A stretch of DNA of 64,000 bases from positions 1 through 64,000 of the forward strand of contig JAADVB010000055.1 in NCBI GenBank assembly GCA_023334545.1, written 5' to 3'. How positions within the stretch are numbered: the stretch's first letter is position 1; every line of letters starts with the position of its first letter. The notes under the pieces were generated by a model. That model was not told where the DNA came from, did no database searches, and saw nothing but the letters and a program-made list of their open reading frames with translations. A program made the position numbers and the translations under genes. This document shows, one piece after another, positions 1-64,000 of the stretch. This stretch comes from Salisapilia sapeloensis CBS 127946 (lineage: Eukaryota; Protista; Oomycota).

Positions 1-193
1 AGGATACTTGATGAACATGAAAGTGCTCCAGAACGCCGGCATCTAAAGTAAATAAAACCACCCTCCGTCCCTCGTCCTCTCTTTGCACATGAATTTCCGG
101 AACGCTGCTTGCAACTTCAATGATTGCACATAATTCAAGACGCAATCGGATCTAAGCGGAACGGCTCCAACTTCAAAAACCAAACGCCGAAGA

Positions 194-2203
194 ATGAGCT
201 CCGAGCGAGAGCGATCGGATGAGAGCTCGATGTTGGGCTATGAGCTCGCATTTGACAGAGCAGCTGAAGCCATTGGTCAGGCAGTGGACCAAAGTGAAGT
301 GTACATGACCGACTCGCAAAAGCTGCAGCTCTTTGCGCTGTACAAGCAAGCTTCAGAAGGCGACTGTGAGCTTCCCTTACCAAGTGAGTACTGACCAGAG
401 CGTTTAATTCATTTTCTGGAGATTTCTGTGTTGTCTTGACCGCAGTATACTAACACGTCAATCGTCATATAGGCGTATACCATCCAGTGGTATGTTAATT
501 GTGATGTGGAGGATATAAAGACGCCTGTAGAAACAGTATTTAAGCGTCTTCGTCCATCCTACTACAACCTAAGCATACGCATTCGTCAACTAACATTTTT
601 TTCTTAAAATGCAGGACCGAGCGAAATGGTAACGTGCAGGATACGACTTTAGTATAATCTTGGCAACTAATATATAAGTCTAGGAATGCGTGGAGACACT
701 TGCATGGCATGAACACAATCATTGCAAAGCGTCGATACGTTGTGAACGTTCTGGAGCTGCTTCCAAGCTTCCAGTTATCACCCGTCCGACAGCAAGAACG
801 ATCTTCGTCTTCTCCAGCTACAGACGACCAGTCGTTGGAATCGCCCCTCCGAAAAGAGCCATTCCCATCATCGTCCTACTTGTACACCTTGTGCCAAGTA
901 GGCTCAACTGTCGCACTTGTATTCGGTGCATTCTACGGATGGCTCCTTATCTGGCCATCACTATCGATTGAAATCCCACGCAACGTCAAGGACGCTACAG
1001 TGATGCCGATCGTCTGGTTTGGACTTGGCGGTCTTATCATGCTCACGCTGAAAGCTAACGTAAAGTCTATAATCACTTGAATACGTTTCTGACTCATCAT
1101 TGCATGGATACGGCTAATACGATCTGTGCTTTGACAGGTTCTCCATTGGAAACTCCTTGACGGTGAGCTCATGTGGCTGCCACATGTCCGGAAGCGTTAT
1201 CCGAGACGACAACGTCGACGTGGCCAGAGAGCTCCGAAAGTGCCAACGTTTGAAGAATTGGGTTTGACGTTGGTAAAAGAAGGAGAAGCAAGTGCAAATG
1301 GTGCTCTGGATATGTCCAACCCACGCCTCGAGCTTAGTCCCCCGGCAGGTGATCCCAATTCTACAACAATCGAATTGGAGTCAGGTCACATCCCCTTCCC
1401 GGTCGAGCAGGTACCGCTAGCATACCTATAGTGAAGATCATAAGAGCTCACTGTGTCAATGCGGCATAGACTGGCGACATGCACTTCCGAAAGTTTAAGG
1501 AGCCGCTGCCAGATCCAGCGAATCCATTGTTGGAGAAAATATCGACGATCATGGAGCATACTTTTGAGGAGTATGCGGCAATATACAGACAGCGACTGCT
1601 CTGCCTCAAGTAAGGCTACGTGTATCACATTAAAATCTGCCTTGCTAAAGTGTTTATGATAGAAATGACCTGCCCTACTTGATCAAGCGCTTTATTAATA
1701 CCGACTACATGGAGTATGTCGAGCACTCATTATTCGACAAGCGCAATCGCGTACGAGCTTGGAAGAATTGCTATTCATCTTGTCAGTTGTAGAACTAATG
1801 CACACGTTCTTAGGTCCTATACGTGTACGTCGTAAACAAATCCTTCTCGGACTTGGGCACTGTCATGGAGTACATTGTCTATCGACCTTCTAAAGAGGAC
1901 GAAAACGCGTAAGATCATGTCTAATCTACGTTCAAGTACCCCATAGAAAGACTGATTGGTGCTACTTGCGTAGGACGGAGATAAATCAGTCAGCTCGTAT
2001 GGTCATCAAGAGCGCATCTATAAATTGGTTCCGATCGCAGGTCTTACTCTAGTCATGTGTGCTACCTCTGTACTTCACTCAACTTGTCGTCATAGATTGA
2101 GCCACTTACTCAAACTTTCTACACCAAAGACGCAATGGCCGCTCGAGCATATTTGGTCGAAAGACTGGAAGAAGAATTCGGCCAGCTGCAACCAGCTACT
2201 TAG
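194..2203 (+). CDS. Spliced gene: acyl-CoA-binding (ACBP) domain + 2 TM helices + PRELI/MSF1-like lipid-transfer domain, ~455 aa
   Basis: Exons 194-383, 473-489, 615-628, 684-1059, 1138-1410, 1470-1609, 1663-1750, 1814-1908, 1974-2040 and 2096-2203. All introns are GT-AG and the phases sum to 1368 nt with no internal stop. The join rebuilds ACBP (KLQLFALYKQASEGDC..PLPSVYHPVDRAKWNAWRHLHGM). The C-terminus LPYLIKRFINTDYMEYVEHSLFDKRNRVLYVYVVNKSFS..MEYIVYRPSKEDENATEINQSA matches the PRELI pattern. Confidence 0.8.
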
Positions 2204-2324
2204 TCTACCTAGACTTGATTTCACTTCAACAGGAATATCATTCTAACCGCTTCGGGTCGTTATCCGTTTCAGATTTAATTTCAATAGGTTTCCATCAGTC
2301 CGATACCTACCACTTTGTCCTGAC

Positions 2325-5300
2325 ATGTCCAAAGTGCTAGAACAGCTCGTCGCTCGTGGCAGACGCGAGAGAAAGCCGACTGAGCAACGTGATGTCGCCT
2401 TTAGCCTGGCAGAGATCTCCACCACAGCAGAGCTGCATGACAAAATGGTAGCGAAAGGAGTTGTTCGATCTCTCATGACGCTCATTGTCAAGTCGACAGA
2501 TGAAGAGGCGTTACGACTATCATGCTTATGCTTAGCGAATATCGCGTCGACGGCCACAACTCGCGTCAAGATTGTTGAAGAGGCTGTGCTTCCGCATTTA
2601 ATAGAGTATATCAAGCAACCAGAATCAGACGCGATTGCTATACAGTATATGGCTATGGTACTTGGCAACTTGGCAGCAGAGCCTGAGAACCACGAGGAGA
2701 TCGCGGACAAAGGTGCGATCCAAGTGCTGGTGAAGCTTTTGGATCCAGAGCACATTCATATTAGTACCTACTGCGCCTTCGCTTTGTCGAACTTGGCGGT
2801 GAATAACGACCATCGACCAATTATCGTGGACGAAGGCGCTATACCTAGACTGATCGCAGTTGCTTGTTGTCGTGATATTGGGGCGCAGAAGCAGTCATTA
2901 GCTTGCTTGCGGGGTATCTGCATTAGTCCAAAGAACCGAGTCGTTGTCGTTAAAGAAGGGATTCTCGATCCACTTGTGCTCATGTCTCGAAGTGAGGATG
3001 CAGCCATCCAATGTGAAGTTGCGGCTGCCTTCTGTACTCTATCCGCGAATTCTGAAAACAAAGGCGAGATAGCGGATAGAGCCTTGCTCACTATTATTTC
3101 TATGAGCTTATCAGGAGATCCAGCTGTGGAAGAATTTGCCTGCAGCACCGTTGCGAATCTGATGGAGGTGCAAGAGCTGCATGCCAAGCTCTTAAAGGAA
3201 AATGGTCTGGCCTCCATCATGGCACTTGCTGTCGCAACGGACTTGAATACTCGATCCGAAGCTTGTCGATGCATCGCCAATCTAGCAGCAAACCAAGCCA
3301 TGCAGCCTGCATTAGTGAAAGAAGGAGTGCTCGCGTCTCTAGCGAACACTCTAGTGATTGACCATCATGTCTGCCAACGATTTGCAGCCTTAGCACTCGC
3401 AAACTTGTCTGTAACATCCGCGTATCAGTCTGAAATCGTTGGCCTTGGGACCATATCGCCATTGATCCAGCTAGCACAGGCATTCGACCGAGAGCTAGAG
3501 GCTAGACGGTATGCTGTTCTGGCCATTGCCAACCTAGCTGCTATGTCGGCCAACCACGCAGCTCTTTTGAAAGCTGGTTGCCTCCTCTCCCTCTTCTCAC
3601 TCGCTAGTACGGCCGATCGACTGAGTCAGTACTACGTCGCATGTGCTCTAGCTAACTTTTCGTCATGCGAAGACAACCACGCTAGACTTGTCGAAGAAGG
3701 TGGACTTCAGCCCATCATTACGCTCGCATGTTTGGACGACACTGACGTGCATCATCAAGCAGTTGCTGCGCTTCGAGGCCTAGCTGTTCTGGAAACGAAT
3801 CGTATTAAAATCGTACAGGAAGGTGGACTAGAACCTCTGGTGCACCTACTTGATAGTGATGACGTTGATATTCTTCGAGAAGTGTGTGCGGCTTTGTGCA
3901 ATCTCACCATGAGTGATGAAACCAAGTACGAAATCGCAAAGAGCGGGACGGTCCCGTTACTCATTTATCATGCCCAGTCCGATGATAAAGAGTTGGCAAA
4001 ACAAAGTTGTGCTGCACTTGCCAATTTAGCAGAGTTGGAGGAGAATCAGGAGAAAATCTGTATGGATGGTGGCGTACAGCCTCTTATTTCCATGATGCGG
4101 TCACAGTTCATTGAAGTACAGCGTGAAGCTGGGCGTGCGCTTGGAAACCTCTCAGCGTTTGAGCGCAACCACGACGTCATCGTTGAGCACGGCGGTCACC
4201 AGCTTTTAATCTCGTATCTACTTTCGCCAGACGTTGGCTCACAACGTGTCGGATCGCTTGGTATCTGCAATCTCGCAACGAATGCGAGCATGCGAGTGCT
4301 CTTGATGGAGAATGGAGCGATGGAGCCACTTATGTCCTTGGCCCGTTCAGAAGATGTGGAGCTAGAAATCCAGCGCTTCGCCATCTTAGCCATTGCGAAC
4401 CTTGCTACCTGTGTAGATAACCATGCCGCAATTGTTGAAGAAGGGTCCATCCCACTCCTGATATCACTTTCTGGTGCTCCGGATGAACAAGTCCGACAGT
4501 ATGCAGCATTCGCCTTAGTCAAGGTGGGATTAAATGCTGATCTTCGACAACTCTTGACGGAAGAAGGTGGTTTAGAACCGGTTCTTTTCCTAGCTAGGAC
4601 ACAGAGTAAAGAAATCCATCAAGATGTACTCCCAGCGATCTGCACCTTGTCGTTCGCCGATTCAAACAAATCGGACATTTGTCACAACGGTGGTTTGCCA
4701 CCGCTCGTGTCTGCCCTCGCAAACGCAGATGTCACGTTGCAGCGACTTGCTAGTTGTGCTATCGCAAACTTGGCTGAAGTCGTTGAAAACCAAGATAAGA
4801 TCGTCGAAAGTGGTGTCGTTTCCAGACTAGCTCAAGTGCTGAAGAATGGGCATGTGATCGTCCAAAGAGAAGCTGCGAGAGCAATCGGTAATTTGGCAGC
4901 AAATTGTGATTTCGCCGCGCTCTTCTTCCGGGAAGGCACAGTCACGCCGCTGCTGCAGCTATTTGGAAGCGAGGTCATCGATTGCCAACGCATGGCTGCG
5001 ATGGCACTGTGCAACTTGGCGACCAATATAGACAACGTACCCAAGATGCTATCTCAGTACGAGCTTCTGGAACCTATATTAGCCAGACTGGAAGAAGCCC
5101 TGGATCCACGATCACTCGCCGACAATGATGTCATCCGATATGCGCTCTTGATCTTGGCAAACCTCGCCGTGTCGGAAACCACACATGAAGTGCTCATTTC
5201 TAAAGCGCTGCCTCTGCTATCAGGGTACTGCAAGCATCGAGACGTAAAGTGTCGTCAATTCGCCGTCTTTGCGATCGGAAACCTATGCAGCAATCCATCA

Positions 5301-8300
5301 AATATTGAGGATATTGTCGGAGCCGACTGTCTGCCTCCGCTTGTGTCGTTTGCTTTTCCTGGTGACCCGAACGTGCAGTTCCAAGCAGTGGCAGCACTGC
5401 GAGGAATGTCGATCCATCAGAATGTTCGCCAACTAATCGTTCGACAAGGAGCGTTGGAGCCGCTTATACTTGCCGCATCATCCGAAAGCGTGGAAGTGCA
5501 GCGTGAGGTTGCTGCCACCTTGTGCAATCTGTCACTGAGCGAGGAAAACAAGCTGACAATGACTCGCGGTGGGTGCCTACCTCCTTTAATCGCACTGGCA
5601 AATGCCAGAGACAGCTATCGAGAACGTCACGCTGTGTGCGCCTTGGCGAACTTGGCAGAGATGGTCGAAGGACACTCCCACAAGAAAATGTTGGATGAAG
5701 GCATTCTCGCTACGTTGTATACTCTCGCTCCGACGCAAGACTTGGAGGTCAAGCGGCAAGTTTCGCGATGCATTGCTCTCTTTGCAGCAAAGCCAGCTAG
5801 CCAGTCGGCTTTGTTAAGAAGTAATGCGCTGAAGCATATCAGTGCTTTTACCCAAGAGCATGACGATATGATGTGCCAACGATTTGGTGTACTGGCTATT
5901 GGTAATCTTGCCGTGGATGAGAAGAATCACAAGGATCTATTCGACGAGGGTGCTGTGACTGCTCTCATGAGTGTGGAAAAGTCGACGGATATGGAAACTC
6001 GGCGTTCGCTTGCCTTTGCGTTGAATAATCTAGCTTCAAACGAAGAGAACAATATCCAAATCTCCAAACTTGGTGTTTTGCGAACCGTCATTTCTTTATT
6101 AAAAGATAAGGATAAGGATACGCACTTACAAGCATGTTTCGCATTACGACGGATGACGCTTGAAGCGAAGAATCGTACTCAAGCTGTGTCATTTGGTGCG
6201 TTGCCATCTCTTTTCAAGCTAGCAACTTCTGAAAATATCGAAGTGCAGAGGGAAGTGGCTGCTGCGTTGCGTAACATTTCTCTCAGTGAAGACAATAAGG
6301 TCTTTATGGTACTTAACGGAGCTCTTACACCACTCGTGACGCTCCTTCATTCCGGAGACACAGAAACTTCGCATCAGGCGTGTGGCGTCTTGGCGAATCT
6401 TGCAGAGGTCGTTGAGAATCAAGGACGCATGGTCAAGGAAGGGATTCTGCAACATTTGAAATTCGTGCTGCGTGGAAATAACCCTGATATCACTCGAGAA
6501 GCGCTTCGAGCGGTCGCAAACATGTCCGCTGAGTATGCGTATCTGACAGAGATCATATCTAGCGGAGGCCTCGGACCTCTACTCGCTGGTCTGTCGCTGC
6601 CTGACTTTTTAAGTCAACGCTATGCAGCTATGGGTATAGCAAACCTCACGACACACTCGGACAATATCACTCGCATTGCTCAGGAAGGTTGCATTCCGAC
6701 TTTGATCCATCTCGCAAGGCCTCTCGCTGCTGCGGACTTGGAAACGCAGCGGTATGCGACCTTTACACTTACGAACATGGCGAGTTCGAGGGCAATACAG
6801 CCTCAGTTGATTGAAGCGGAGATTATTCCGCTCTTGGTAGAGCTGCTCGGTCATCCAGACATGAGTCTACGCAATGCAGCAGCGTTTGGCATTGCCAACC
6901 TTGCTGCTTTCGTTGAAAATCATGACCTGCTTCTGCAGGTCAACATTAGCGACAGTAGTGAAGCGAACGTCTTGTTGGATTCGTTACTAGTCCTTGTAAA
7001 CAGCCAAGATCCCAAGTGTCAGTATCGAGCTGTCAGCGCACTTAGAGGTTTGTGTATCACTGACAGAGCTCGAAATGCCATTGTCCGGCGTGGCGGTCTA
7101 GCTCCTCTTTTAAAACTTACTGCGTCGGACGATATGGATGTACAGCAGGAAGTTCTAGCGTGCTTGTGCAATATCTCTCTCAGTGGTGCTCTAAGTGCTT
7201 GCGCGGACGATGTTGTAGATGCGTGTGCGATGGGCTCTCTTGTTTCTTTCCTTTGTTCAGCTGATGCAACCTATCGACTATTTGGAGCCGTCACGCTTGG
7301 AAACTTGGCTGGCAAAGTAGAACATCAGCAGGCTATTGTAGATGCGGATGCCGTTTCGCCTCTAGTGGAGCTTTCGAATCGTGTCGATTTGGAAACACAT
7401 CGGTGCATTGCACTTGCTCTTTGCAACCTCGCTTCCAACGTCAATCGGAGGCAGCTAGTAGAAGAGTTGGGTGGCATTGTGCCAATCATTCAATTAGCAT
7501 GTAGTGACAGTGCTGAGGACCAGCAAACTGCTGTCTCTGCTCTACGAGGGATATCCGATCGACCAGAAAGCCGGCTAAAAATCGTTACCGACGGTGGCTT
7601 AGAGCCACTTATACTTGGCTCAAAGTCGAAAGAAATTAATCTCGTTCGTGAAGTCTCACTCACCACCTACAATCTGTCCCTCGCCGAGGAGAACAAGATC
7701 AAAATCGCCACTTCCCCTTTGATGGGAGCAATGATCACCCTGATGCTTTCACCTGATCCGATCATCTCTAAATTTGCTTGTGCTAGTGTGGCGAACTTGA
7801 CTGAGAATAGAGAAACCCATAACTCGATTGCTGGACAACGTGGTCTGCATTTCTTTGTTGAGTTTCAACGTCATGCTAGTCAAGCAGAATCGGATTGTTT
7901 AGTTGTAGCTCAAGAGGCGGTTCGATGTGTTGCAAACCTAGCTTCAGACTATGCGCTACATGATACCCTGCTGGCCGATCGAGCGCATGAGCTTATTCTA
8001 AAGGCGCTACTTCCAAATGTCACGCCAGAAGTCAAGCTCTTCGCATCTATTGCCTTGTCCAACATCGTTTCGAATCCCGAAACGCATTCACGCATCTTAA
8101 AAGAGTCCGTCATACCGTGTCTGGTCGAGCTCATGAATGACATCGGGACGCCCTCGGTACGGAAGTTTGCTCTTTTAGCTAGCGGCAGTCTCCTCGGAGA
8201 CAGCAGTTCGCATGAACGATTTGTCGCGAGTGGAGCTATCAGTGCACTTACTCGAGGACTAGATTCGTCCAATGAGATGGAAATACGGCTTAATTCTGCC

Positions 8301-11300
8301 TTTGCGCTCGGAAAACTAGCAATGAACGAGGCTTTCCACGAACGCATCGGTGAAGAGAGCAAATACGGCCAGCCTTTAATTAATCTCGCCATTGACGCTG
8401 AAAAGTCCCGTCATCTTGCAGCACAAACGCAAGCTGTATCAGTGCTGCGTCGAATCACTCGTTCAGAGATCAATTGCGTAAAGATGATAGAGCTGCATGC
8501 GGACAATCTACTAGAGTCGCTTGTATATGCAATGCAACAGGATTGCGTCGAATCCCAGCGAGAGGCAGTGAGCTGTCTCTGCAACTTGACGCTTCCAACA
8601 GTGAACAAAGTACCTGTGGCAAAGGCATCGGATGGCTGTCGCCGTCTTCTTCTTTTGTGTATATCACAAGACATTGAAGTAGCTCGAAATTCTTGTGCTG
8701 CTTTGGCGAATGTATCCGAAGAAGCTGACTCTCATGCGTACATGGTTGACTTATTTGCCATGCCAGTTGCAGTCAAAGCCATGCGATCTCGTCATCTGCC
8801 TGTGTATCGGGAAGCAGCACGATGGACGTCTAATCTGTTGTCATCACCTGAATTTCATATCCTACTGCTGCAAGAAGAAGGCCTAAAGGCGTTGCTCCGT
8901 GTAGCTAAGGTGGAAGATCATGAGTGCCAGTACAGCACGGCTTTGTCATTCCATAAGCTGACATCCAACGAAGCGATGCACCCCGCCTTAATGGAAAACG
9001 ATGGTGTCGTTAAAACGCTGCATGCGCTTTTGACTGTTCCTGGGATGGACGTCCGACACCAGGCAGCGATAGCTCTCAAGTTCCTTACCATGAACAAAGC
9101 CAATAAACCGACGCTAGCTGAGGATGGCACCTTGCACTCACTTATTGCGCTCTTACGGAGCGATGATAGCACGCTGCAGTGTATTGGTGCAGCAGGCATT
9201 CGGCATTTAGTCCTCTATAACCCAGTCAAAACATCGTTTGTGCAAGAAGGAGGACTCGCGCCTATCTTCGCATGCTGTCATAAAGAGGATGACAGCATCC
9301 GCGTTCAATGCGCCGGTGCCATTGCCAATCTCAGCGAGAACGTTCCAAATCAAATTGAAATCGTAAAAGCTGGTGGACTGGACGCCTTGGTTGCTTTGAC
9401 GAATGCGAGCTATCATAGTGAAATAGCACAGCACACTAGTCGAAGTTTCGCAAATTTATCGGCGAACGGAGAGAACCAAATGGGCGTTTTCGCTCTTGCT
9501 GAACTCCGAGCCATCTTTACACTTGCATCCGTTGCTGTGAGCCGGAATGAAGAATTATGTGGGCGTGATGCTGCCATGTGCATTGGCAATCTCGCAATTT
9601 CGACGAAAGCACAGATCCAGATCGTCGAGTATGGAGGCTTGAGTCCCCTTACACAGCTACTTCAAAGCCCATATGAATCATGTCGACAGTATGCAGCGCG
9701 AGCAATGTACCGAGTCAGCGCTAATAGTGAGAATCAGCTTCGAATCGTCGATGCTGGTGCACTTGTTCCACTTGCTAGTCTCCTAAAAGAGTGGAGTGAT
9801 CCCGAGACGCAGCGTTATGCAGCCATGGCGGTATGTAACTTGTCTAGTAACGCTGCGAATGAGCACAGTGTGATGAAAGCAGGAGCGATGCAACCTTTGA
9901 TTGAACTCTTACGCTCCCCGCGAAGCGATTGTGCAAAGTACGCCTGCATGGCACTGTGTAACCTGACGCAGCATCCCGTGAACCAGATGCAGTTGGCTAG
10001 TTACGACGATGGCATTGATGCACTAGTGGATTTAGCTGAATCGACCAATACTGATTGCTGCCGAAACGCCAGTATGACGCTTGCTAATACTTCTGCGCAC
10101 AGGATGAACCGTATTGTTGTCGTTGAAAGACGGGCCTTGAGGCCATTACGAGCGTTGTGCTTTTCTCCTAATCTGGAATGTCAACGAAGTGCTGCACTAG
10201 CAATATACAACGTTTCTTGTGCACAAGCGAACCAAGTTGCGATCATCGAGGCAGGCATGGAAGCTGCGTTAGTGCGTTTGGCTGGATCCAATGATGGAGA
10301 CTGTAAACGATATGCAGTAATGACGATGTGCAATCTGGCCGCTAATGTCGAGACACGCCAAGCTGCAGCGCGAGGTGGAGGACTGCAGGCACTGATTCTA
10401 GCCTCCAAAGATGACGACGTGACCATTCGCAGATACGCTTGTATCGCGCTTTGTAACCTTGCCTGCGATACGCTTTTACAAGCCCAGATTGTCGTTCATG
10501 GAGGTTTAGCGCCAATTTTATCGATGGCAGAGTCCCGTCTTGATCTTGAAGAAGCGGATGGAGATACTTCAGCTGAAGCAGACGTCGAGTCACAGCGCTT
10601 TGGCATGATGGCTTTGTCCAACATGGCTGTAAACGAGTCAAATCATGAACCTATGCTACGTCGTGACGTGCTTCAAGTCGCTCTACGCCTCTCTCGGTCG
10701 GAAGATGAAGACTGTCGACAATATGCAGCATTTGCTCTCGCCAACTTTGCTGGTAATCCAGATCATTGTGACTTTATTGGCGAACAAGGCGGGTTGACAG
10801 CTTTGATCTCGTTGGCTCATTCGGAAGACGCAAACTCACACACATTGGCGATCTCTGCGATAAGACGAATGTGTCAATTCTCTCCTCCGAACCGAGGCAG
10901 GATCGTTCGAGGTGGAGGCTTGATACCGCTTACCATTGCAGGGTACTCGGAAGAACTTGAGACACAGAGAGAGGTCGCAGCAACCTTTTGTAACTTGTCA
11001 TTGAGTGATGAATTTCGCGTTGAAATTGTTACTCAAGGAGCCCTGCGGCCTCTCCTGTCACTTGCTCAGTCGCCAGACTTGGAAGTGTCGCGACAAGCAT
11101 GTGGCGCACTAGCCAATCTTGCCGAGCACGTTGATACGCATGAACAGTTTGTCCAGGAGAAAAGTGGAAACTGTTTCATTGCTTTATTGAAGCACCAGTC
11201 GATCGACATCCATCGTGAAGCTTCCCGTATCATCGCAAATCTGCTTTCAAGCTTCCAGAACCACATTGAAGTAATTGCGGAAGGTCTCCCAGGTCTCATT

Positions 11301-13559
11301 CGTCTAGGTCTATCGTTGGATGCAGAATGCCAATACAATGCAGCTCTGGCTCTCCGCAAGTTGACTCCAAACTTTTCAAGCCACCGCGGTATCATCTATG
11401 AAGGTGGCTTAAAGACGTTATTCTTTCTCATTCAGACGAAAGACTTGAACACACGCCGCCAAAGCATTTTGGCGTTGCGCGACCTTGCTTCAAACAATGA
11501 GCACAAGCGTAAGTATGTGGAAGAGGGTGGTATCCCAGCACTTATTATGTTTGTACGGGAGTCAGAGCCATCGTTACAATCTCCCGCAGTCGCAGCTCTT
11601 CGGCATCTTTCGTCTTGCTCTGATCATGCCGATATCAAGGACGAAATGGTGGCAAAAGGGGTCTTACGCCCCCTACTACGTTGTATGTCCAACAGCAGTG
11701 CGCGCAATCTTGACCTTCAAACTCAGTGCGCAGGCCTAGCTGCCAATCTATCCGAATTACTCTCGAACCAACCGAAGATGGTAGTCGAGGGCATTACACC
11801 ACCTCTGGTAGCACTGGTGTCCAATACGGAAAGCACGGAGATCCACCAAGATGTGAGTCGTGCACTGGCGAATCTCTGCTCTAACGAAGATAACCACGCT
11901 CTTGTCTACGCGCATGGTGCACTGCACTGCCTCATCAAACTAACGAACGCAAAGGACGAGGTCACACAGAGGTATGCTGCAATGGGCCTTCGCTTCCTCT
12001 CGGCAAACCCCCAGATCCGAGTGCATATCATTGAGCAGAACCTCCTTCCACCTTTCCTCGCACTCGCACAAAGTCCACTTTTAGACTACCAACGCACTGC
12101 TGCATCCGCCTTCTCTAGTTTCTCACTACACGAAGCGAACAAGCTCAAGCTCGTGCGTGACGGAGGACTGAGCCAAATACTATTGAGCTGTCAATATAAG
12201 GATCTTGAAGTCGTCCGTGACTGCACGTATGCCCTGGCGAACATCGCGGAGTCTGTAGAGCATCAGCCAGATGTTGTTCGTGCTGGGACTATTCCGATTG
12301 TATGCCAAGTGGCTGATGCGAGGCAAGATACACAGGTGCAACGAGACTGCGCTCGACTGTTGTGCTCTCTATCCATGACAGACTCTATTCGTCACGACTT
12401 GCTAGAGCAGCAAGCTTGCCAGACAGTCCTCGGACTAACACGCTCTTTTGATGGAGCGACGCAGCGTTTTGCGACACTGACACTATGCAATATATCCTCT
12501 TCATCAAACACAAAAGACAAGGAGCAGATTGTTGTCACTGAGAACGTCGTCCGTCCTCTCACACACCTCATTCGTTTCCCAGACGCCGAAATCCAGCGAT
12601 ATGCAGCATTGGGACTTGCATCGCTTGCATTAGGAGGGTATGGAAACAGTCGAATCCGTCTCATTGAAGACGGGGCTGTGCCTCCACTCATCGATCTACT
12701 TCGATATCCCACGTGCGATGTTCAGCTCTGTGGCTGTCTAGCGCTTACGTCACTTGCGATGGGTACGGAAGGCACTGTCAAGTCTGCTTGCATGCAGAAT
12801 GGGGTACTGCTACCTATGCTCGCACTACTCTCTTCGTCTGATTTGGACTGCGTTCGATGCGCACTCTATGGCGCTGGTGCCTTGGGTGAACATCGAGACG
12901 TGCTACTTGGACTATTAGACCTTGGGATCTTGCCCCAAGTCGTTGCACTCTGCTATAGGAGCGACATGGAGGTGCGGCGACACTGTGGATACATCCTGGG
13001 TCTTTACGCGGAACAGCAGACGGATTTCCATGACGACTTGAGTCGTGAAGGAGCTTTCGAAGCTTTGATTTCGCTCGCATCGACCGAAGACACGGAATGT
13101 CAGGAGTATGCCACCTTCTCCTTAGCGCACATTGCTTCCAATCGTGAATACCAAGTGCCACTCGTCACGAAAGGAGTCTTGTCTCCTCTTGTCGCTCTGC
13201 TGGAAGCACAAGCAGAACCGAGGCATTATGCTGGTCTTGCGCTCTTGAAACTCGCTGACAACTACGAGACACACGTACGCATTGCCGAAGCTGGAGGCGT
13301 ACAAGCTCTCTTGCGACTGGCTCGTGCTCGTGCGAGTGATGAAGAGCTGCAGTACAAGGCATCTCTGAGTCTCGGTCAGCTTGCAAGCCATGCGACGCAC
13401 ACTTTGAAGAAGATGAACAATGAGGAAGTGGGGGACGGTAAAATAGGCACTGGTGCGACCAAAATGGCACAGCTGACGGAGACGATGGCAGCACGTCGTG
13501 CCAAGGACCAGACTGCCAAGTACATTCAGGAAAAGGTGAATGAAGAGAGTGGTCGGTAG
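2325..13559 (+). CDS. Giant armadillo-repeat protein (Vac8-like annotation class), 3744 aa, single ORF
   Basis: Uninterrupted 11.2-kb ORF made almost entirely of ~41-42 aa ARM repeats (GGLxPL...QRxAAxALxNLA). Short charged C-terminal tail. Confidence 0.92.
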   Translation: MSKVLEQLVARGRRERKPTEQRDVAFSLAEISTTAELHDKMVAKGVVRSLMTLIVKSTDEEALRLSCLCLANIASTATTRVKIVEEAVLPHLIEYIKQPESDAIAIQYMAMVLGNLAAEPENHEEIADKGAIQVLVKLLDPEHIHISTYCAFALSNLAVNNDHRPIIVDEGAIPRLIAVACCRDIGAQKQSLACLRGICISPKNRVVVVKEGILDPLVLMSRSEDAAIQCEVAAAFCTLSANSENKGEIADRALLTIISMSLSGDPAVEEFACSTVANLMEVQELHAKLLKENGLASIMALAVATDLNTRSEACRCIANLAANQAMQPALVKEGVLASLANTLVIDHHVCQRFAALALANLSVTSAYQSEIVGLGTISPLIQLAQAFDRELEARRYAVLAIANLAAMSANHAALLKAGCLLSLFSLASTADRLSQYYVACALANFSSCEDNHARLVEEGGLQPIITLACLDDTDVHHQAVAALRGLAVLETNRIKIVQEGGLEPLVHLLDSDDVDILREVCAALCNLTMSDETKYEIAKSGTVPLLIYHAQSDDKELAKQSCAALANLAELEENQEKICMDGGVQPLISMMRSQFIEVQREAGRALGNLSAFERNHDVIVEHGGHQLLISYLLSPDVGSQRVGSLGICNLATNASMRVLLMENGAMEPLMSLARSEDVELEIQRFAILAIANLATCVDNHAAIVEEGSIPLLISLSGAPDEQVRQYAAFALVKVGLNADLRQLLTEEGGLEPVLFLARTQSKEIHQDVLPAICTLSFADSNKSDICHNGGLPPLVSALANADVTLQRLASCAIANLAEVVENQDKIVESGVVSRLAQVLKNGHVIVQREAARAIGNLAANCDFAALFFREGTVTPLLQLFGSEVIDCQRMAAMALCNLATNIDNVPKMLSQYELLEPILARLEEALDPRSLADNDVIRYALLILANLAVSETTHEVLISKALPLLSGYCKHRDVKCRQFAVFAIGNLCSNPSNIEDIVGADCLPPLVSFAFPGDPNVQFQAVAALRGMSIHQNVRQLIVRQGALEPLILAASSESVEVQREVAATLCNLSLSEENKLTMTRGGCLPPLIALANARDSYRERHAVCALANLAEMVEGHSHKKMLDEGILATLYTLAPTQDLEVKRQVSRCIALFAAKPASQSALLRSNALKHISAFTQEHDDMMCQRFGVLAIGNLAVDEKNHKDLFDEGAVTALMSVEKSTDMETRRSLAFALNNLASNEENNIQISKLGVLRTVISLLKDKDKDTHLQACFALRRMTLEAKNRTQAVSFGALPSLFKLATSENIEVQREVAAALRNISLSEDNKVFMVLNGALTPLVTLLHSGDTETSHQACGVLANLAEVVENQGRMVKEGILQHLKFVLRGNNPDITREALRAVANMSAEYAYLTEIISSGGLGPLLAGLSLPDFLSQRYAAMGIANLTTHSDNITRIAQEGCIPTLIHLARPLAAADLETQRYATFTLTNMASSRAIQPQLIEAEIIPLLVELLGHPDMSLRNAAAFGIANLAAFVENHDLLLQVNISDSSEANVLLDSLLVLVNSQDPKCQYRAVSALRGLCITDRARNAIVRRGGLAPLLKLTASDDMDVQQEVLACLCNISLSGALSACADDVVDACAMGSLVSFLCSADATYRLFGAVTLGNLAGKVEHQQAIVDADAVSPLVELSNRVDLETHRCIALALCNLASNVNRRQLVEELGGIVPIIQLACSDSAEDQQTAVSALRGISDRPESRLKIVTDGGLEPLILGSKSKEINLVREVSLTTYNLSLAEENKIKIATSPLMGAMITLMLSPDPIISKFACASVANLTENRETHNSIAGQRGLHFFVEFQRHASQAESDCLVVAQEAVRCVANLASDYALHDTLLADRAHELILKALLPNVTPEVKLFASIALSNIVSNPETHSRILKESVIPCLVELMNDIGTPSVRKFALLASGSLLGDSSSHERFVASGAISALTRGLDSSNEMEIRLNSAFALGKLAMNEAFHERIGEESKYGQPLINLAIDAEKSRHLAAQTQAVSVLRRITRSEINCVKMIELHADNLLESLVYAMQQDCVESQREAVSCLCNLTLPTVNKVPVAKASDGCRRLLLLCISQDIEVARNSCAALANVSEEADSHAYMVDLFAMPVAVKAMRSRHLPVYREAARWTSNLLSSPEFHILLLQEEGLKALLRVAKVEDHECQYSTALSFHKLTSNEAMHPALMENDGVVKTLHALLTVPGMDVRHQAAIALKFLTMNKANKPTLAEDGTLHSLIALLRSDDSTLQCIGAAGIRHLVLYNPVKTSFVQEGGLAPIFACCHKEDDSIRVQCAGAIANLSENVPNQIEIVKAGGLDALVALTNASYHSEIAQHTSRSFANLSANGENQMGVFALAELRAIFTLASVAVSRNEELCGRDAAMCIGNLAISTKAQIQIVEYGGLSPLTQLLQSPYESCRQYAARAMYRVSANSENQLRIVDAGALVPLASLLKEWSDPETQRYAAMAVCNLSSNAANEHSVMKAGAMQPLIELLRSPRSDCAKYACMALCNLTQHPVNQMQLASYDDGIDALVDLAESTNTDCCRNASMTLANTSAHRMNRIVVVERRALRPLRALCFSPNLECQRSAALAIYNVSCAQANQVAIIEAGMEAALVRLAGSNDGDCKRYAVMTMCNLAANVETRQAAARGGGLQALILASKDDDVTIRRYACIALCNLACDTLLQAQIVVHGGLAPILSMAESRLDLEEADGDTSAEADVESQRFGMMALSNMAVNESNHEPMLRRDVLQVALRLSRSEDEDCRQYAAFALANFAGNPDHCDFIGEQGGLTALISLAHSEDANSHTLAISAIRRMCQFSPPNRGRIVRGGGLIPLTIAGYSEELETQREVAATFCNLSLSDEFRVEIVTQGALRPLLSLAQSPDLEVSRQACGALANLAEHVDTHEQFVQEKSGNCFIALLKHQSIDIHREASRIIANLLSSFQNHIEVIAEGLPGLIRLGLSLDAECQYNAALALRKLTPNFSSHRGIIYEGGLKTLFFLIQTKDLNTRRQSILALRDLASNNEHKRKYVEEGGIPALIMFVRESEPSLQSPAVAALRHLSSCSDHADIKDEMVAKGVLRPLLRCMSNSSARNLDLQTQCAGLAANLSELLSNQPKMVVEGITPPLVALVSNTESTEIHQDVSRALANLCSNEDNHALVYAHGALHCLIKLTNAKDEVTQRYAAMGLRFLSANPQIRVHIIEQNLLPPFLALAQSPLLDYQRTAASAFSSFSLHEANKLKLVRDGGLSQILLSCQYKDLEVVRDCTYALANIAESVEHQPDVVRAGTIPIVCQVADARQDTQVQRDCARLLCSLSMTDSIRHDLLEQQACQTVLGLTRSFDGATQRFATLTLCNISSSSNTKDKEQIVVTENVVRPLTHLIRFPDAEIQRYAALGLASLALGGYGNSRIRLIEDGAVPPLIDLLRYPTCDVQLCGCLALTSLAMGTEGTVKSACMQNGVLLPMLALLSSSDLDCVRCALYGAGALGEHRDVLLGLLDLGILPQVVALCYRSDMEVRRHCGYILGLYAEQQTDFHDDLSREGAFEALISLASTEDTECQEYATFSLAHIASNREYQVPLVTKGVLSPLVALLEAQAEPRHYAGLALLKLADNYETHVRIAEAGGVQALLRLARARASDEELQYKASLSLGQLASHATHTLKKMNNEEVGDGKIGTGATKMAQLTETMAARRAKDQTAKYIQEKVNEESGR

Positions 13560-13621
13560 GATAGTAAAAGAAGGAAAGCTCACGTGATTCAATTCGTGTT
13601 CATCCTCGTTTGACGGAGTAC

Positions 13622-14611
13622 TTACCACGTCGTCCACTTCTCTAGAATGTATGGCGTAAAGTACGTGATGAGCAACGTCGCTCCAGCTCGAAGCAGGCCG
13701 ACATGCGCCTCTTTCACCACACTTTCGAACGACCCGGTGCTGTCGCCATAGTCCTTGATCATCTTGTACTCGCCCGAAACTAAGTAGCACACCACTGGTA
13801 CATTTCCCTTCTCGGCGAATCGGTGCACCATATCTCCGTAGAAGAGCGAAGGCTTGACGATGACGCTGTCGGCGCCTTGAGCCAAATCACGCTCCAACGC
13901 CTGCATGCCGTGAGTCGTGCTACCGACCGGATGTTGGTATCTCTTACGGTCTCCCTTGAAAGTGGACTCGACGGCGTCACGGAACGGAGCGTACATGCAG
14001 CTCGCCTTCTTGGAGGTGTATGCCATGACGGATACGTGGTTGAAGTTTCCTTCGTCGAGCGCCTTGCGGATAGCTCCTATACGTCCATCCATCATGTCCG
14101 AAGGACACATCATGTGGGCACCAGCCTTGGCGTAGCAAATGCAGGCGCTCACAAGACGTTCGACGCTGCGAGCATTGTCAATGACAAGCTCACCCTCCAC
14201 GTCTCTCAACACACCACAGTGGCCGTGGTCTGTGTATTCACACAGACACGCGTCGCAGGCAATTAGAAGGTCCGGACAGCCACGACGCAGTGCACGGATG
14301 CACTCGACCACAGGCGTATCATCGGCATCAGCAAGACTACCAACGGCATCCTTTTGCTCCACTACACCGAACAACATGACAGATCGCAATCCTTTGGTCT
14401 GCAGCTCCGTCAAGTGCTCGATGAGCGTCTTGAACGATCCATCGGTGCCTCGTCCCCACTGCATGTTGGGTTCCAGTCCTTTGATGAGCTTGTCTTCATT
14501 GCGACTCGTCACGAAGAGAGGGTACATCAACTGGGAGCAGTGGATGTGAGGTTCACTCCAGTCTCGTTGCGCTGGATGATGCAGACTTCCATGTAGCGTT
14601 CGGTTGCTCAT
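13622..14611 (-). CDS. HEM2: Delta-aminolevulinic acid dehydratase (porphobilinogen synthase), Zn-type
   Basis: DACLCEYTDHGHCG Cys Zn site, PSDMMDGRIGAIR, MAYTSKKASCMYAPFRDA and VIVKPS (Schiff-base Lys). Start taken at MSNRTLHG (14611). Confidence 0.95.
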   Translation of the reverse strand: MSNRTLHGSLHHPAQRDWSEPHIHCSQLMYPLFVTSRNEDKLIKGLEPNMQWGRGTDGSFKTLIEHLTELQTKGLRSVMLFGVVEQKDAVGSLADADDTPVVECIRALRRGCPDLLIACDACLCEYTDHGHCGVLRDVEGELVIDNARSVERLVSACICYAKAGAHMMCPSDMMDGRIGAIRKALDEGNFNHVSVMAYTSKKASCMYAPFRDAVESTFKGDRKRYQHPVGSTTHGMQALERDLAQGADSVIVKPSLFYGDMVHRFAEKGNVPVVCYLVSGEYKMIKDYGDSTGSFESVVKEAHVGLLRAGATLLITYFTPYILEKWTTW

Positions 14612-14683
14612 ACTTGTTCGAGCTTTTGGATTGTGACTTGCATGCATACGCGTGTCTTTTCCTGCCAATCACAATGGACCGAA

Positions 14684-16378
14684 ATGAATTTCGACGAATC
14701 AGAAAGCCTTCCCATGACATCCAAAGAAACAACGAACGAGATTATGACCACGGAGGAGCAGATCGTAGCGAAAGGTGAAGAGATCCGTGCTTTGAAGGCG
14801 CTCAAGGATGCGTCGAAAGCAGAGGAGATCCAAATATGCGTCCAGGAGCTACTGGCGTTAAAGAAGCAGTACAAGGAAGAGACTGGAAAGGAGTATGATC
14901 CACCAAAGCAGAGCAAGTCGAAATCCAAACCGAAAAAGGAAGGTCAAGAGGACGCCCCTGCAGAAGGAGGCAAGTCTAAGAACCAGTTGAAGAAGGAAAA
15001 GAAGGCTGCGATGGCTAAAGCCAAGAAGGAGGGTGGCAAGACTCAGCAGAAAGCCAAGAAGAAGTCAGCACCGCAGACTTCGGAGAGCAGTAAGCCTTCT
15101 GACAGTGCCTCTGTGCCCTCGTCCGAAGACTTGCTCCGCCGGCAAATGAGCTTCCAGCAGCAGGCTGACGGTGGTGGACAAGTTGTGACTCCGTGGGAAG
15201 TGGAGGCCGAGAATGGCGTCGACTACGATAAGCTTATTGACCAATTTGGGTGCTCTAAAATCTCCCCGGAGATGATCGAGCGGATGGAACGGCTGACTGG
15301 TCAAAAGGCTCACCGATACCTCCGTCGAGGCTACTTCTTCTCGCACCGTGACTTTGATTTGCTATTGGATGCGTACGAGAAGGGCGAAAAGTTCTTCCTC
15401 TACACTGGTCGTGGTCCTTCCTCTGGCAGTCTCCACATGGGGCATCTCATCCCATTTACGTTCACGGCGTGGCTGCAAAAGGTATTCGACGTGCCTCTCG
15501 TCATCCAGCTAACAGACGACGAAAAGTTCTTGTTCAAGGACCAGACGTTGGAAGCCAGTCGTGAGATGATGCTGGAGAACGCCAAGGACATCATTGCCTG
15601 TGGCTTTGATCTCAAGAAGACTTTCATCTTTGCGAACACCGAGTACATGGGTACCATGTACAAGCAAGTGCTGCAGGTGCAAAAGTGTGTCACGTACAAC
15701 CAATCACGTGGCATCTTTGGGTTCACCGGGTCGGACAACATTGGAAAGTCCGCATTCCCCGCGATCCAGGCCGTGCCTTCATTCTCGGAGACATTCCCTG
15801 TCCCGCTGAAGGGGCTGAAGCAGCTGCGATGCCTCATCCCTCAAGCCATCGACCAGGACCCGTACTTCCGTATGACGCGTGACGTTGCGCCCCGTATCGG
15901 GTACGCCAAGCCAGCGCTCCTTCACTCCAAGTTCTTCCCAGCTCTCCAGGGCAACTCTGGTAAGATGAGTGCGAGTGCTACTAACACGACTATCTTCATC
16001 TCGGACACGCCAGAGGAAATTGAGACTAAGATCAAGAAGTACGCTGTCAGGTATGTCTCTTATCTATACATTTCCATATCATTTTCTAACGTTTACATGG
16101 ATAGTGGTGGTGGGGAGACACGTGCCGAGCATGAAAAGTACGGAGCGAATCTGGAAGCGGATGTGGCGTTTAACTACCTCTCTTTCATGATGGAGGACGA
16201 CGAGAAGCTCGCCCACATTGCTGAGGAGTATGGCAATGGACGTATGATGTCTGGGGAGGTGAAGCAGATCCTCGTGGACATTATGATTGAGTTTGCGCAG
16301 GATATCCAGAAGCGTCGCTCTGAGATCACGGCGGATCATGTTCGAGCGTATATGGAAGTGCGACCTCTGGAGTTCTAG
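14684..16378 (+). CDS. WARS1: Cytosolic tryptophanyl-tRNA synthetase with N-terminal WHEP domain
   Basis: YTGRGPSSGSLHMGH (HIGH motif), QLTDDEKFL, IPQAIDQDPYFR and KMSAS. A 54-nt in-frame GT-AG intron at 16051-16104 restores KYAVSGG. Start uncertain (14684, 14714 or 14744). Confidence 0.95.
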   Translation: MNFDESESLPMTSKETTNEIMTTEEQIVAKGEEIRALKALKDASKAEEIQICVQELLALKKQYKEETGKEYDPPKQSKSKSKPKKEGQEDAPAEGGKSKNQLKKEKKAAMAKAKKEGGKTQQKAKKKSAPQTSESSKPSDSASVPSSEDLLRRQMSFQQQADGGGQVVTPWEVEAENGVDYDKLIDQFGCSKISPEMIERMERLTGQKAHRYLRRGYFFSHRDFDLLLDAYEKGEKFFLYTGRGPSSGSLHMGHLIPFTFTAWLQKVFDVPLVIQLTDDEKFLFKDQTLEASREMMLENAKDIIACGFDLKKTFIFANTEYMGTMYKQVLQVQKCVTYNQSRGIFGFTGSDNIGKSAFPAIQAVPSFSETFPVPLKGLKQLRCLIPQAIDQDPYFRMTRDVAPRIGYAKPALLHSKFFPALQGNSGKMSASATNTTIFISDTPEEIETKIKKYAVRYVSYLYISISFSNVYMDSGGGETRAEHEKYGANLEADVAFNYLSFMMEDDEKLAHIAEEYGNGRMMSGEVKQILVDIMIEFAQDIQKRRSEITADHVRAYMEVRPLEF

Positions 16379-16615
16379 ACCTCCGTTTCGAAAGTAGACA
16401 TGAAGAATAAAGTTCATTCGTTCATGGAAGTGACAAGTTGGTGGTTGGTGGTAGAATCGATTGGATTATGCGTCTCTTGGTGCGATCATATCTTCAGCTA
16501 ATGTCACTCTTCGACGTCTGTGTGCGATGCCTATGCTACTGTCCTGCGAATCGAGTTTAAACGTCGATGCAGCTCTACCATTCGACTACTGTACAAGCAA
16601 GCTTGATACGAGAAT

Positions 16616-19203
16616 TTAACGGTGTCCATCTCTAGGCTCGCAGCTGTCCATCGAGATGGAGGCTAACAGCGGGAGGCCATTCATGAGTTGATGATAGAGG
16701 TCCAGCCATGCTTGAACGACCTGCATTACTCAAACGTTTTACATCGAACGAAACGTGGAGATAATAGATAGTTATAATACCTGGTCCATTTTGAAGGAGT
16801 TGCCGATAACACGTTCAGGGATGATCGGGTCAGCAATGGAAGGGATCATAACGACACGCTGGTGCGTCTGGAATCGCATGGAGTCGAGAGGAAAGTATTC
16901 TCTGTTGGTAGTAAGAGTATAATGAATAATTTCAAAACGATGACGATACACACAACGTACCCTCCGTCCAAGATGGAGATGCCAAAATGCTGATAATCAA
17001 AAGTAGCGTATGTTTCCAAGAACAGCATCAGCAAGTAGCCGAGACTAGCTTGGAAATGAGCATGATGCTCTCTCACAAATACATAGACCTCATGGTTTCC
17101 GTGCTTTGGTGCAACGTCAACGGATCCGGAAGAGCTCTGGTGCTGGCTACTCGTCTCTCCACAAGATATTTCGCTCGAGGCTTTATCTGACATTGTATCT
17201 TCATCTGCAGACAAGTGGTAGTGTCGATCTCCAAAGGCCTGTAGACAGAAGCATAGGTTTAGATAAACCCAGTAGACATATAAATTAAGGTATGTCATAC
17301 CTGTAGGAAACGAATGATCATGAGCACGAGACAGTAGGAAGATAGGCCTCCAGTGTAGCTATTGTTTAGTCCTATACGTGCGAAGTCAGTCGTTTTGGAC
17401 GTAGCTTGTATAACTGGTAGGCTAGATACCGCAGTTGTGAAGATGTTGCTTGAGGATCAGTGCTAGTGGTCGTAGAGCAGGCATGGATTTGACATACATC
17501 CGAACGAGTTCTCTCGCTTGTAAACCAGAGTGTCCAGACGTATTGCTACAAGTGACATCTAGCAGCACTTCCGACGTGCCGAAACGATCATCATCTTGGC
17601 TGGAGAAAACGATTTTAGCAACAGGAATCTTCGCACCAGCTAGCAAAGTCACTCGTTTCACCTGCGCATGACCACAGACCTGGTCACGCAGAGCTCGAAG
17701 CAAACCCACCGGACTCGCGTCATCGATGCTTTCTCCCATTACCACACAGTCGATGTCACTCTGAGGCAACGACAGCTTGGTATACTCGGAGCCGTAGATC
17801 TGAATTGTCGCATCAGACCAAATCTCACCAACAGATTTCTGGAGAAACTGGATGGCTTCGTCATGGTTAGCTTGGTCCATGGCTACTTGAACATCTATCT
17901 GCCGAAGAAGGACATTCGCTTCTGTAGAAAGGTCGCTACAGTCCACATATGTTTAAGCACATCAAAATGTAGAAGAGAGTATTCTAAATGCGTTACCGAT
18001 AGAAATGGTCAGTTGAATCGAATTGCTGCCATCGTTCAATGCGCTCCATCTCTGGGCTTTTCATGACGCTGTCATTTTCTGTCGGTATGACCACTTGTCG
18101 GGTCGGTTCTATCCGTGAACTAACTGGTGGAGACTTGTACCCTCTGCCACTGCGTCTACAATGTACGTCTCCAGCATTGGCAAAGCGGTAGGTATTCTCC
18201 TTGTTTACAGCATCTTCATTCCGATCATCGCTATGACGAAGTGTTTGATTGCCGAAGCGGTGCAGAGTAGCTGGCCGAGGCATTTGTTGGCTAATAGTAT
18301 TCTGGCGTCGATGTGGAGGTGTCAGGAATGGCTGGCGACGCGAATCAGAGAAGCGAGCGTTATCGCGCATTCCAGTGTTATCATATCGGAAGCGACCTCG
18401 ATCGTGCCCATGAGTGTTATGATGCGCTCGAGACACTGGTTGATAGGACTGGCGTAGTGGAGACTGGATCTCCATGGCATATGTAGACACCCTTGCCGTT
18501 TGCGGTGGGTACACTGGCTGTACAGGCCGTAAGGTTGTCACGGAAGAGTGGTCATCACTTCCGCTGGAAACCTCCCTACAGTAGAAAATGCATATTAGAA
18601 CTGTATTTGCCAAAGTAGAGAAGCTGACGGACATAAAGTAGAGCTTTCCAGGTGAAGCAACGATCTGGTGTGGAGTAGAAGCGCGTGCTTGATTCATAAA
18701 TCGGTTGCCATGCCGGTTGGCATTCATTTGCATATGATTAAAGTTGTTCTCCAGAATGTCCACATCCCGGTTTCTGTAGTAGTAATTTCGTCGTCTACAT
18801 GAACGATGAGTACCATCTTGTTCTCGGAACGCTAGTCAAGTAGATGTATGGAGTACCGATTGGTCTTGTAAAAGTTCCGGTAATTCGTGGCATTCGGATC
18901 GTGTGAAAACTTGCAATTCTCGCCGTAGGAGCAGACGCCATTGCGTGCGAATTGGAGACAAGCGAATTGTAGCTTCTCACGTCGCCGTCGGTGGCATACG
19001 GCGCTACTGCGACTGTCATCAGACGTACTGGATGGTGGAGGATACGATTCCAAAGTATCACTTCCGTTGGTACTTGCTTTGTCTTCCAATGATACGTCTG
19101 CACTGGAAGGGGAGCTCGACCGCTCTTTCGACGAGCTATCACGAGCGACATCGCTTCGGCGGTGTTCCTTTGGACGCAACGCTCTTTCACTATCTGAATC
19201 CAT
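16616..19203 (-). CDS. TRF4/TENT4-like non-canonical poly(A) polymerase with N-terminal CCCH zinc finger (spliced)
   Basis: IYGSEYTKLSLPQSDIDCVV (GS..DxD motif), spliced GLNNSYTGGLSSYCLVLMIIRFLQ, LGYLLMLFLETYATFDYQHFGISI and IADPIIPERVIGNSF (PAP-associated). Upstream CLQFARNGVCSYGENCKFSH is a C-x8-C-x5-C-x3-H finger. Start codon and linkage of the finger exon are inferred. Confidence 0.75.
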
Positions 19204-19599
19204 GCTGGCACGCCCACCTAGCTTTATGATGGTTTCCTCACAACTAGCTGCACCAGAGCAATCAGTTTGCGCACCAAACGCCTTTAGCTCGATCACTTAT
19301 CAGCAAAACTTCGTTTGTGAGTTCTAGTTGACAGTCTTTCTCTTTCATACACTTTGCCTACTGAAATCTACTTTCATTTATTCTATACAAGACACGTAGG
19401 AATTGGTAAATTACAAGTGCATTGATCAAGATGCTCACTCAGTCCTTGGAAGCAAGTCGTCCTGCGCGAGCGTGTATCTTGGAAGAACCCGGCGTCTAAC
19501 CTTTCAAGATATGGTACATGGATGGCACAGCCCTAGGCTTATTTTGGATGTCCCTTATAAAAAATAGCTTTTTATATTTTAAAGTGAGCCAGAGTGATG

Positions 19600-20340
19600 T
19601 TATTTAACTGGAATAATTTCCACTGGTAACCCACGACATCTACAAGATGTGCAGTCGCTTGTATTAGCCTGGAGACGGATTGGTGGTACTTTGGAGCTTC
19701 TGATTAAATCATGGATGTGACCACATGCACTACCTCATCTTGAAAATTTAGGTGAGCACTTAATGAGTTAAATTGGCCAAAGACAAAGATACTTCAGTGT
19801 TAGAATCGCCTCGTATCTTTTAGATACAAGCAAAGATCGCCTCGATCCTTGCATAATTTGATCCATGCAGCACAGATCAAGCCATTCTAAAATTCGAGGC
19901 AAGTGTAAGCGATGAGAGGGGGTTTCCATGCGAACTAGCAGCATAAAATTATAAGTAGAACGATTGAAAGTCAATCTACAAAGAGTCTACACTAGAAGAC
20001 GCCATGATTTCAGTCCTATTGATTTGGTAGATACACGAAGCTTGACATAGCGCCACAACCTTCTGAACATGTAGGGAAATAGAAAGCCAAGCAAGGTGAG
20101 TACCATGGCATTTCGTGTAGAATCTGTCTGTTCACGCTCTTCAGAGCATGGTCATTTGCATTTCGTCGTAGACCGGAGAACGTCATCGCATAGTCATTGC
20201 TACGCATCAGAAGAGAAACCGTCGCTATCTTCGTCAGTGATGTTCCGTGACCAGATATGAAGGCTACTCCGAACTCTACCAAGCCCGGATGCACCACCCA
20301 TTCAGCCTCCTTACTTGGAACTGCTATGCTAAACAGCAAA
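19600..20340 (-). other. Possible small multi-exon gene of unknown function
   Basis: Protein-like short open segments flanked by GT/AG sites (VPSKEAEWVVHPGLVEFGVAFISGHG..; SACGHIHDL..CTSCRCRGLPVEIIP). I could not build a consistent exon chain. Confidence 0.25.
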
Positions 20341-21202
20341 AAGTCCTTCTCTGGCGTCCATTACCTCGAAGACCCAGTCACTGCTTCAAGTTATTTTGAC
20401 TAGAATGGAGAAAAGGTCAGGCACATCGCTGATCCGCAGCTATAAATGCAAAGATCAGTTCTCGCTGAATCTGATCATTTTGTAAGTAGGACTTCATCCA
20501 CGCGCAATCCAACTATCTTGCGAACAAACGTTGCTGATGTACCCTACTGAAACGCTATTTTGCTGAAACCATGATCCCAGACCAGCAATGAAACTGCCAC
20601 ATCGCTACAATGAGATTGCCAATAGTAGAGCGGCATGCAGCAGAAAGAAAGAGAGAAAGAGAGAAAATATTTTATATCTGATGAACAAGGATCGAATATA
20701 CGACACAAACCACACATATTTGAAGTCTGGCTGAAGATGTATTGCTTACGGAAATGTCAAGTCGAAGCATCGTGGCAATGCAGTCTTTGCGCATTACTCG
20801 CAGTGCGAATAGTGACGCAAATTCTTCTTCCTTATGCGAAAAACTGCATATAAACGTAGACATTGCTGCAAGAGTGGTGGGATATGCATGGAAAATTTCG
20901 ATGCTTTCCAGCCAGCGTGAAGGTTTGCATGAAAAACTTGACAGAGAATCAGTGCCACCTGTGCCTTCAAATGTGACTTCGGTCTACCTTGGTGTAGGGA
21001 AGCTTCATGGAAACCAGAAGGCAGTCATCGTCAAAATCGGGTGGCACGACTTGGCACTTCGTCCGGTTTTCTACCAATCACAGACGATATGTCGGTTTTA
21101 GCGCCTATCATGGCCAAGTACCCTATATGCTGCATAAGAAAATCCAAAGTAATGGACTCGATTCGTACTACAGTTCGCAAGTAGAGCAATCGGAGTAACG
21201 CG

Positions 21203-22360
21203 ATGCAGGAAACAGGAAATTCGAGCTCGCCGAAAGAGACATGGCAGCAAGTGACCGAGATGGAGATGGAGTCCGCGATGGCGCTTCGGATACAGTGCTG
21301 CTGGCGACAATACCTGGCTGTCGTCCAGCTGCGTATCCTTCGTTTTAACCGAGGCATGGCGCGGCAGCAGAAACCCAACTCGGGCTTACGGTGCTCCTCC
21401 TCCAGTATTGACAGCAACGAAGGAGCCAGTTTCGTGGACATGTCTCGCGATAGTTTCGTCGACAGGCGAGCCGATAACGACACAGCCTTGTCGTTCGAAT
21501 CGTTCACCGGCTTCCGACTCAGCAACGCCTCAGACAGCTACATCTCAGACTCCAACACTTGTTGCGACGAGGAGCAGTCAACGTCAGGTCAATCGATGCC
21601 GCCAACTCCGACACCTATTAACTGTGGTAGTCCAAGGTCCTTCGACTCTGGCACTCCGAAATCATTCGACTCTGGCACGCCAAGATCATTTGATTCTGGT
21701 ACTCCGAAGGAAGACAATTGTCCCGAACCTCCCTTGTACTTTGGGGATACAGCGTACATGTATGACGAGTACGACTTTATGGATGGTTCAAGTAGCCGAA
21801 GAGGTTCACCGAGTGATTTTGGGGATGACCACGAGTCACATGGTGCAGACCAGCGACGGAAGTCTAAAAGCTTGTGGTCTCGCGCTAATTCCCTCAAGCG
21901 CCTCAAGCCAAAAGCCTTGGGCAGAAAGTCGAGCAGCTTCAGAACTGCGAGCTCGACCGACTCGTCTCCAATGGACAACATTGAAGAAACTCCGAAAAGC
22001 CGAAGCAGAGGCATGGGCTCTTTAGGCAAGGCTGCTACGAATGCTGGAGCAGTTATAGCAAAGAAAGCTTCTGCTGGTCGACGTCGGTTTACGATTGCTC
22101 GACAGAACACCGCCGGACTCTCGGCCCCCGTCACAAGTACGGATGAAGAGGACTCCCCAACTGGGAGAATTGATCGATCGGTCTCTACTGCTTCTTATAA
22201 AAGCAAAAGCAAAAGCACACGTCTTGGCAAGCTAAAGAGCGTGGCTGCCAAGGCAAAAATGCCGAAGCGATTTAGTAAGCGTTCTGATTCCAAGTGTAGC
22301 ACGGTGGTGGACACAGAGACCGAGCAGCCATATCTGGTTGAAGCACAAGAGTCGGAATAA
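21203..22360 (+). CDS. IQ-motif-containing, Ser/basic-rich disordered protein
   Basis: 385-aa ORF. ALRIQCCWRQYLAVVQLRIL fits IQxxWRxxxxR; the rest is low complexity. Confidence 0.7.
   Translation: MQETGNSSSPKETWQQVTEMEMESAMALRIQCCWRQYLAVVQLRILRFNRGMARQQKPNSGLRCSSSSIDSNEGASFVDMSRDSFVDRRADNDTALSFESFTGFRLSNASDSYISDSNTCCDEEQSTSGQSMPPTPTPINCGSPRSFDSGTPKSFDSGTPRSFDSGTPKEDNCPEPPLYFGDTAYMYDEYDFMDGSSSRRGSPSDFGDDHESHGADQRRKSKSLWSRANSLKRLKPKALGRKSSSFRTASSTDSSPMDNIEETPKSRSRGMGSLGKAATNAGAVIAKKASAGRRRFTIARQNTAGLSAPVTSTDEEDSPTGRIDRSVSTASYKSKSKSTRLGKLKSVAAKAKMPKRFSKRSDSKCSTVVDTETEQPYLVEAQESE
21632..21709 (+). repeat. Coding tandem repeat, 24-nt unit x3.25 (P[RK]SFDSGT)
   Basis: ccaaggtccttcgactctggcact / ccgaaatcattcgactctggcacg / ccaagatcatttgattctggtact / ccgaag. 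Confidence 0.9.
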
Positions 22361-22986
22361 AAGCCGTGGTCGTTGGACATGTAGATGTAAACCAATATGC
22401 AATTTTGTTGAACCTAATAAACAACACAAACTGAGTTTTGTATCATGCTGAAAGCGTTAACTTGATGTTCGTTGTATCATGATTTTGCCATGCAAGTTGT
22501 AACTTCACCTCGGTGCATACTTATAAGTCGTACTTTGGTTCTATTGTGCAAAGATGATCTAGTCCAGTAGCTCTTCTTAAGGTGGCGAAGAAGTGATTTT
22601 AGTTGAGCATTCCATATCAAAAATGGAAGTCGGAAAACATGGAACTTTGAGTTTCTGTATATACCATGAATATTGAAATCTGTAAACTCGCTTGGGAACG
22701 ATATAGCTCGGATTTGGCAAATATCATCTAAGTATGAGAACTGTATTTGGACAGTATCTACATTAACTTTTGCTAATGAGGTGATTCTCGAGCTTTAATA
22801 GAGCGTACCTTACAGTCAAGTCCAATTAAAGTGATTTGCCACGATCTGAGCTCAATAAATTCTTGCGCAACAGTCTTCAAGCTGTAGAAAGTGTGAAAAT
22901 ATTCACGCAGAAGTCCGAACTAAATGATGATAACTTTGTAGAAATTGATATTTCGACGGCTTATTACGCTTACCAGAACTCCTCCT

Positions 22987-25900
22987 CTAGCAAGCAGCTT
23001 GTTGCATGGTCAGCAGGAACAGGACTGCTGCTAGCTGTCCACTGTTATTGAAATCCCCAGATGGAGATAAAAGCATAGCATCCGCATCAAGTTTTTCAAA
23101 TCCGATCGATGTGTTCACTGTCGATGTTAGCGAACTGCGCTTTGGGGGTGGCAATGTCTTCGTAGCAGAAGCATGCGCGTTGGTATCGATTGTGTGACGA
23201 CGAGCGACTGATACTTGACTTTGGAATCGGTAGTTCACAAGCTCTTCTTGCGTCGCTTCCAATAGCTTATCCAGATATTCCGTTGCATCCTTGTTCATCA
23301 GCTGATGCACCACCAAGCCCAGTAGCTGGCTCTCCAACGATAAATCTCCTTGCTCTCTGGGTCGCTTCGTTGGGCTTGCATTCCGATTGGAAGGAGAATC
23401 CAATTGGTACATCATCGTACCCTCTTTGCAAAGTCTTGAGAACCGAAGATTAAAAGAGGCGAACGTACTCTGTGTACTTTCGATAACCTATCATAACAAA
23501 ATATAATTAGTACTATTAGACGTTGTGAAAGTTGACAATTGCGTACATCTTGCTTGTCTTTTTCGAGCTGAGCTAAATAGATCTGTAGCATGGACTGCGT
23601 GACGCTACTTAGTTGCTGCAAGGAGTCAGTATCATCTTCTCGGTTACGAAGAACGTTGGTTGCTGCTTTATAAAATTCTATCGCTCGGTACGGATCATCC
23701 AGCTCCATGGCCAGCTTGGCAATGTCCAAGTAGGATTGTAGGATGTCATTGTGGGTGTACCGTAGTACGTCCTTTCGAATTGCAAGTGCCCTCAGTGCAA
23801 CAGTGTAAGCGGAGCTCTTCTGACCACTTTGTTGGTAAACATTGCTGACAGCAACAAGGCAGTTCGCCGCTTTGGTTTTACACGCTTGGACGCTTTCCTC
23901 GTCATGACACTCTTTCGTCGCCAGTGTCTCGTACAAATCCACCGCTTCTTCTAGCACTGCAATCGATTCGGCACTCGCCTTCGCTTCGACTAATAGCATT
24001 CCCTGAATCCGCCTCATATCCGCAAAGTACAAGTTGTTTTTGCTGTAGCACTCTCTCGCGAGCGACACACAGTTATTTAATGACTTCAGTGCACCAGATA
24101 CGTCGCCGTCGTGATACAAGATATCGACCATCCTCAAATATGTTTCCAACAGGAGAGGATGGCTTTTACCCAAATGCCAGTTTGCTGCAGACACTGCTTT
24201 GGCATACTGCTCCTTCGATCTATTAATGTCACCTTTTGAATGCTCCAAACGCATCGACATTGTCAGTGGAAGTACTCGCTCGGCGTTATTGAGTGGCGAG
24301 TCATCGATTGCAAGTTTCAAGAAGTGAGTCGTTTGATCTATCAGACCCAATTGCTGACTCAAGTCTGCAGCAGAGGTTAGAAGAGAGCAGATAGATGCTG
24401 TGCGTTCATCACGAGGAGATGTGTCTGCAATCGCAAGCTGAAATTTGACACACGCAAGTGCCATGTCGAGATTGCCTTCAGTTTTCATTGAAGGGATCGA
24501 CGCAATCTTTCTTTCGCACGCTGCGCTCGTGCGTAATGGCATCGTCGTGATTGGAATGATACCTTTGAGGACATTTGGGTCAACGGGAAGTTTAGAATTA
24601 AAATCAAAGCTGGTCACGTCACGAAGCTTGATGCCAAGGTGATACTGCAATGCGAGTAATAATTGCGGAGGGTGTATTAATTCCCCTCTTTCGATGATCT
24701 CCATTGTCAAAGAGTTTGGTTGTAGGCTGAACTTGCCCGTTGTATGAGGCAACAGACGAGTGCTCCACAATTGCTTGCTATCCTTTGTCTGCATCGCCAT
24801 AACTTTGTTAAGAAAAGAAACGGTAGACTTCTTGACCTCTTTCTGCAAATCTGACGCGCGCCATCGACGTTTATTTTCCTCGATAGCATGCTTCTTTAAA
24901 ATGAGAGAGCGAAGTACGCGACGATACTCCACCTTGCACACTCTCGCCAGCATCTCCGTTGCCAAAAGTCTACGCGCATGCTTCAACTTTGCCGTCTCAA
25001 AGCATCGTCCAAGATGGCGAGCATTTACACCCTCGTTGTGAAGTAAATTTACGAGGGCTTTTGTATCAAACAAAGGAGTCGGTGTGTGCGCTTCCAAATG
25101 AGCGATAACGTTTGGTATGGCAACCTGGTGAAGATAGTCACTACTGCTTTTCACATTGGTTTCCTCGTCGGAAGCTAATGACGTACCAAATCGAGTAACC
25201 AGCTCCAGGCGTTGCCTCCAGATACGAGGGTCTTGACCGGACGAGTCATCCTCATGTGCTAAAGAAGACCAATCAGGAGGGGCAATATCTCCGACATTCT
25301 GAATTGCAATTTCATCATAGTCTGGTGAAAACCCGATCGTAGCAGGAGTGCTAAGCTCGGAAACGGAATCATCGCTTTTGCTAGGAATAGCAACCGTGCC
25401 AATTTCTTTAAGGACATAAGCTAGTTGTCTCTCAGTGTCTCCTTTGCGTCGAGAACGTTGGGGGGTAGGAAGTTCTTGGCGAGCACTGCGAATTTGCTGT
25501 GTTGGAAAGCCAAATACGAAGGCCCGGAATCCAAGGTAGTCTACACAGCATTGGAGTGGAACGTAAAGGTTTGTATCCTTGCTCTGGATAGTCTCGTGAA
25601 GCCACTTGACCGCTCGCATCTCATTACCGAGTAACTTCCGAAGTGCTTCACCAACGGAAGTATGAGGCTCATAGAGTATGTAAGCGGTTAGACCGTTATT
25701 CACGAACTTCTGGAGGTGCTTGTGAAGAACCTGAATGCGAGGCATGTCGTCGGTTGCAAGGAACTGGTCGTTAGACATATCGAGAGGAATTAAACGTTTC
25801 ATGTTTCCATCCGCAACCATTTCCTCCACGATCTGGGTCACAAGTTGTTCTGCAGACTCTCGAAAGGATGACAAGATGGCCGAAACAGAGATGCCATGGG

Positions 25901-26875
25901 TCAGCGTCGACTCCAGTTCTCCATCACTTGATATACGTAATGTAGCTCGCAGCTTTTGGCAGGTGTTCAGGGGTCTATCAAGTGTAGACAACGCACTAGA
26001 CGATGCAGAAGGCCGACTGCGTGTGCTAGTGTAAGAAGATGTATCCTGCTGATTTTGAGGCTGCGAAATCACGGACTCTTTCGATTCATAAGACGGTTTC
26101 CTGAATGAGCGTCGAGGGAGGCACATCGATCGCGTGCTCTCGGGCCTACGCAAAGCTTCAAATTGATTTTCTTGAGACTCATATACTAGCTTTAGTGATT
26201 CCAGAAAACGTTCGCGCTGGATTTTGCCTGTTGTTCTATCCTGGACACGCTGCGAAAACTCTGTCGGATCGCCTTCATAGCGAATGGACTTGAGAAGCTC
26301 TTCCAAATGACTCGGCTCCGCCTGGTTCGTTTGGCTGTGCGCAATGTCATTAAAAGCCTTGTTTGCTGCACGAAGCTTGCCTGCGATACCAGGATTAACG
26401 TGAAATGTTTTGTCTTTCGTCATCTGTAATCGCTCTTCGAAAGCTTGTTTCCATTCTAGCTGTTCTTTGTCTGATGCGCAAGCGAACGAGGTCGTTTTCG
26501 TCGGTCTTCCGGTCGACCGATCTGTCGAAATGAGCTGAATGATAAATCGGCCATCGACTTTTTTCGGCTCAGCCGAAACAAGGTTGTACTCGGCGAGCTC
26601 CAGAGTGTCCTGCTGACGAAGTGTCGGCGTCAGAGTGAAGCGGGATTGATCGGACGCCATTGGGAAGTACTTAAGTATGGTCCCATCGAGATGCACCCAC
26701 TTCTCTTTCCATCGAGGACCCAAGAAGGTCGACGAGAGCTACGCATTGTAATCAATACGTGAGCGCATGAGATAAATGGTATTTAAATGGATGGTGTATA
26801 GCTACCTTGTAAAGCTTCCCCGACTTTGGTTCTGCTGTCATGGGTAGAAAGGGCAAATGATGGGAGGCTGCAAGC
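22987..26875 (-). CDS. PH domain + Clu (CLUH/eIF3-p135-like) central domain + TPR repeats (spliced; 5' end approximate)
   Basis: Spliced KVGKLYK|LSSTFLGPRWKEKWVHLDG..SFACASDKEQLEWKQAF (PH). PLQCCVDYLGFRAFVF, LHNEGVNARHLG and TEMLARVCK are Clu motifs; LGKSHPLLLETY and HNDILQSYLDIA are TPR. An intron near 23560-23500 joins ORF 23412-26723 to ORF 22987-23415. Confidence 0.75.
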
Positions 26876-27267
26876 AAAGAGTGGTTTCTGACGAAAGGTG
26901 TTTCAAGTTAGGAGCGCTCAAATCCATTTCGGACCTTGAAACGGTTTCCACGTCTATGGTAACTCAATAGTGCACTCTTGTCTAAACTCACACATAGAAG
27001 ATAATCATAGACTCGATCCTCCATATCACCAGTTAATATACTCTTCTGCAGGTTGTGTAGGGTAGAAATCTAAAGTACATCTTAGCTCCATGATGACAGT
27101 CACAAAAGCCGAGTACGTTTACTATTTCATGGTAACCTACGCTAATTCATATACTTTAGTAAACTTATATGCTTATGATTGGTGTAAATAGACGGATATT
27201 AGTGCACAGCGTAAATCGTATCTAGAGCGGATCGCCACCTTGACAAAGGAAAAATCTCTTGCGCAGG

Positions 27268-30200
27268 ATGACCAAGGACAACGCGGCGCCCAAGGCCTGG
27301 GCCAGGCTCAAACTAGTCTCCACTTCTGACCATAAGGCCCAGGACGACATCTACCTCCAGTATGGTCTGAATTCAATTGGCAGACGCGAAGGTTTCTGCG
27401 ACTACGCCATCCGTCAGCCGATCATCAGTCAAATCGTACGTCCCTTTGCCACACAATCGTCGGTTTGATACAAAGTTTAATGTGCATTCGTCCAGCATTG
27501 CATGGTGAAGCTGGCTGGCTTGGACGAAGCTAAGAATCCGACTGTCTTTCTGCAAGACCGAAGGTAGATGGTCCATTAACTGTAATTTGTCCATACGCTT
27601 GTGTACTGAGATTGCTTGGTGTAGTCGCCACGGTGTCTACGTGAACGAAGAGCTCGTTGGTAAAGGCAAGACTGTCAAATTGCGGCCTAATATCACCGTC
27701 CACTTTACCAAGCCAGGCGTCCGCGTGCCAAGTAAAGAGCTTGTGTTATCGAGTGTATCATTCATATTCTAAAATGCGTTTATCTGACACATAGACATTG
27801 GAGTACTTGCGTACAAGTTTGAGCTGATGTACGCACTCATATTTTAATACTATCCATGTGTTGACTGACAAGAGTACGATGCCCATGAATATAGACCAGA
27901 GGGATTTTCGCAGGAGAATAGACGTCTGCGCTCTATCGCGGATAAAGCTAGAAATGAACGTCGGAAGCAGACATCTGCAAAGCAGTCCAAGCCTCAAGAA
28001 AAAGCTCCAGCCTCTGCACCTCACGAGACACCATCTGAGGATACGACGGCGTCTGCGCCCCGAAAGGCTAAGGTGCCTCATACGTCGCCACCGAAACCTC
28101 CTCAGCCCAATCGTCCGCACTCGACTTCGGACACGACAAGCGCTATCTCAGCATCTAAGAGCAAGCCTACGTCTACTAAGAAGAAGACTAGTCCAGCTAA
28201 GGACGCCAACAAGCCTGCGCCAAAGTCATTTGTCACGGATATGATGTCTCGAAAGCGTAAGACGCCAGAAGACGATGAAATGGAGACGCAGGCTCCGGTG
28301 GAGAAGAGACGAAGTGGCGTCCAGCCAAGTACAGTGCCAGCGTCCGAGACGACCGAGGCAAAAGAGGCAACTGCAGCGTCGAATGTAAAAGCTGATAAGA
28401 CCGATGGGCAGGTGAAAAGGGATCTGGAGGTAGACTTGCAGCTGTCGCTGGAGAAAGAATCAGCACTCAAGGAGAAAGTCAAGTCTCTCGAGAACAAGAA
28501 CACGTCTTTAGAGGAACAGATTAAGGCGAACAAGGAGTGGATGAAGAGTCAGGAGAAGCAGATGCAGCTGCAGCGAGAGAGCACCATCGAGTTGGAAAGC
28601 CAAAGTCGGAGTCTGATGAACCGCATAACGGAGATGCAGAATGAGACGATGGAGTTGAGAGAAAAGCTGTCGCATTCGGAGGCTCGAGTGGAACGACTGG
28701 AGGCGGAGAACGCTGTAATCCGGGAAGAGAAGACTTCTGCGCGCTTGAAACGCTATGAGCTGGAGGACGAGGTACGTGTTATGATTGTTTTGCCTTTGTT
28801 TTATGTATGCAGAATGACTTAAAGGCTCCTAGCTATCGAACCTGTGTCTCAATGGGTGATTTGTATCTGTGTGATAGTTGGCGAGTTTGAAGGAGGAGCA
28901 CAAGAAGGAATGGGAGGAGTTGCTCGAGTTCGAAGAGGATGGGAGTCACTAGTACGTTTCATGTAGGAGCGGTTGTGGGTGATGTACTGATGTAATCGTA
29001 TCTTGTAGCAAGAAGAAGTTCTTGAAGGCAAAGCATGATGCAAAGGCAATGCAGAAGCACGTGAACGAACTGCAAGGTCACTTTGACGCGATGGTGAAAC
29101 GTCTGCAGGCAATGGATGACGAGGTCTACTCTTCTAGTGAGGACGGTGGCAGTGTGATCGATGACGTGGACGATGCGATGCTCGAGTCGGAAGCTACTCT
29201 GGAGAATAAGACGTATTTGCTAATGGCCCCTGCTGAAGACAAGAACGAAGGAGAGGACACTAGTAAGCAGAGCATGTCCCGGGGGAAAGATACCTCTATT
29301 GTCATGGGAAAAGAAGAGAAGGATATGAACGCCAAGAGTAAGAGTGTGGTGAAAGATGAAGGCATGTCGTCTGGGGTGGAGCGAGGCGACACGACAGAGT
29401 GGGATAGCTCAAGCGACTTGAAGAGCAGTGCTGATGTAGACGGTGTGACTGAGTCAAAGGATGAGTCTGCGATGGAGCAAGAGTATTCTGATGAGCAGAT
29501 AAAGTCTATAAATGAAGAAGTAGAATCTGATGAACCAAAGACGATGACTGCAGTTAAGGAGGATTCAAAGGATGCAAAGGATGCAAAAGATTTAAACGAT
29601 GAGAGCTCGAATGATGCTTTAGAGATCACTGATGACACCACTGCTCAAGAGACTCCGACTGGCACCACAGCTGAAGAAAAAGCGGTTATCACTAAGACTA
29701 CTAAAACGCAGGCTGTCGCTACGAATGCCGTTGCGGAGGTGGACATGGAAACAGAAAATGAGAAGGTGACAGAGGAACATGCAGCAACTGATGCACCAGC
29801 GAATGCTCCGGCGGACGAGAAGGATCGTCCGACTGCTTCTCATGAGTCAACGGACGATGTGGACATGGCAGATGCTAGCTCCGCAAGTGAGAAAGCTACA
29901 GCACCTATGACTTCTGATGCTGCTGAGACGACGGCTCAGATAGACTACGATGGAACGCAGGTATCTCCTCAGAAGGATCTGATCGAGATCGATAACTCGT
30001 CCGATGAAGAAGCCTCTCAAAGCGATAACACCAAGGTCGCTGTCTCAATTATAAAGCAGGAGGAGACTCCTGCTGAGGACACAAAGGAGTCGGACGCTAG
30101 TAAATCGTTGCCACATGACCATAACCAATGTTTGAGCATCGACCTGACGATGGAAGAAAGCGAAAAGGAAAGGCAGGATGAGAATACGCCTCCGACAACG

Positions 30201-30323
30201 GAGAAGAGCTCTCTGAAAAGTAGTGGTGAGAGAAAAGCTAGTGCAGACGTGGGCGAAAGTCACTGCCGTAGTGAACAGACTGCACTCGAAAGTGATGACT
30301 CGGAAAATAGCAGAATGGTCTAG
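27268..30323 (+). CDS. FHA-domain protein with coiled coil and acidic disordered tail (spliced)
   Basis: FHA motifs across exons: SIGRREGFCDYAI, HCMVKL, QDR|SRHGVYVNEELVGKG. Heptad-rich segment at 28430-28770, then an acidic low-complexity region. Confidence 0.7.
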
Positions 30324-30355
30324 TAACCCAATAGCTTATAATTTTTTTGCTGAAA

Positions 30356-31089
30356 CTAGTTTCGTTTAAAAGCTACAAAGTGCGGGTCTTCGTATGGATG
30401 TGCGTCGACTCGACTGTACCCTTCAAAGGCTACCATGTCCATCTTGAGCTGAGCGAATGCTTGGCGCTGAATTCGTACGTCGAACGGCAGATAGCTGCTC
30501 CACTATGTTAGGCGGTTATAGGGAAAGAAGGAGTAGTATCGGAAGTACATGAGCTCCAGCGATGATATGGACCGAAATGCATGCTCGTTGACGATGGAGA
30601 TGGGATTCAAGTCGAGTCGACTAGAAAATCACGTACGTGGTGATATGAGGTTGGAGATGGACAGTGATTTGAAGAAGGCTTACATGACTTTAAGGTCGGT
30701 GAGTGGAGTCTTGTCGGTGGAGAAGGATCCGTCTGGAAATCGCTCGTGACCATAGAACATCGACGGGATGACTTTAGTGAATTTGTTCCCCATCAAGTAG
30801 CTAGATGAGTTAATGATGAGACCGGAGAGATGCCGTTATAATGAAAGCAATAAATGTACAGGTGTGTCGTTTCTATAGGAATATTGTCTGGCATGACCTA
30901 AATTGGAAAATGTCAGGATTAGAACGATTCAATTGAGCACATGATACCGACATTCAAGCCTTTAAAGTCACAATAGACAACCACACGAGTTCGACCACTG
31001 CAATAGCACTCAGTTGGGCATGCTGCAACTATATTTACAAAGCACATCCATGCTATGAAAGAAACTTTTGCATGCAAAGCGACGGACAT
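30356..31089 (-). CDS. Small secreted LRRNT + LRR protein, 167 aa, 5 exons
   Basis: Exons 31089-30952, 30897-30860, 30800-30684, 30620-30549 and 30494-30356 (504 nt, GT-AG introns of 54-63 nt). Product: hydrophobic leader, then CPTECYCSGRTRVVVYCDFKGLNVMPDNIPIETTHLYLMGNKFTKVIPSMF..LTDLKVIRLDLNPISIVNEHAFRSISSLELIYL. Confidence 0.8.
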
Positions 31090-31191
31090 CCTGCCTAGAC
31101 CGTCTGCGACCTTCAAAGATACCAATGACGTAAAGATAGCAACAACACCTGTCGCTATAGTTTTACACATCGAAACAAGAAAGCGAATAGA

Positions 31192-32141
31192 ATGACTACA
31201 GCCCATCGTCCGACCTGGCATGCCGCCGTGGGCCAAGAGAACGAAGGTGGATGGCAGTCCGGAGGTAAAGTACACTTGTATACACATGAGAACGTTTTAG
31301 TGCTTCTAGACAGCCTTTCTCGGCACACTTTGCATGGAATCGTGGCTGACTCTGAACCATTTTTCGTTTTGTACAGGCCAAATCAGCCAACAGTTTTCTT
31401 CTCGAGACCTGCCAGCGCACAAGAAGCTCAAGTTCCGGTGAGTTATTATCTACCAGAAAAGCTTAAGTTCATGCGCTCATTCCATCTCTGTTTTATAATC
31501 GCGTATAGACAAGTGGGCCAAGGAACTGCGAATGAAGTGGAGCTTCGTGACTTACAGGCAGAACTGGAAGATAAAGAGGCCAAGGCTGAAGACGAGAAAC
31601 AGCAGGACAAAGAATCAGCTCAAGGTACCTCTTCTTTCTTCATCGTCGACTAAACGATCTTCTCATTTGTGTATTTCTAGTCGAGTTAAAGAGATTGGAA
31701 GAGAGTAAAAAGCTTTTACTTTTGGGCGATGCCGAAGCAGATGCAAGAGAGTCACAGCTGAAAAACGTCGCGAGTAAATACGATGACGCAGATATAGGAG
31801 ATAGTGACGCTTCGAGTGAATCGGAGAGCGACAGTGATGACGAGGATGAAGAAGCAGAGCTGATGCGCGAGCTCGAGAAGATCAAGAGGGAACGACAGGA
31901 AGAGAAGGAGAAAAAGGAGGAGGAAGAACGCAGACAGGCAGAGGAAAAGGCGAAAGCAGAGGTGTTGGAAGGGAATCCTCTTACACAGGCGCAGTCAAGT
32001 GCCAAGCTGAAACGTCGGTGGAACGACGACGTCGTGTTCAAAAACCAGTCGCGAGGAGAACCGGAGCTCAAGAAGCGGTTCGTAAACGATACCATTCGCA
32101 ACGACTTCCACCGCCGCTTCCTTAGCAAGTACATTCAGTAG
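31192..32141 (+). CDS. CWC15: Spliceosome-associated protein Cwc15/Cwf15 (spliced)
   Basis: N-terminal MTTAHRPTW, SRDLPAHKKLKF, and C-terminal KRRWNDDVVFKNQ..KKRFVNDTIRNDFHRRFLSKYI. Confidence 0.95.
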
Positions 32142-32186
32142 AAAAAGCCATTCATTTGCATCAAGTCGGTTGTGTTTCTCTGTATT

Positions 32187-32940
32187 TTAGCGGACACGAA
32201 CGACATCCCTTCCAACGTATTTGGTCGTAAATGTATCTCCTTCTGCATCAGGGATCTTGACGTACTCTCCGTCCTGTTGCATGCCAGTAGGAAGCTTGAA
32301 CATGCACGGTCCAATGGGCTTTCCATTTTCGAATCGACCGACGTACGATCCTCCGTCCTTAAAGCACCACTTGCCGTCTGAAAAGTCATGTTTAACCCAG
32401 TTTCCAACGAGTAGACTCTGGTCTCGGCCGTATTCGTATGTCCCTCGACCTTCGCGAAGACCTTGGACGAACGTGCCACTGAAGATGTCTCCGTTGGCAT
32501 AGTTCATGGAGCCTTCGCCATGCATGTTGTTATTTTGCCATTCGCCCTGGTACACGTCTCCATTGGCAAAAGTCATTTTACCAAGACCTTGCTTGATGCC
32601 ATCAACGTAGTTGCCTTCGTACGTCGCGACCACTTGCACTACATGACGAAAGGTGATGCACTGGATTAGAAAAAGGTTGTGGATGGATAGGTACATTCGC
32701 CATCTTCTGAACGCTCTTGCCATATGTATTTGCCTTGACCTTGCTTTAGCTTGTTGCTGTCGATCGTTCCTTCAAAGATGTCTCCATTTGCGTATGATAT
32801 CTTGACATCACCAGCTCGAGACAAGTAGCGTGTTTCTTCCGGACGATCATCCGTATACTCGACGAGGTATTCCTGTCCAATAAAATGAATTTGGGATTAT
32901 ATTTACATCATACATGAATATTTACCGCTTCTTCCGCCAT
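32187..32940 (-). CDS. MORN-repeat protein (radial spoke head RSPH1/RSP10-like), spliced
   Basis: Consecutive YxGx(F/W)xxGxxxGxG repeats (YEGNYVDGIKQGLG, YQGEWQNNNMHGEG, FSGTFVQGLREGRG). First exon MAEEA at 32940. Confidence 0.8.
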
Positions 32941-33160
32941 TAATAAGTGTCTAGTAGCCTCGTAGTGATGTGCAGTCCAACAAAACTCCAAATCGCGCTT
33001 GCAACCGTTCAAGATCTCCTGATAATTTTGAAACGACGGTGTACCACACTTGTACTTTTTACTTAACACCAATCAAAGCTGAAAAAATATTAATACTCGT
33101 TCATTATTGGCCGAAAATCGTTTGGAGAGTATCGAACAAAACAACACGACCGAGACCAAG

Positions 33161-35806
33161 ATGCCACGCACGAGGTCGCCATCGCGCTCTCGATCGCGCT
33201 CTCGAGGCAAGAGTCGAGGCAGGCCGTCTCGGTATCGCAGTCGGAGCGAAAGCCGAGACCGCTATCGTGGACGACGCAGATCTCGCTCGTATGACCGTCG
33301 TCGGTCTCCATCTCGATCGCGCCGGTCGAGAAGGAGTCGATCGTACTCGTCTTCACGATCTCGATCTCGGTCTAGAAGAAGTCGATCCTACTCTTCATCT
33401 CGATCCAGGTCCCGTTCGTATTCTAGTCGATCCGAGTCTAGATCTCCATCTAGATCTCGATCACGATCTCGAGGCAAAAGCAGGAGAGACGACGATGGAC
33501 GTGAAAGAGATAGCAAGAAACGTGATCGATCTGACAGTCGAGATGAAAAGAACACGAAACGACAGCATACTGGTAAAGATGACAGGGATCGCAAGTCGGA
33601 TGATGTAAAAGAAAAGGTAGAGGACAAAGAGAATGCTGATCGTAGCACTCCAAAGCCGGTAGAAGAGCAGGAAAACACCAAGCAGATCCAAGACGAAAAG
33701 GTGAATGTGAAGAAGGATGAGAAGACACCACCACAACTGTCCAAGTCAGAGGCTGAAGGCTCTAATGATGACAAGACGCCACCACGGTCGTCCAAGTCGC
33801 AAGCTAGACGAAGTAGTGAGAGCAAAACTCCTCCTCGTCGGCATAAAGCCGAAAAGGAAGACACCCCTCCTTCCAAATCGTCCAAAAAGGACAAATCGTC
33901 TAAGAAGCGGAGTTCTCGTAGAAGCCGTCGATCGAGATCGTCTTCTACCAGTAGTAGCAGCAGCAGCAGTAGCGACTCGGATACTCCGGAGAAAGCTCCA
34001 AAGAAAAAGAGGTCTCCCAAGAAGGACTCTCCAAAGAAGGATGCTCCCGAGCAAGAGAGTGAAGGCGTATACCCCAAGCCCAACCAGCCGGATATTCTAA
34101 CGGAGAAGCGGATGACAAGAACAGGAGGCGTGTACATCCCTCCGTTCAAGCTCGCTCGTATGCAGGCAGAAGAGAAGGACCCTTCATCTGAGCAGTACCA
34201 GCGTCAGACGTGGGATGCACTGCGGAAGAGTCTGAATGGTATCGTGAACAAGGTGAGCATGAGCAACATCCGGTACCTTTTGCCAGAGCTCTTCCAGGAG
34301 AATCTAGTACGAGGTCGAGGTCTCTTGGCTCGGAGCATCATGAAGGCGCAGATGGCGTCTCCTGGGTTCACCCACATCTATGCTGCCTTGGTAGCAGTGC
34401 TGAATACGAAGATGCCTGAGAATGGAGAGCTCATCGTCAAGCGTGTCGTCCTCCGCTTCCGACGATCGCTCAAGAGAGGCGACAAGATCGTCGCGTTGGC
34501 TTTAGTAAAGTTCCTAGCGCACTTGGTGAATCAACAAGTGGTGCATGAGCTCTTGGCGTTGGAAGTCTTATTGCTCTTGCTTTCGAACCCGACGGACGAC
34601 TCGATCGAAGTGGCTGTCAACTTCACCAAAGAATGCGGACAGCTCTTGGCGGAACTCTGCCCTGAAGGTCTTCGAGACATCTTTGAACGCTTCCGAGGTA
34701 TTCTACATGAAGGAGAGATTGACAAGAGAGTGCAGTACACGATCGAAGGGCTGTTTGCTATTCGTAAGAATGGATTTGCAGATTACCCTGCTGTACCGGA
34801 GGAGCTAGACCTAGTCGAGACAGGGGACCAGATCACGCACACCACGACGTTGGACGAGAAGATCGACGCAGAGGATAAACTCGATGTCTTCCGCTTTGAC
34901 CCCGAGTATGAAAAGAATGAAGAGATGTGGGAACAGATCAAGAAGGAGGTTCTGGGTGAAGATGATTCTGAATCGGAGGACGGGTCCGAAGAGTCGGAGG
35001 AGGAAGAAGAGGAGAACCAGGCGGCTACGCAGACGCAGGAGATCCAGGACATGACAGAGCAGGATCTGGTGAATTTGAGACGTACGATTTACCTGACAAT
35101 CATGTCGAGTGTTAGTCATGAAGAGTGCGCACATAAGCTCATGAAGATGCAGATCCGACCTGGTCAGGAGAAGGAGGTTTGTGGCATGCTGATCGAGTGC
35201 TGCAGTCAGGAGAGAACATATCTTAGATACTATGGTCTCCTAGGCCAGCGCTTTTGTCTTATCAAGAGAGAGTATCAGGACGCCTTTGACGTGTGCTTTG
35301 CAGAGCAGTACGCCGTCATCCATCGGCTCGAAACCAATAAGCTGCGGAACGTGGCCAAATTCTTTGCTCACTTGCTCTTTACCGACGCTTTGCCGTGGAC
35401 GGTCTTTGAGTACATTCGTCTAAACGAAGAGGAGACGACGAGTTCCAGTCGTATCTTTGTCAAGATCCTGTGTCAGGAACTGTCAGAGCATCTTGGCATG
35501 AAGACGCTCAAGGAGCGGTTCAATGACGAGCTCATGCAGCAGACGTTCGCTGGTCTCTTCCCGCGAGAAAATCCTCGCAACACTCGATTTGCCATCAACT
35601 TTTTCACGAGCATCGGTCTCGGTGGACTTACAACGGAACTGAGAGAGCACTTGAAGAATGCGCCGCAGATGATCATGCAGCAAGGCAAGAAAGAGGACGA
35701 CAGTAGCTCGGATAGTTCCAGTAGTTCGTCCGACTCGGATTCTAGTAGCTCGGATAGCGACTCTAGTGGCTCAGATTCTAGTAGCTCGGACAGTGACTCG
35801 GAGTAG
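33161..35806 (+). CDS. CWC22: Pre-mRNA splicing factor Cwc22 (RS region, MIF4G, MA3)
   Basis: TRTGGVYIPPFKL, WDALRKSLNGIVNK, RRTIYLTIMSS, RNTRFAINFFTSIGLGGLT. N-terminal RS repeats and C-terminal (S)nDSD tract. Confidence 0.96.
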   Translation: MPRTRSPSRSRSRSRGKSRGRPSRYRSRSESRDRYRGRRRSRSYDRRRSPSRSRRSRRSRSYSSSRSRSRSRRSRSYSSSRSRSRSYSSRSESRSPSRSRSRSRGKSRRDDDGRERDSKKRDRSDSRDEKNTKRQHTGKDDRDRKSDDVKEKVEDKENADRSTPKPVEEQENTKQIQDEKVNVKKDEKTPPQLSKSEAEGSNDDKTPPRSSKSQARRSSESKTPPRRHKAEKEDTPPSKSSKKDKSSKKRSSRRSRRSRSSSTSSSSSSSSDSDTPEKAPKKKRSPKKDSPKKDAPEQESEGVYPKPNQPDILTEKRMTRTGGVYIPPFKLARMQAEEKDPSSEQYQRQTWDALRKSLNGIVNKVSMSNIRYLLPELFQENLVRGRGLLARSIMKAQMASPGFTHIYAALVAVLNTKMPENGELIVKRVVLRFRRSLKRGDKIVALALVKFLAHLVNQQVVHELLALEVLLLLLSNPTDDSIEVAVNFTKECGQLLAELCPEGLRDIFERFRGILHEGEIDKRVQYTIEGLFAIRKNGFADYPAVPEELDLVETGDQITHTTTLDEKIDAEDKLDVFRFDPEYEKNEEMWEQIKKEVLGEDDSESEDGSEESEEEEEENQAATQTQEIQDMTEQDLVNLRRTIYLTIMSSVSHEECAHKLMKMQIRPGQEKEVCGMLIECCSQERTYLRYYGLLGQRFCLIKREYQDAFDVCFAEQYAVIHRLETNKLRNVAKFFAHLLFTDALPWTVFEYIRLNEEETTSSSRIFVKILCQELSEHLGMKTLKERFNDELMQQTFAGLFPRENPRNTRFAINFFTSIGLGGLTTELREHLKNAPQMIMQQGKKEDDSSSDSSSSSSDSDSSSSDSDSSGSDSSSSDSDSE

Positions 35807-35842
35807 CAATACAAGACGTTTGTTTAGGTATACTCTCTTGTT

Positions 35843-37002
<1,160 letters not shown>

Positions 37003-37155
37003 GTCCACACTTGGTTGTCAATACGTCCCAAATTATATTTTTATAAAGCATTGATTGAAAGAGTCAAGTGTATGTTTTATAGTGGACATTCGCTCGAACT
37101 GCCAAATTGTGGTGGCATACGCCCGAGCTCGACTTGCAGTGGTACTGGGCGGCGC

Positions 37156-38149
37156 ATGGCGACTCCTTCGGCGTACAAGCATGTTCGGAAGCTTTTAGTC
37201 GGGCTAGGAAATCCGGGGAAGAAATTTGACGGCACCAGGTAAGTTTAATTGCACGCTTATAGCCCACATCTAGCGTTTCTGATGGATACTGCTGGCATGA
37301 AGCACTCTTTTGGAGATGGAAAAGATGCTAACAATGCTTTCATTTGCTCTCTATGTAGGCATAATATTGGCAATGCCGTGGTGAGTCATTTTCTAGAGAC
37401 TTATGCCCAACAAGTGCTGGTATACTTGAAAATTACATTTATGCTGGTGCTTCGTCTAATGAGATCTATAACAGGGCACTAGTCTATCCTTTCGACACGA
37501 ATCCAATTGCCATGGAGACTTGTGCAAGTTCTCTCTTCCATTTCAGCATTCAATTGATCCTGGTGACCGCACGTCTCCCATTGACGACCTCATCAGCAAG
37601 TCATCAACACGTCGACGAGCAAAGACGATCGAAGAAGGCGTGCCTCACGCACAAGTTAACGTCGCTCTCTTGCTGCCTACCACGTACATGAACCGCAGTG
37701 GAGTTGCAGTCCGGTCGTTTATGCATACTCACCAGTGGCGTCTAAAGCGAAATCCTCTGTCATTGTCAACATCGAGCGACGAGCTCTTGGTCATAGCTGA
37801 CGACGTTGCACTACCCTTTGGTACATGCCGATTCAAGCCGAAGGGAGGTGCCGGTGGTCAGAATGGACTAAAGGATGTCATCAAGAGCGCTGGAACTGAG
37901 CGATTTGGACGGCTGAAGATTGGTGTGGGCGCACCAGAGTGGTTTACAGGAGGTACAGGTGCACCTCCTGGTACTGCAATGGACAAGTTTGTCCTCTCTC
38001 GCTTCAATGCCGACGAGCAGGACCAATTGCCAAAATTGCTCGAGTACACGAATGAGCTCTTGCGATTGTACCTGCATCGAGGTCTTAGTCAAGCAGCGAC
38101 AGTTTCCAATAGCATGCAGCTAGAAGACTTCCGGAAGATCGCAGTATAG
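37156..38149 (+). CDS. PTH1: Peptidyl-tRNA hydrolase, Pth1 (bacterial/organellar) type, spliced
   Basis: LLVGLGNPGKKFDGTR|HNIG, PTTYMNRSG, LLVIADDVALPFG, GGAGGQNG, RLKIGVG and FVLSRF. Alternative upstream start at 37072. Confidence 0.88.
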
Positions 38150-38225
38150 AAAAATAGAGTCGAAGTTCGAGCGTCAAATTGTAGTTGATTACGCGATACA
38201 ACAATCCGTCACAAACTATCTCGCC

Positions 38226-39352
38226 ATGTCAAGGAATGAGGAGACAGCGATGCCGCCGCCGCCGGTGCTGATGGAGCGATATGATCCGAACGATGCGATC
38301 AAGCTGCTGGTCATTCAGGCAATAGGCTTGACGCTGGCAGTCCAGCTCACGGGAAGTTTGGAGGAGCATTTCGCACCAGAGCTGCAGGATCCGACGTTTG
38401 TGAATAAGTGTGTCATTGTTGTATATAGCTATATTCGGACGTTGGCAGCTGACCTCCTGCTTTTCAATTGATAAGATCGATCGGGTCATTGTTGTCCATT
38501 TATTTTGCTATCTCCTTCGTCTTCCGCTTCGTCAATGAAGGTATTTCCACTAAAATTTCGGACAAGTAATGGACTTCTTAGCTATTTGCACTCCATCCGA
38601 CGATTAGGATCGCATGTCTTGTACGACGCAATGTGGGTTTGCAACGCCGCCATTGTCCTTGTTATTCATGGGCTATTCACTGGCAGACCATTCTTCGCTG
38701 GACTTGCTGTAAGATCCGAGTTTTACACTCTGTTGTCGGAAAATTAAGTCTTTTGGACATGGATACGTAGATGGCAAGCGTATCTGGCTATCAGCTATTC
38801 TTCATATTTGACCTCATCACGTATTGGTCGAGTGGGCGTACCAATTTCGGAACTTTACAGCATATCTTCGAGTCCGAGAACAAGTCAACACTCAAATGGG
38901 TGTTTGCATCTCATCACGTCTGGTTCCTACCACTCTGCTTCTACGTATGCTGCTATTTATGAGCTACTATCCGACTTTCAGTTAATATCTATATCTTGTA
39001 GGTGACCATGGGACATGGAGGCATGCATGAGTCAAGTTTCTCGGCCTCCTTCTTGCTCATCTTTTATCTCATCGCCTACAGTCGACTCACGTCTCCGTTC
39101 GAAGTGAAGCTTGAGGGCGAGGACCGACCACTATATGTCAATGCAAACTGCGCCTACGAGTTCTATGAAGCAAAGTCCATCCCCTTCCTTCACGCTCTCG
39201 ACCACTGGCACCCTGGTATCTACATACCTTACGTGACCATTGTAGGCAACATTTTCATAAACGGAGTACCGCACATGCTCGTGCTTGGGATTGCACTGAC
39301 GCTGCGATTCCATCCGCTTATCGTTGGATTTGACCAAGACAAAAGCGAATGA
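38226..39352 (+). CDS. Multi-pass membrane protein, multi-exon (possibly TMEM164/YwaF-like)
   Basis: Several hydrophobic exons with polar motifs LYDAMWVCN, FASHHVWFLP and YVNANCAYEF. The family call is tentative. Confidence 0.6.
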
Positions 39353-40493
39353 ATAGGCGAAAAAGGATACACTTTTACGTTCGAATTTGCTCTTCAGACT
39401 TGTTCCTCATCGTTTATTCCTTCGCTAACTTCTTCTCAAGTGGCGGTTGTGGGCATTAAATATCTGCTTTAAACCGCAGAAAACTCTGCAATTAGTGTCG
39501 TTGATGAACAGTTGTAGATTTTCATGTCAATCGCTCCCGTCATATCTATATCCTCCACTTTATAGAGAGCACTCTTTCGGACTAAGACTCGACCAGAAAA
39601 AATCGTTTGCTCTGCAGAGATAGCAGTAGTGCAGACATGTAAAAAAGCAGACTTGCATTCTTGTTGAATTCATCTTCGGGATAATAAAAGTATGCTTGGA
39701 AACTATGTTGGGCCGGACATGATGCAGGACACTTCAAAATGTAAGCAGACACTCATGATCTTTCCTCTTTATAACAACATTCCATCTGATAACAGAGCTA
39801 ATGTCAGTACGCTAAACGTGAACTTAACCAGCAAATATATGAGATGAGGACTTCATTTTCGTGCCGAAAAAGATTCTATGTGGTAACTTTAAAGTCAAAA
39901 TTTAAGTTACTTTTAAATTCTTTACAAGCATCAAGCTTTTGTTTGTGGTAAAAGCCTGGGATGCCACTTTAGGTAGCTCTGGATAGCGTCAAGTATAAAG
40001 CAGTCAACGCAAAAGTCAGTAGTACTTGACGCGATACTGCTAGGTTATAATTGTTGTGTCCTACTAAGCCATGCAATCAGCCTCACGTTTTAAATCTTTA
40101 TTGTTAAAGTAGGTGTCCGTTTTACATATATCAAGGTAAAAGATCAAGCTTCCATGAGGAAGTCGGGTTCACCTGCCTAGCCAAAATTTTTGTTCATCAG
40201 GGATGGAGTGCTTGCCATATCTACATCAAATTCAAGCAGTGCATTGCAACCATCTTTGCTATTCTTCAGCCTTAGCAACGATATCATTGCATTATCGACT
40301 CGTTTGAAAGTCTCGGGATAGAGACACCACTTAGACATATCAGAATCCTGCTTAACCAAACGCAATCCTAGCTATTGGTAAACAATTTGAAAGCACAGCG
40401 ACTCCAGCTTTCAACGGTGAGGCTGAAAGCTCAAAGAAGATGGTAGGATGCCTGGTCTAGATCATTTTAAATAGACTGCACAACAAATTCTGA

Positions 40494-42914
40494 TTACTTC
40501 TTCGGGTGCATGTCTTGAAGGCTTTCTTCCACTACGACGACGGGTTGGTCTTGAAGCTTTATACGTCGAAGTCTACGGTTAATTTTACGCATAAAGCGGT
40601 CAGGACGAGGGTGGCGAACTGTGCCGTTATGACCGCCCACCCATCTTCGTCCACGTTTAGGAATGTGAGGCTTTCTAGGGGCTTCTACTGCTTGTATGTT
40701 AACAGTTTGGTTCGAAGGCATAGCTAGCTTTTCCAGCAATTCTTCTTTTGCAATTTGAATCTGCTTCATTGTTGATAGCGGCTTAATTTCTTTCGTTAAT
40801 CCACTGTAATACAGTGTCTGCAAGTTCTCTGTAAAGTTTCCACGCCGTATACGATCGATCTTTACATTGCTTGCTTCAGTATCTGTATCGCCACCGCATT
40901 CCTCTGCTATCCCTTCTCGAAGCGTCTTGATTATTGAAAGCGCTGAGGTATCAACACACCCAATATCGTTGTGGCATTCAGGTGATAGTAACTCCGTAGT
41001 TGTGTATGTGCAGTCTTCACCATTATTATGATGTAAAGGTGGTAGTTCTGTCACAGGAATGCGATCTCCTTCTACTCTACGACTACTGCTAATTGAGGGC
41101 TTTGGCTTAAAGTTATCAGCGACAAAGCTTGCATTGCTTATCGATGACAATCGCTTTCGATCGGATTCTGAGATAACTATGGTCGACAACCGGTTTCTCT
41201 CTGCAACAGCAAATCTTTCGTCGTGTGTCGTGGTCAGGAGTGGTGTTTCGTCATTTACTAGATCTACATGATCTTTTTGGGCTAGTCTTAGGGTATTCTT
41301 CACGGCCATTATGCGAGCCCGGAGTGCTGGAGATCTCTTAGACTGAAATAATTTCTTCTTTTTCTGAGCTTTATCTGCTTGCTTTTGCTGCAACGTAATC
41401 AGCGCAGCACACTCAATGTCTCCAGTCAAATGCTCTTGACTACCACACCATCCGCAAATACACTTCGCGTCAATCATCATATCCTTGGTAGATCTGTAAT
41501 CCATGCAGAATATTCAGAGGGTAACTATTAACGTAGGGAGCCTATAACTTACAGAGTTATGACGAGCCCAGGGTGGGCGAGAGCCATTGCCATCCGGGTT
41601 TGTCGCCAAGAATCCCTAGTGTTTTTGATCCATCGCAACTTCTGAAGTGTTTCTTTAATAAATGCAATGCCTTGAAGAGAAAAATAATCGCGATAGGTTT
41701 CTCGCTACCCATTCAGTCACTTCTTTTTTCATTCATGTTGGGAAATAAATACACATATGCACACTTACATCCATGACGAGCACCTTGACGTCCGTTATTG
41801 CGAAGAGGTCGACAGTACTCGCGACCTTGCCTGTAATTATCGGTAACTCATTGCAAACATCATGATCTTGATACAAATTGGTTTCCACAGCAATTTTTCT
41901 TTTTGGTATCTCAATTCTAGACCGTCGAACTGTACCTGGAATTGTGACTCGTTCCGATTGTCGAGACAGCGACTCCTCTACTGCGGTGCACTTCACCACT
42001 TTCCCATTCGCATTAACATGTTGAATAATCGGCACGCTTTCTTGGACAACTCCTCCGAAAATAAAGAATAGGCAATTTGCCTCCGCTCCAACGCGAGCCA
42101 AGTAAGATCCTGCGGGAAATTCAGCTGAACGTAGACGGTTAGAAAGTCGAGAAAGCTCCCCGTGTGGCCATTTATCGAGAAAGAAAAAAGTCTCAAGTAG
42201 CTCTACTGGTGTAAAGTCTAGTTGATCGGAGTTGTTCACTCGGATAAGGCGTTGGTAGGACCCTCGTTTGAGACAAATAAACGATGTTGGTACATCACAT
42301 TTAATTGTGCATGAGCGTTTGGCCGTTGGGTCTAAAATGGCTACTTCGCCAAACGTACCACCGACTCCTATATGTTTCAGGAAGGTTCCAAAGTCTTCTG
42401 GTATTTCCTCTACCCTGCTATCTCGTCGTTGGCGATCAGTCTCTCCTGCAAGTGTATTTGCCGAGTTGCGCCGATGAATACGTAGTCGTTCTCCTTTGCT
42501 GTTTATAAATAAGGAGACAGATCCTTCAATGATGATAAAGAATGTATCGCCAAAGTCTCCTTGACGGCATACGATTCCATCTGTGGGTAGTTCGAGTAGC
42601 GTCATCTCCCGACAAATAGTTTTACAAACGATCTCCTGAGCACCTTTGAAAATGTTTGTGTTCAAGGCATTCTGTAGAACGTAGTTATACAGGGTGTCAA
42701 TGTCTTGTGGTTCACGCGCTTCGGGTATTTTGACCAAGATAGAACGGAGCTGTCGAATCTCTCGCTTCCTCTCCTGCTCATCCAGCGTCGGTGGTATGTA
42801 CTCGTCTAGTTGTTGTTGGATTTGCTCCAGAAATGAATCTCGACGAGTGGATGCCTGTCTTGGGGCTTGACGGGATCTTGGATAGAGCAGTACGGATGGA
42901 GATGCATCAGTCAT
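40494..42914 (-). CDS. Tandem cyclic-nucleotide-binding-domain protein with Zn-knuckle-like motif and disordered tail (3 exons)
   Basis: VCRQGDFGDTFFIIIEGSV..FGEVAILDPTAKRSCTI (cNMP domain 1) and LARVGAEANCLFFIFGGVV (domain 2). GT-AG joins near 41770-41705 and 41560-41497 link to ORF 40494-41504. Confidence 0.75.
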
Positions 42915-43195
42915 TTGATCTATCCTCAAGTATCTGGCTTCTCATGCGCCAACCTTGTTGCTTTTCTATCTTTAGATTCCTAAATCGGTATTATTAACCA
43001 ACGGTCTATCTCTATGGATGGATGTCTTTGAGCATGCTCTACTGCTAGATGAGCTACAACGAGATTTGCATAGAAGACGTAGATGCCCAATTCGCCAGCT
43101 TCAATACATCTTCAATAATGTATGCACTTTTGTAATGACTGATGTAGATTTGCAACTTAATTGAAAACCACGAAAAGTAGAATCAAAGCCATACG

Positions 43196-43729
43196 ATGTC
43201 CCTGTCGCTAGATCAGTCCTCCAGCGCCGAGTTCCTGCGCTTCCTAGCACGGTTCACCGGTGTATCAACGGCGTCTGCTGCCCGTGGACCTGTCCGCATT
43301 CGTGTGGGAAAGAGTACGGACCTATACCAGCCGACAGCAATCGCAAGGGCTCTCGCGAGGCAAGCGGATCGTGAGGATGAGCTCTGCGGTGCTTCTCCGC
43401 TCGAAATTGCCCTTGTCGCGCAATGGCTTGACGTATCCATGCATGCCATTTCAGACAACAACAAAGATTTATTGAAGCAGCTTTCGGAGAAGTTGGAGCA
43501 GCGACTGCAGACTCGGACGTATGTTGCTGCGGAGCGAGTGACCCTCGCCGATGCTGCATTATTCTGGGCGTTGAGAGAAAGCTTGGTGAAGATGAAAGCG
43601 GGCGACAAAAAGAATCTTCCGAACGTCTGCCGCTGGTTTGACCAGGTTCAGCACACGGCTGGAGTGCGAGGCTTTCGCGACATGGAGCTCGTCCAGTTCG
43701 AGCGCAAGCCCTTCGTCATTGCCATGTAA
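43196..43729 (+). CDS. Stand-alone GST-C-fold protein, AIMP3/EEF1E1 (p18) or Arc1p-N-like, 177 aa
   Basis: LCGASPLEIALVAQWLD, TYVAAERVTLADAALFWAL and NVCRWFDQVQH are typical of aminoacyl-tRNA-synthetase-associated GST domains. Confidence 0.75.
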   Translation: MSLSLDQSSSAEFLRFLARFTGVSTASAARGPVRIRVGKSTDLYQPTAIARALARQADREDELCGASPLEIALVAQWLDVSMHAISDNNKDLLKQLSEKLEQRLQTRTYVAAERVTLADAALFWALRESLVKMKAGDKKNLPNVCRWFDQVQHTAGVRGFRDMELVQFERKPFVIAM

Positions 43730-43862
43730 GCGAAAGGCGGAGGATAATCCATAATTCAAAATCAGTTGATGCCAGATTTGTCGTAAATTTTAGGATCCGT
43801 TTCTTGTCCTTCGTGCTAGTCGCTGAAACGCCTCCATTTGGCATTCTTTCACTCAAAAGAGG

Positions 43863-45119
43863 ATGAAGTCACCAGTGCATACTTCAGACGCGACATCATC
43901 GACATCGTTCCCGTCTCCATCCAAAACGTTGGTCTCGACTGCTCAAAATGTTGCTCGTGATGTATCCATTACGTGGTCGATTCCAAAGCCCGATGGTATC
44001 CTTCCACGTGCCAGAGGAGGCCACTCGACTGTCGTTCTTGGAACTCTGCTCATAGTCTTCGGAGGTCATTACTTTAGCGGTCACGGTATCTTTGAGTATT
44101 TAAACGACATTCAGTGTCTTGATTTGGAAACGTTGACTTGGAGGGAAATCTTGGATCCTACGTCGACAGTCAACGCTAGGCGTATCAAGGATGGGAATTT
44201 AATTGTACCGGCTCCACGCTATCATCACTCAGCTGTGCTTGTGAACGACGAAACCAAGATGGTTATCTTTGGAGGTCGAGGGCGTGATGGTGTGCTTTAT
44301 AACGACGTATACGCGCTCGATCTGACCACTTGGACATGGCAAGAACTTAACGCTTCCGGACCAGTGCCACCACCACGATTCGGTCATGGATGTACCACTT
44401 GCTCTGACGATACAAGCATAGTCCTGTTTGGCGGATGGGATGGTAAACGGAGCATGGGTGACTTGTGGGTCTTTGATACTTTGGCTATGAAATGGGTAAA
44501 GCCGAAGGCTCATGGGAAGGCGCCGACACCGAGACAAAACCATGCCACAGCAGTTGTTCCTGGAACGTCAGACATTGTTGTCGTCGGAGGGTATACAGTC
44601 CAGCCTTCCGCCGATACGCACATTCTACCCGTGTACAACCGCGACGCATTCTTCCTGAATACAAAAACGTTTACATGGACACGCCCTAGGATTGTTGGCG
44701 AGTACCCGACTGCGGCATTCGGTCATAGTCTAAACTTTGATGACGATCTAGCTTTTATGCTCGGGGGATGGTCTGGCACAGAGCGGTCGCCTCTTTTCAT
44801 GGGCGACTCGCAAGTGCATCAGATGGCAAAGATGCTAGCGAGAGAAGAGAAGCTTTCCAATGGCGTCGAGTCCGCCGAGTCTCATCAGCAGACTCTCAAA
44901 GAGCTCCGAAAGGCGTCTGCACATATAAGGATTTTGGACATGAGTGCCAGCACGAGGCAGTGGATTCGACCAACGATGAAAGGTAGATATATCGAAAACC
45001 GGTACGGACACACGTGCAGTATCGTTGGTCCAACCATTTTTATCTTTGGAGGTTGGGACGGCAATCGAGCTCTAAATCAGCTTGTCATAGGCGAGTTCAG
45101 AGTGCACGAAAGGAAATAG
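43863..45119 (+). CDS. Kelch-repeat beta-propeller protein
   Basis: Repeats PRARGGHSTV, PAPRYHHSAV, PPPRFGHGCT, PTPRQNHATA and NRYGHTCS with GG/W signatures. Confidence 0.9.
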   Translation: MKSPVHTSDATSSTSFPSPSKTLVSTAQNVARDVSITWSIPKPDGILPRARGGHSTVVLGTLLIVFGGHYFSGHGIFEYLNDIQCLDLETLTWREILDPTSTVNARRIKDGNLIVPAPRYHHSAVLVNDETKMVIFGGRGRDGVLYNDVYALDLTTWTWQELNASGPVPPPRFGHGCTTCSDDTSIVLFGGWDGKRSMGDLWVFDTLAMKWVKPKAHGKAPTPRQNHATAVVPGTSDIVVVGGYTVQPSADTHILPVYNRDAFFLNTKTFTWTRPRIVGEYPTAAFGHSLNFDDDLAFMLGGWSGTERSPLFMGDSQVHQMAKMLAREEKLSNGVESAESHQQTLKELRKASAHIRILDMSASTRQWIRPTMKGRYIENRYGHTCSIVGPTIFIFGGWDGNRALNQLVIGEFRVHERK

Positions 45120-45143
45120 AAACGAGTTGTCATCTAATCGAGT

Positions 45144-47668
45144 CTATTCTAACCTTTCGATTGCTTCCTTCATCTCATTTGCAAACGTATCCAACGACTT
45201 GGTGCCGTGCACCTGATTGTCTCTTGTACGCACATTCACTTCCTTTTGCTCTCGCTCGCGATCACCGACCACCAGTATGTAGTTGTATCCACTGAGCTGA
45301 GCTTCTCGCACCCGCTTGTTCAGCGTCTTGCTACCTGCCTGTACGTCCACATAGACTTCTCCTAGCTTATCTAGAAGCGTCTGCTGTACTTGATGTGCGT
45401 ACTCGGCATGGTTTTCCGAAATGGGCAGGACGGCGACTTGGCGCGGACTCAACCACAGCGGCCACTTGCCTCCAGTGTGCTCGATCAGAATCGCCATCAT
45501 GCGTTCGACGGAGCCCAGGACAGCTCGATGGACGATAATGGGCGTGTGCTCCTGTCCATCTGCTCCGTCATAGGTAAGCCCAAAGTTACGCGGCAGTTGG
45601 AAGTCGAGTTGAATGGTACCGCACTGATGCTTGCGTTGGAGCGCATCTGTGACAGCGACATCGATTTTAGGACCGTAGAAAGCACCGTCTCCAGCGTTTA
45701 GCTTCCACGGCGCACCAAATTCTGTTAGAGCTTGCTTCAGTTGCGTCTCAGCGTCATCCCACGTCTCGACGTCACCCATGAACTGGTCCGGTCGGGTGGA
45801 AAGCCTCAGCTCGAATTCGAAACCAAAGACGCCGTAGACGTGCTGAATAAAGTCTAGACACTGCCGAATTTCCTCCTGCACCTGGTCCGACCGACAGAAG
45901 ATGTGGGCATCATCCTGGTGGAATCGACGGACGCGTGTGAGACCTGTAAGCGCACCAGACGCTTCGTTCCGGTGTAAGGCGGAGAAATCTGCCAGTCGCA
46001 CTGGAAGCTCTCGGTAGCTGTAGCTCTTGCTCTCTTTAAACAAAAGACAGTGACCAGGACAGTTCATGGGTTTGAGGCCGAATCCCTCTGCGTCCGAGTG
46101 GTCGTGGACGACACCTTGAGAGACCATGAACATGTCATCCTGGTAGTTTTGTAGATGACCTGACGTCTCCCACAGTTCCTTTTTAAAGATCAATGGCGTA
46201 ATTACTTCCTCATATCCTCGCTTCTTGTACTGGTTTCGGATGAAAGTGGTCAGTTTATTAAACACACGTGTGCCGTGCGGTAGGAAGAAAGATGATCCAG
46301 GACTGAGCTGATGGAAGAGGAAGAGACCTTGGTTTTTCCCGATGATGCGATGGTCTCGCTTCCGAGCCTCTTCCTGCAGGTGATTGTACTCTTTCAACTC
46401 CGACTTGGACGGGAATGAGATGCCGTAGACACGCTGGAGAAGTTCTTCCCCGTCCTTCCAGTGAGAAGCGCCGCAACGAGTGATGTCAAACGCAGTCAAG
46501 GCACCTGGCAAAAAGATATACTTGTTAGAGACGAGGAAAGAAAAGAGAAGGATAAATTGTCTGTCCAAGTGTAGCTCATCGGTACCATTACCAAGTACGA
46601 GAGATGTTCTTAAGACATATTCATGTAGGGTAGTGGTCACTGGGCATGAGAGCGAGTGGTAGCTGGGTGTAGCTGCTCTCCTGCCCGAAAAGCATGCTCA
46701 TAAGAACAGCACACCTCCCCAATAGTAGATCTCTGCACATGAATTACCTGTATGAGGGACGTGAGGTCCTCTGCACAAGTCAATAAAAGGACCACAACGG
46801 TACAAAGTGACTTCTTCATCTTCCGGAATATTGTCCAGCATCTCTCGCTTGAAGGATGAGTAGGCAAATATTTCTCGAGCAAAGTCCCGTGAGACGAGGA
46901 GTCTCTCAAAAGGCTGCCTAGCCTTGACAATCCGCTTCATCTCCTTTTGAATAGCTGGAAAATCTGTTTCAGATACTGTCCGGCCGTCTTGAAGGAACAT
47001 TTCGTAGAAGAAACCGCCTTCCTCGAGGGCAGGACCATCACATAGCCGAACTTTGTCGCCATAATACGCCTCCAATGCCTATTACATGTCAAACGAAAGA
47101 GTTAATGGCCATTAAAACTCAGGATACAATCAATAAAGCAAGATACCTGTCCGAGAACGTGTGCTGATGAGTGCCAAAATACGTGCTTTCCCTCGTCGCT
47201 CGAGAAGCTGCCATCAAGTAATAAAGTAGCACGTTAGGCATCAAAAGTATTGGTGGCCTCAGTATGAAGCCAATAGTGGCAACGAATCGTAGGAGCTTGT
47301 ACTTACTCGAGCAGCTCAATGTCGGATGATGCTTGGAGTGGCCGATTGAGATCGACAATGTGCCTTCCGTCCACCTTGGCAGCTACTGCTTGGAACTTTG
47401 GAAGACCATTTTCTCGCATACGTGACAGGATGTCAATCGGAGTGCTCTCATTAGCCTCCCCAGTGAAATTAAATGCTTCGGATGCGTTAGGAGCATGGAC
47501 ACGCAACTCAATTGGTCCTGCATTGGTACTCTGAAGCAGTTGCTGCTGCTGCCTTGCAACTTCTTTTTCCCACAAACTGATACGGCTATTCGCAAATGTA
47601 GTTAGACATCGGGAAACGCGTCCTGTTTGGAGCACACGCCTCCGAAGTGCCACTGCAAGCTGCTGCAT
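45144..47668 (-). CDS. TARS2: Threonyl-tRNA synthetase, probably mitochondrial (spliced)
   Basis: Arg-rich leader MQQLAVALRRRVLQ, TGS domain, FWHSSAHVLGQ, DLCRGPH, LQRVYGISFP, KPMNCPGHC, RFHQDDAHIF, QCGTIQLDF and HRAVLGSVER. Confidence 0.93.
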
Positions 47669-47800
47669 GCCAGATCGGGAATTGTTTGTCAAAGTTGTTG
47701 TCTCCACATATCATTTTCATCAATCATAGGCCTTCTGGAGGAATAATAGCCAATTGGAATCGACACGAGAACGAAAGTACGTACACCAAAACTGGAGCCG

Positions 47801-49483
47801 ATGAGTGAAGCGAATGAGGATAAAGACACAGGTGACTTTGCCATCTACAACCCACTCAAACACATCCGGAAGCGTCCTCAATACGGTAGGCTTCCTAGCA
47901 TTTCAAACTAGATGTGACAGTAGTGTAAATGAACCTAGTGACACCGTACTGATGGCTACATGAACAGTGACACTGTCGTCCTCGTCCTCGTCTTCAGACG
48001 ACGAGTCAGACTTAAATAGTCAGACCCCACCGAAGAGCCGAAGGCAAAGCTGGAAGAGAAGCAAAACAGAGGAGGTGCATGTCGTAGATGATACTACTTC
48101 TAGCGCCACTTCCAACGATCAGAACCCTGGCACAGGTACTTTTGACGGCATGGACGTTGATAGATACGTCGTAACATGTACCACTTGTGTAGTAGTACTG
48201 GATGAAGAAGGAGACTCGGTATTCACAGCTGACAATATCTACACGGAGGAAGAGCGGGAAGAGGAGCGGAGGCGACTGGAAAGGGAGGAGCGTGAAATTC
48301 AGAAAACGCTGTCGCAAGACAAACTCTTGAACCAGACCAAGTCCATCATCGACAAGTACAAGACGACTCAGACGGTAGTGGCAGGTGACGAAAGCTCTGA
48401 TTCGGATGGGTTTGAGGTGGTCGACGCGCCAGCAGAGGAAACTCTAGCAGCACCAAAGGTAGAAAAGGAACCAGTGGTATCAGTAGCTCGTCTCGGAGAA
48501 AGACTCACCATTTCCGTTCGGGCTAATGGAGACGACAGCAAGAAGGACGAGTTGGACATTTACAAGGTACATATTATTAGGGCGCAGGACTGTATGAACG
48601 AAAGCTGACGAGCTTGCGACTGTAGAAGCAAACGTTTGACATGCTGTACCAAAGCTATTGTGAACTGCATGGTCTGCCTCGATCAGCTGTATTGATGAGT
48701 TTTGATGGCGTGCCTCTGAACATGAATAGCACGCCGGAAGACGAAGACATGGAAGCAGGAGACTTGGTGGAAGCCAAGGCCAACTTTTCGCTTGCCAGTA
48801 GTAAGTCGAAGAAGACGTTTGTCCGACTGAAAGTGGTGGTCAAAGGCAGAAGACCAGAGTACTTTAAGATTGACGAGGTATACACTAGTGACGATCTTGT
48901 AGCGTTATCGGAACCAATGGGTTGAGTAGAAACTGCCGATGGAGAAACTACGGGCGGCCTTTTGCAAGAAACACAGCATCGACCGAGTAGACAAGGTGGA
49001 ACTGGAGTTGCTTGGCGATCCGATGGAGATGTCGAGAAGCATTGCGTCCTACAAATTTGAGCCGGAGGACGAGATCAATGTCAAGCTGGCAGACGGCGTC
49101 GAGATCACAGAGAGGCCGAGGACATTAGAGGGGAAAGCGAAGAAGGAAGAGGGAATGGTATCAATCACACTCCGCTTCCCAGATGGCAAAAAAGAGCAGC
49201 ATTATATACGTCGTGTACGTTTACATACGCTTGAAGGTCATTGAGGCACTGATAGATGGTGTGTAGGAGTGGAAGGTGGATGTATTGATGGAAAAGGTGG
49301 CGAATGCAAGAGGCGTGCCGGCATACAAAGTAGAGTTGTCCCTCGACACCGAGTTCCTATCATCCGTCGACAGCTTCGAGGTACATGATCTCGTACGTAC
49401 TACGTCATTACATGTACGTGACTCTGGTGTAGGAGTATGAGCTCGCAGAGGGGGAAGTGCTAAGTGTGAAGATTTTGCCTTGA
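47801..49483 (+). CDS. Rad60/Esc2/NIP45-like protein with three SUMO-like domains (spliced)
   Basis: Acidic, SIM-like N-terminus (EEVHVVDD, GFEVVD), then three ubiquitin-fold segments, e.g. MLYQSYCELHGLPRSAVLMSFDGVPLNMNSTPEDEDMEAGDLVE. Confidence 0.72.
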
Positions 49484-49541
49484 CCATGTGCACCGCCCAC
49501 TCATCTACACTTTTTCCTTTCTTCCTACCCTCCACTACATT

Positions 49542-50468
49542 TTACACTTGGACAAGACTCGGCTGGTTCGTGGAGCTGATCCAGGCGTTCTGGTCTTGAC
49601 ACTTTTCCTTGAGTCGCGAAAGCAGTCCGATGATACCAAGAGCGAGGAGGTGGGAGATAAGGATACCGCTGTACCAGATAGGAGCCCAGGGCGTATTGAG
49701 CTGCAGAAACGGATACGGCCAGAAGCCTCGGGCGATCGTGCCGTGGAGTATCCACGTGAAGACAGCGTAGGAAGTGGGCCAGGCGATGATGAGTGGGAGG
49801 ACGTCCTTGGAGACTGTGTGGTTGGAGAGCCAAAAGTCGATCTGGAGGAGCAGGATATTACCGCCGTGTTGAATGTAGCTAACCCAATTCAGAATCTTCT
49901 CTTGCGTCTTTGTGTGTTTCGCATACGGGTACAGGATGGTCCATACGACGACGCAGATGAGAATAGAGGCAGCGAGGCTCATGTCCAAGAGGAGAGCCGT
50001 TCGGAAGCCTCGTTTCTTCTCATATAGTGTCCACCTCTCGGAGGATTTTAAAAGTGGTTCAGTCGACTCGACCTTTTGCTTTTGCTGCTTCTTGACTTGG
50101 TAATGCTTGTACGTGTGGATGGTTGCGAGGAAGAAGTAGGCGCCTTGGAGCATAAAGTTCCAGCTAGTGTAAAACGCAAAGCAGAGGCCGTTGGTGCGGT
50201 GAGCGTCGTAGAGCTGGACAAAGCAGTAGAACAAAAAGACAGCGCCACGGTAGCCTACGAGGAACGAAAGGGAACACCAGCTTCTTGGTGTCAAGTACGG
50301 AGCTTCGTGCGATGAGGAAGATGTCTTGAGCGCCAATTCGGATTGGCTCGTCCTCCACCTGTACAAATAGATGGAAAAGGCAAAGACGAGGACCATTTCG
50401 CATCCTACCACCGTAGCTTCCCATGTCCAATGGACTGGTTCGCCTACTTGAACTAGCTCGTCATACAT
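49542..50468 (-). CDS. Rolling-stone/FAR-17a-AIG1-like multi-pass membrane protein
   Basis: About 7 TM segments with FAFYTSWNFMLQ, SYIQHGGN and WPYPFLQL motifs. Confidence 0.7.
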   Translation of the reverse strand: MYDELVQVGEPVHWTWEATVVGCEMVLVFAFSIYLYRWRTSQSELALKTSSSSHEAPYLTPRSWCSLSFLVGYRGAVFLFYCFVQLYDAHRTNGLCFAFYTSWNFMLQGAYFFLATIHTYKHYQVKKQQKQKVESTEPLLKSSERWTLYEKKRGFRTALLLDMSLAASILICVVVWTILYPYAKHTKTQEKILNWVSYIQHGGNILLLQIDFWLSNHTVSKDVLPLIIAWPTSYAVFTWILHGTIARGFWPYPFLQLNTPWAPIWYSGILISHLLALGIIGLLSRLKEKCQDQNAWISSTNQPSLVQV

Positions 50469-50596
50469 CAGAGTAGCGAAATGGAGTGAGAAGAAGGATA
50501 AGCTATTTAGGCCAATCCTGAATCTTCATAGGGTATTTTATCCAATAAATGATAACCGTTGACTTCTAAGCGACATATCTACTGACAGAGGTCGAC

Positions 50597-52636
50597 ATGA
50601 CGGAGCGCTCGTTGAGATACATCGACATTGGAGTGAACCTGACAAATGGACGCTTTCGTAAAGACCTGTCGCAAGTGATTCGGAGAGCAGAGGAGGCTGG
50701 AGTCGAAGCGATTATCATTACAGGCACTAGTTTGACCGAGAGTCGGAAAGCGCTGGAGCTAGTCGATGCGTATCAAGGAAAAACCACTGTGAAGCTATTC
50801 ACAACCGTCGGTGTGCATCCTCACGACGCAAAAGGATTTAATACTGAATCGACAGTTGCTGAAATGAAAGCCCTGGTCGAAAAGTATCCTGGTGCAGTAG
50901 CTGCCATTGGCGAATGCGGACTGGATTTCAATCGAGATTACTCTCCTCGAGATGCTCAGAAACAAGCTTTTCACTCCCAACTGGAACTGGCATGCGAGCT
51001 ACAGCTTCCTTTATTTGTGCACGAGAGGGAAGCCCACGATGCTCTCCGTTCAGTCTTAGAACCGTTCGTAAAAAGCGGAAGATTGCCTCCTTTGGTGGTG
51101 CACTGTTTTACTGGCACAGCAGCAGAGATGGACAAGTACATCTCAATGGGATTTTACATTGGTATCACAGGATTTGTTTGTATGGACGGAAGGGGTCATG
51201 CACTACGTACTATGGTCTCGCGACTGCCGGTAGAAAAACTCATGGTCGAAACCGATGCTCCGTTCATGTGCCCATACCCAAGTCATGGCGGTCGTAAGCC
51301 TAGGTGTGAGCCAAAGGATGTCGTATCGGTTGTGTCAACACTGGCTGAATGCATGGGAACGACAGTAGAGCAGCTAAGTCGAATCACAACGCAGAACGCA
51401 AATCGTTTCTTCCGTCTACAAGATAAACGAAAGGAAGCAGCTAGCAAGACTGCCAGTAAAAAGTCAAGAGAGCAAAAGATGCAAGTTGAAGAGGCTATGA
51501 AAGTGAATGGCGGGAGTGGAGAAGGTGGAGGACAAGTGCTCCGGATTTCGACAGCAGTGGCAGCCGTGACAGGGCAGAATATACACATTGAACAAATTCG
51601 AAGCAACCGACCTACGCCTGGACTTCGCAATCAGCACATCCAGACACTAAAACTTGTGGACGCTTTGACAGGTAGTGGGCACCTTCGAGGCAATACTCTC
51701 GGGTCCAGCGAAGTGGCATTCGAAGGCAAGTACGCTGTCTGCGAGCAAAAGACGGTGCGAGCAACGTCTGCTACGAATGGAAGTGTCTCGCTTATGCTTC
51801 AAGGTGCTTTGCCCATTGCTTTTCTGTCGACTGGAAAGGAGCCGACAAAGCTCCGACTTCAGGGAGGAACGCACGTGGGTTTTAGTCCTCCAATCGACTT
51901 TATGCAGCACCCTTTTATGACCTTACTCGATCGGTTGGGGTGCAAGGCAGATATACAAGTGAATAAGAGAGGCTTCTTTAGAGGACGCACGGGTGACGTG
52001 CAGGTAAATGTTGAGCCAGCACCAAAAGGTTTTAATGTTGTTGACATCAGCACGTCATCACGCGATGTTGTCCGAGTCTTCACAAAGGTCACTGTCCATG
52101 GTCCGACAGCGAATGATACTTTTGCTACGCATATGACAGAAGTGCTAGAGAAGGTTTATCGAAAGCAGCTCCAGGTGAATAGTCAAATGGAATGGGAGAC
52201 GGTCGTGGATAAAGTATCCCAAAGCTCGAAGCGAGGCAAGCAGCAAGATAAGGGTGGTCGTCAAAACGATCGAAATGAAGTTTCCGTCATGACCATGGTG
52301 GAGACACAGACTGGAGGAATTCTGTCCGCGGATGAAACTAGTAAGAAGTCTCCGTCATCGATAGCGTCCATTCTTTCCCAAAAACTTCATGCCCTGCTGC
52401 AATCTGGAGCTTGTGTAGATGAACATCTCGCAGACAATGCAGTAATCTACATGGCGTTAGCGAATGGCAATTCTAAGCTAAAGGTACCAGGCAATAAGCA
52501 TCGTCGATCGAAGCACCTGGAGACTGCAATTACGGTACTAAAACAGCTAACAAATGCGAACATCCAGTTGACAGAAGAGGCGAGTGGAGAAGCTGCACTG
52601 TTAGAAGTACAGGGTATCGGCCTTGGTGCCAAGTAA
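50597..52636 (+). CDS. TatD nuclease - RNA 3'-terminal phosphate cyclase (RtcA) fusion, 679 aa
   Basis: TatD motifs: IDIGVN, GVHPHD, IGECGLDF, FVHEREAH, VHCFTG, VETDAPF. After a Lys-rich linker, RTC motifs: GEGGGQVLR, RSNRPTPGLRNQH, GSVSLMLQ, GGTHVGFSPPIDF, VDEHLADN, SKHLETAI. One ORF with no intron required. Confidence 0.92.
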   Translation: MTERSLRYIDIGVNLTNGRFRKDLSQVIRRAEEAGVEAIIITGTSLTESRKALELVDAYQGKTTVKLFTTVGVHPHDAKGFNTESTVAEMKALVEKYPGAVAAIGECGLDFNRDYSPRDAQKQAFHSQLELACELQLPLFVHEREAHDALRSVLEPFVKSGRLPPLVVHCFTGTAAEMDKYISMGFYIGITGFVCMDGRGHALRTMVSRLPVEKLMVETDAPFMCPYPSHGGRKPRCEPKDVVSVVSTLAECMGTTVEQLSRITTQNANRFFRLQDKRKEAASKTASKKSREQKMQVEEAMKVNGGSGEGGGQVLRISTAVAAVTGQNIHIEQIRSNRPTPGLRNQHIQTLKLVDALTGSGHLRGNTLGSSEVAFEGKYAVCEQKTVRATSATNGSVSLMLQGALPIAFLSTGKEPTKLRLQGGTHVGFSPPIDFMQHPFMTLLDRLGCKADIQVNKRGFFRGRTGDVQVNVEPAPKGFNVVDISTSSRDVVRVFTKVTVHGPTANDTFATHMTEVLEKVYRKQLQVNSQMEWETVVDKVSQSSKRGKQQDKGGRQNDRNEVSVMTMVETQTGGILSADETSKKSPSSIASILSQKLHALLQSGACVDEHLADNAVIYMALANGNSKLKVPGNKHRRSKHLETAITVLKQLTNANIQLTEEASGEAALLEVQGIGLGAK

Positions 52637-52688
52637 GGATGCACTTGAAACCAAGATTTAACTGGTTGGAAATACTTTCACTATTACT

Positions 52689-54062
52689 TTAAGTTTGGGA
52701 ATAAAAGCGTTTATCCTGTCGTCTAGCAAAAACAAGACTAGCGACCAAGGAGATACACCCGAGGACGGCACTGAGTAGAAAGAAGGGGACATAGCATTCA
52801 CTTCCGTAGCACTTTTCTTCCCCATCTACAGTCCGCGCAGAGCTTTCGTATATGAAACTAGCGATTGGGCTGAAGAAGAGAGGGAAGCCGGATGCGGTGG
52901 CTAGTCCGATGAGACCAAAGTTGAAGCCAAGGTGCTTGGCACCGAAAGTCTCGCGTACCAGGACTGGGTAACAGGCAAACATGATGCCGTCGACTAGACC
53001 TGCTATTATGATGGGTATCACGAGGAAGGACGGAGGAAGCATGATAAATAGCGTGAATAGCACAATGAGCAGCATGCTTGCTCCACTGATGTAGTATACG
53101 CGTGAAAAGGTAGACAGAAAGTAGTCGGAGACAGCACCTGTGACTAGCTTGGACGTGCAATTTGCGACCGAGAACAAAGCAACCATCGTTGGCACCTGGT
53201 ATATCGGACCTCCAAGCGACTCGACAATGAACGGGATGTTAGAAAGTATAAAATTACTTGCGCCGACGACGACGAAGACCATGATAAAGAGCATCCAGAA
53301 TTGGCTATCCTTGAGCAATTCAGTCCCTGTAACATCTCTTTCAATGATCGTCTGTGTGTCAATATGGTCTTGCGCAAGCGTAGTTTGCTGAGCGTTGGAA
53401 GTACATTGTGGACTCTGCTGGTGTAGGAGTGGAACGGCTTCTTCCTCTATACTTATGAACTCTGGCTGATCTCCACGATACAGTGCAAACCAGGCAAATA
53501 GCGATACCAAGGTGAAAAGGATGCCTTGGAACTGAAAGAACTGCACTAGCTCATGTTCAAAGTACGTCGAATAGATGACGGCAAAGGATGCTCCTCCGAT
53601 GCTGAAGGTAGCGAATCCAAGCGAAATGACCTTTGCTCGATGTTGTGCACCAAAGAGTCCTTCGTTGACGGATAGTGCTGCCAAGTTATTAAAATTGGCT
53701 GCTTGACCCACGAAAAAGAAGATAGATCCGACGATCCAAGCTGGCATCTGATTCGGAGCGTTGGCGATACCGTAGGATAGTATCGGGAAAAGGGAACCTA
53801 GCACGACAGCGGCAGATAGACAGCTCTTATACGGCCCGATTCGATCAAATAGGTACCCTGGGAGGATGGACAGGTAAGTACCTAGCGACAAGAGAGATAG
53901 CACGACCGAAATGTCGGCGTGCGAGTAGGCTAGCGTCGACTTGAGCTGTGCGTCCCAGGAGGACACAGCATGTATGGAGCCAGCACAAAAGTAGGTGCAT
54001 GCCCCTGCAAAGACACTCATATAGCGCCGAAATGCATCACTTTCCCTCGATGCAGCCTTCAT
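52689..54062 (-). CDS. MFS transporter, nodulin-like/Mch1 family (paralog 1)
   Basis: 12-TM pattern, PGYLFDRIG, GAVSDYF, FGAKHLGFNFG and C-terminal CYGSECY. Confidence 0.88.
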   Translation of the reverse strand: MKAASRESDAFRRYMSVFAGACTYFCAGSIHAVSSWDAQLKSTLAYSHADISVVLSLLSLGTYLSILPGYLFDRIGPYKSCLSAAVVLGSLFPILSYGIANAPNQMPAWIVGSIFFFVGQAANFNNLAALSVNEGLFGAQHRAKVISLGFATFSIGGASFAVIYSTYFEHELVQFFQFQGILFTLVSLFAWFALYRGDQPEFISIEEEAVPLLHQQSPQCTSNAQQTTLAQDHIDTQTIIERDVTGTELLKDSQFWMLFIMVFVVVGASNFILSNIPFIVESLGGPIYQVPTMVALFSVANCTSKLVTGAVSDYFLSTFSRVYYISGASMLLIVLFTLFIMLPPSFLVIPIIIAGLVDGIMFACYPVLVRETFGAKHLGFNFGLIGLATASGFPLFFSPIASFIYESSARTVDGEEKCYGSECYVPFFLLSAVLGCISLVASLVFARRQDKRFYSQT

Positions 54063-54635
54063 CTGATGTCGGAATGGAATGCGACACCTGTGTTGAGGTG
54101 ATGTGCATCGATCTTCGAAAGTTGTGTCGTTGCACTGCGATGTGCAAAGCAAATTAAACGAGAGCGGAAGCCTGATGAATGTAGTCGTCCGAGTCTTTAT
54201 GCCATCATGTATCCTGTGCTATCTCTTCCCACGTGGCGTAGAACAATTGCACAAGTGAACCTAGCATCCCATCCAATTCGAATTTGCGTTTTTATAGTAT
54301 GGCTGCGACGATACGGTCGCAAGGTCGTTACTAGTGTTTTCTATCGACCTGTTCTACCCAGTATGAGGCATCCATGGTGCGCACGCAAGTAGTCGAGTTA
54401 GTCGGAAGAACACGCACCAACGAGTTCACTTCCGACGGTATTGTGCCATTGCGAGTACTGGTGTCGATCGCCGTCCTCGACCAGTTACCTAGATACTAAT
54501 CCTAGCGCAGCGGACGACAGCTGCGCCCAGCTGTCACTTTCTCCACTTACGATTGACCTGGCTTCCTGTCAGAGCCTAGAAGAAGAAGTGCACGAACTAG
54601 ACACGCTACGTTTTACTCGACAATAGGTCAGCAGG

Positions 54636-56357
54636 ATGATCGTGTCGCGCGTGGCAGCAGCGTGTGCGGCGACGAGTTTGCTCTCATTCCTGACGACGAC
54701 GGATGCTGCGTACTCGAACGACTACGAGTACGATGGCAAGACGGTCTACTGCGTTTGGATGGACCAAGGCATGGGTGTCACGTCTTTGGACACGAGCTAC
54801 ATCCATGCCTCGGGTAGCGGAAGCGAATGTCCGCTCGCGCTTACGATTAAGCAGGAGAACTCGGGCGTTATCAATGCTGGCGAACCCATTTCCTACAGTT
54901 TCGAAGCTACACTTTCCATGGACGACAATGTCTTCGACATGACAGGACTCCAGGCGACTGTGACGGACCCGACGACTCGAAGGCCGGTGCAGATTGGGCA
55001 TGCGAATGTCCACGCGTGTGACCAAGGCACGATCTGTGACATCTTTACGGACGGAGCCAACAGGAAGATTTCGCCGCAGGAAACGTCTAATTTCACAGCT
55101 TCCGGTAAAGCTGATTTCTCCCAAGAGCTGACGTTTGATGAGGACGGGGACTACAACATCTTTGCCCATATTATCCTTCCTCCGGTCGATCCGAACGAGG
55201 AAGCATATCACTTTATGACGTTCACAAAGGCAACGGTTGGCGCTGGAGAGACAACGACCACCAATGCCGATTCAGGGGAAGATGGAGAGGCTAGCCACGC
55301 AGCCATGATCGGTGTCATCGTTGCAGCTGCGGTGGTCCTGTTAGCGCTAGTAGCGTTCGTACTGCACCGACGAAAGAAGAAGACAGAGGAGTATGTAGAA
55401 CCGAGAGGACCGAACGGAGAATTGTACGATGGTTCGGCGTACGCTCAGTCGAGTGTGACAAAGCCCACGCAGAGCGTGCCGGACTGGGGAAGCGGAGGTA
55501 CTCACACGCAAGATTTCGCTACCTTCCACATGCCGCAGTCCAACTTCTCCAATACGTCTAATCCGGCGTGGGAACAGAACCAGCAGCCTCCAGGTCTAAG
55601 CGCGAGTGCACTCACGTTCGACTACAACGCCCAGACCGTTCGTAGTGCGAGCCAATGGGAGAGTCAGCGAACGCTTTTCAGTAATCCGGAAGAGGAAAGA
55701 AGATCGAGTTTCCCCAAGAGACGAGCGTCGTCTGGCCAGTCCGACGACACGATCAGTCAGAGAGGAGGCTCGTACTTTTTGGAAGCGCATCAGGATGACC
55801 CTCGCGTGCCGCCGTTTGATTACCACACGCTCGGTACGATGGACGAGTCGTCTGATGCCCGATTCCGAAACGATTCCGATGCGACTGTACCTCCGGAAGC
55901 ATTCGACAGCCGTCATCAAAAGTACTCAAAGAACCATGACGGAGACATGTTCGAGTCGGACTCGGATCTCACGTATACGTTCGACAGCCAGAATGCCATG
56001 CCGATGCCCAAGCAGAACTACGCACCTGGCTACAAGACGGACATTCCTTCGCCCATGGACTCGGAAGTCTACAAGACTAACATGTACAGCCATCCGGAAG
56101 ACCGTTTGTCCGACTCGACGGCGAACACCAACTACTTCAACGAGTCGCAGTTCGCGGCGAGTGACATTCGAAGCACTGCAGAATACTCTCGTGGCACCAA
56201 TGCACGACGAGGCTCGGAAGAGTCGTATGCGTCGGACGCCACCTTTGACTTTACGAACGAGATCAAGGACAACGCTGCTTCCATGCACGGACCTAGCCGA
56301 GCCAAGAACCCTCGATTCGCACCTCATGCTTCCGACCCTGACAACTACGAGTTTTAA
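54636..56357 (+). CDS. Type I single-pass membrane protein (signal peptide, Cys-containing ectodomain, long disordered cytoplasmic tail), paralog A
   Basis: Leader MIVSRVAAACAATSLLSFLTTTDA; TM MIGVIVAAAVVLLALVAFVL followed by HRRKKK. Confidence 0.8.
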   Translation: MIVSRVAAACAATSLLSFLTTTDAAYSNDYEYDGKTVYCVWMDQGMGVTSLDTSYIHASGSGSECPLALTIKQENSGVINAGEPISYSFEATLSMDDNVFDMTGLQATVTDPTTRRPVQIGHANVHACDQGTICDIFTDGANRKISPQETSNFTASGKADFSQELTFDEDGDYNIFAHIILPPVDPNEEAYHFMTFTKATVGAGETTTTNADSGEDGEASHAAMIGVIVAAAVVLLALVAFVLHRRKKKTEEYVEPRGPNGELYDGSAYAQSSVTKPTQSVPDWGSGGTHTQDFATFHMPQSNFSNTSNPAWEQNQQPPGLSASALTFDYNAQTVRSASQWESQRTLFSNPEEERRSSFPKRRASSGQSDDTISQRGGSYFLEAHQDDPRVPPFDYHTLGTMDESSDARFRNDSDATVPPEAFDSRHQKYSKNHDGDMFESDSDLTYTFDSQNAMPMPKQNYAPGYKTDIPSPMDSEVYKTNMYSHPEDRLSDSTANTNYFNESQFAASDIRSTAEYSRGTNARRGSEESYASDATFDFTNEIKDNAASMHGPSRAKNPRFAPHASDPDNYEF

Positions 56358-56396
56358 TTTCATGAAAACAAAAAGTGTTGTGTACACGAAGGGTGT

Positions 56397-57431
56397 TTAT
56401 TCCTGCTTTCTCTTCTTCTTACTTGGCTCCTTGGACGCTAGTTTCTTCGCTAATGACTTCTTCGCTTCCTCTCCCTTGTGCCAATACGTCCCGTCCTGCT
56501 TCCGGAAACTCTGTTTCGGACCGGCGCCTGCCGTGTCCAGGTCGATGAGGACCATGCGATCTCCTATACGCATCCCGCTCTTCTTCACGGCATTCCGAGC
56601 GCTCTTTTCGTCTGCAAACTCGACGTAGCCAAAGCCTTTCAGTTTCTTCGTGTGGTTCCACATCGGCAAACGAACGCTCACGATGCTGCCACAAGGCTCG
56701 AGCGCTTTCTGAATATCCTGTTCCTCGATATCGTACGGAAGCTGCTTAATGAAGACTGTGCGGATGTTGCGTGTGTTCTTCTGACCTAGGTTGGCTCGCG
56801 CGCGTTGGGACTGTTCAACTACGCGAGGCGTCTGGGCTTTCCGGATGGTCAGATATCGCTTCAGTAGGTACTTGCCATCGAGCTGTAGTGCCTTTTCGAC
56901 CGATTTCGGTGAATCAAAGCTAATGTGCGCGTAGCCACGGGGCTTACCAGAGTCCTGGTAACGAGGAAAGCGAACTTCCTTCACGGTGCCGCACTGGGAA
57001 AAGTGTGTGACCAGATCACTTTCATCAGCGTCGTAAGAGATACCTTCGACGTAGACGGTGGCCTCAGTCTTGGCTTTGGCCTCCTCCTCTTCTACATTAT
57101 CGGCATTGGCGTCCGTCCCGCCCTCGTCTTCATCCTCCGAAGAGCTTTCTTCCTCCTCTGTTGGCTTTTGCTCGTCTTCACTACTGGACGATTCTTCCTC
57201 CTTGTCATTGACTTCGCTAGCAGTAGGCTTGAAAAGCGTTTTTTCGGTCTCATCGTCGTCACTGTCACTGTCACTGTCAGAGGATGAGGAGCCATCTCCA
57301 CCCGAGTTGCTACTGCTTTCAGCTATTTTCACATCCGTCGTGTCGCGAGCACGCTTTTTTCCCTTCTTGGCAGCATTGGTGGAGTTTTTAGCGGACGCAT
57401 TGGAACCTTTGGTTGCAGTAGGCTTGGCCAT
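56397..57431 (-). CDS. Nucleolin/NSR1-like protein (acidic Ser tracts + 2 RRM)
   Basis: RNP2/RNP1 motifs VYVEGI/PRGYAHISF and VFIKQL/LKGFGYVEF. N-terminal SSSDSDSD tracts and basic C-terminus. Confidence 0.88.
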   Translation of the reverse strand: MAKPTATKGSNASAKNSTNAAKKGKKRARDTTDVKIAESSSNSGGDGSSSSDSDSDSDDDETEKTLFKPTASEVNDKEEESSSSEDEQKPTEEEESSSEDEDEGGTDANADNVEEEEAKAKTEATVYVEGISYDADESDLVTHFSQCGTVKEVRFPRYQDSGKPRGYAHISFDSPKSVEKALQLDGKYLLKRYLTIRKAQTPRVVEQSQRARANLGQKNTRNIRTVFIKQLPYDIEEQDIQKALEPCGSIVSVRLPMWNHTKKLKGFGYVEFADEKSARNAVKKSGMRIGDRMVLIDLDTAGAGPKQSFRKQDGTYWHKGEEAKKSLAKKLASKEPSKKKRKQE

Positions 57432-57919
57432 GGCTTCGTCCGAGTGTCTGAGCTGGTCGTGTCCAGAGCCAACGGTCATACATGCCAAAAACGGTAATTC
57501 TACTAGCATGTAAGACAAATAGAGATTCATTCATAAAATTATAGACAAAAGCGGAAGTTATACAATTGATACTTTAATTTGGATTAGAAGGGTGGCCAAA
57601 GCAAGGCACTCGAAGTATGCAAGTCCAAATGCTCATGGAAAAATACAGAGAATGGCTTGCCTTGAAGAGGCTGTCGATCTAGTCTAAAACATCACTTGTG
57701 GAGCATCTACAGTTGTCTGGACTGCTAGTAAAGACACAGTTCTTGGCATTCGTTGAGTCATGCTTGCAGGCGGATTGGGCATGGGAACAGATACATTTTA
57801 GATGGCCAATCTGTCAAATCATTGTTTCTGATTACAAGAGTAGGACAACAGATGTCCTGTCACGCACGATACTTAGGCATGGAGGAGCTACTTCCATTAC
57901 GATTTGATCTACCGAAGGA

Positions 57920-59293
57920 ATGAAAGGTCCAGGAGACACTTCGATGTCTTATACGGACGTCACGAGACGTGTGGTTAGTGCTCTTGCAGGGTTTTCCATC
58001 TACTTTTGTGTAGGGTCAGTGGATGCAGTCTCTGCCTGGAATGCGCAACTCAAGACGGAGCTAGGGTATTCGCATGGGGAAATGCAGCTCGTCCTCTCGC
58101 TTGCTGTATTTGGTGCTTTGTTTGGAGTACCACCAGGATATGTGCACGACCGACTTGGTTCTCATAAGAGCGCCTTCATCGGTGCCACGATGCTCGGAGC
58201 CATCTACTTTGGACTCGCGTACGGTATCCAGCATTATCCACAGTACATGTCATCCTACGTGGTCGGCGTCTTGCTTGCAATGGCGGGACAAGTAGCCCAT
58301 CTAGGCATTTTCGCAGCTCTAGTGACCAATGAAGGCTTGTTCGGACCGGCGCATCGAGGAAAGATCATCTCGTTCGGCCTGGCATCTGACAGCGCTGGTG
58401 CAGCATCCTTCGCTGTCATCTACTCTACTTACTATGATGCAAACCTCGTTGGCTACTTTTACTTTTTATGCATCCTGTTCGCAGCTACGTACGCCTTTGC
58501 ATGGCTTACTCTTTATCCTCATGCCACGAAGGGGAATGGGCATGAACGGGAGGAAGCTTTGCTGGCACCGCCGGAAGAGTCGCAGCTTCTCCCGGATGTG
58601 TCAAAGGCGGAAGCGTCAGGAGGCAACGAGTATCCAGAGTCAGCAGTTCCAGTGGAGGAAGAGATTACCGGAATGGAGCTGCTACGAGACACTCGCTTTT
58701 GGTTTTTATTCATCATCATGTTCATCATGGATGGAGCAGCAAAATTCATTATCTCCAACATCTCTTTTGTCACAGAGTCCATTGGAGGTCCCATGGACCA
58801 AGTGCCGAAGATGGTGGCGCTCTACTCCATCACTAGCTGTGCGGCGAAGCTGGTTACTGGGGCGCTCTCAGACTACTTTTTGGATCATATTCCTCGTGTT
58901 CATTTCATGTCACTGTCAAGCGTCTTGATGATGTTTACCTTTGTGCTCTTCCTGGTACTACCGCCGAGTGCCGTGGTGGTACCCGTGACGCTTTGTGGTG
59001 TCTCCATTGGCGTCTTATTCGCAAGTTTTCCGGTCATCACGAGAGAAGTATTCGGTATCCGGCACTTGGGGTTCAACTTTGGTGTCTTGAGCTTGGCCTG
59101 TGCGCTTGGCTACCCGCTCGCCTTTAGCCCCATCTCATCCTTCGTGTACAACTATGCTAGTCAGGAAGCGGGCAAGTGTCTTGGGTACATGTGTTTCGCG
59201 CCTACGTTCGCCGTAGCGTTCGTGGCGGGAGGCTTTTCACTCTTCTACTGCATCCGCTTTGCCCAGCGTCAGTCCTATAAGCAGCTCCAGTGA
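57920..59293 (+). CDS. MFS transporter, nodulin-like/Mch1 family (paralog 2)
   Basis: PGYVHDRLG, GALSDYF, FGIRHLGFNFG and CLGYMCF. Confidence 0.88.
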   Translation: MKGPGDTSMSYTDVTRRVVSALAGFSIYFCVGSVDAVSAWNAQLKTELGYSHGEMQLVLSLAVFGALFGVPPGYVHDRLGSHKSAFIGATMLGAIYFGLAYGIQHYPQYMSSYVVGVLLAMAGQVAHLGIFAALVTNEGLFGPAHRGKIISFGLASDSAGAASFAVIYSTYYDANLVGYFYFLCILFAATYAFAWLTLYPHATKGNGHEREEALLAPPEESQLLPDVSKAEASGGNEYPESAVPVEEEITGMELLRDTRFWFLFIIMFIMDGAAKFIISNISFVTESIGGPMDQVPKMVALYSITSCAAKLVTGALSDYFLDHIPRVHFMSLSSVLMMFTFVLFLVLPPSAVVVPVTLCGVSIGVLFASFPVITREVFGIRHLGFNFGVLSLACALGYPLAFSPISSFVYNYASQEAGKCLGYMCFAPTFAVAFVAGGFSLFYCIRFAQRQSYKQLQ

Positions 59294-59407
59294 GATACTT
59301 TGGATAGTCGGAAGATCCGAAATGGCTACAAAAGGATACCGTTCAAATGGCTAATTTCAAAAATACTGAAACTTTGAATTGCATTCTCGTACAAGTATAA
59401 TTGAATC

Positions 59408-60766
59408 ATGACCATCTCGGCGGTCCGTCGAGCTGCCAGCCTCACGACTGGAGTGTTCATCATGGTCGGCGTAGGATCTATTTACGGCATTTCGGCTTGG
59501 AATGCAGACCTCAAGGAGCTGCTGCAGTGCTCACAAGCCGGCATTTCGACGGTGTCGTCAATGGCGCTCTTTGGCACGTACCTCTCCTGGGGTCCAGGCG
59601 TCGTCTTCGACATGTTGGGGACGTCCAGAAGCGTTGTCATCGCGGCAGTCGGCCTATTCGCATTGCATGCACTGCTCTACCTGCTCTTGGCATACACTCC
59701 TGAGAGCGTGGGTGCCTGGACTGTTGGCTGGTGCCTGTTTGGCGTGGGGCAAGTGGGAGCATTCTGCATCTTTTCCTCCATCGTCTCAAATGAAAGTCTG
59801 TTCGGTGCTTCGAGTCGAGGAAAAGTGATGGCTGTATTGACTTCCTCCTATAGTTGCGGAGGGGCCGTCTTTGCTTTTATCTACCACCATGCTTTTAATG
59901 ATGACGTTCCTGACTACTTTTTATTCCTCGGACTCTATCTATTCGTAGTTTGCTTGCTCGGCTGGTTTGTCTTTATACAAGGGAAAAGCATTGAGGGCAA
60001 ATATGACAGCGGAATGGAAGTGGTGGCCGCGAATACAGAAGCTGGAGATGCCGTTGATGAAGGCAGATGGGAAGATGAAGTACCTGACATGACGGGCCTA
60101 GACTTGCTGAAAGACGAGAGGTTTTGGCTTTTGTTTGTACCTGTCCTAGTCGTCATAGGCGCTGGGCTGCTTGTAATGTCGACGCTGTCCTTCATCGTCG
60201 AGTCCCTGGAAGGTCCGATGGAGCAGGTTCCGACGATGGTGGCCATTTTCTCCATTTGCAACACTGTCACGAGACTGGCAACTGGAGCCATTTCCGACCA
60301 TCTAATTGATCGCTATCCGAGAGGTTACTGTGCGGCTGCTGCCTCCATCAGCACGCTCTTGACCCAGATTGTCTTTCTGACAATCCCGTCAAATGCACTC
60401 ATGGTACCTGTCGCCCTTGCAGGCGTATCGGAGGGAGTGATGTTTGCAACGTTCCCTGTTGTTATACGTGAAACCTTTGGCTTGCGCCATTTTGGTAAAA
60501 ACTATGGCATCATCAGCCTAGCGAACTGCATCGGGTACCCACTATTCCTCAGCCCCCTGTCGTCGCTCGTGTATGAGTTAGCGGCCACAAATATGGAAGA
60601 TGGTACAGACAAGTGTATTGGGAGTCACTGCTTTCGACCGATCTTTCTACTAGTAATTGTACTTAGCGCCATCTCTTTCATGTCTTGCATGCGATTGATC
60701 CGACTTCAACGTCGAGCCACGTATCAACCGATTTCGGAGAAACTTAGGCAAGGCATAGAGCTTTAG
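59408..60766 (+). CDS. MFS transporter, nodulin-like/Mch1 family (paralog 3)
   Basis: PGVVFDMLG, GAISDHL, FGLRHFGKNYG and CIGSHCF. Confidence 0.88.
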   Translation: MTISAVRRAASLTTGVFIMVGVGSIYGISAWNADLKELLQCSQAGISTVSSMALFGTYLSWGPGVVFDMLGTSRSVVIAAVGLFALHALLYLLLAYTPESVGAWTVGWCLFGVGQVGAFCIFSSIVSNESLFGASSRGKVMAVLTSSYSCGGAVFAFIYHHAFNDDVPDYFLFLGLYLFVVCLLGWFVFIQGKSIEGKYDSGMEVVAANTEAGDAVDEGRWEDEVPDMTGLDLLKDERFWLLFVPVLVVIGAGLLVMSTLSFIVESLEGPMEQVPTMVAIFSICNTVTRLATGAISDHLIDRYPRGYCAAAASISTLLTQIVFLTIPSNALMVPVALAGVSEGVMFATFPVVIRETFGLRHFGKNYGIISLANCIGYPLFLSPLSSLVYELAATNMEDGTDKCIGSHCFRPIFLLVIVLSAISFMSCMRLIRLQRRATYQPISEKLRQGIEL

Positions 60767-61291
60767 GTTGTAGTAGTCTCTGAATCCTGGGCTACATCCG
60801 CGTAAATCAATTGAACGAGGACGCGAGGAATGAGCGATGCAAGTGCCGAAAAATACGGACAAAAATCCACGCGTAGCTTTGGCACGAATTCTTTCTGTTG
60901 CTAGTGTCCCACTACGATCCTATGATGGCGAGGATAGACACTTTTTGCTGCGTCTTGAGTGTATAGTGCAGTCTAGTGCACACCAGTGCCGGATGTGATT
61001 CGTGAATGGCAGAAGAAACCAAAAGTAGAATTTTATACGCGAATGTACCCGACTAGACCATGCACCATCGCAACGTGTCGATATAGTACTTGTATTTTCT
61101 AAGAAAGGCGATGGTTGGTTTTATTCTTGCGGTTACGTTCTAGATGCGCTCTACTGTCCTTTCGGTAGTTTGAACTTGGCGTCTTTGGGATCGAGAGATG
61201 GCGGACTCCCCATCTTGGCACGTAACCATCGCACGCACAAACTCATTTTGGCTTTTGGCAGAGCAAATATCCACCTACCAGTCTGTTCGTG

Positions 61292-62527
61292 ATGAAGTGG
61301 TCAGCATGCTCGCTACTTATAATCATCTTCTCTTTCCGTACATGGACTTCCGTTGCTGGTACGATGCACTATGTAAACGCTAGCACGCATTTGACTTATA
61401 CTCGCTTCTTGTTTCTAGATCGCATCACTTCCGAAGTTACTTATTGCTGGAGCGTTAATGCTTCTCCTAGCAAAGAAGCTGTGCGTCCAAAAGACGTATC
61501 TGCTCAAGGCGAAGGAGATAGCTGCCCTCTTTACTTGCAATTGTCGACAAGTGACCTTTCATTTACAGAAGACGAGTCGATGATGGTCACTTGGTCGGCT
61601 ATTCCTAACCAGAGTGAAGAGGACAAAATTTTCTCACTCGACCAAGTGGCCATGACGAATAGCCCGGACAAGGACTTGAGCGATAACGTAATTCGCTCCC
61701 AAGTACATCTCTGTGCTAGCGACACTGACTGCAGCATCCTCAACCAAGACTTGCTATCATTTCCTTCTACTGTGAATGTCCATAGAAACCTCACACAGAC
61801 CGGTAATGGAAACTACGATACAGAGAAGTTTGGACCTCATGAACTCGCATTAAAGACTTCTGGAAAGTTTAAGGTCATGGCTCATTTGGTTCTAGCAGCA
61901 AAAGATTCCAATCTTAGATATGAAATCGCATCGTACTTGCACATAGCAGTGGACGGATCAAAAGACACAAGTACAGAGCATTCTGAAGGTAACGAGCTGC
62001 TGTACTTCAATTTAATCGTTCTTGGTACTCTTGCCGTCGTGATCGTCATGGGAACTGTGTGCTTTACGCTTTTCGTTCACAAGGAGCAGAAAGAGTCTCC
62101 GGACCAGCTTTTGGAGCTCGGTCCAGGAAAACACAGCGATGGTGCAAGTTGCGGTGAATATCGCCAGAGCAACTTGTCGCCAATCCCTCGACGGAAATCG
62201 CACTGGACAGACCTGTACGCAACGCAAGATGCGTTGCCGGCGTCCATTCTAGATGATAGTAACAACACTCGCGCGATCTTGAGGGATAGCCGAGTGTCCT
62301 CTCCGACAGAGTCTCCAGAGTTGGCGACAATAGAATTCCACCAAACGGTCACCTACTGGGATGTGCAGCCGAACACACCTCCGCAAGCGCCTAACTCGGA
62401 CGACTCGAACTTGTTGACGCTTCACGAAAGTCCGCCAGGAGCGTTCCCAGGACACAACACGATGATCCCGTTGTCTCGTCCAAGCGTCCGGTCGTTGACA
62501 GGCAGCAGGGAGGAAACTAGTGCATGA
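61292..62527 (+). CDS. Type I single-pass membrane protein, paralog B
   Basis: Signal peptide; probable 60-nt in-frame intron at 61359-61418; ectodomain alignable by eye to 54636-56357; TM LLYFNLIVLGTLAVVIVMGTVCFTLFV. Confidence 0.75.
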   Translation: MKWSACSLLIIIFSFRTWTSVAGTMHYVNASTHLTYTRFLFLDRITSEVTYCWSVNASPSKEAVRPKDVSAQGEGDSCPLYLQLSTSDLSFTEDESMMVTWSAIPNQSEEDKIFSLDQVAMTNSPDKDLSDNVIRSQVHLCASDTDCSILNQDLLSFPSTVNVHRNLTQTGNGNYDTEKFGPHELALKTSGKFKVMAHLVLAAKDSNLRYEIASYLHIAVDGSKDTSTEHSEGNELLYFNLIVLGTLAVVIVMGTVCFTLFVHKEQKESPDQLLELGPGKHSDGASCGEYRQSNLSPIPRRKSHWTDLYATQDALPASILDDSNNTRAILRDSRVSSPTESPELATIEFHQTVTYWDVQPNTPPQAPNSDDSNLLTLHESPPGAFPGHNTMIPLSRPSVRSLTGSREETSA

Positions 62528-62660
62528 TATATCGATGGAGTTGTTTATAATTGACTACGAAGACGCGAGTAGAATAGACGGACAAACAAGTGTAAAGATT
62601 TCACCGCAACGTCACTTTTTGTTTGTCTTACGAATAGCCTTTCGTGAAAGGCTTTTTCAT

Positions 62661-63714
62661 TCACAACGTGTAATGCACGAAGACTGCGATGGCAGCAAAG
62701 CTGAGCACGACGTGGGCCAGGGCGTTATGGTTGAAGTGGTTCTTGGATGGGATCACAACGAGCGCTTGGATGAGCGCGCTGGAGAACTTGAGTCCGTACA
62801 CCAGGAGCTCGTTCATGGACGGGCCCCACTGCCAGTCGAAGGCGTAGAGACTGAGGCCCACGCCAAAGACCATGGCTGGCAAGTAGCCGAGGAACAAGAA
62901 GAAGACGTGCATGCTGAGACTAGCCCAGATGGCTAGGACAATGTACAGAGCAGCAGCAGAGGCAATGAGTCCCGTCGCCCACGTCGCACTCAAGTATCGA
63001 CTGGCAGCAAGAGCCAGCAGGCCAAAGTTGGCGAGAATGGAGGAGCCAAGGACGACTCGCCATGTCACTTCGATGACCCTGTCGATTCCTCTGCGACTGA
63101 GCTGGACGCCAAAGAAGCGAGCAGTTCTGTCCACAAAGTTCTGGGAGCTGCTCGCATTCGCAAAGGCTTTCATCCCTTTGAAGGCTGCATGGTGCAGCAC
63201 GGCGCCAAATCCAGCGCTCATACCGAGGCCAGTGAAGTAGATCATGTACCACCAGATATCCGAGTCTTCTGGCTGGTGATACAGGAGCACGTAGGCTCCG
63301 CAGGCGAATGCCTGAGCTGCTAAGACGTAGTCCGTGATGAAGCACGCCGGCTGCGCATCCCACTCCTCACCTGTTAGCCAAATGAAAGGTTATGCACATG
63401 CTTAAAACATAGAAATGTAGATTGCACGCACCAGTGGAGTCTTTGTACGACCAGAGAGACCAGGTGTCGGTGTCTGCCATGGCGGCGGCATCACTAAACG
63501 AATTGCTCAGGTCCTTAGCAGACTGCCTGGCTGCAGACGCTCGCTTCGTGAGCCCTTGGCGTATATTGTTAGCGTCGGATACTTGGGCCGTCATCGGTTC
63601 GCACAGCTTTCGTTCTATTTCTGTGGTTCTCTCGTACTTGTCAACTTCCAATTCGTTCTGGACGCCGCACGAAGCAGTCGCGATGGAACCTAGCTCCGGT
63701 TTTAGGCCAATCAA
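62661..63714 (-). CDS. Multi-TM protein with conserved His motifs (CREST-like/DUF6962-like); 5' exons lie further upstream, possibly outside the window
   Basis: Intron 63431-63373 joins ..DSTG|EEWDAQPACFITDYVLA. Then GFGAVLHH and HFNHNALAHVV. Confidence 0.6.
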
Positions 63715-64000
63715 ATCACAGCTGACGCTGATGGATTACTTGACTCATGGCAACTTGGCACGTTTTAACGAGGGTTCTGTCGGTTGCAACCACTATTATA
63801 TAATAATTCTAGATGAAAATGCGACCAAGGTCGAAAAAACTATTTTATTTATAGCCGTGGGAGCTGCCTACATTCGTTGCAAGTGCTTAGTATGCTCTTT
63901 GGCGGCAAGTTGACACTGCAACAGACACATGGAGGTAAAGCAGCATGGCTGAAGGAAAAGGAGCCTAGGCAGCATACCTTGGCGGAAAAGTCCGAAGTCT

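What the first reader, a model, noticed from the sequence alone, without database searches (positions are those of the whole stretch)
194..2203. Hidden ACBP-TM-TM-PRELI fusion: membrane-anchored acyl-CoA sensor plus lipid-transfer domain
Seen: ten exons join without a stop into ~455 aa, of which the ORF track shows only fragments. An N-terminal ACBP domain is followed by two hydrophobic helices (about 880-1050), a basic/linker region, and a C-terminal domain matching the PRELI/MSF1 module as in SEC14L1 (..LIKRFINTDYMEYVEHSLFDKRNRVLYVYVVNKSFS..YRPSKEDENATEINQSARMVIKS..IE..TQTFYTKDAMAAR). Established: PRELI/Ups proteins are START-like phosphatidic acid/phosphatidylserine shuttles; membrane ACBPs (ACBD5 type) act at organelle contact sites. 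Inference: a TM hairpin puts both lipid-binding domains on the same face, suggesting a contact-site lipid-transfer protein regulated or fed by acyl-CoA. I do not recognise this architecture from any described protein.
Basis: partly seen in the sequence, partly recalled or inferred. Interest (0 to 1): 0.8.

Follow-up and report, generated by a model that had tools for sequence, protein, structure and literature searches.

The report
Membrane-anchored ACBP–PRELI fusion protein gene
This oomycete has an expressed ten-exon gene for a membrane protein that joins an acyl-CoA-binding domain to a PRELI-type lipid-carrier domain; relatives such as Phytophthora share it and databases list it, but I found no paper describing it.

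Summary
Ten GT-AG exons (194-2203, + strand) give an open 455-aa frame.

- **RNA support:** Assembled RNA contigs from four runs (three samples) carry all nine splices exactly as modelled, including the 17-nt and 14-nt micro-exons.
- **Orthologue:** The protein aligns end to end with Pythium oligandrum Poli38472_005278. That gene has the same ten-exon plan, the same micro-exons and the same downstream neighbour.
- **Domains:** Orthologues pass Pfam thresholds for ACBP and PRELI. A predicted structure matches ACBP and Ups1/PRELID structures. It lies closest to PRELID2 and SEC14L1/real-time.
- **Topology:** All 16 full-length members have exactly two hydrophobic helices. The positive-inside rule places both lipid-binding domains in the cytosol.

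About 30 public proteins from Pythium, Globisporangium, Phytophthora, Plasmopara and Peronospora already carry both Pfam domains. The architecture is therefore catalogued, but no paper describing it was found. The window's own protein is in neither protein database searched.

PRELID1 R25 and K58 bind the phosphatidic acid headgroup. Here they are replaced by an invariant Pro and by Phe (Leu in the window), so the cargo is probably not phosphatidic acid bound the Ups1 way. The target membrane, the cargo and any coupling to acyl-CoA remain inference. The scan had not reported this gene on other DNA.

The parts
194..2203 (+). Whole coding region: 10 exons, 455 aa, ATG at 194, TAG at 2201-2203
   Evidence: Gene model. 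Spliced RNA contigs from 4 runs. End-to-end alignment to P0001 (39% identity, E 5e-117).
236..762 (+). ACBP domain (aa ~15-100), spread over exons 1-4
   Evidence: Exon 1 alone hits Pfam ACBP at E 2.1e-8, 34.7 bits against a 28.3 cut-off. The orthologue scores 75.8 bits. This stretch is 59% identical to P0001. ACBP structures match with TM 0.77-0.87.
473..489 (+). Micro-exon 2 (17 nt), within the loop between ACBP helices 2 and 3
   Evidence: Present in the RNA contigs (table 5c). Same size and phase in P. oligandrum, L001:6243-6259.
615..628 (+). Micro-exon 3 (14 nt), encoding D-R-A-K-(W) at the start of ACBP helix 3
   Evidence: Present in the RNA contigs (table 5c). Same size and phase in P. 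oligandrum, L001:6332-6345.
763..876 (+). Ser/Pro-rich, poorly conserved linker 1 (aa 101-138)
   Evidence: 23-46% identity to orthologues. pLDDT is below 50 in the orthologue model. Length varies between species.
877..1056 (+). Two hydrophobic helices (aa 139-167 and 178-198) with a short loop between them: a transmembrane hairpin
   Evidence: Kyte-Doolittle scans. Exactly two such segments in all 16 full-length members, with flanks mostly positive and loop mostly neutral or negative. Long helices in the orthologue model. The TM2 motif P..WF..G is nearly invariant.
1186..1242 (+). Polybasic stretch after TM2 (VRKRYPRRQRRRGQRAPK)
   Evidence: Read directly from the sequence. An RRRRRR run sits in the family consensus.
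1243..1365 (+). Conserved short helix plus beta-hairpin element before the PRELI domain; function unknown
   Evidence: Family consensus FLRxHGIxVVxQPE..PRLxLxLP. H261-275, E278-281 and E295-298 in the P0001 model. No Pfam hit.
1381..2182 (+). PRELI/MSF1-like domain (aa ~281-449), running from the end of exon 5 through exon 10
   Evidence: Exons 7 and 8 give collinear weak PRELI hits at profile positions 46-74 and 78-105. This stretch is 50% identical to P0001, whose PRELI hit scores 58.6 bits against a 27-bit cut-off. Foldseek against Ups1, PRELID1 and PRELID3b gives E 4e-8 to 1e-5. PRELID2 matches with TM 0.77-0.81. The family profile against PRELID1 gives E 2e-9.

Best explanation
Shown: nt 194-2203 is one expressed ten-exon gene. 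Its 455-aa product consists of a canonical acyl-CoA-binding (ACBP) four-helix domain, a flexible linker, a two-helix transmembrane hairpin, a polybasic juxtamembrane stretch, a small conserved helix/hairpin element, and a complete PRELI/MSF1 (Ups/PRELID-type, START-like) lipid-binding domain. It belongs to a family conserved in peronosporalean and pythialean oomycetes, with gene structure and neighbouring gene also conserved. Inferred: the hairpin inserts with a short luminal loop, so both lipid-binding domains face the cytosol from the same membrane, most likely the ER. The target organelle is not known. The ACBP domain sits on a 40-110-residue tether and captures long-chain acyl-CoA at the membrane surface. 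The PRELI domain sits on a shorter, partly structured arm and extracts or holds a membrane glycerolipid. Together they would link local acyl-CoA supply to lipid transfer or remodelling. The cargo is probably not phosphatidic acid bound in the Ups1/PRELID1 manner, because the two basic residues that hold the PA phosphate are replaced by Pro and by Phe/Leu.
For: One spliced mRNA with all nine splices is seen in 4 runs, and the open frame is uninterrupted. The product aligns end to end with P. oligandrum P0001. Exon sizes and phases are identical, including the 17-nt and 14-nt exons. The downstream 3744-aa ARM gene is syntenic at 72.7% identity. Pfam ACBP at 2.9e-21 and PRELI at 8.7e-16 occur in the orthologue, and the same pair in P0007, P0013 and P0022. 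By alignment, K32, K54 and Y73 of bovine ACBP correspond to K51, K73 and Y92 here. Two hydrophobic segments with the charge bias expected for cytosolic termini appear in 16 of 16 members. Domain identities are ACBP 59% and PRELI 50%, against 19-35% for the hairpin and linkers, which indicates selection on both domains. PRELID1 R25 aligns with the invariant Pro of KEPLPDP, and K58 aligns with an invariant Phe (Leu in the window). The roles of R25 and K58 are taken from PMC6408443.
Against: No ligand, localisation or topology has been measured. The orthologue model is only moderately confident, with mean pLDDT 67.8, and the first strand and helix of the PRELI domain fall below 50. The window's own protein could not be folded or scanned whole, so its domain calls rest on exon pieces plus orthology. 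No FFAT or other tethering motif was found in the linkers. The function of PRELI domains outside mitochondria (SEC14L1, PRELID2) is itself poorly defined. Characterised Ups/PRELI proteins work in the mitochondrial intermembrane space with Mdm35/TRIAP1, which a cytosolic domain could not use.
Confidence: 0.5

Rival explanations
1. The architecture is the same, but the PRELI-like domain is not a lipid shuttle. It would act as a lipid sensor or a protein-interaction or regulatory module that controls what the membrane-tethered ACBP does, or the reverse, without net lipid transfer between membranes.
For: The PA-binding pair R25/K58 is missing. The nearest relatives by structure and identity are PRELID2 and SEC14L1/real-time, and to my knowledge no lipid-transfer activity has been established for their PRELI domains. 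A domain fixed to a membrane on a roughly 85-residue arm cannot diffuse like Ups1.
Against: The fold retains the seven-strand sheet and long C-terminal helix that form the lipid cavity. The lid region (P..LIKRF) and the E.S..D..N strand are invariant in the family. Tethered lipid-transfer domains are common at contact sites.
Confidence: 0.25
2. It is a mitochondrial protein. In one version the hairpin sits in the outer membrane with both domains in the cytosol, mitofusin-like, and feeds ER-made phospholipid and acyl-CoA to mitochondria. In the other version both domains face the intermembrane space and work like a tethered Ups protein.
For: Every functionally characterised PRELI-family lipid carrier is mitochondrial (PMC6408443; PDB hits). 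Two-helix hairpins with both ends on one side are known in the outer membrane.
Against: The N-terminus is acidic (MSSERERSDESS...) and runs straight into the ACBP domain, so there is no presequence-like stretch. The PA determinants are absent. No targeting predictor could be run here. ACBP domains are not known from the intermembrane space.
Confidence: 0.15
3. Two adjacent genes, an ACBP-TM gene and a PRELI gene, have been joined by mistake in the model.
For: Some public annotations show only the PRELI half, as in Peronospora P0023-P0025, or lack parts.
Against: Single RNA contigs in four runs cross every junction at uniform depth. The frame stays open across all ten exons. At least 15 orthologues from different annotation projects carry both domains. 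The truncated public models are explained by intron read-through or skipped exons.
Confidence: 0.02

Closest known systems
Pythium oligandrum Poli38472_005278 and its Phytophthora, Globisporangium and Plasmopara orthologues (UniProt 'ACB domain-containing protein' or 'PRELI-like family'; for example PITG_13833 and PHYSODRAFT_314948)
   Same: Same domain order, same ten-exon structure with both micro-exons, and the same downstream neighbour. Identity is 39% overall, 59% in ACBP and 50% in PRELI.
   Different: The window's copy is the most divergent member seen and is missing from both protein databases searched. Its linkers are shorter. It has Leu rather than Phe at the K58-equivalent position and Phe rather than Tyr at the ACBP Y28-equivalent position.
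Ups1/PRELID1 and Ups2/PRELID3b (SLMO), the mitochondrial PRELI lipid carriers that work with Mdm35/TRIAP1
   Same: Same PRELI fold and family: Pfam PF04707, profile E 2e-9 to PRELID1, Foldseek E 4e-8 to 1e-5.
   Different: Those are soluble single-domain proteins of the intermembrane space. This one is an integral membrane protein with a predicted cytosolic orientation and a fused ACBP. R25 and K58 of the PA carriers are Pro and Phe/Leu here. Sequence identity is 13-20%.
PRELID2 and the N-terminal PRELI domain of SEC14L1/SEC14L5/real-time
   Same: Best structural and sequence neighbours of the C-terminal domain: TM by hit 0.77-0.81 and 24-26% identity for PRELID2, 21-23% identity for SEC14L1/real-time. 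As in SEC14L1, the PRELI domain is part of a multidomain protein.
   Different: There are no CRAL-TRIO or GOLD domains. PRELI is C-terminal here and N-terminal there. This protein adds a membrane hairpin and an ACBP domain.
ACBD4/ACBD5 and plant class II/III ACBPs (membrane-anchored acyl-CoA-binding proteins)
   Same: An ACBP domain held at a membrane surface on a flexible linker (review PMC7057175). ACBD5 and ACBD4 structures match the domain.
   Different: ACBD4/5 use a single C-terminal tail anchor and a FFAT motif, and plant ACBPs use an N-terminal helix. This protein has an internal two-helix hairpin, no FFAT found and a second lipid-binding domain. By sequence its ACBP is closest to the ACBD2/ECI2 domain, 2cqu, at E 1.5e-14.

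Membership tests
ACBP (Pfam PF00887) | Profile match above the curated cut-off | tested here: met
   Window exon 1 alone scores 34.7 bits against 28.3. Orthologue P0001 scores 75.8 bits at E 2.9e-21.
ACBP (Pfam PF00887) | Four-helix bundle fold | tested here: met
   In the P0001 model, residues 12-96 form four helices with pLDDT 85-96. Foldseek TM by target is 0.77-0.87 against ACBP crystal structures. This was tested on the orthologue, which is 59% identical in this domain.
ACBP (Pfam PF00887) | Acyl-CoA-contacting residues (bovine Y28, Y31, K32, K54, Y73; roles recalled from memory) | tested here: met
   By alignment, the window has F47, Y50, K51, K73 and Y92. Orthologues have Y at the first position and F at the second. 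Four of the five are kept. Binding itself was not measured.
PRELI/MSF1 (Pfam PF04707) | Profile match above the curated cut-off | tested here: met
   P0001 scores 58.6 bits against 27 over profile positions 5-140 of 157. P0007, P0013 and P0022 score 56-62 bits. For the window itself there are only collinear exon-piece hits at E 0.06-0.1, plus 50% identity to the P0001 domain.
PRELI/MSF1 (Pfam PF04707) | Seven-strand antiparallel sheet wrapped around a long C-terminal helix | tested here: met
   The P0001 model has E313-441 and H443-480. Foldseek gives PRELID3b, Ups1 and PRELID1 at E 4e-8 to 1e-5 and PRELID2 at TM 0.81. Confidence is moderate, and the N-terminal strand and helix are poorly modelled.
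Ups1/PRELID1 subfamily (phosphatidic acid carriers) | Basic pair R25 and K58 that bind the PA phosphomonoester (PMC6408443) | tested here: not met
   The profile-to-PRELID1 alignment puts R25 opposite an invariant Pro (KEPLPDP) and K58 opposite an invariant Phe. The window has Leu, in LLCLKN.
Ups/PRELI mitochondrial carriers | Intermembrane-space location and an obligate Mdm35/TRIAP1 partner | not testable with these tools
   There is no presequence-like N-terminus and the predicted orientation is cytosolic. No localisation or partner data exist.
SEC14L1/real-time family | PRELI followed by CRAL-TRIO and GOLD domains | tested here: not met
   Pfam finds only ACBP and PRELI in P0001, P0007, P0013 and P0022.
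ACBD4/ACBD5-type tethers | A single C-terminal tail anchor plus a FFAT motif that binds VAP | tested here: not met
   There are two internal hydrophobic helices followed by about 255 more residues. A crude FFAT scan found no candidate in the disordered linkers of 9 members.

The most novel reading that the evidence does not exclude
This family would be the first integral-membrane, cytosol-facing PRELI-domain lipid-transfer protein. It would be an oomycete lineage invention in which a tethered ACBP hands acyl-CoA to, or gates, a PRELI domain carrying a lipid other than PA. Acyl-chain supply would then be coupled to inter-organelle lipid transport within one polypeptide.
Probability: 0.3. Interest if true: 0.75.

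Novelty: new variant of a known kind. Interest (0 to 1): 0.55.

Why it matters
PRELI-domain carriers are understood only as soluble mitochondrial shuttles that work with Mdm35/TRIAP1. What the domain does elsewhere, in SEC14L1 and PRELID2, is an open question. A conserved, expressed protein that pins a PRELI domain to a membrane next to an acyl-CoA-binding domain gives a simple system for testing non-mitochondrial PRELI function. It also allows a test of whether acyl-CoA availability is coupled to lipid transfer.

In the searches run here the family was found only in oomycetes, which include major crop and animal pathogens. To my knowledge an oxysterol-binding-protein-type lipid-transfer protein (ORP1) is already a fungicide target in this group, and one search lists a paper on that. 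A lineage-restricted lipid-handling protein is therefore of practical interest.

On the annotation side, the window's copy is missing from the protein databases searched. Several public models of the family are broken at the micro-exons or introns.

Tried and rejected
1. **Two separate genes.** Rejected by the RNA contigs and the orthologues.
2. **Truncated PRELI domain.** My first reading was that the domain lacked its first hairpin. That was wrong: the Pfam alignment on the orthologue starts at FRKFKEPLPDP, so the domain is complete.
3. **Exhaustive HMMER search with the exon-4 piece.** Only one hit, P0001, at E 5.4e-4.
4. **Profile and PRELI-only word-index searches.** These found no member outside Pythiales and Peronosporales. 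This is weak evidence of absence, because two AFDB cluster hits with 37-38% identity to the PRELI part may be fragmentary orthologues from other oomycetes.
5. **ESM Atlas searches.** No cluster carries both domains.
6. **Second AF2 run on the C-terminal 237 residues alone.** It gave a worse model, pLDDT 60.2, and could not say whether the conserved pre-PRELI element packs on the domain.
7. **FFAT scan.** Nothing in the linkers.
8. **Literature.** No paper holds ACBP and PRELI as whole words, and none holds the gene identifiers. Pei et al. 2022 on P. sojae ACBPs is not held and could not be read.
9. **Window's own spliced protein.** It could not be given to the fold, Pfam or database tools, because it has no single reference and I did not type it in.

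Full report
**1. The observation**

Translating the three forward frames of nt 151-2300 shows coding pieces that change frame at GT..AG boundaries. Ten exons join into 1368 nt, which is 455 codons plus TAG with no internal stop. They are 194-383, 473-489, 615-628, 684-1059, 1138-1410, 1470-1609, 1663-1750, 1814-1908, 1974-2040 and 2096-2203. The nine introns are 53-125 nt long, with GTRAGT-like donors and YAG acceptors.

Four public RNA runs (three samples, one study) hold 51-54% of the sampled words of the stretch. When laid on nt 1-3000, each run gives one contig of 1380-1459 nt. These contigs run from 188/194 to 2249/2294 and skip exactly the modelled introns. The 29 letters they carry between 384 and 683 are exon 2 (17 nt) followed by exon 3 (14 nt). 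Word depth is 80-116 in exons and zero in the bins that lie wholly within introns 1-2. The gene is therefore one spliced, expressed mRNA. The contigs start 0-6 nt before the ATG.

**2. Independent confirmation from relatives**

An exhaustive HMMER search with the exon-4 piece found a single representative, P0001. This is Pythium oligandrum Poli38472_005278, 486 aa. The window's own protein is absent from that library.

The spliced model aligns with P0001 over residues 5-449 against 2-481, at 39% identity and E 5e-117. By segment, identity is 59% in ACBP, 50% in PRELI and only 19-35% in the hairpin and linkers.

I rebuilt the exon chain that reproduces P0001 exactly from its genomic locus. It has ten exons of 181, 17, 14, 469, 285, 140, 88, 95, 67 and 105 nt in the same phases. 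The window's exons are 190, 17, 14, 376, 273, 140, 88, 95, 67 and 108 nt, so both micro-exons are conserved.

The next gene downstream in Pythium encodes a 3703-aa protein. Its first 1950 aligned residues are 72.7% identical to the window's 3744-aa ARM ORF at 2325-13559. The gene pair is therefore syntenic.

**3. The family**

Word-index searches with P0001, with a 28-sequence profile and with the C-terminal 232 residues returned about 30 proteins. All come from Pythium, Globisporangium, Phytophthora, Nothophytophthora, Plasmopara and Peronospora, or from unnamed Logan and metaclust entries. Most have PF00887 and PF04707 precomputed. Their source names include 'ACB domain-containing protein', 'PRELI-like family' and 'Acyl-CoA-binding protein 3'.

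Several public models are defective:
- P0029, P0031 and P0032 read through the intron after '..VEQ', which is the position of window intron 5.
- PITG_13833 and PHYSODRAFT_314948 lack the linker and first helix.

Two AlphaFold DB cluster representatives match only the PRELI part at 37-38% identity. They may be fragmentary orthologues from other oomycetes, but their organisms are not shown. No ESM Atlas cluster carries both domains.

**4. Domain identity**

*ACBP.* Exon 1 alone passes the Pfam ACBP cut-off, and P0001 scores 75.8 bits. The closest solved ACBP by sequence is the ACBD2/ECI2 domain, 2cqu, at E 1.5e-14. By alignment the window keeps Y50, K51, K73 and Y92. These correspond to bovine Y31, K32, K54 and Y73, whose roles I recall from memory. 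Phe sits at the Y28 position.

*PRELI.* P0001 scores 58.6 bits for PRELI against a 27-bit cut-off, covering profile positions 5-140 of 157. Three further members score 56-62 bits. The window's exons 7 and 8 give weak, collinear PRELI hits.

*Predicted structure.* An AlphaFold2 model of P0001 built on the family alignment has mean pLDDT 67.8. It shows:
- a confident four-helix ACBP domain;
- two long helices at 160-197 and 203-225;
- a helix plus beta-hairpin at 261-298;
- a seven-strand sheet with a long C-terminal helix at 313-480.

*Fold searches.* Foldseek against the PDB ranks PRELID3b-TRIAP1, Ups1-Mdm35 and PRELID1-TRIAP1 first, at E 4e-8 to 1e-5. ACBP structures follow, and other START-like domains (Aster, Lam4) come only at about 1e-3. 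Against Swiss-Prot models, PRELID2 is best (TM by hit 0.77-0.81, 24-26% identity). Real-time and SEC14L1 follow at 21-23% identity, then Ups and SLMO at 13-20%. A family profile of the PRELI part hits PRELID1 at E 2e-9.

**5. Topology**

All 16 full-length members have exactly two hydrophobic 19-residue windows. The loop between them is 11-24 residues and is neutral or acidic in all but one member. The flanks are mostly basic, including an RRRRRR-type run after the second helix. Under the positive-inside rule both termini are cytosolic, so ACBP and PRELI are on the same side. This is a prediction, not a measurement.

**6. Cargo**

PMC6408443 states that K58 and R25 of Ups1/PRELID1 hold the phosphomonoester of PA, and that K58 is the key determinant of PA specificity. 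In the profile alignment, R25 falls opposite the invariant Pro of KEPLPDP. K58 falls opposite an invariant Phe, which is Leu in the window.

The family therefore fails the defining test of the PA-carrier subfamily. It keeps the lid segment (P..LIKRF) and the E.S..D..N strand. Its lipid is unknown.

**7. Mechanism**

My best reading is a membrane-anchored protein, probably on the ER, with two cytosolic lipid-binding heads. The ACBP head sits on a long flexible tether and concentrates acyl-CoA. The PRELI head sits on a shorter arm and extracts or holds a glycerolipid. Together they would couple acyl-chain supply to lipid transfer or remodelling, possibly at contact sites.

The gene, domains and conservation are shown. 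The orientation, organelle, ligands and coupling are inferred.

The rivals are:
- the PRELI domain acts as a sensor or regulator rather than a carrier;
- the protein sits on the mitochondrial outer membrane or faces the intermembrane space;
- the model wrongly joins two genes, which is already refuted in practice.

No FFAT motif was found in the linkers with a crude scan, so an ACBD5-like VAP tether is not supported.

**8. Novelty**

No paper in the searchable library holds ACBP and PRELI together as whole words. Neither of the two papers holding both PRELI and oomycete mentions this protein, and none names the gene identifiers. The ACBD review PMC7057175 does not list this architecture. A 2022 paper on P. 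sojae ACBPs, cited, could not be read and may list it.

The architecture is thus catalogued by automatic annotation but, as far as I could check, undescribed. I class it as a new variant of known kinds. Its interpretation is partly supported, with the novelty claim trimmed and the function left open.

Earlier notes of this scan on the micro-exons (s1-314987) and on the ARM ORF (s1-314632) agree with what I tested. The scan had not reported this gene on other DNA.

Noticed in passing
window 2325-13559 and L001:8242-14034: The 3744-aa intronless ARM-repeat ORF just downstream is 72.7% identical over its first ~1950 residues to the gene that follows the P. oligandrum orthologue. The two genes form a conserved pair with an intergenic gap of only ~120-200 nt.
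   Followed up: partly
P0029, P0031, P0032, P0021 (PITG_13833), P0014 (PHYSODRAFT_314948): Public gene models of this family are often wrong. Three read through the intron after '..VEQ' and one also reads through a later intron. Two older Phytophthora models omit the linker and the first transmembrane helix, and the Peronospora models keep only the PRELI half.
   Followed up: partly
window 188-194: All four RNA contigs begin 0-6 nt upstream of the ATG, so the assembled 5' UTR is almost absent. Whether this reflects the real start site or assembly trimming is unknown.
   Followed up: no
window ~1243-1365 (aa ~236-275); P0001 261-298: A conserved helix plus beta-hairpin element (FLRxHGIxVVxQPE..PRLxLxLP) lies between the polybasic stretch and the PRELI domain. 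It has no Pfam match. Whether it packs on the PRELI domain, for instance where Mdm35/TRIAP1 binds in the mitochondrial carriers, could not be decided from the models.
   Followed up: partly
AFDB clusters A0A3R6WJU7 (251 aa) and A0A397CJL0 (145 aa): These PRELI-only entries are 37-38% identical to the family's C-terminal domain, far above ordinary PRELI proteins at 13-26%. They may be fragmentary orthologues in other oomycete lineages. Their organisms are not shown.
   Followed up: no
window 2310-2463: A low-depth (2.7) RNA contig in run X1 covers the start of the ARM gene. This suggests the ARM gene is transcribed at a much lower level than the ACBP-PRELI gene in these samples.
   Followed up: no
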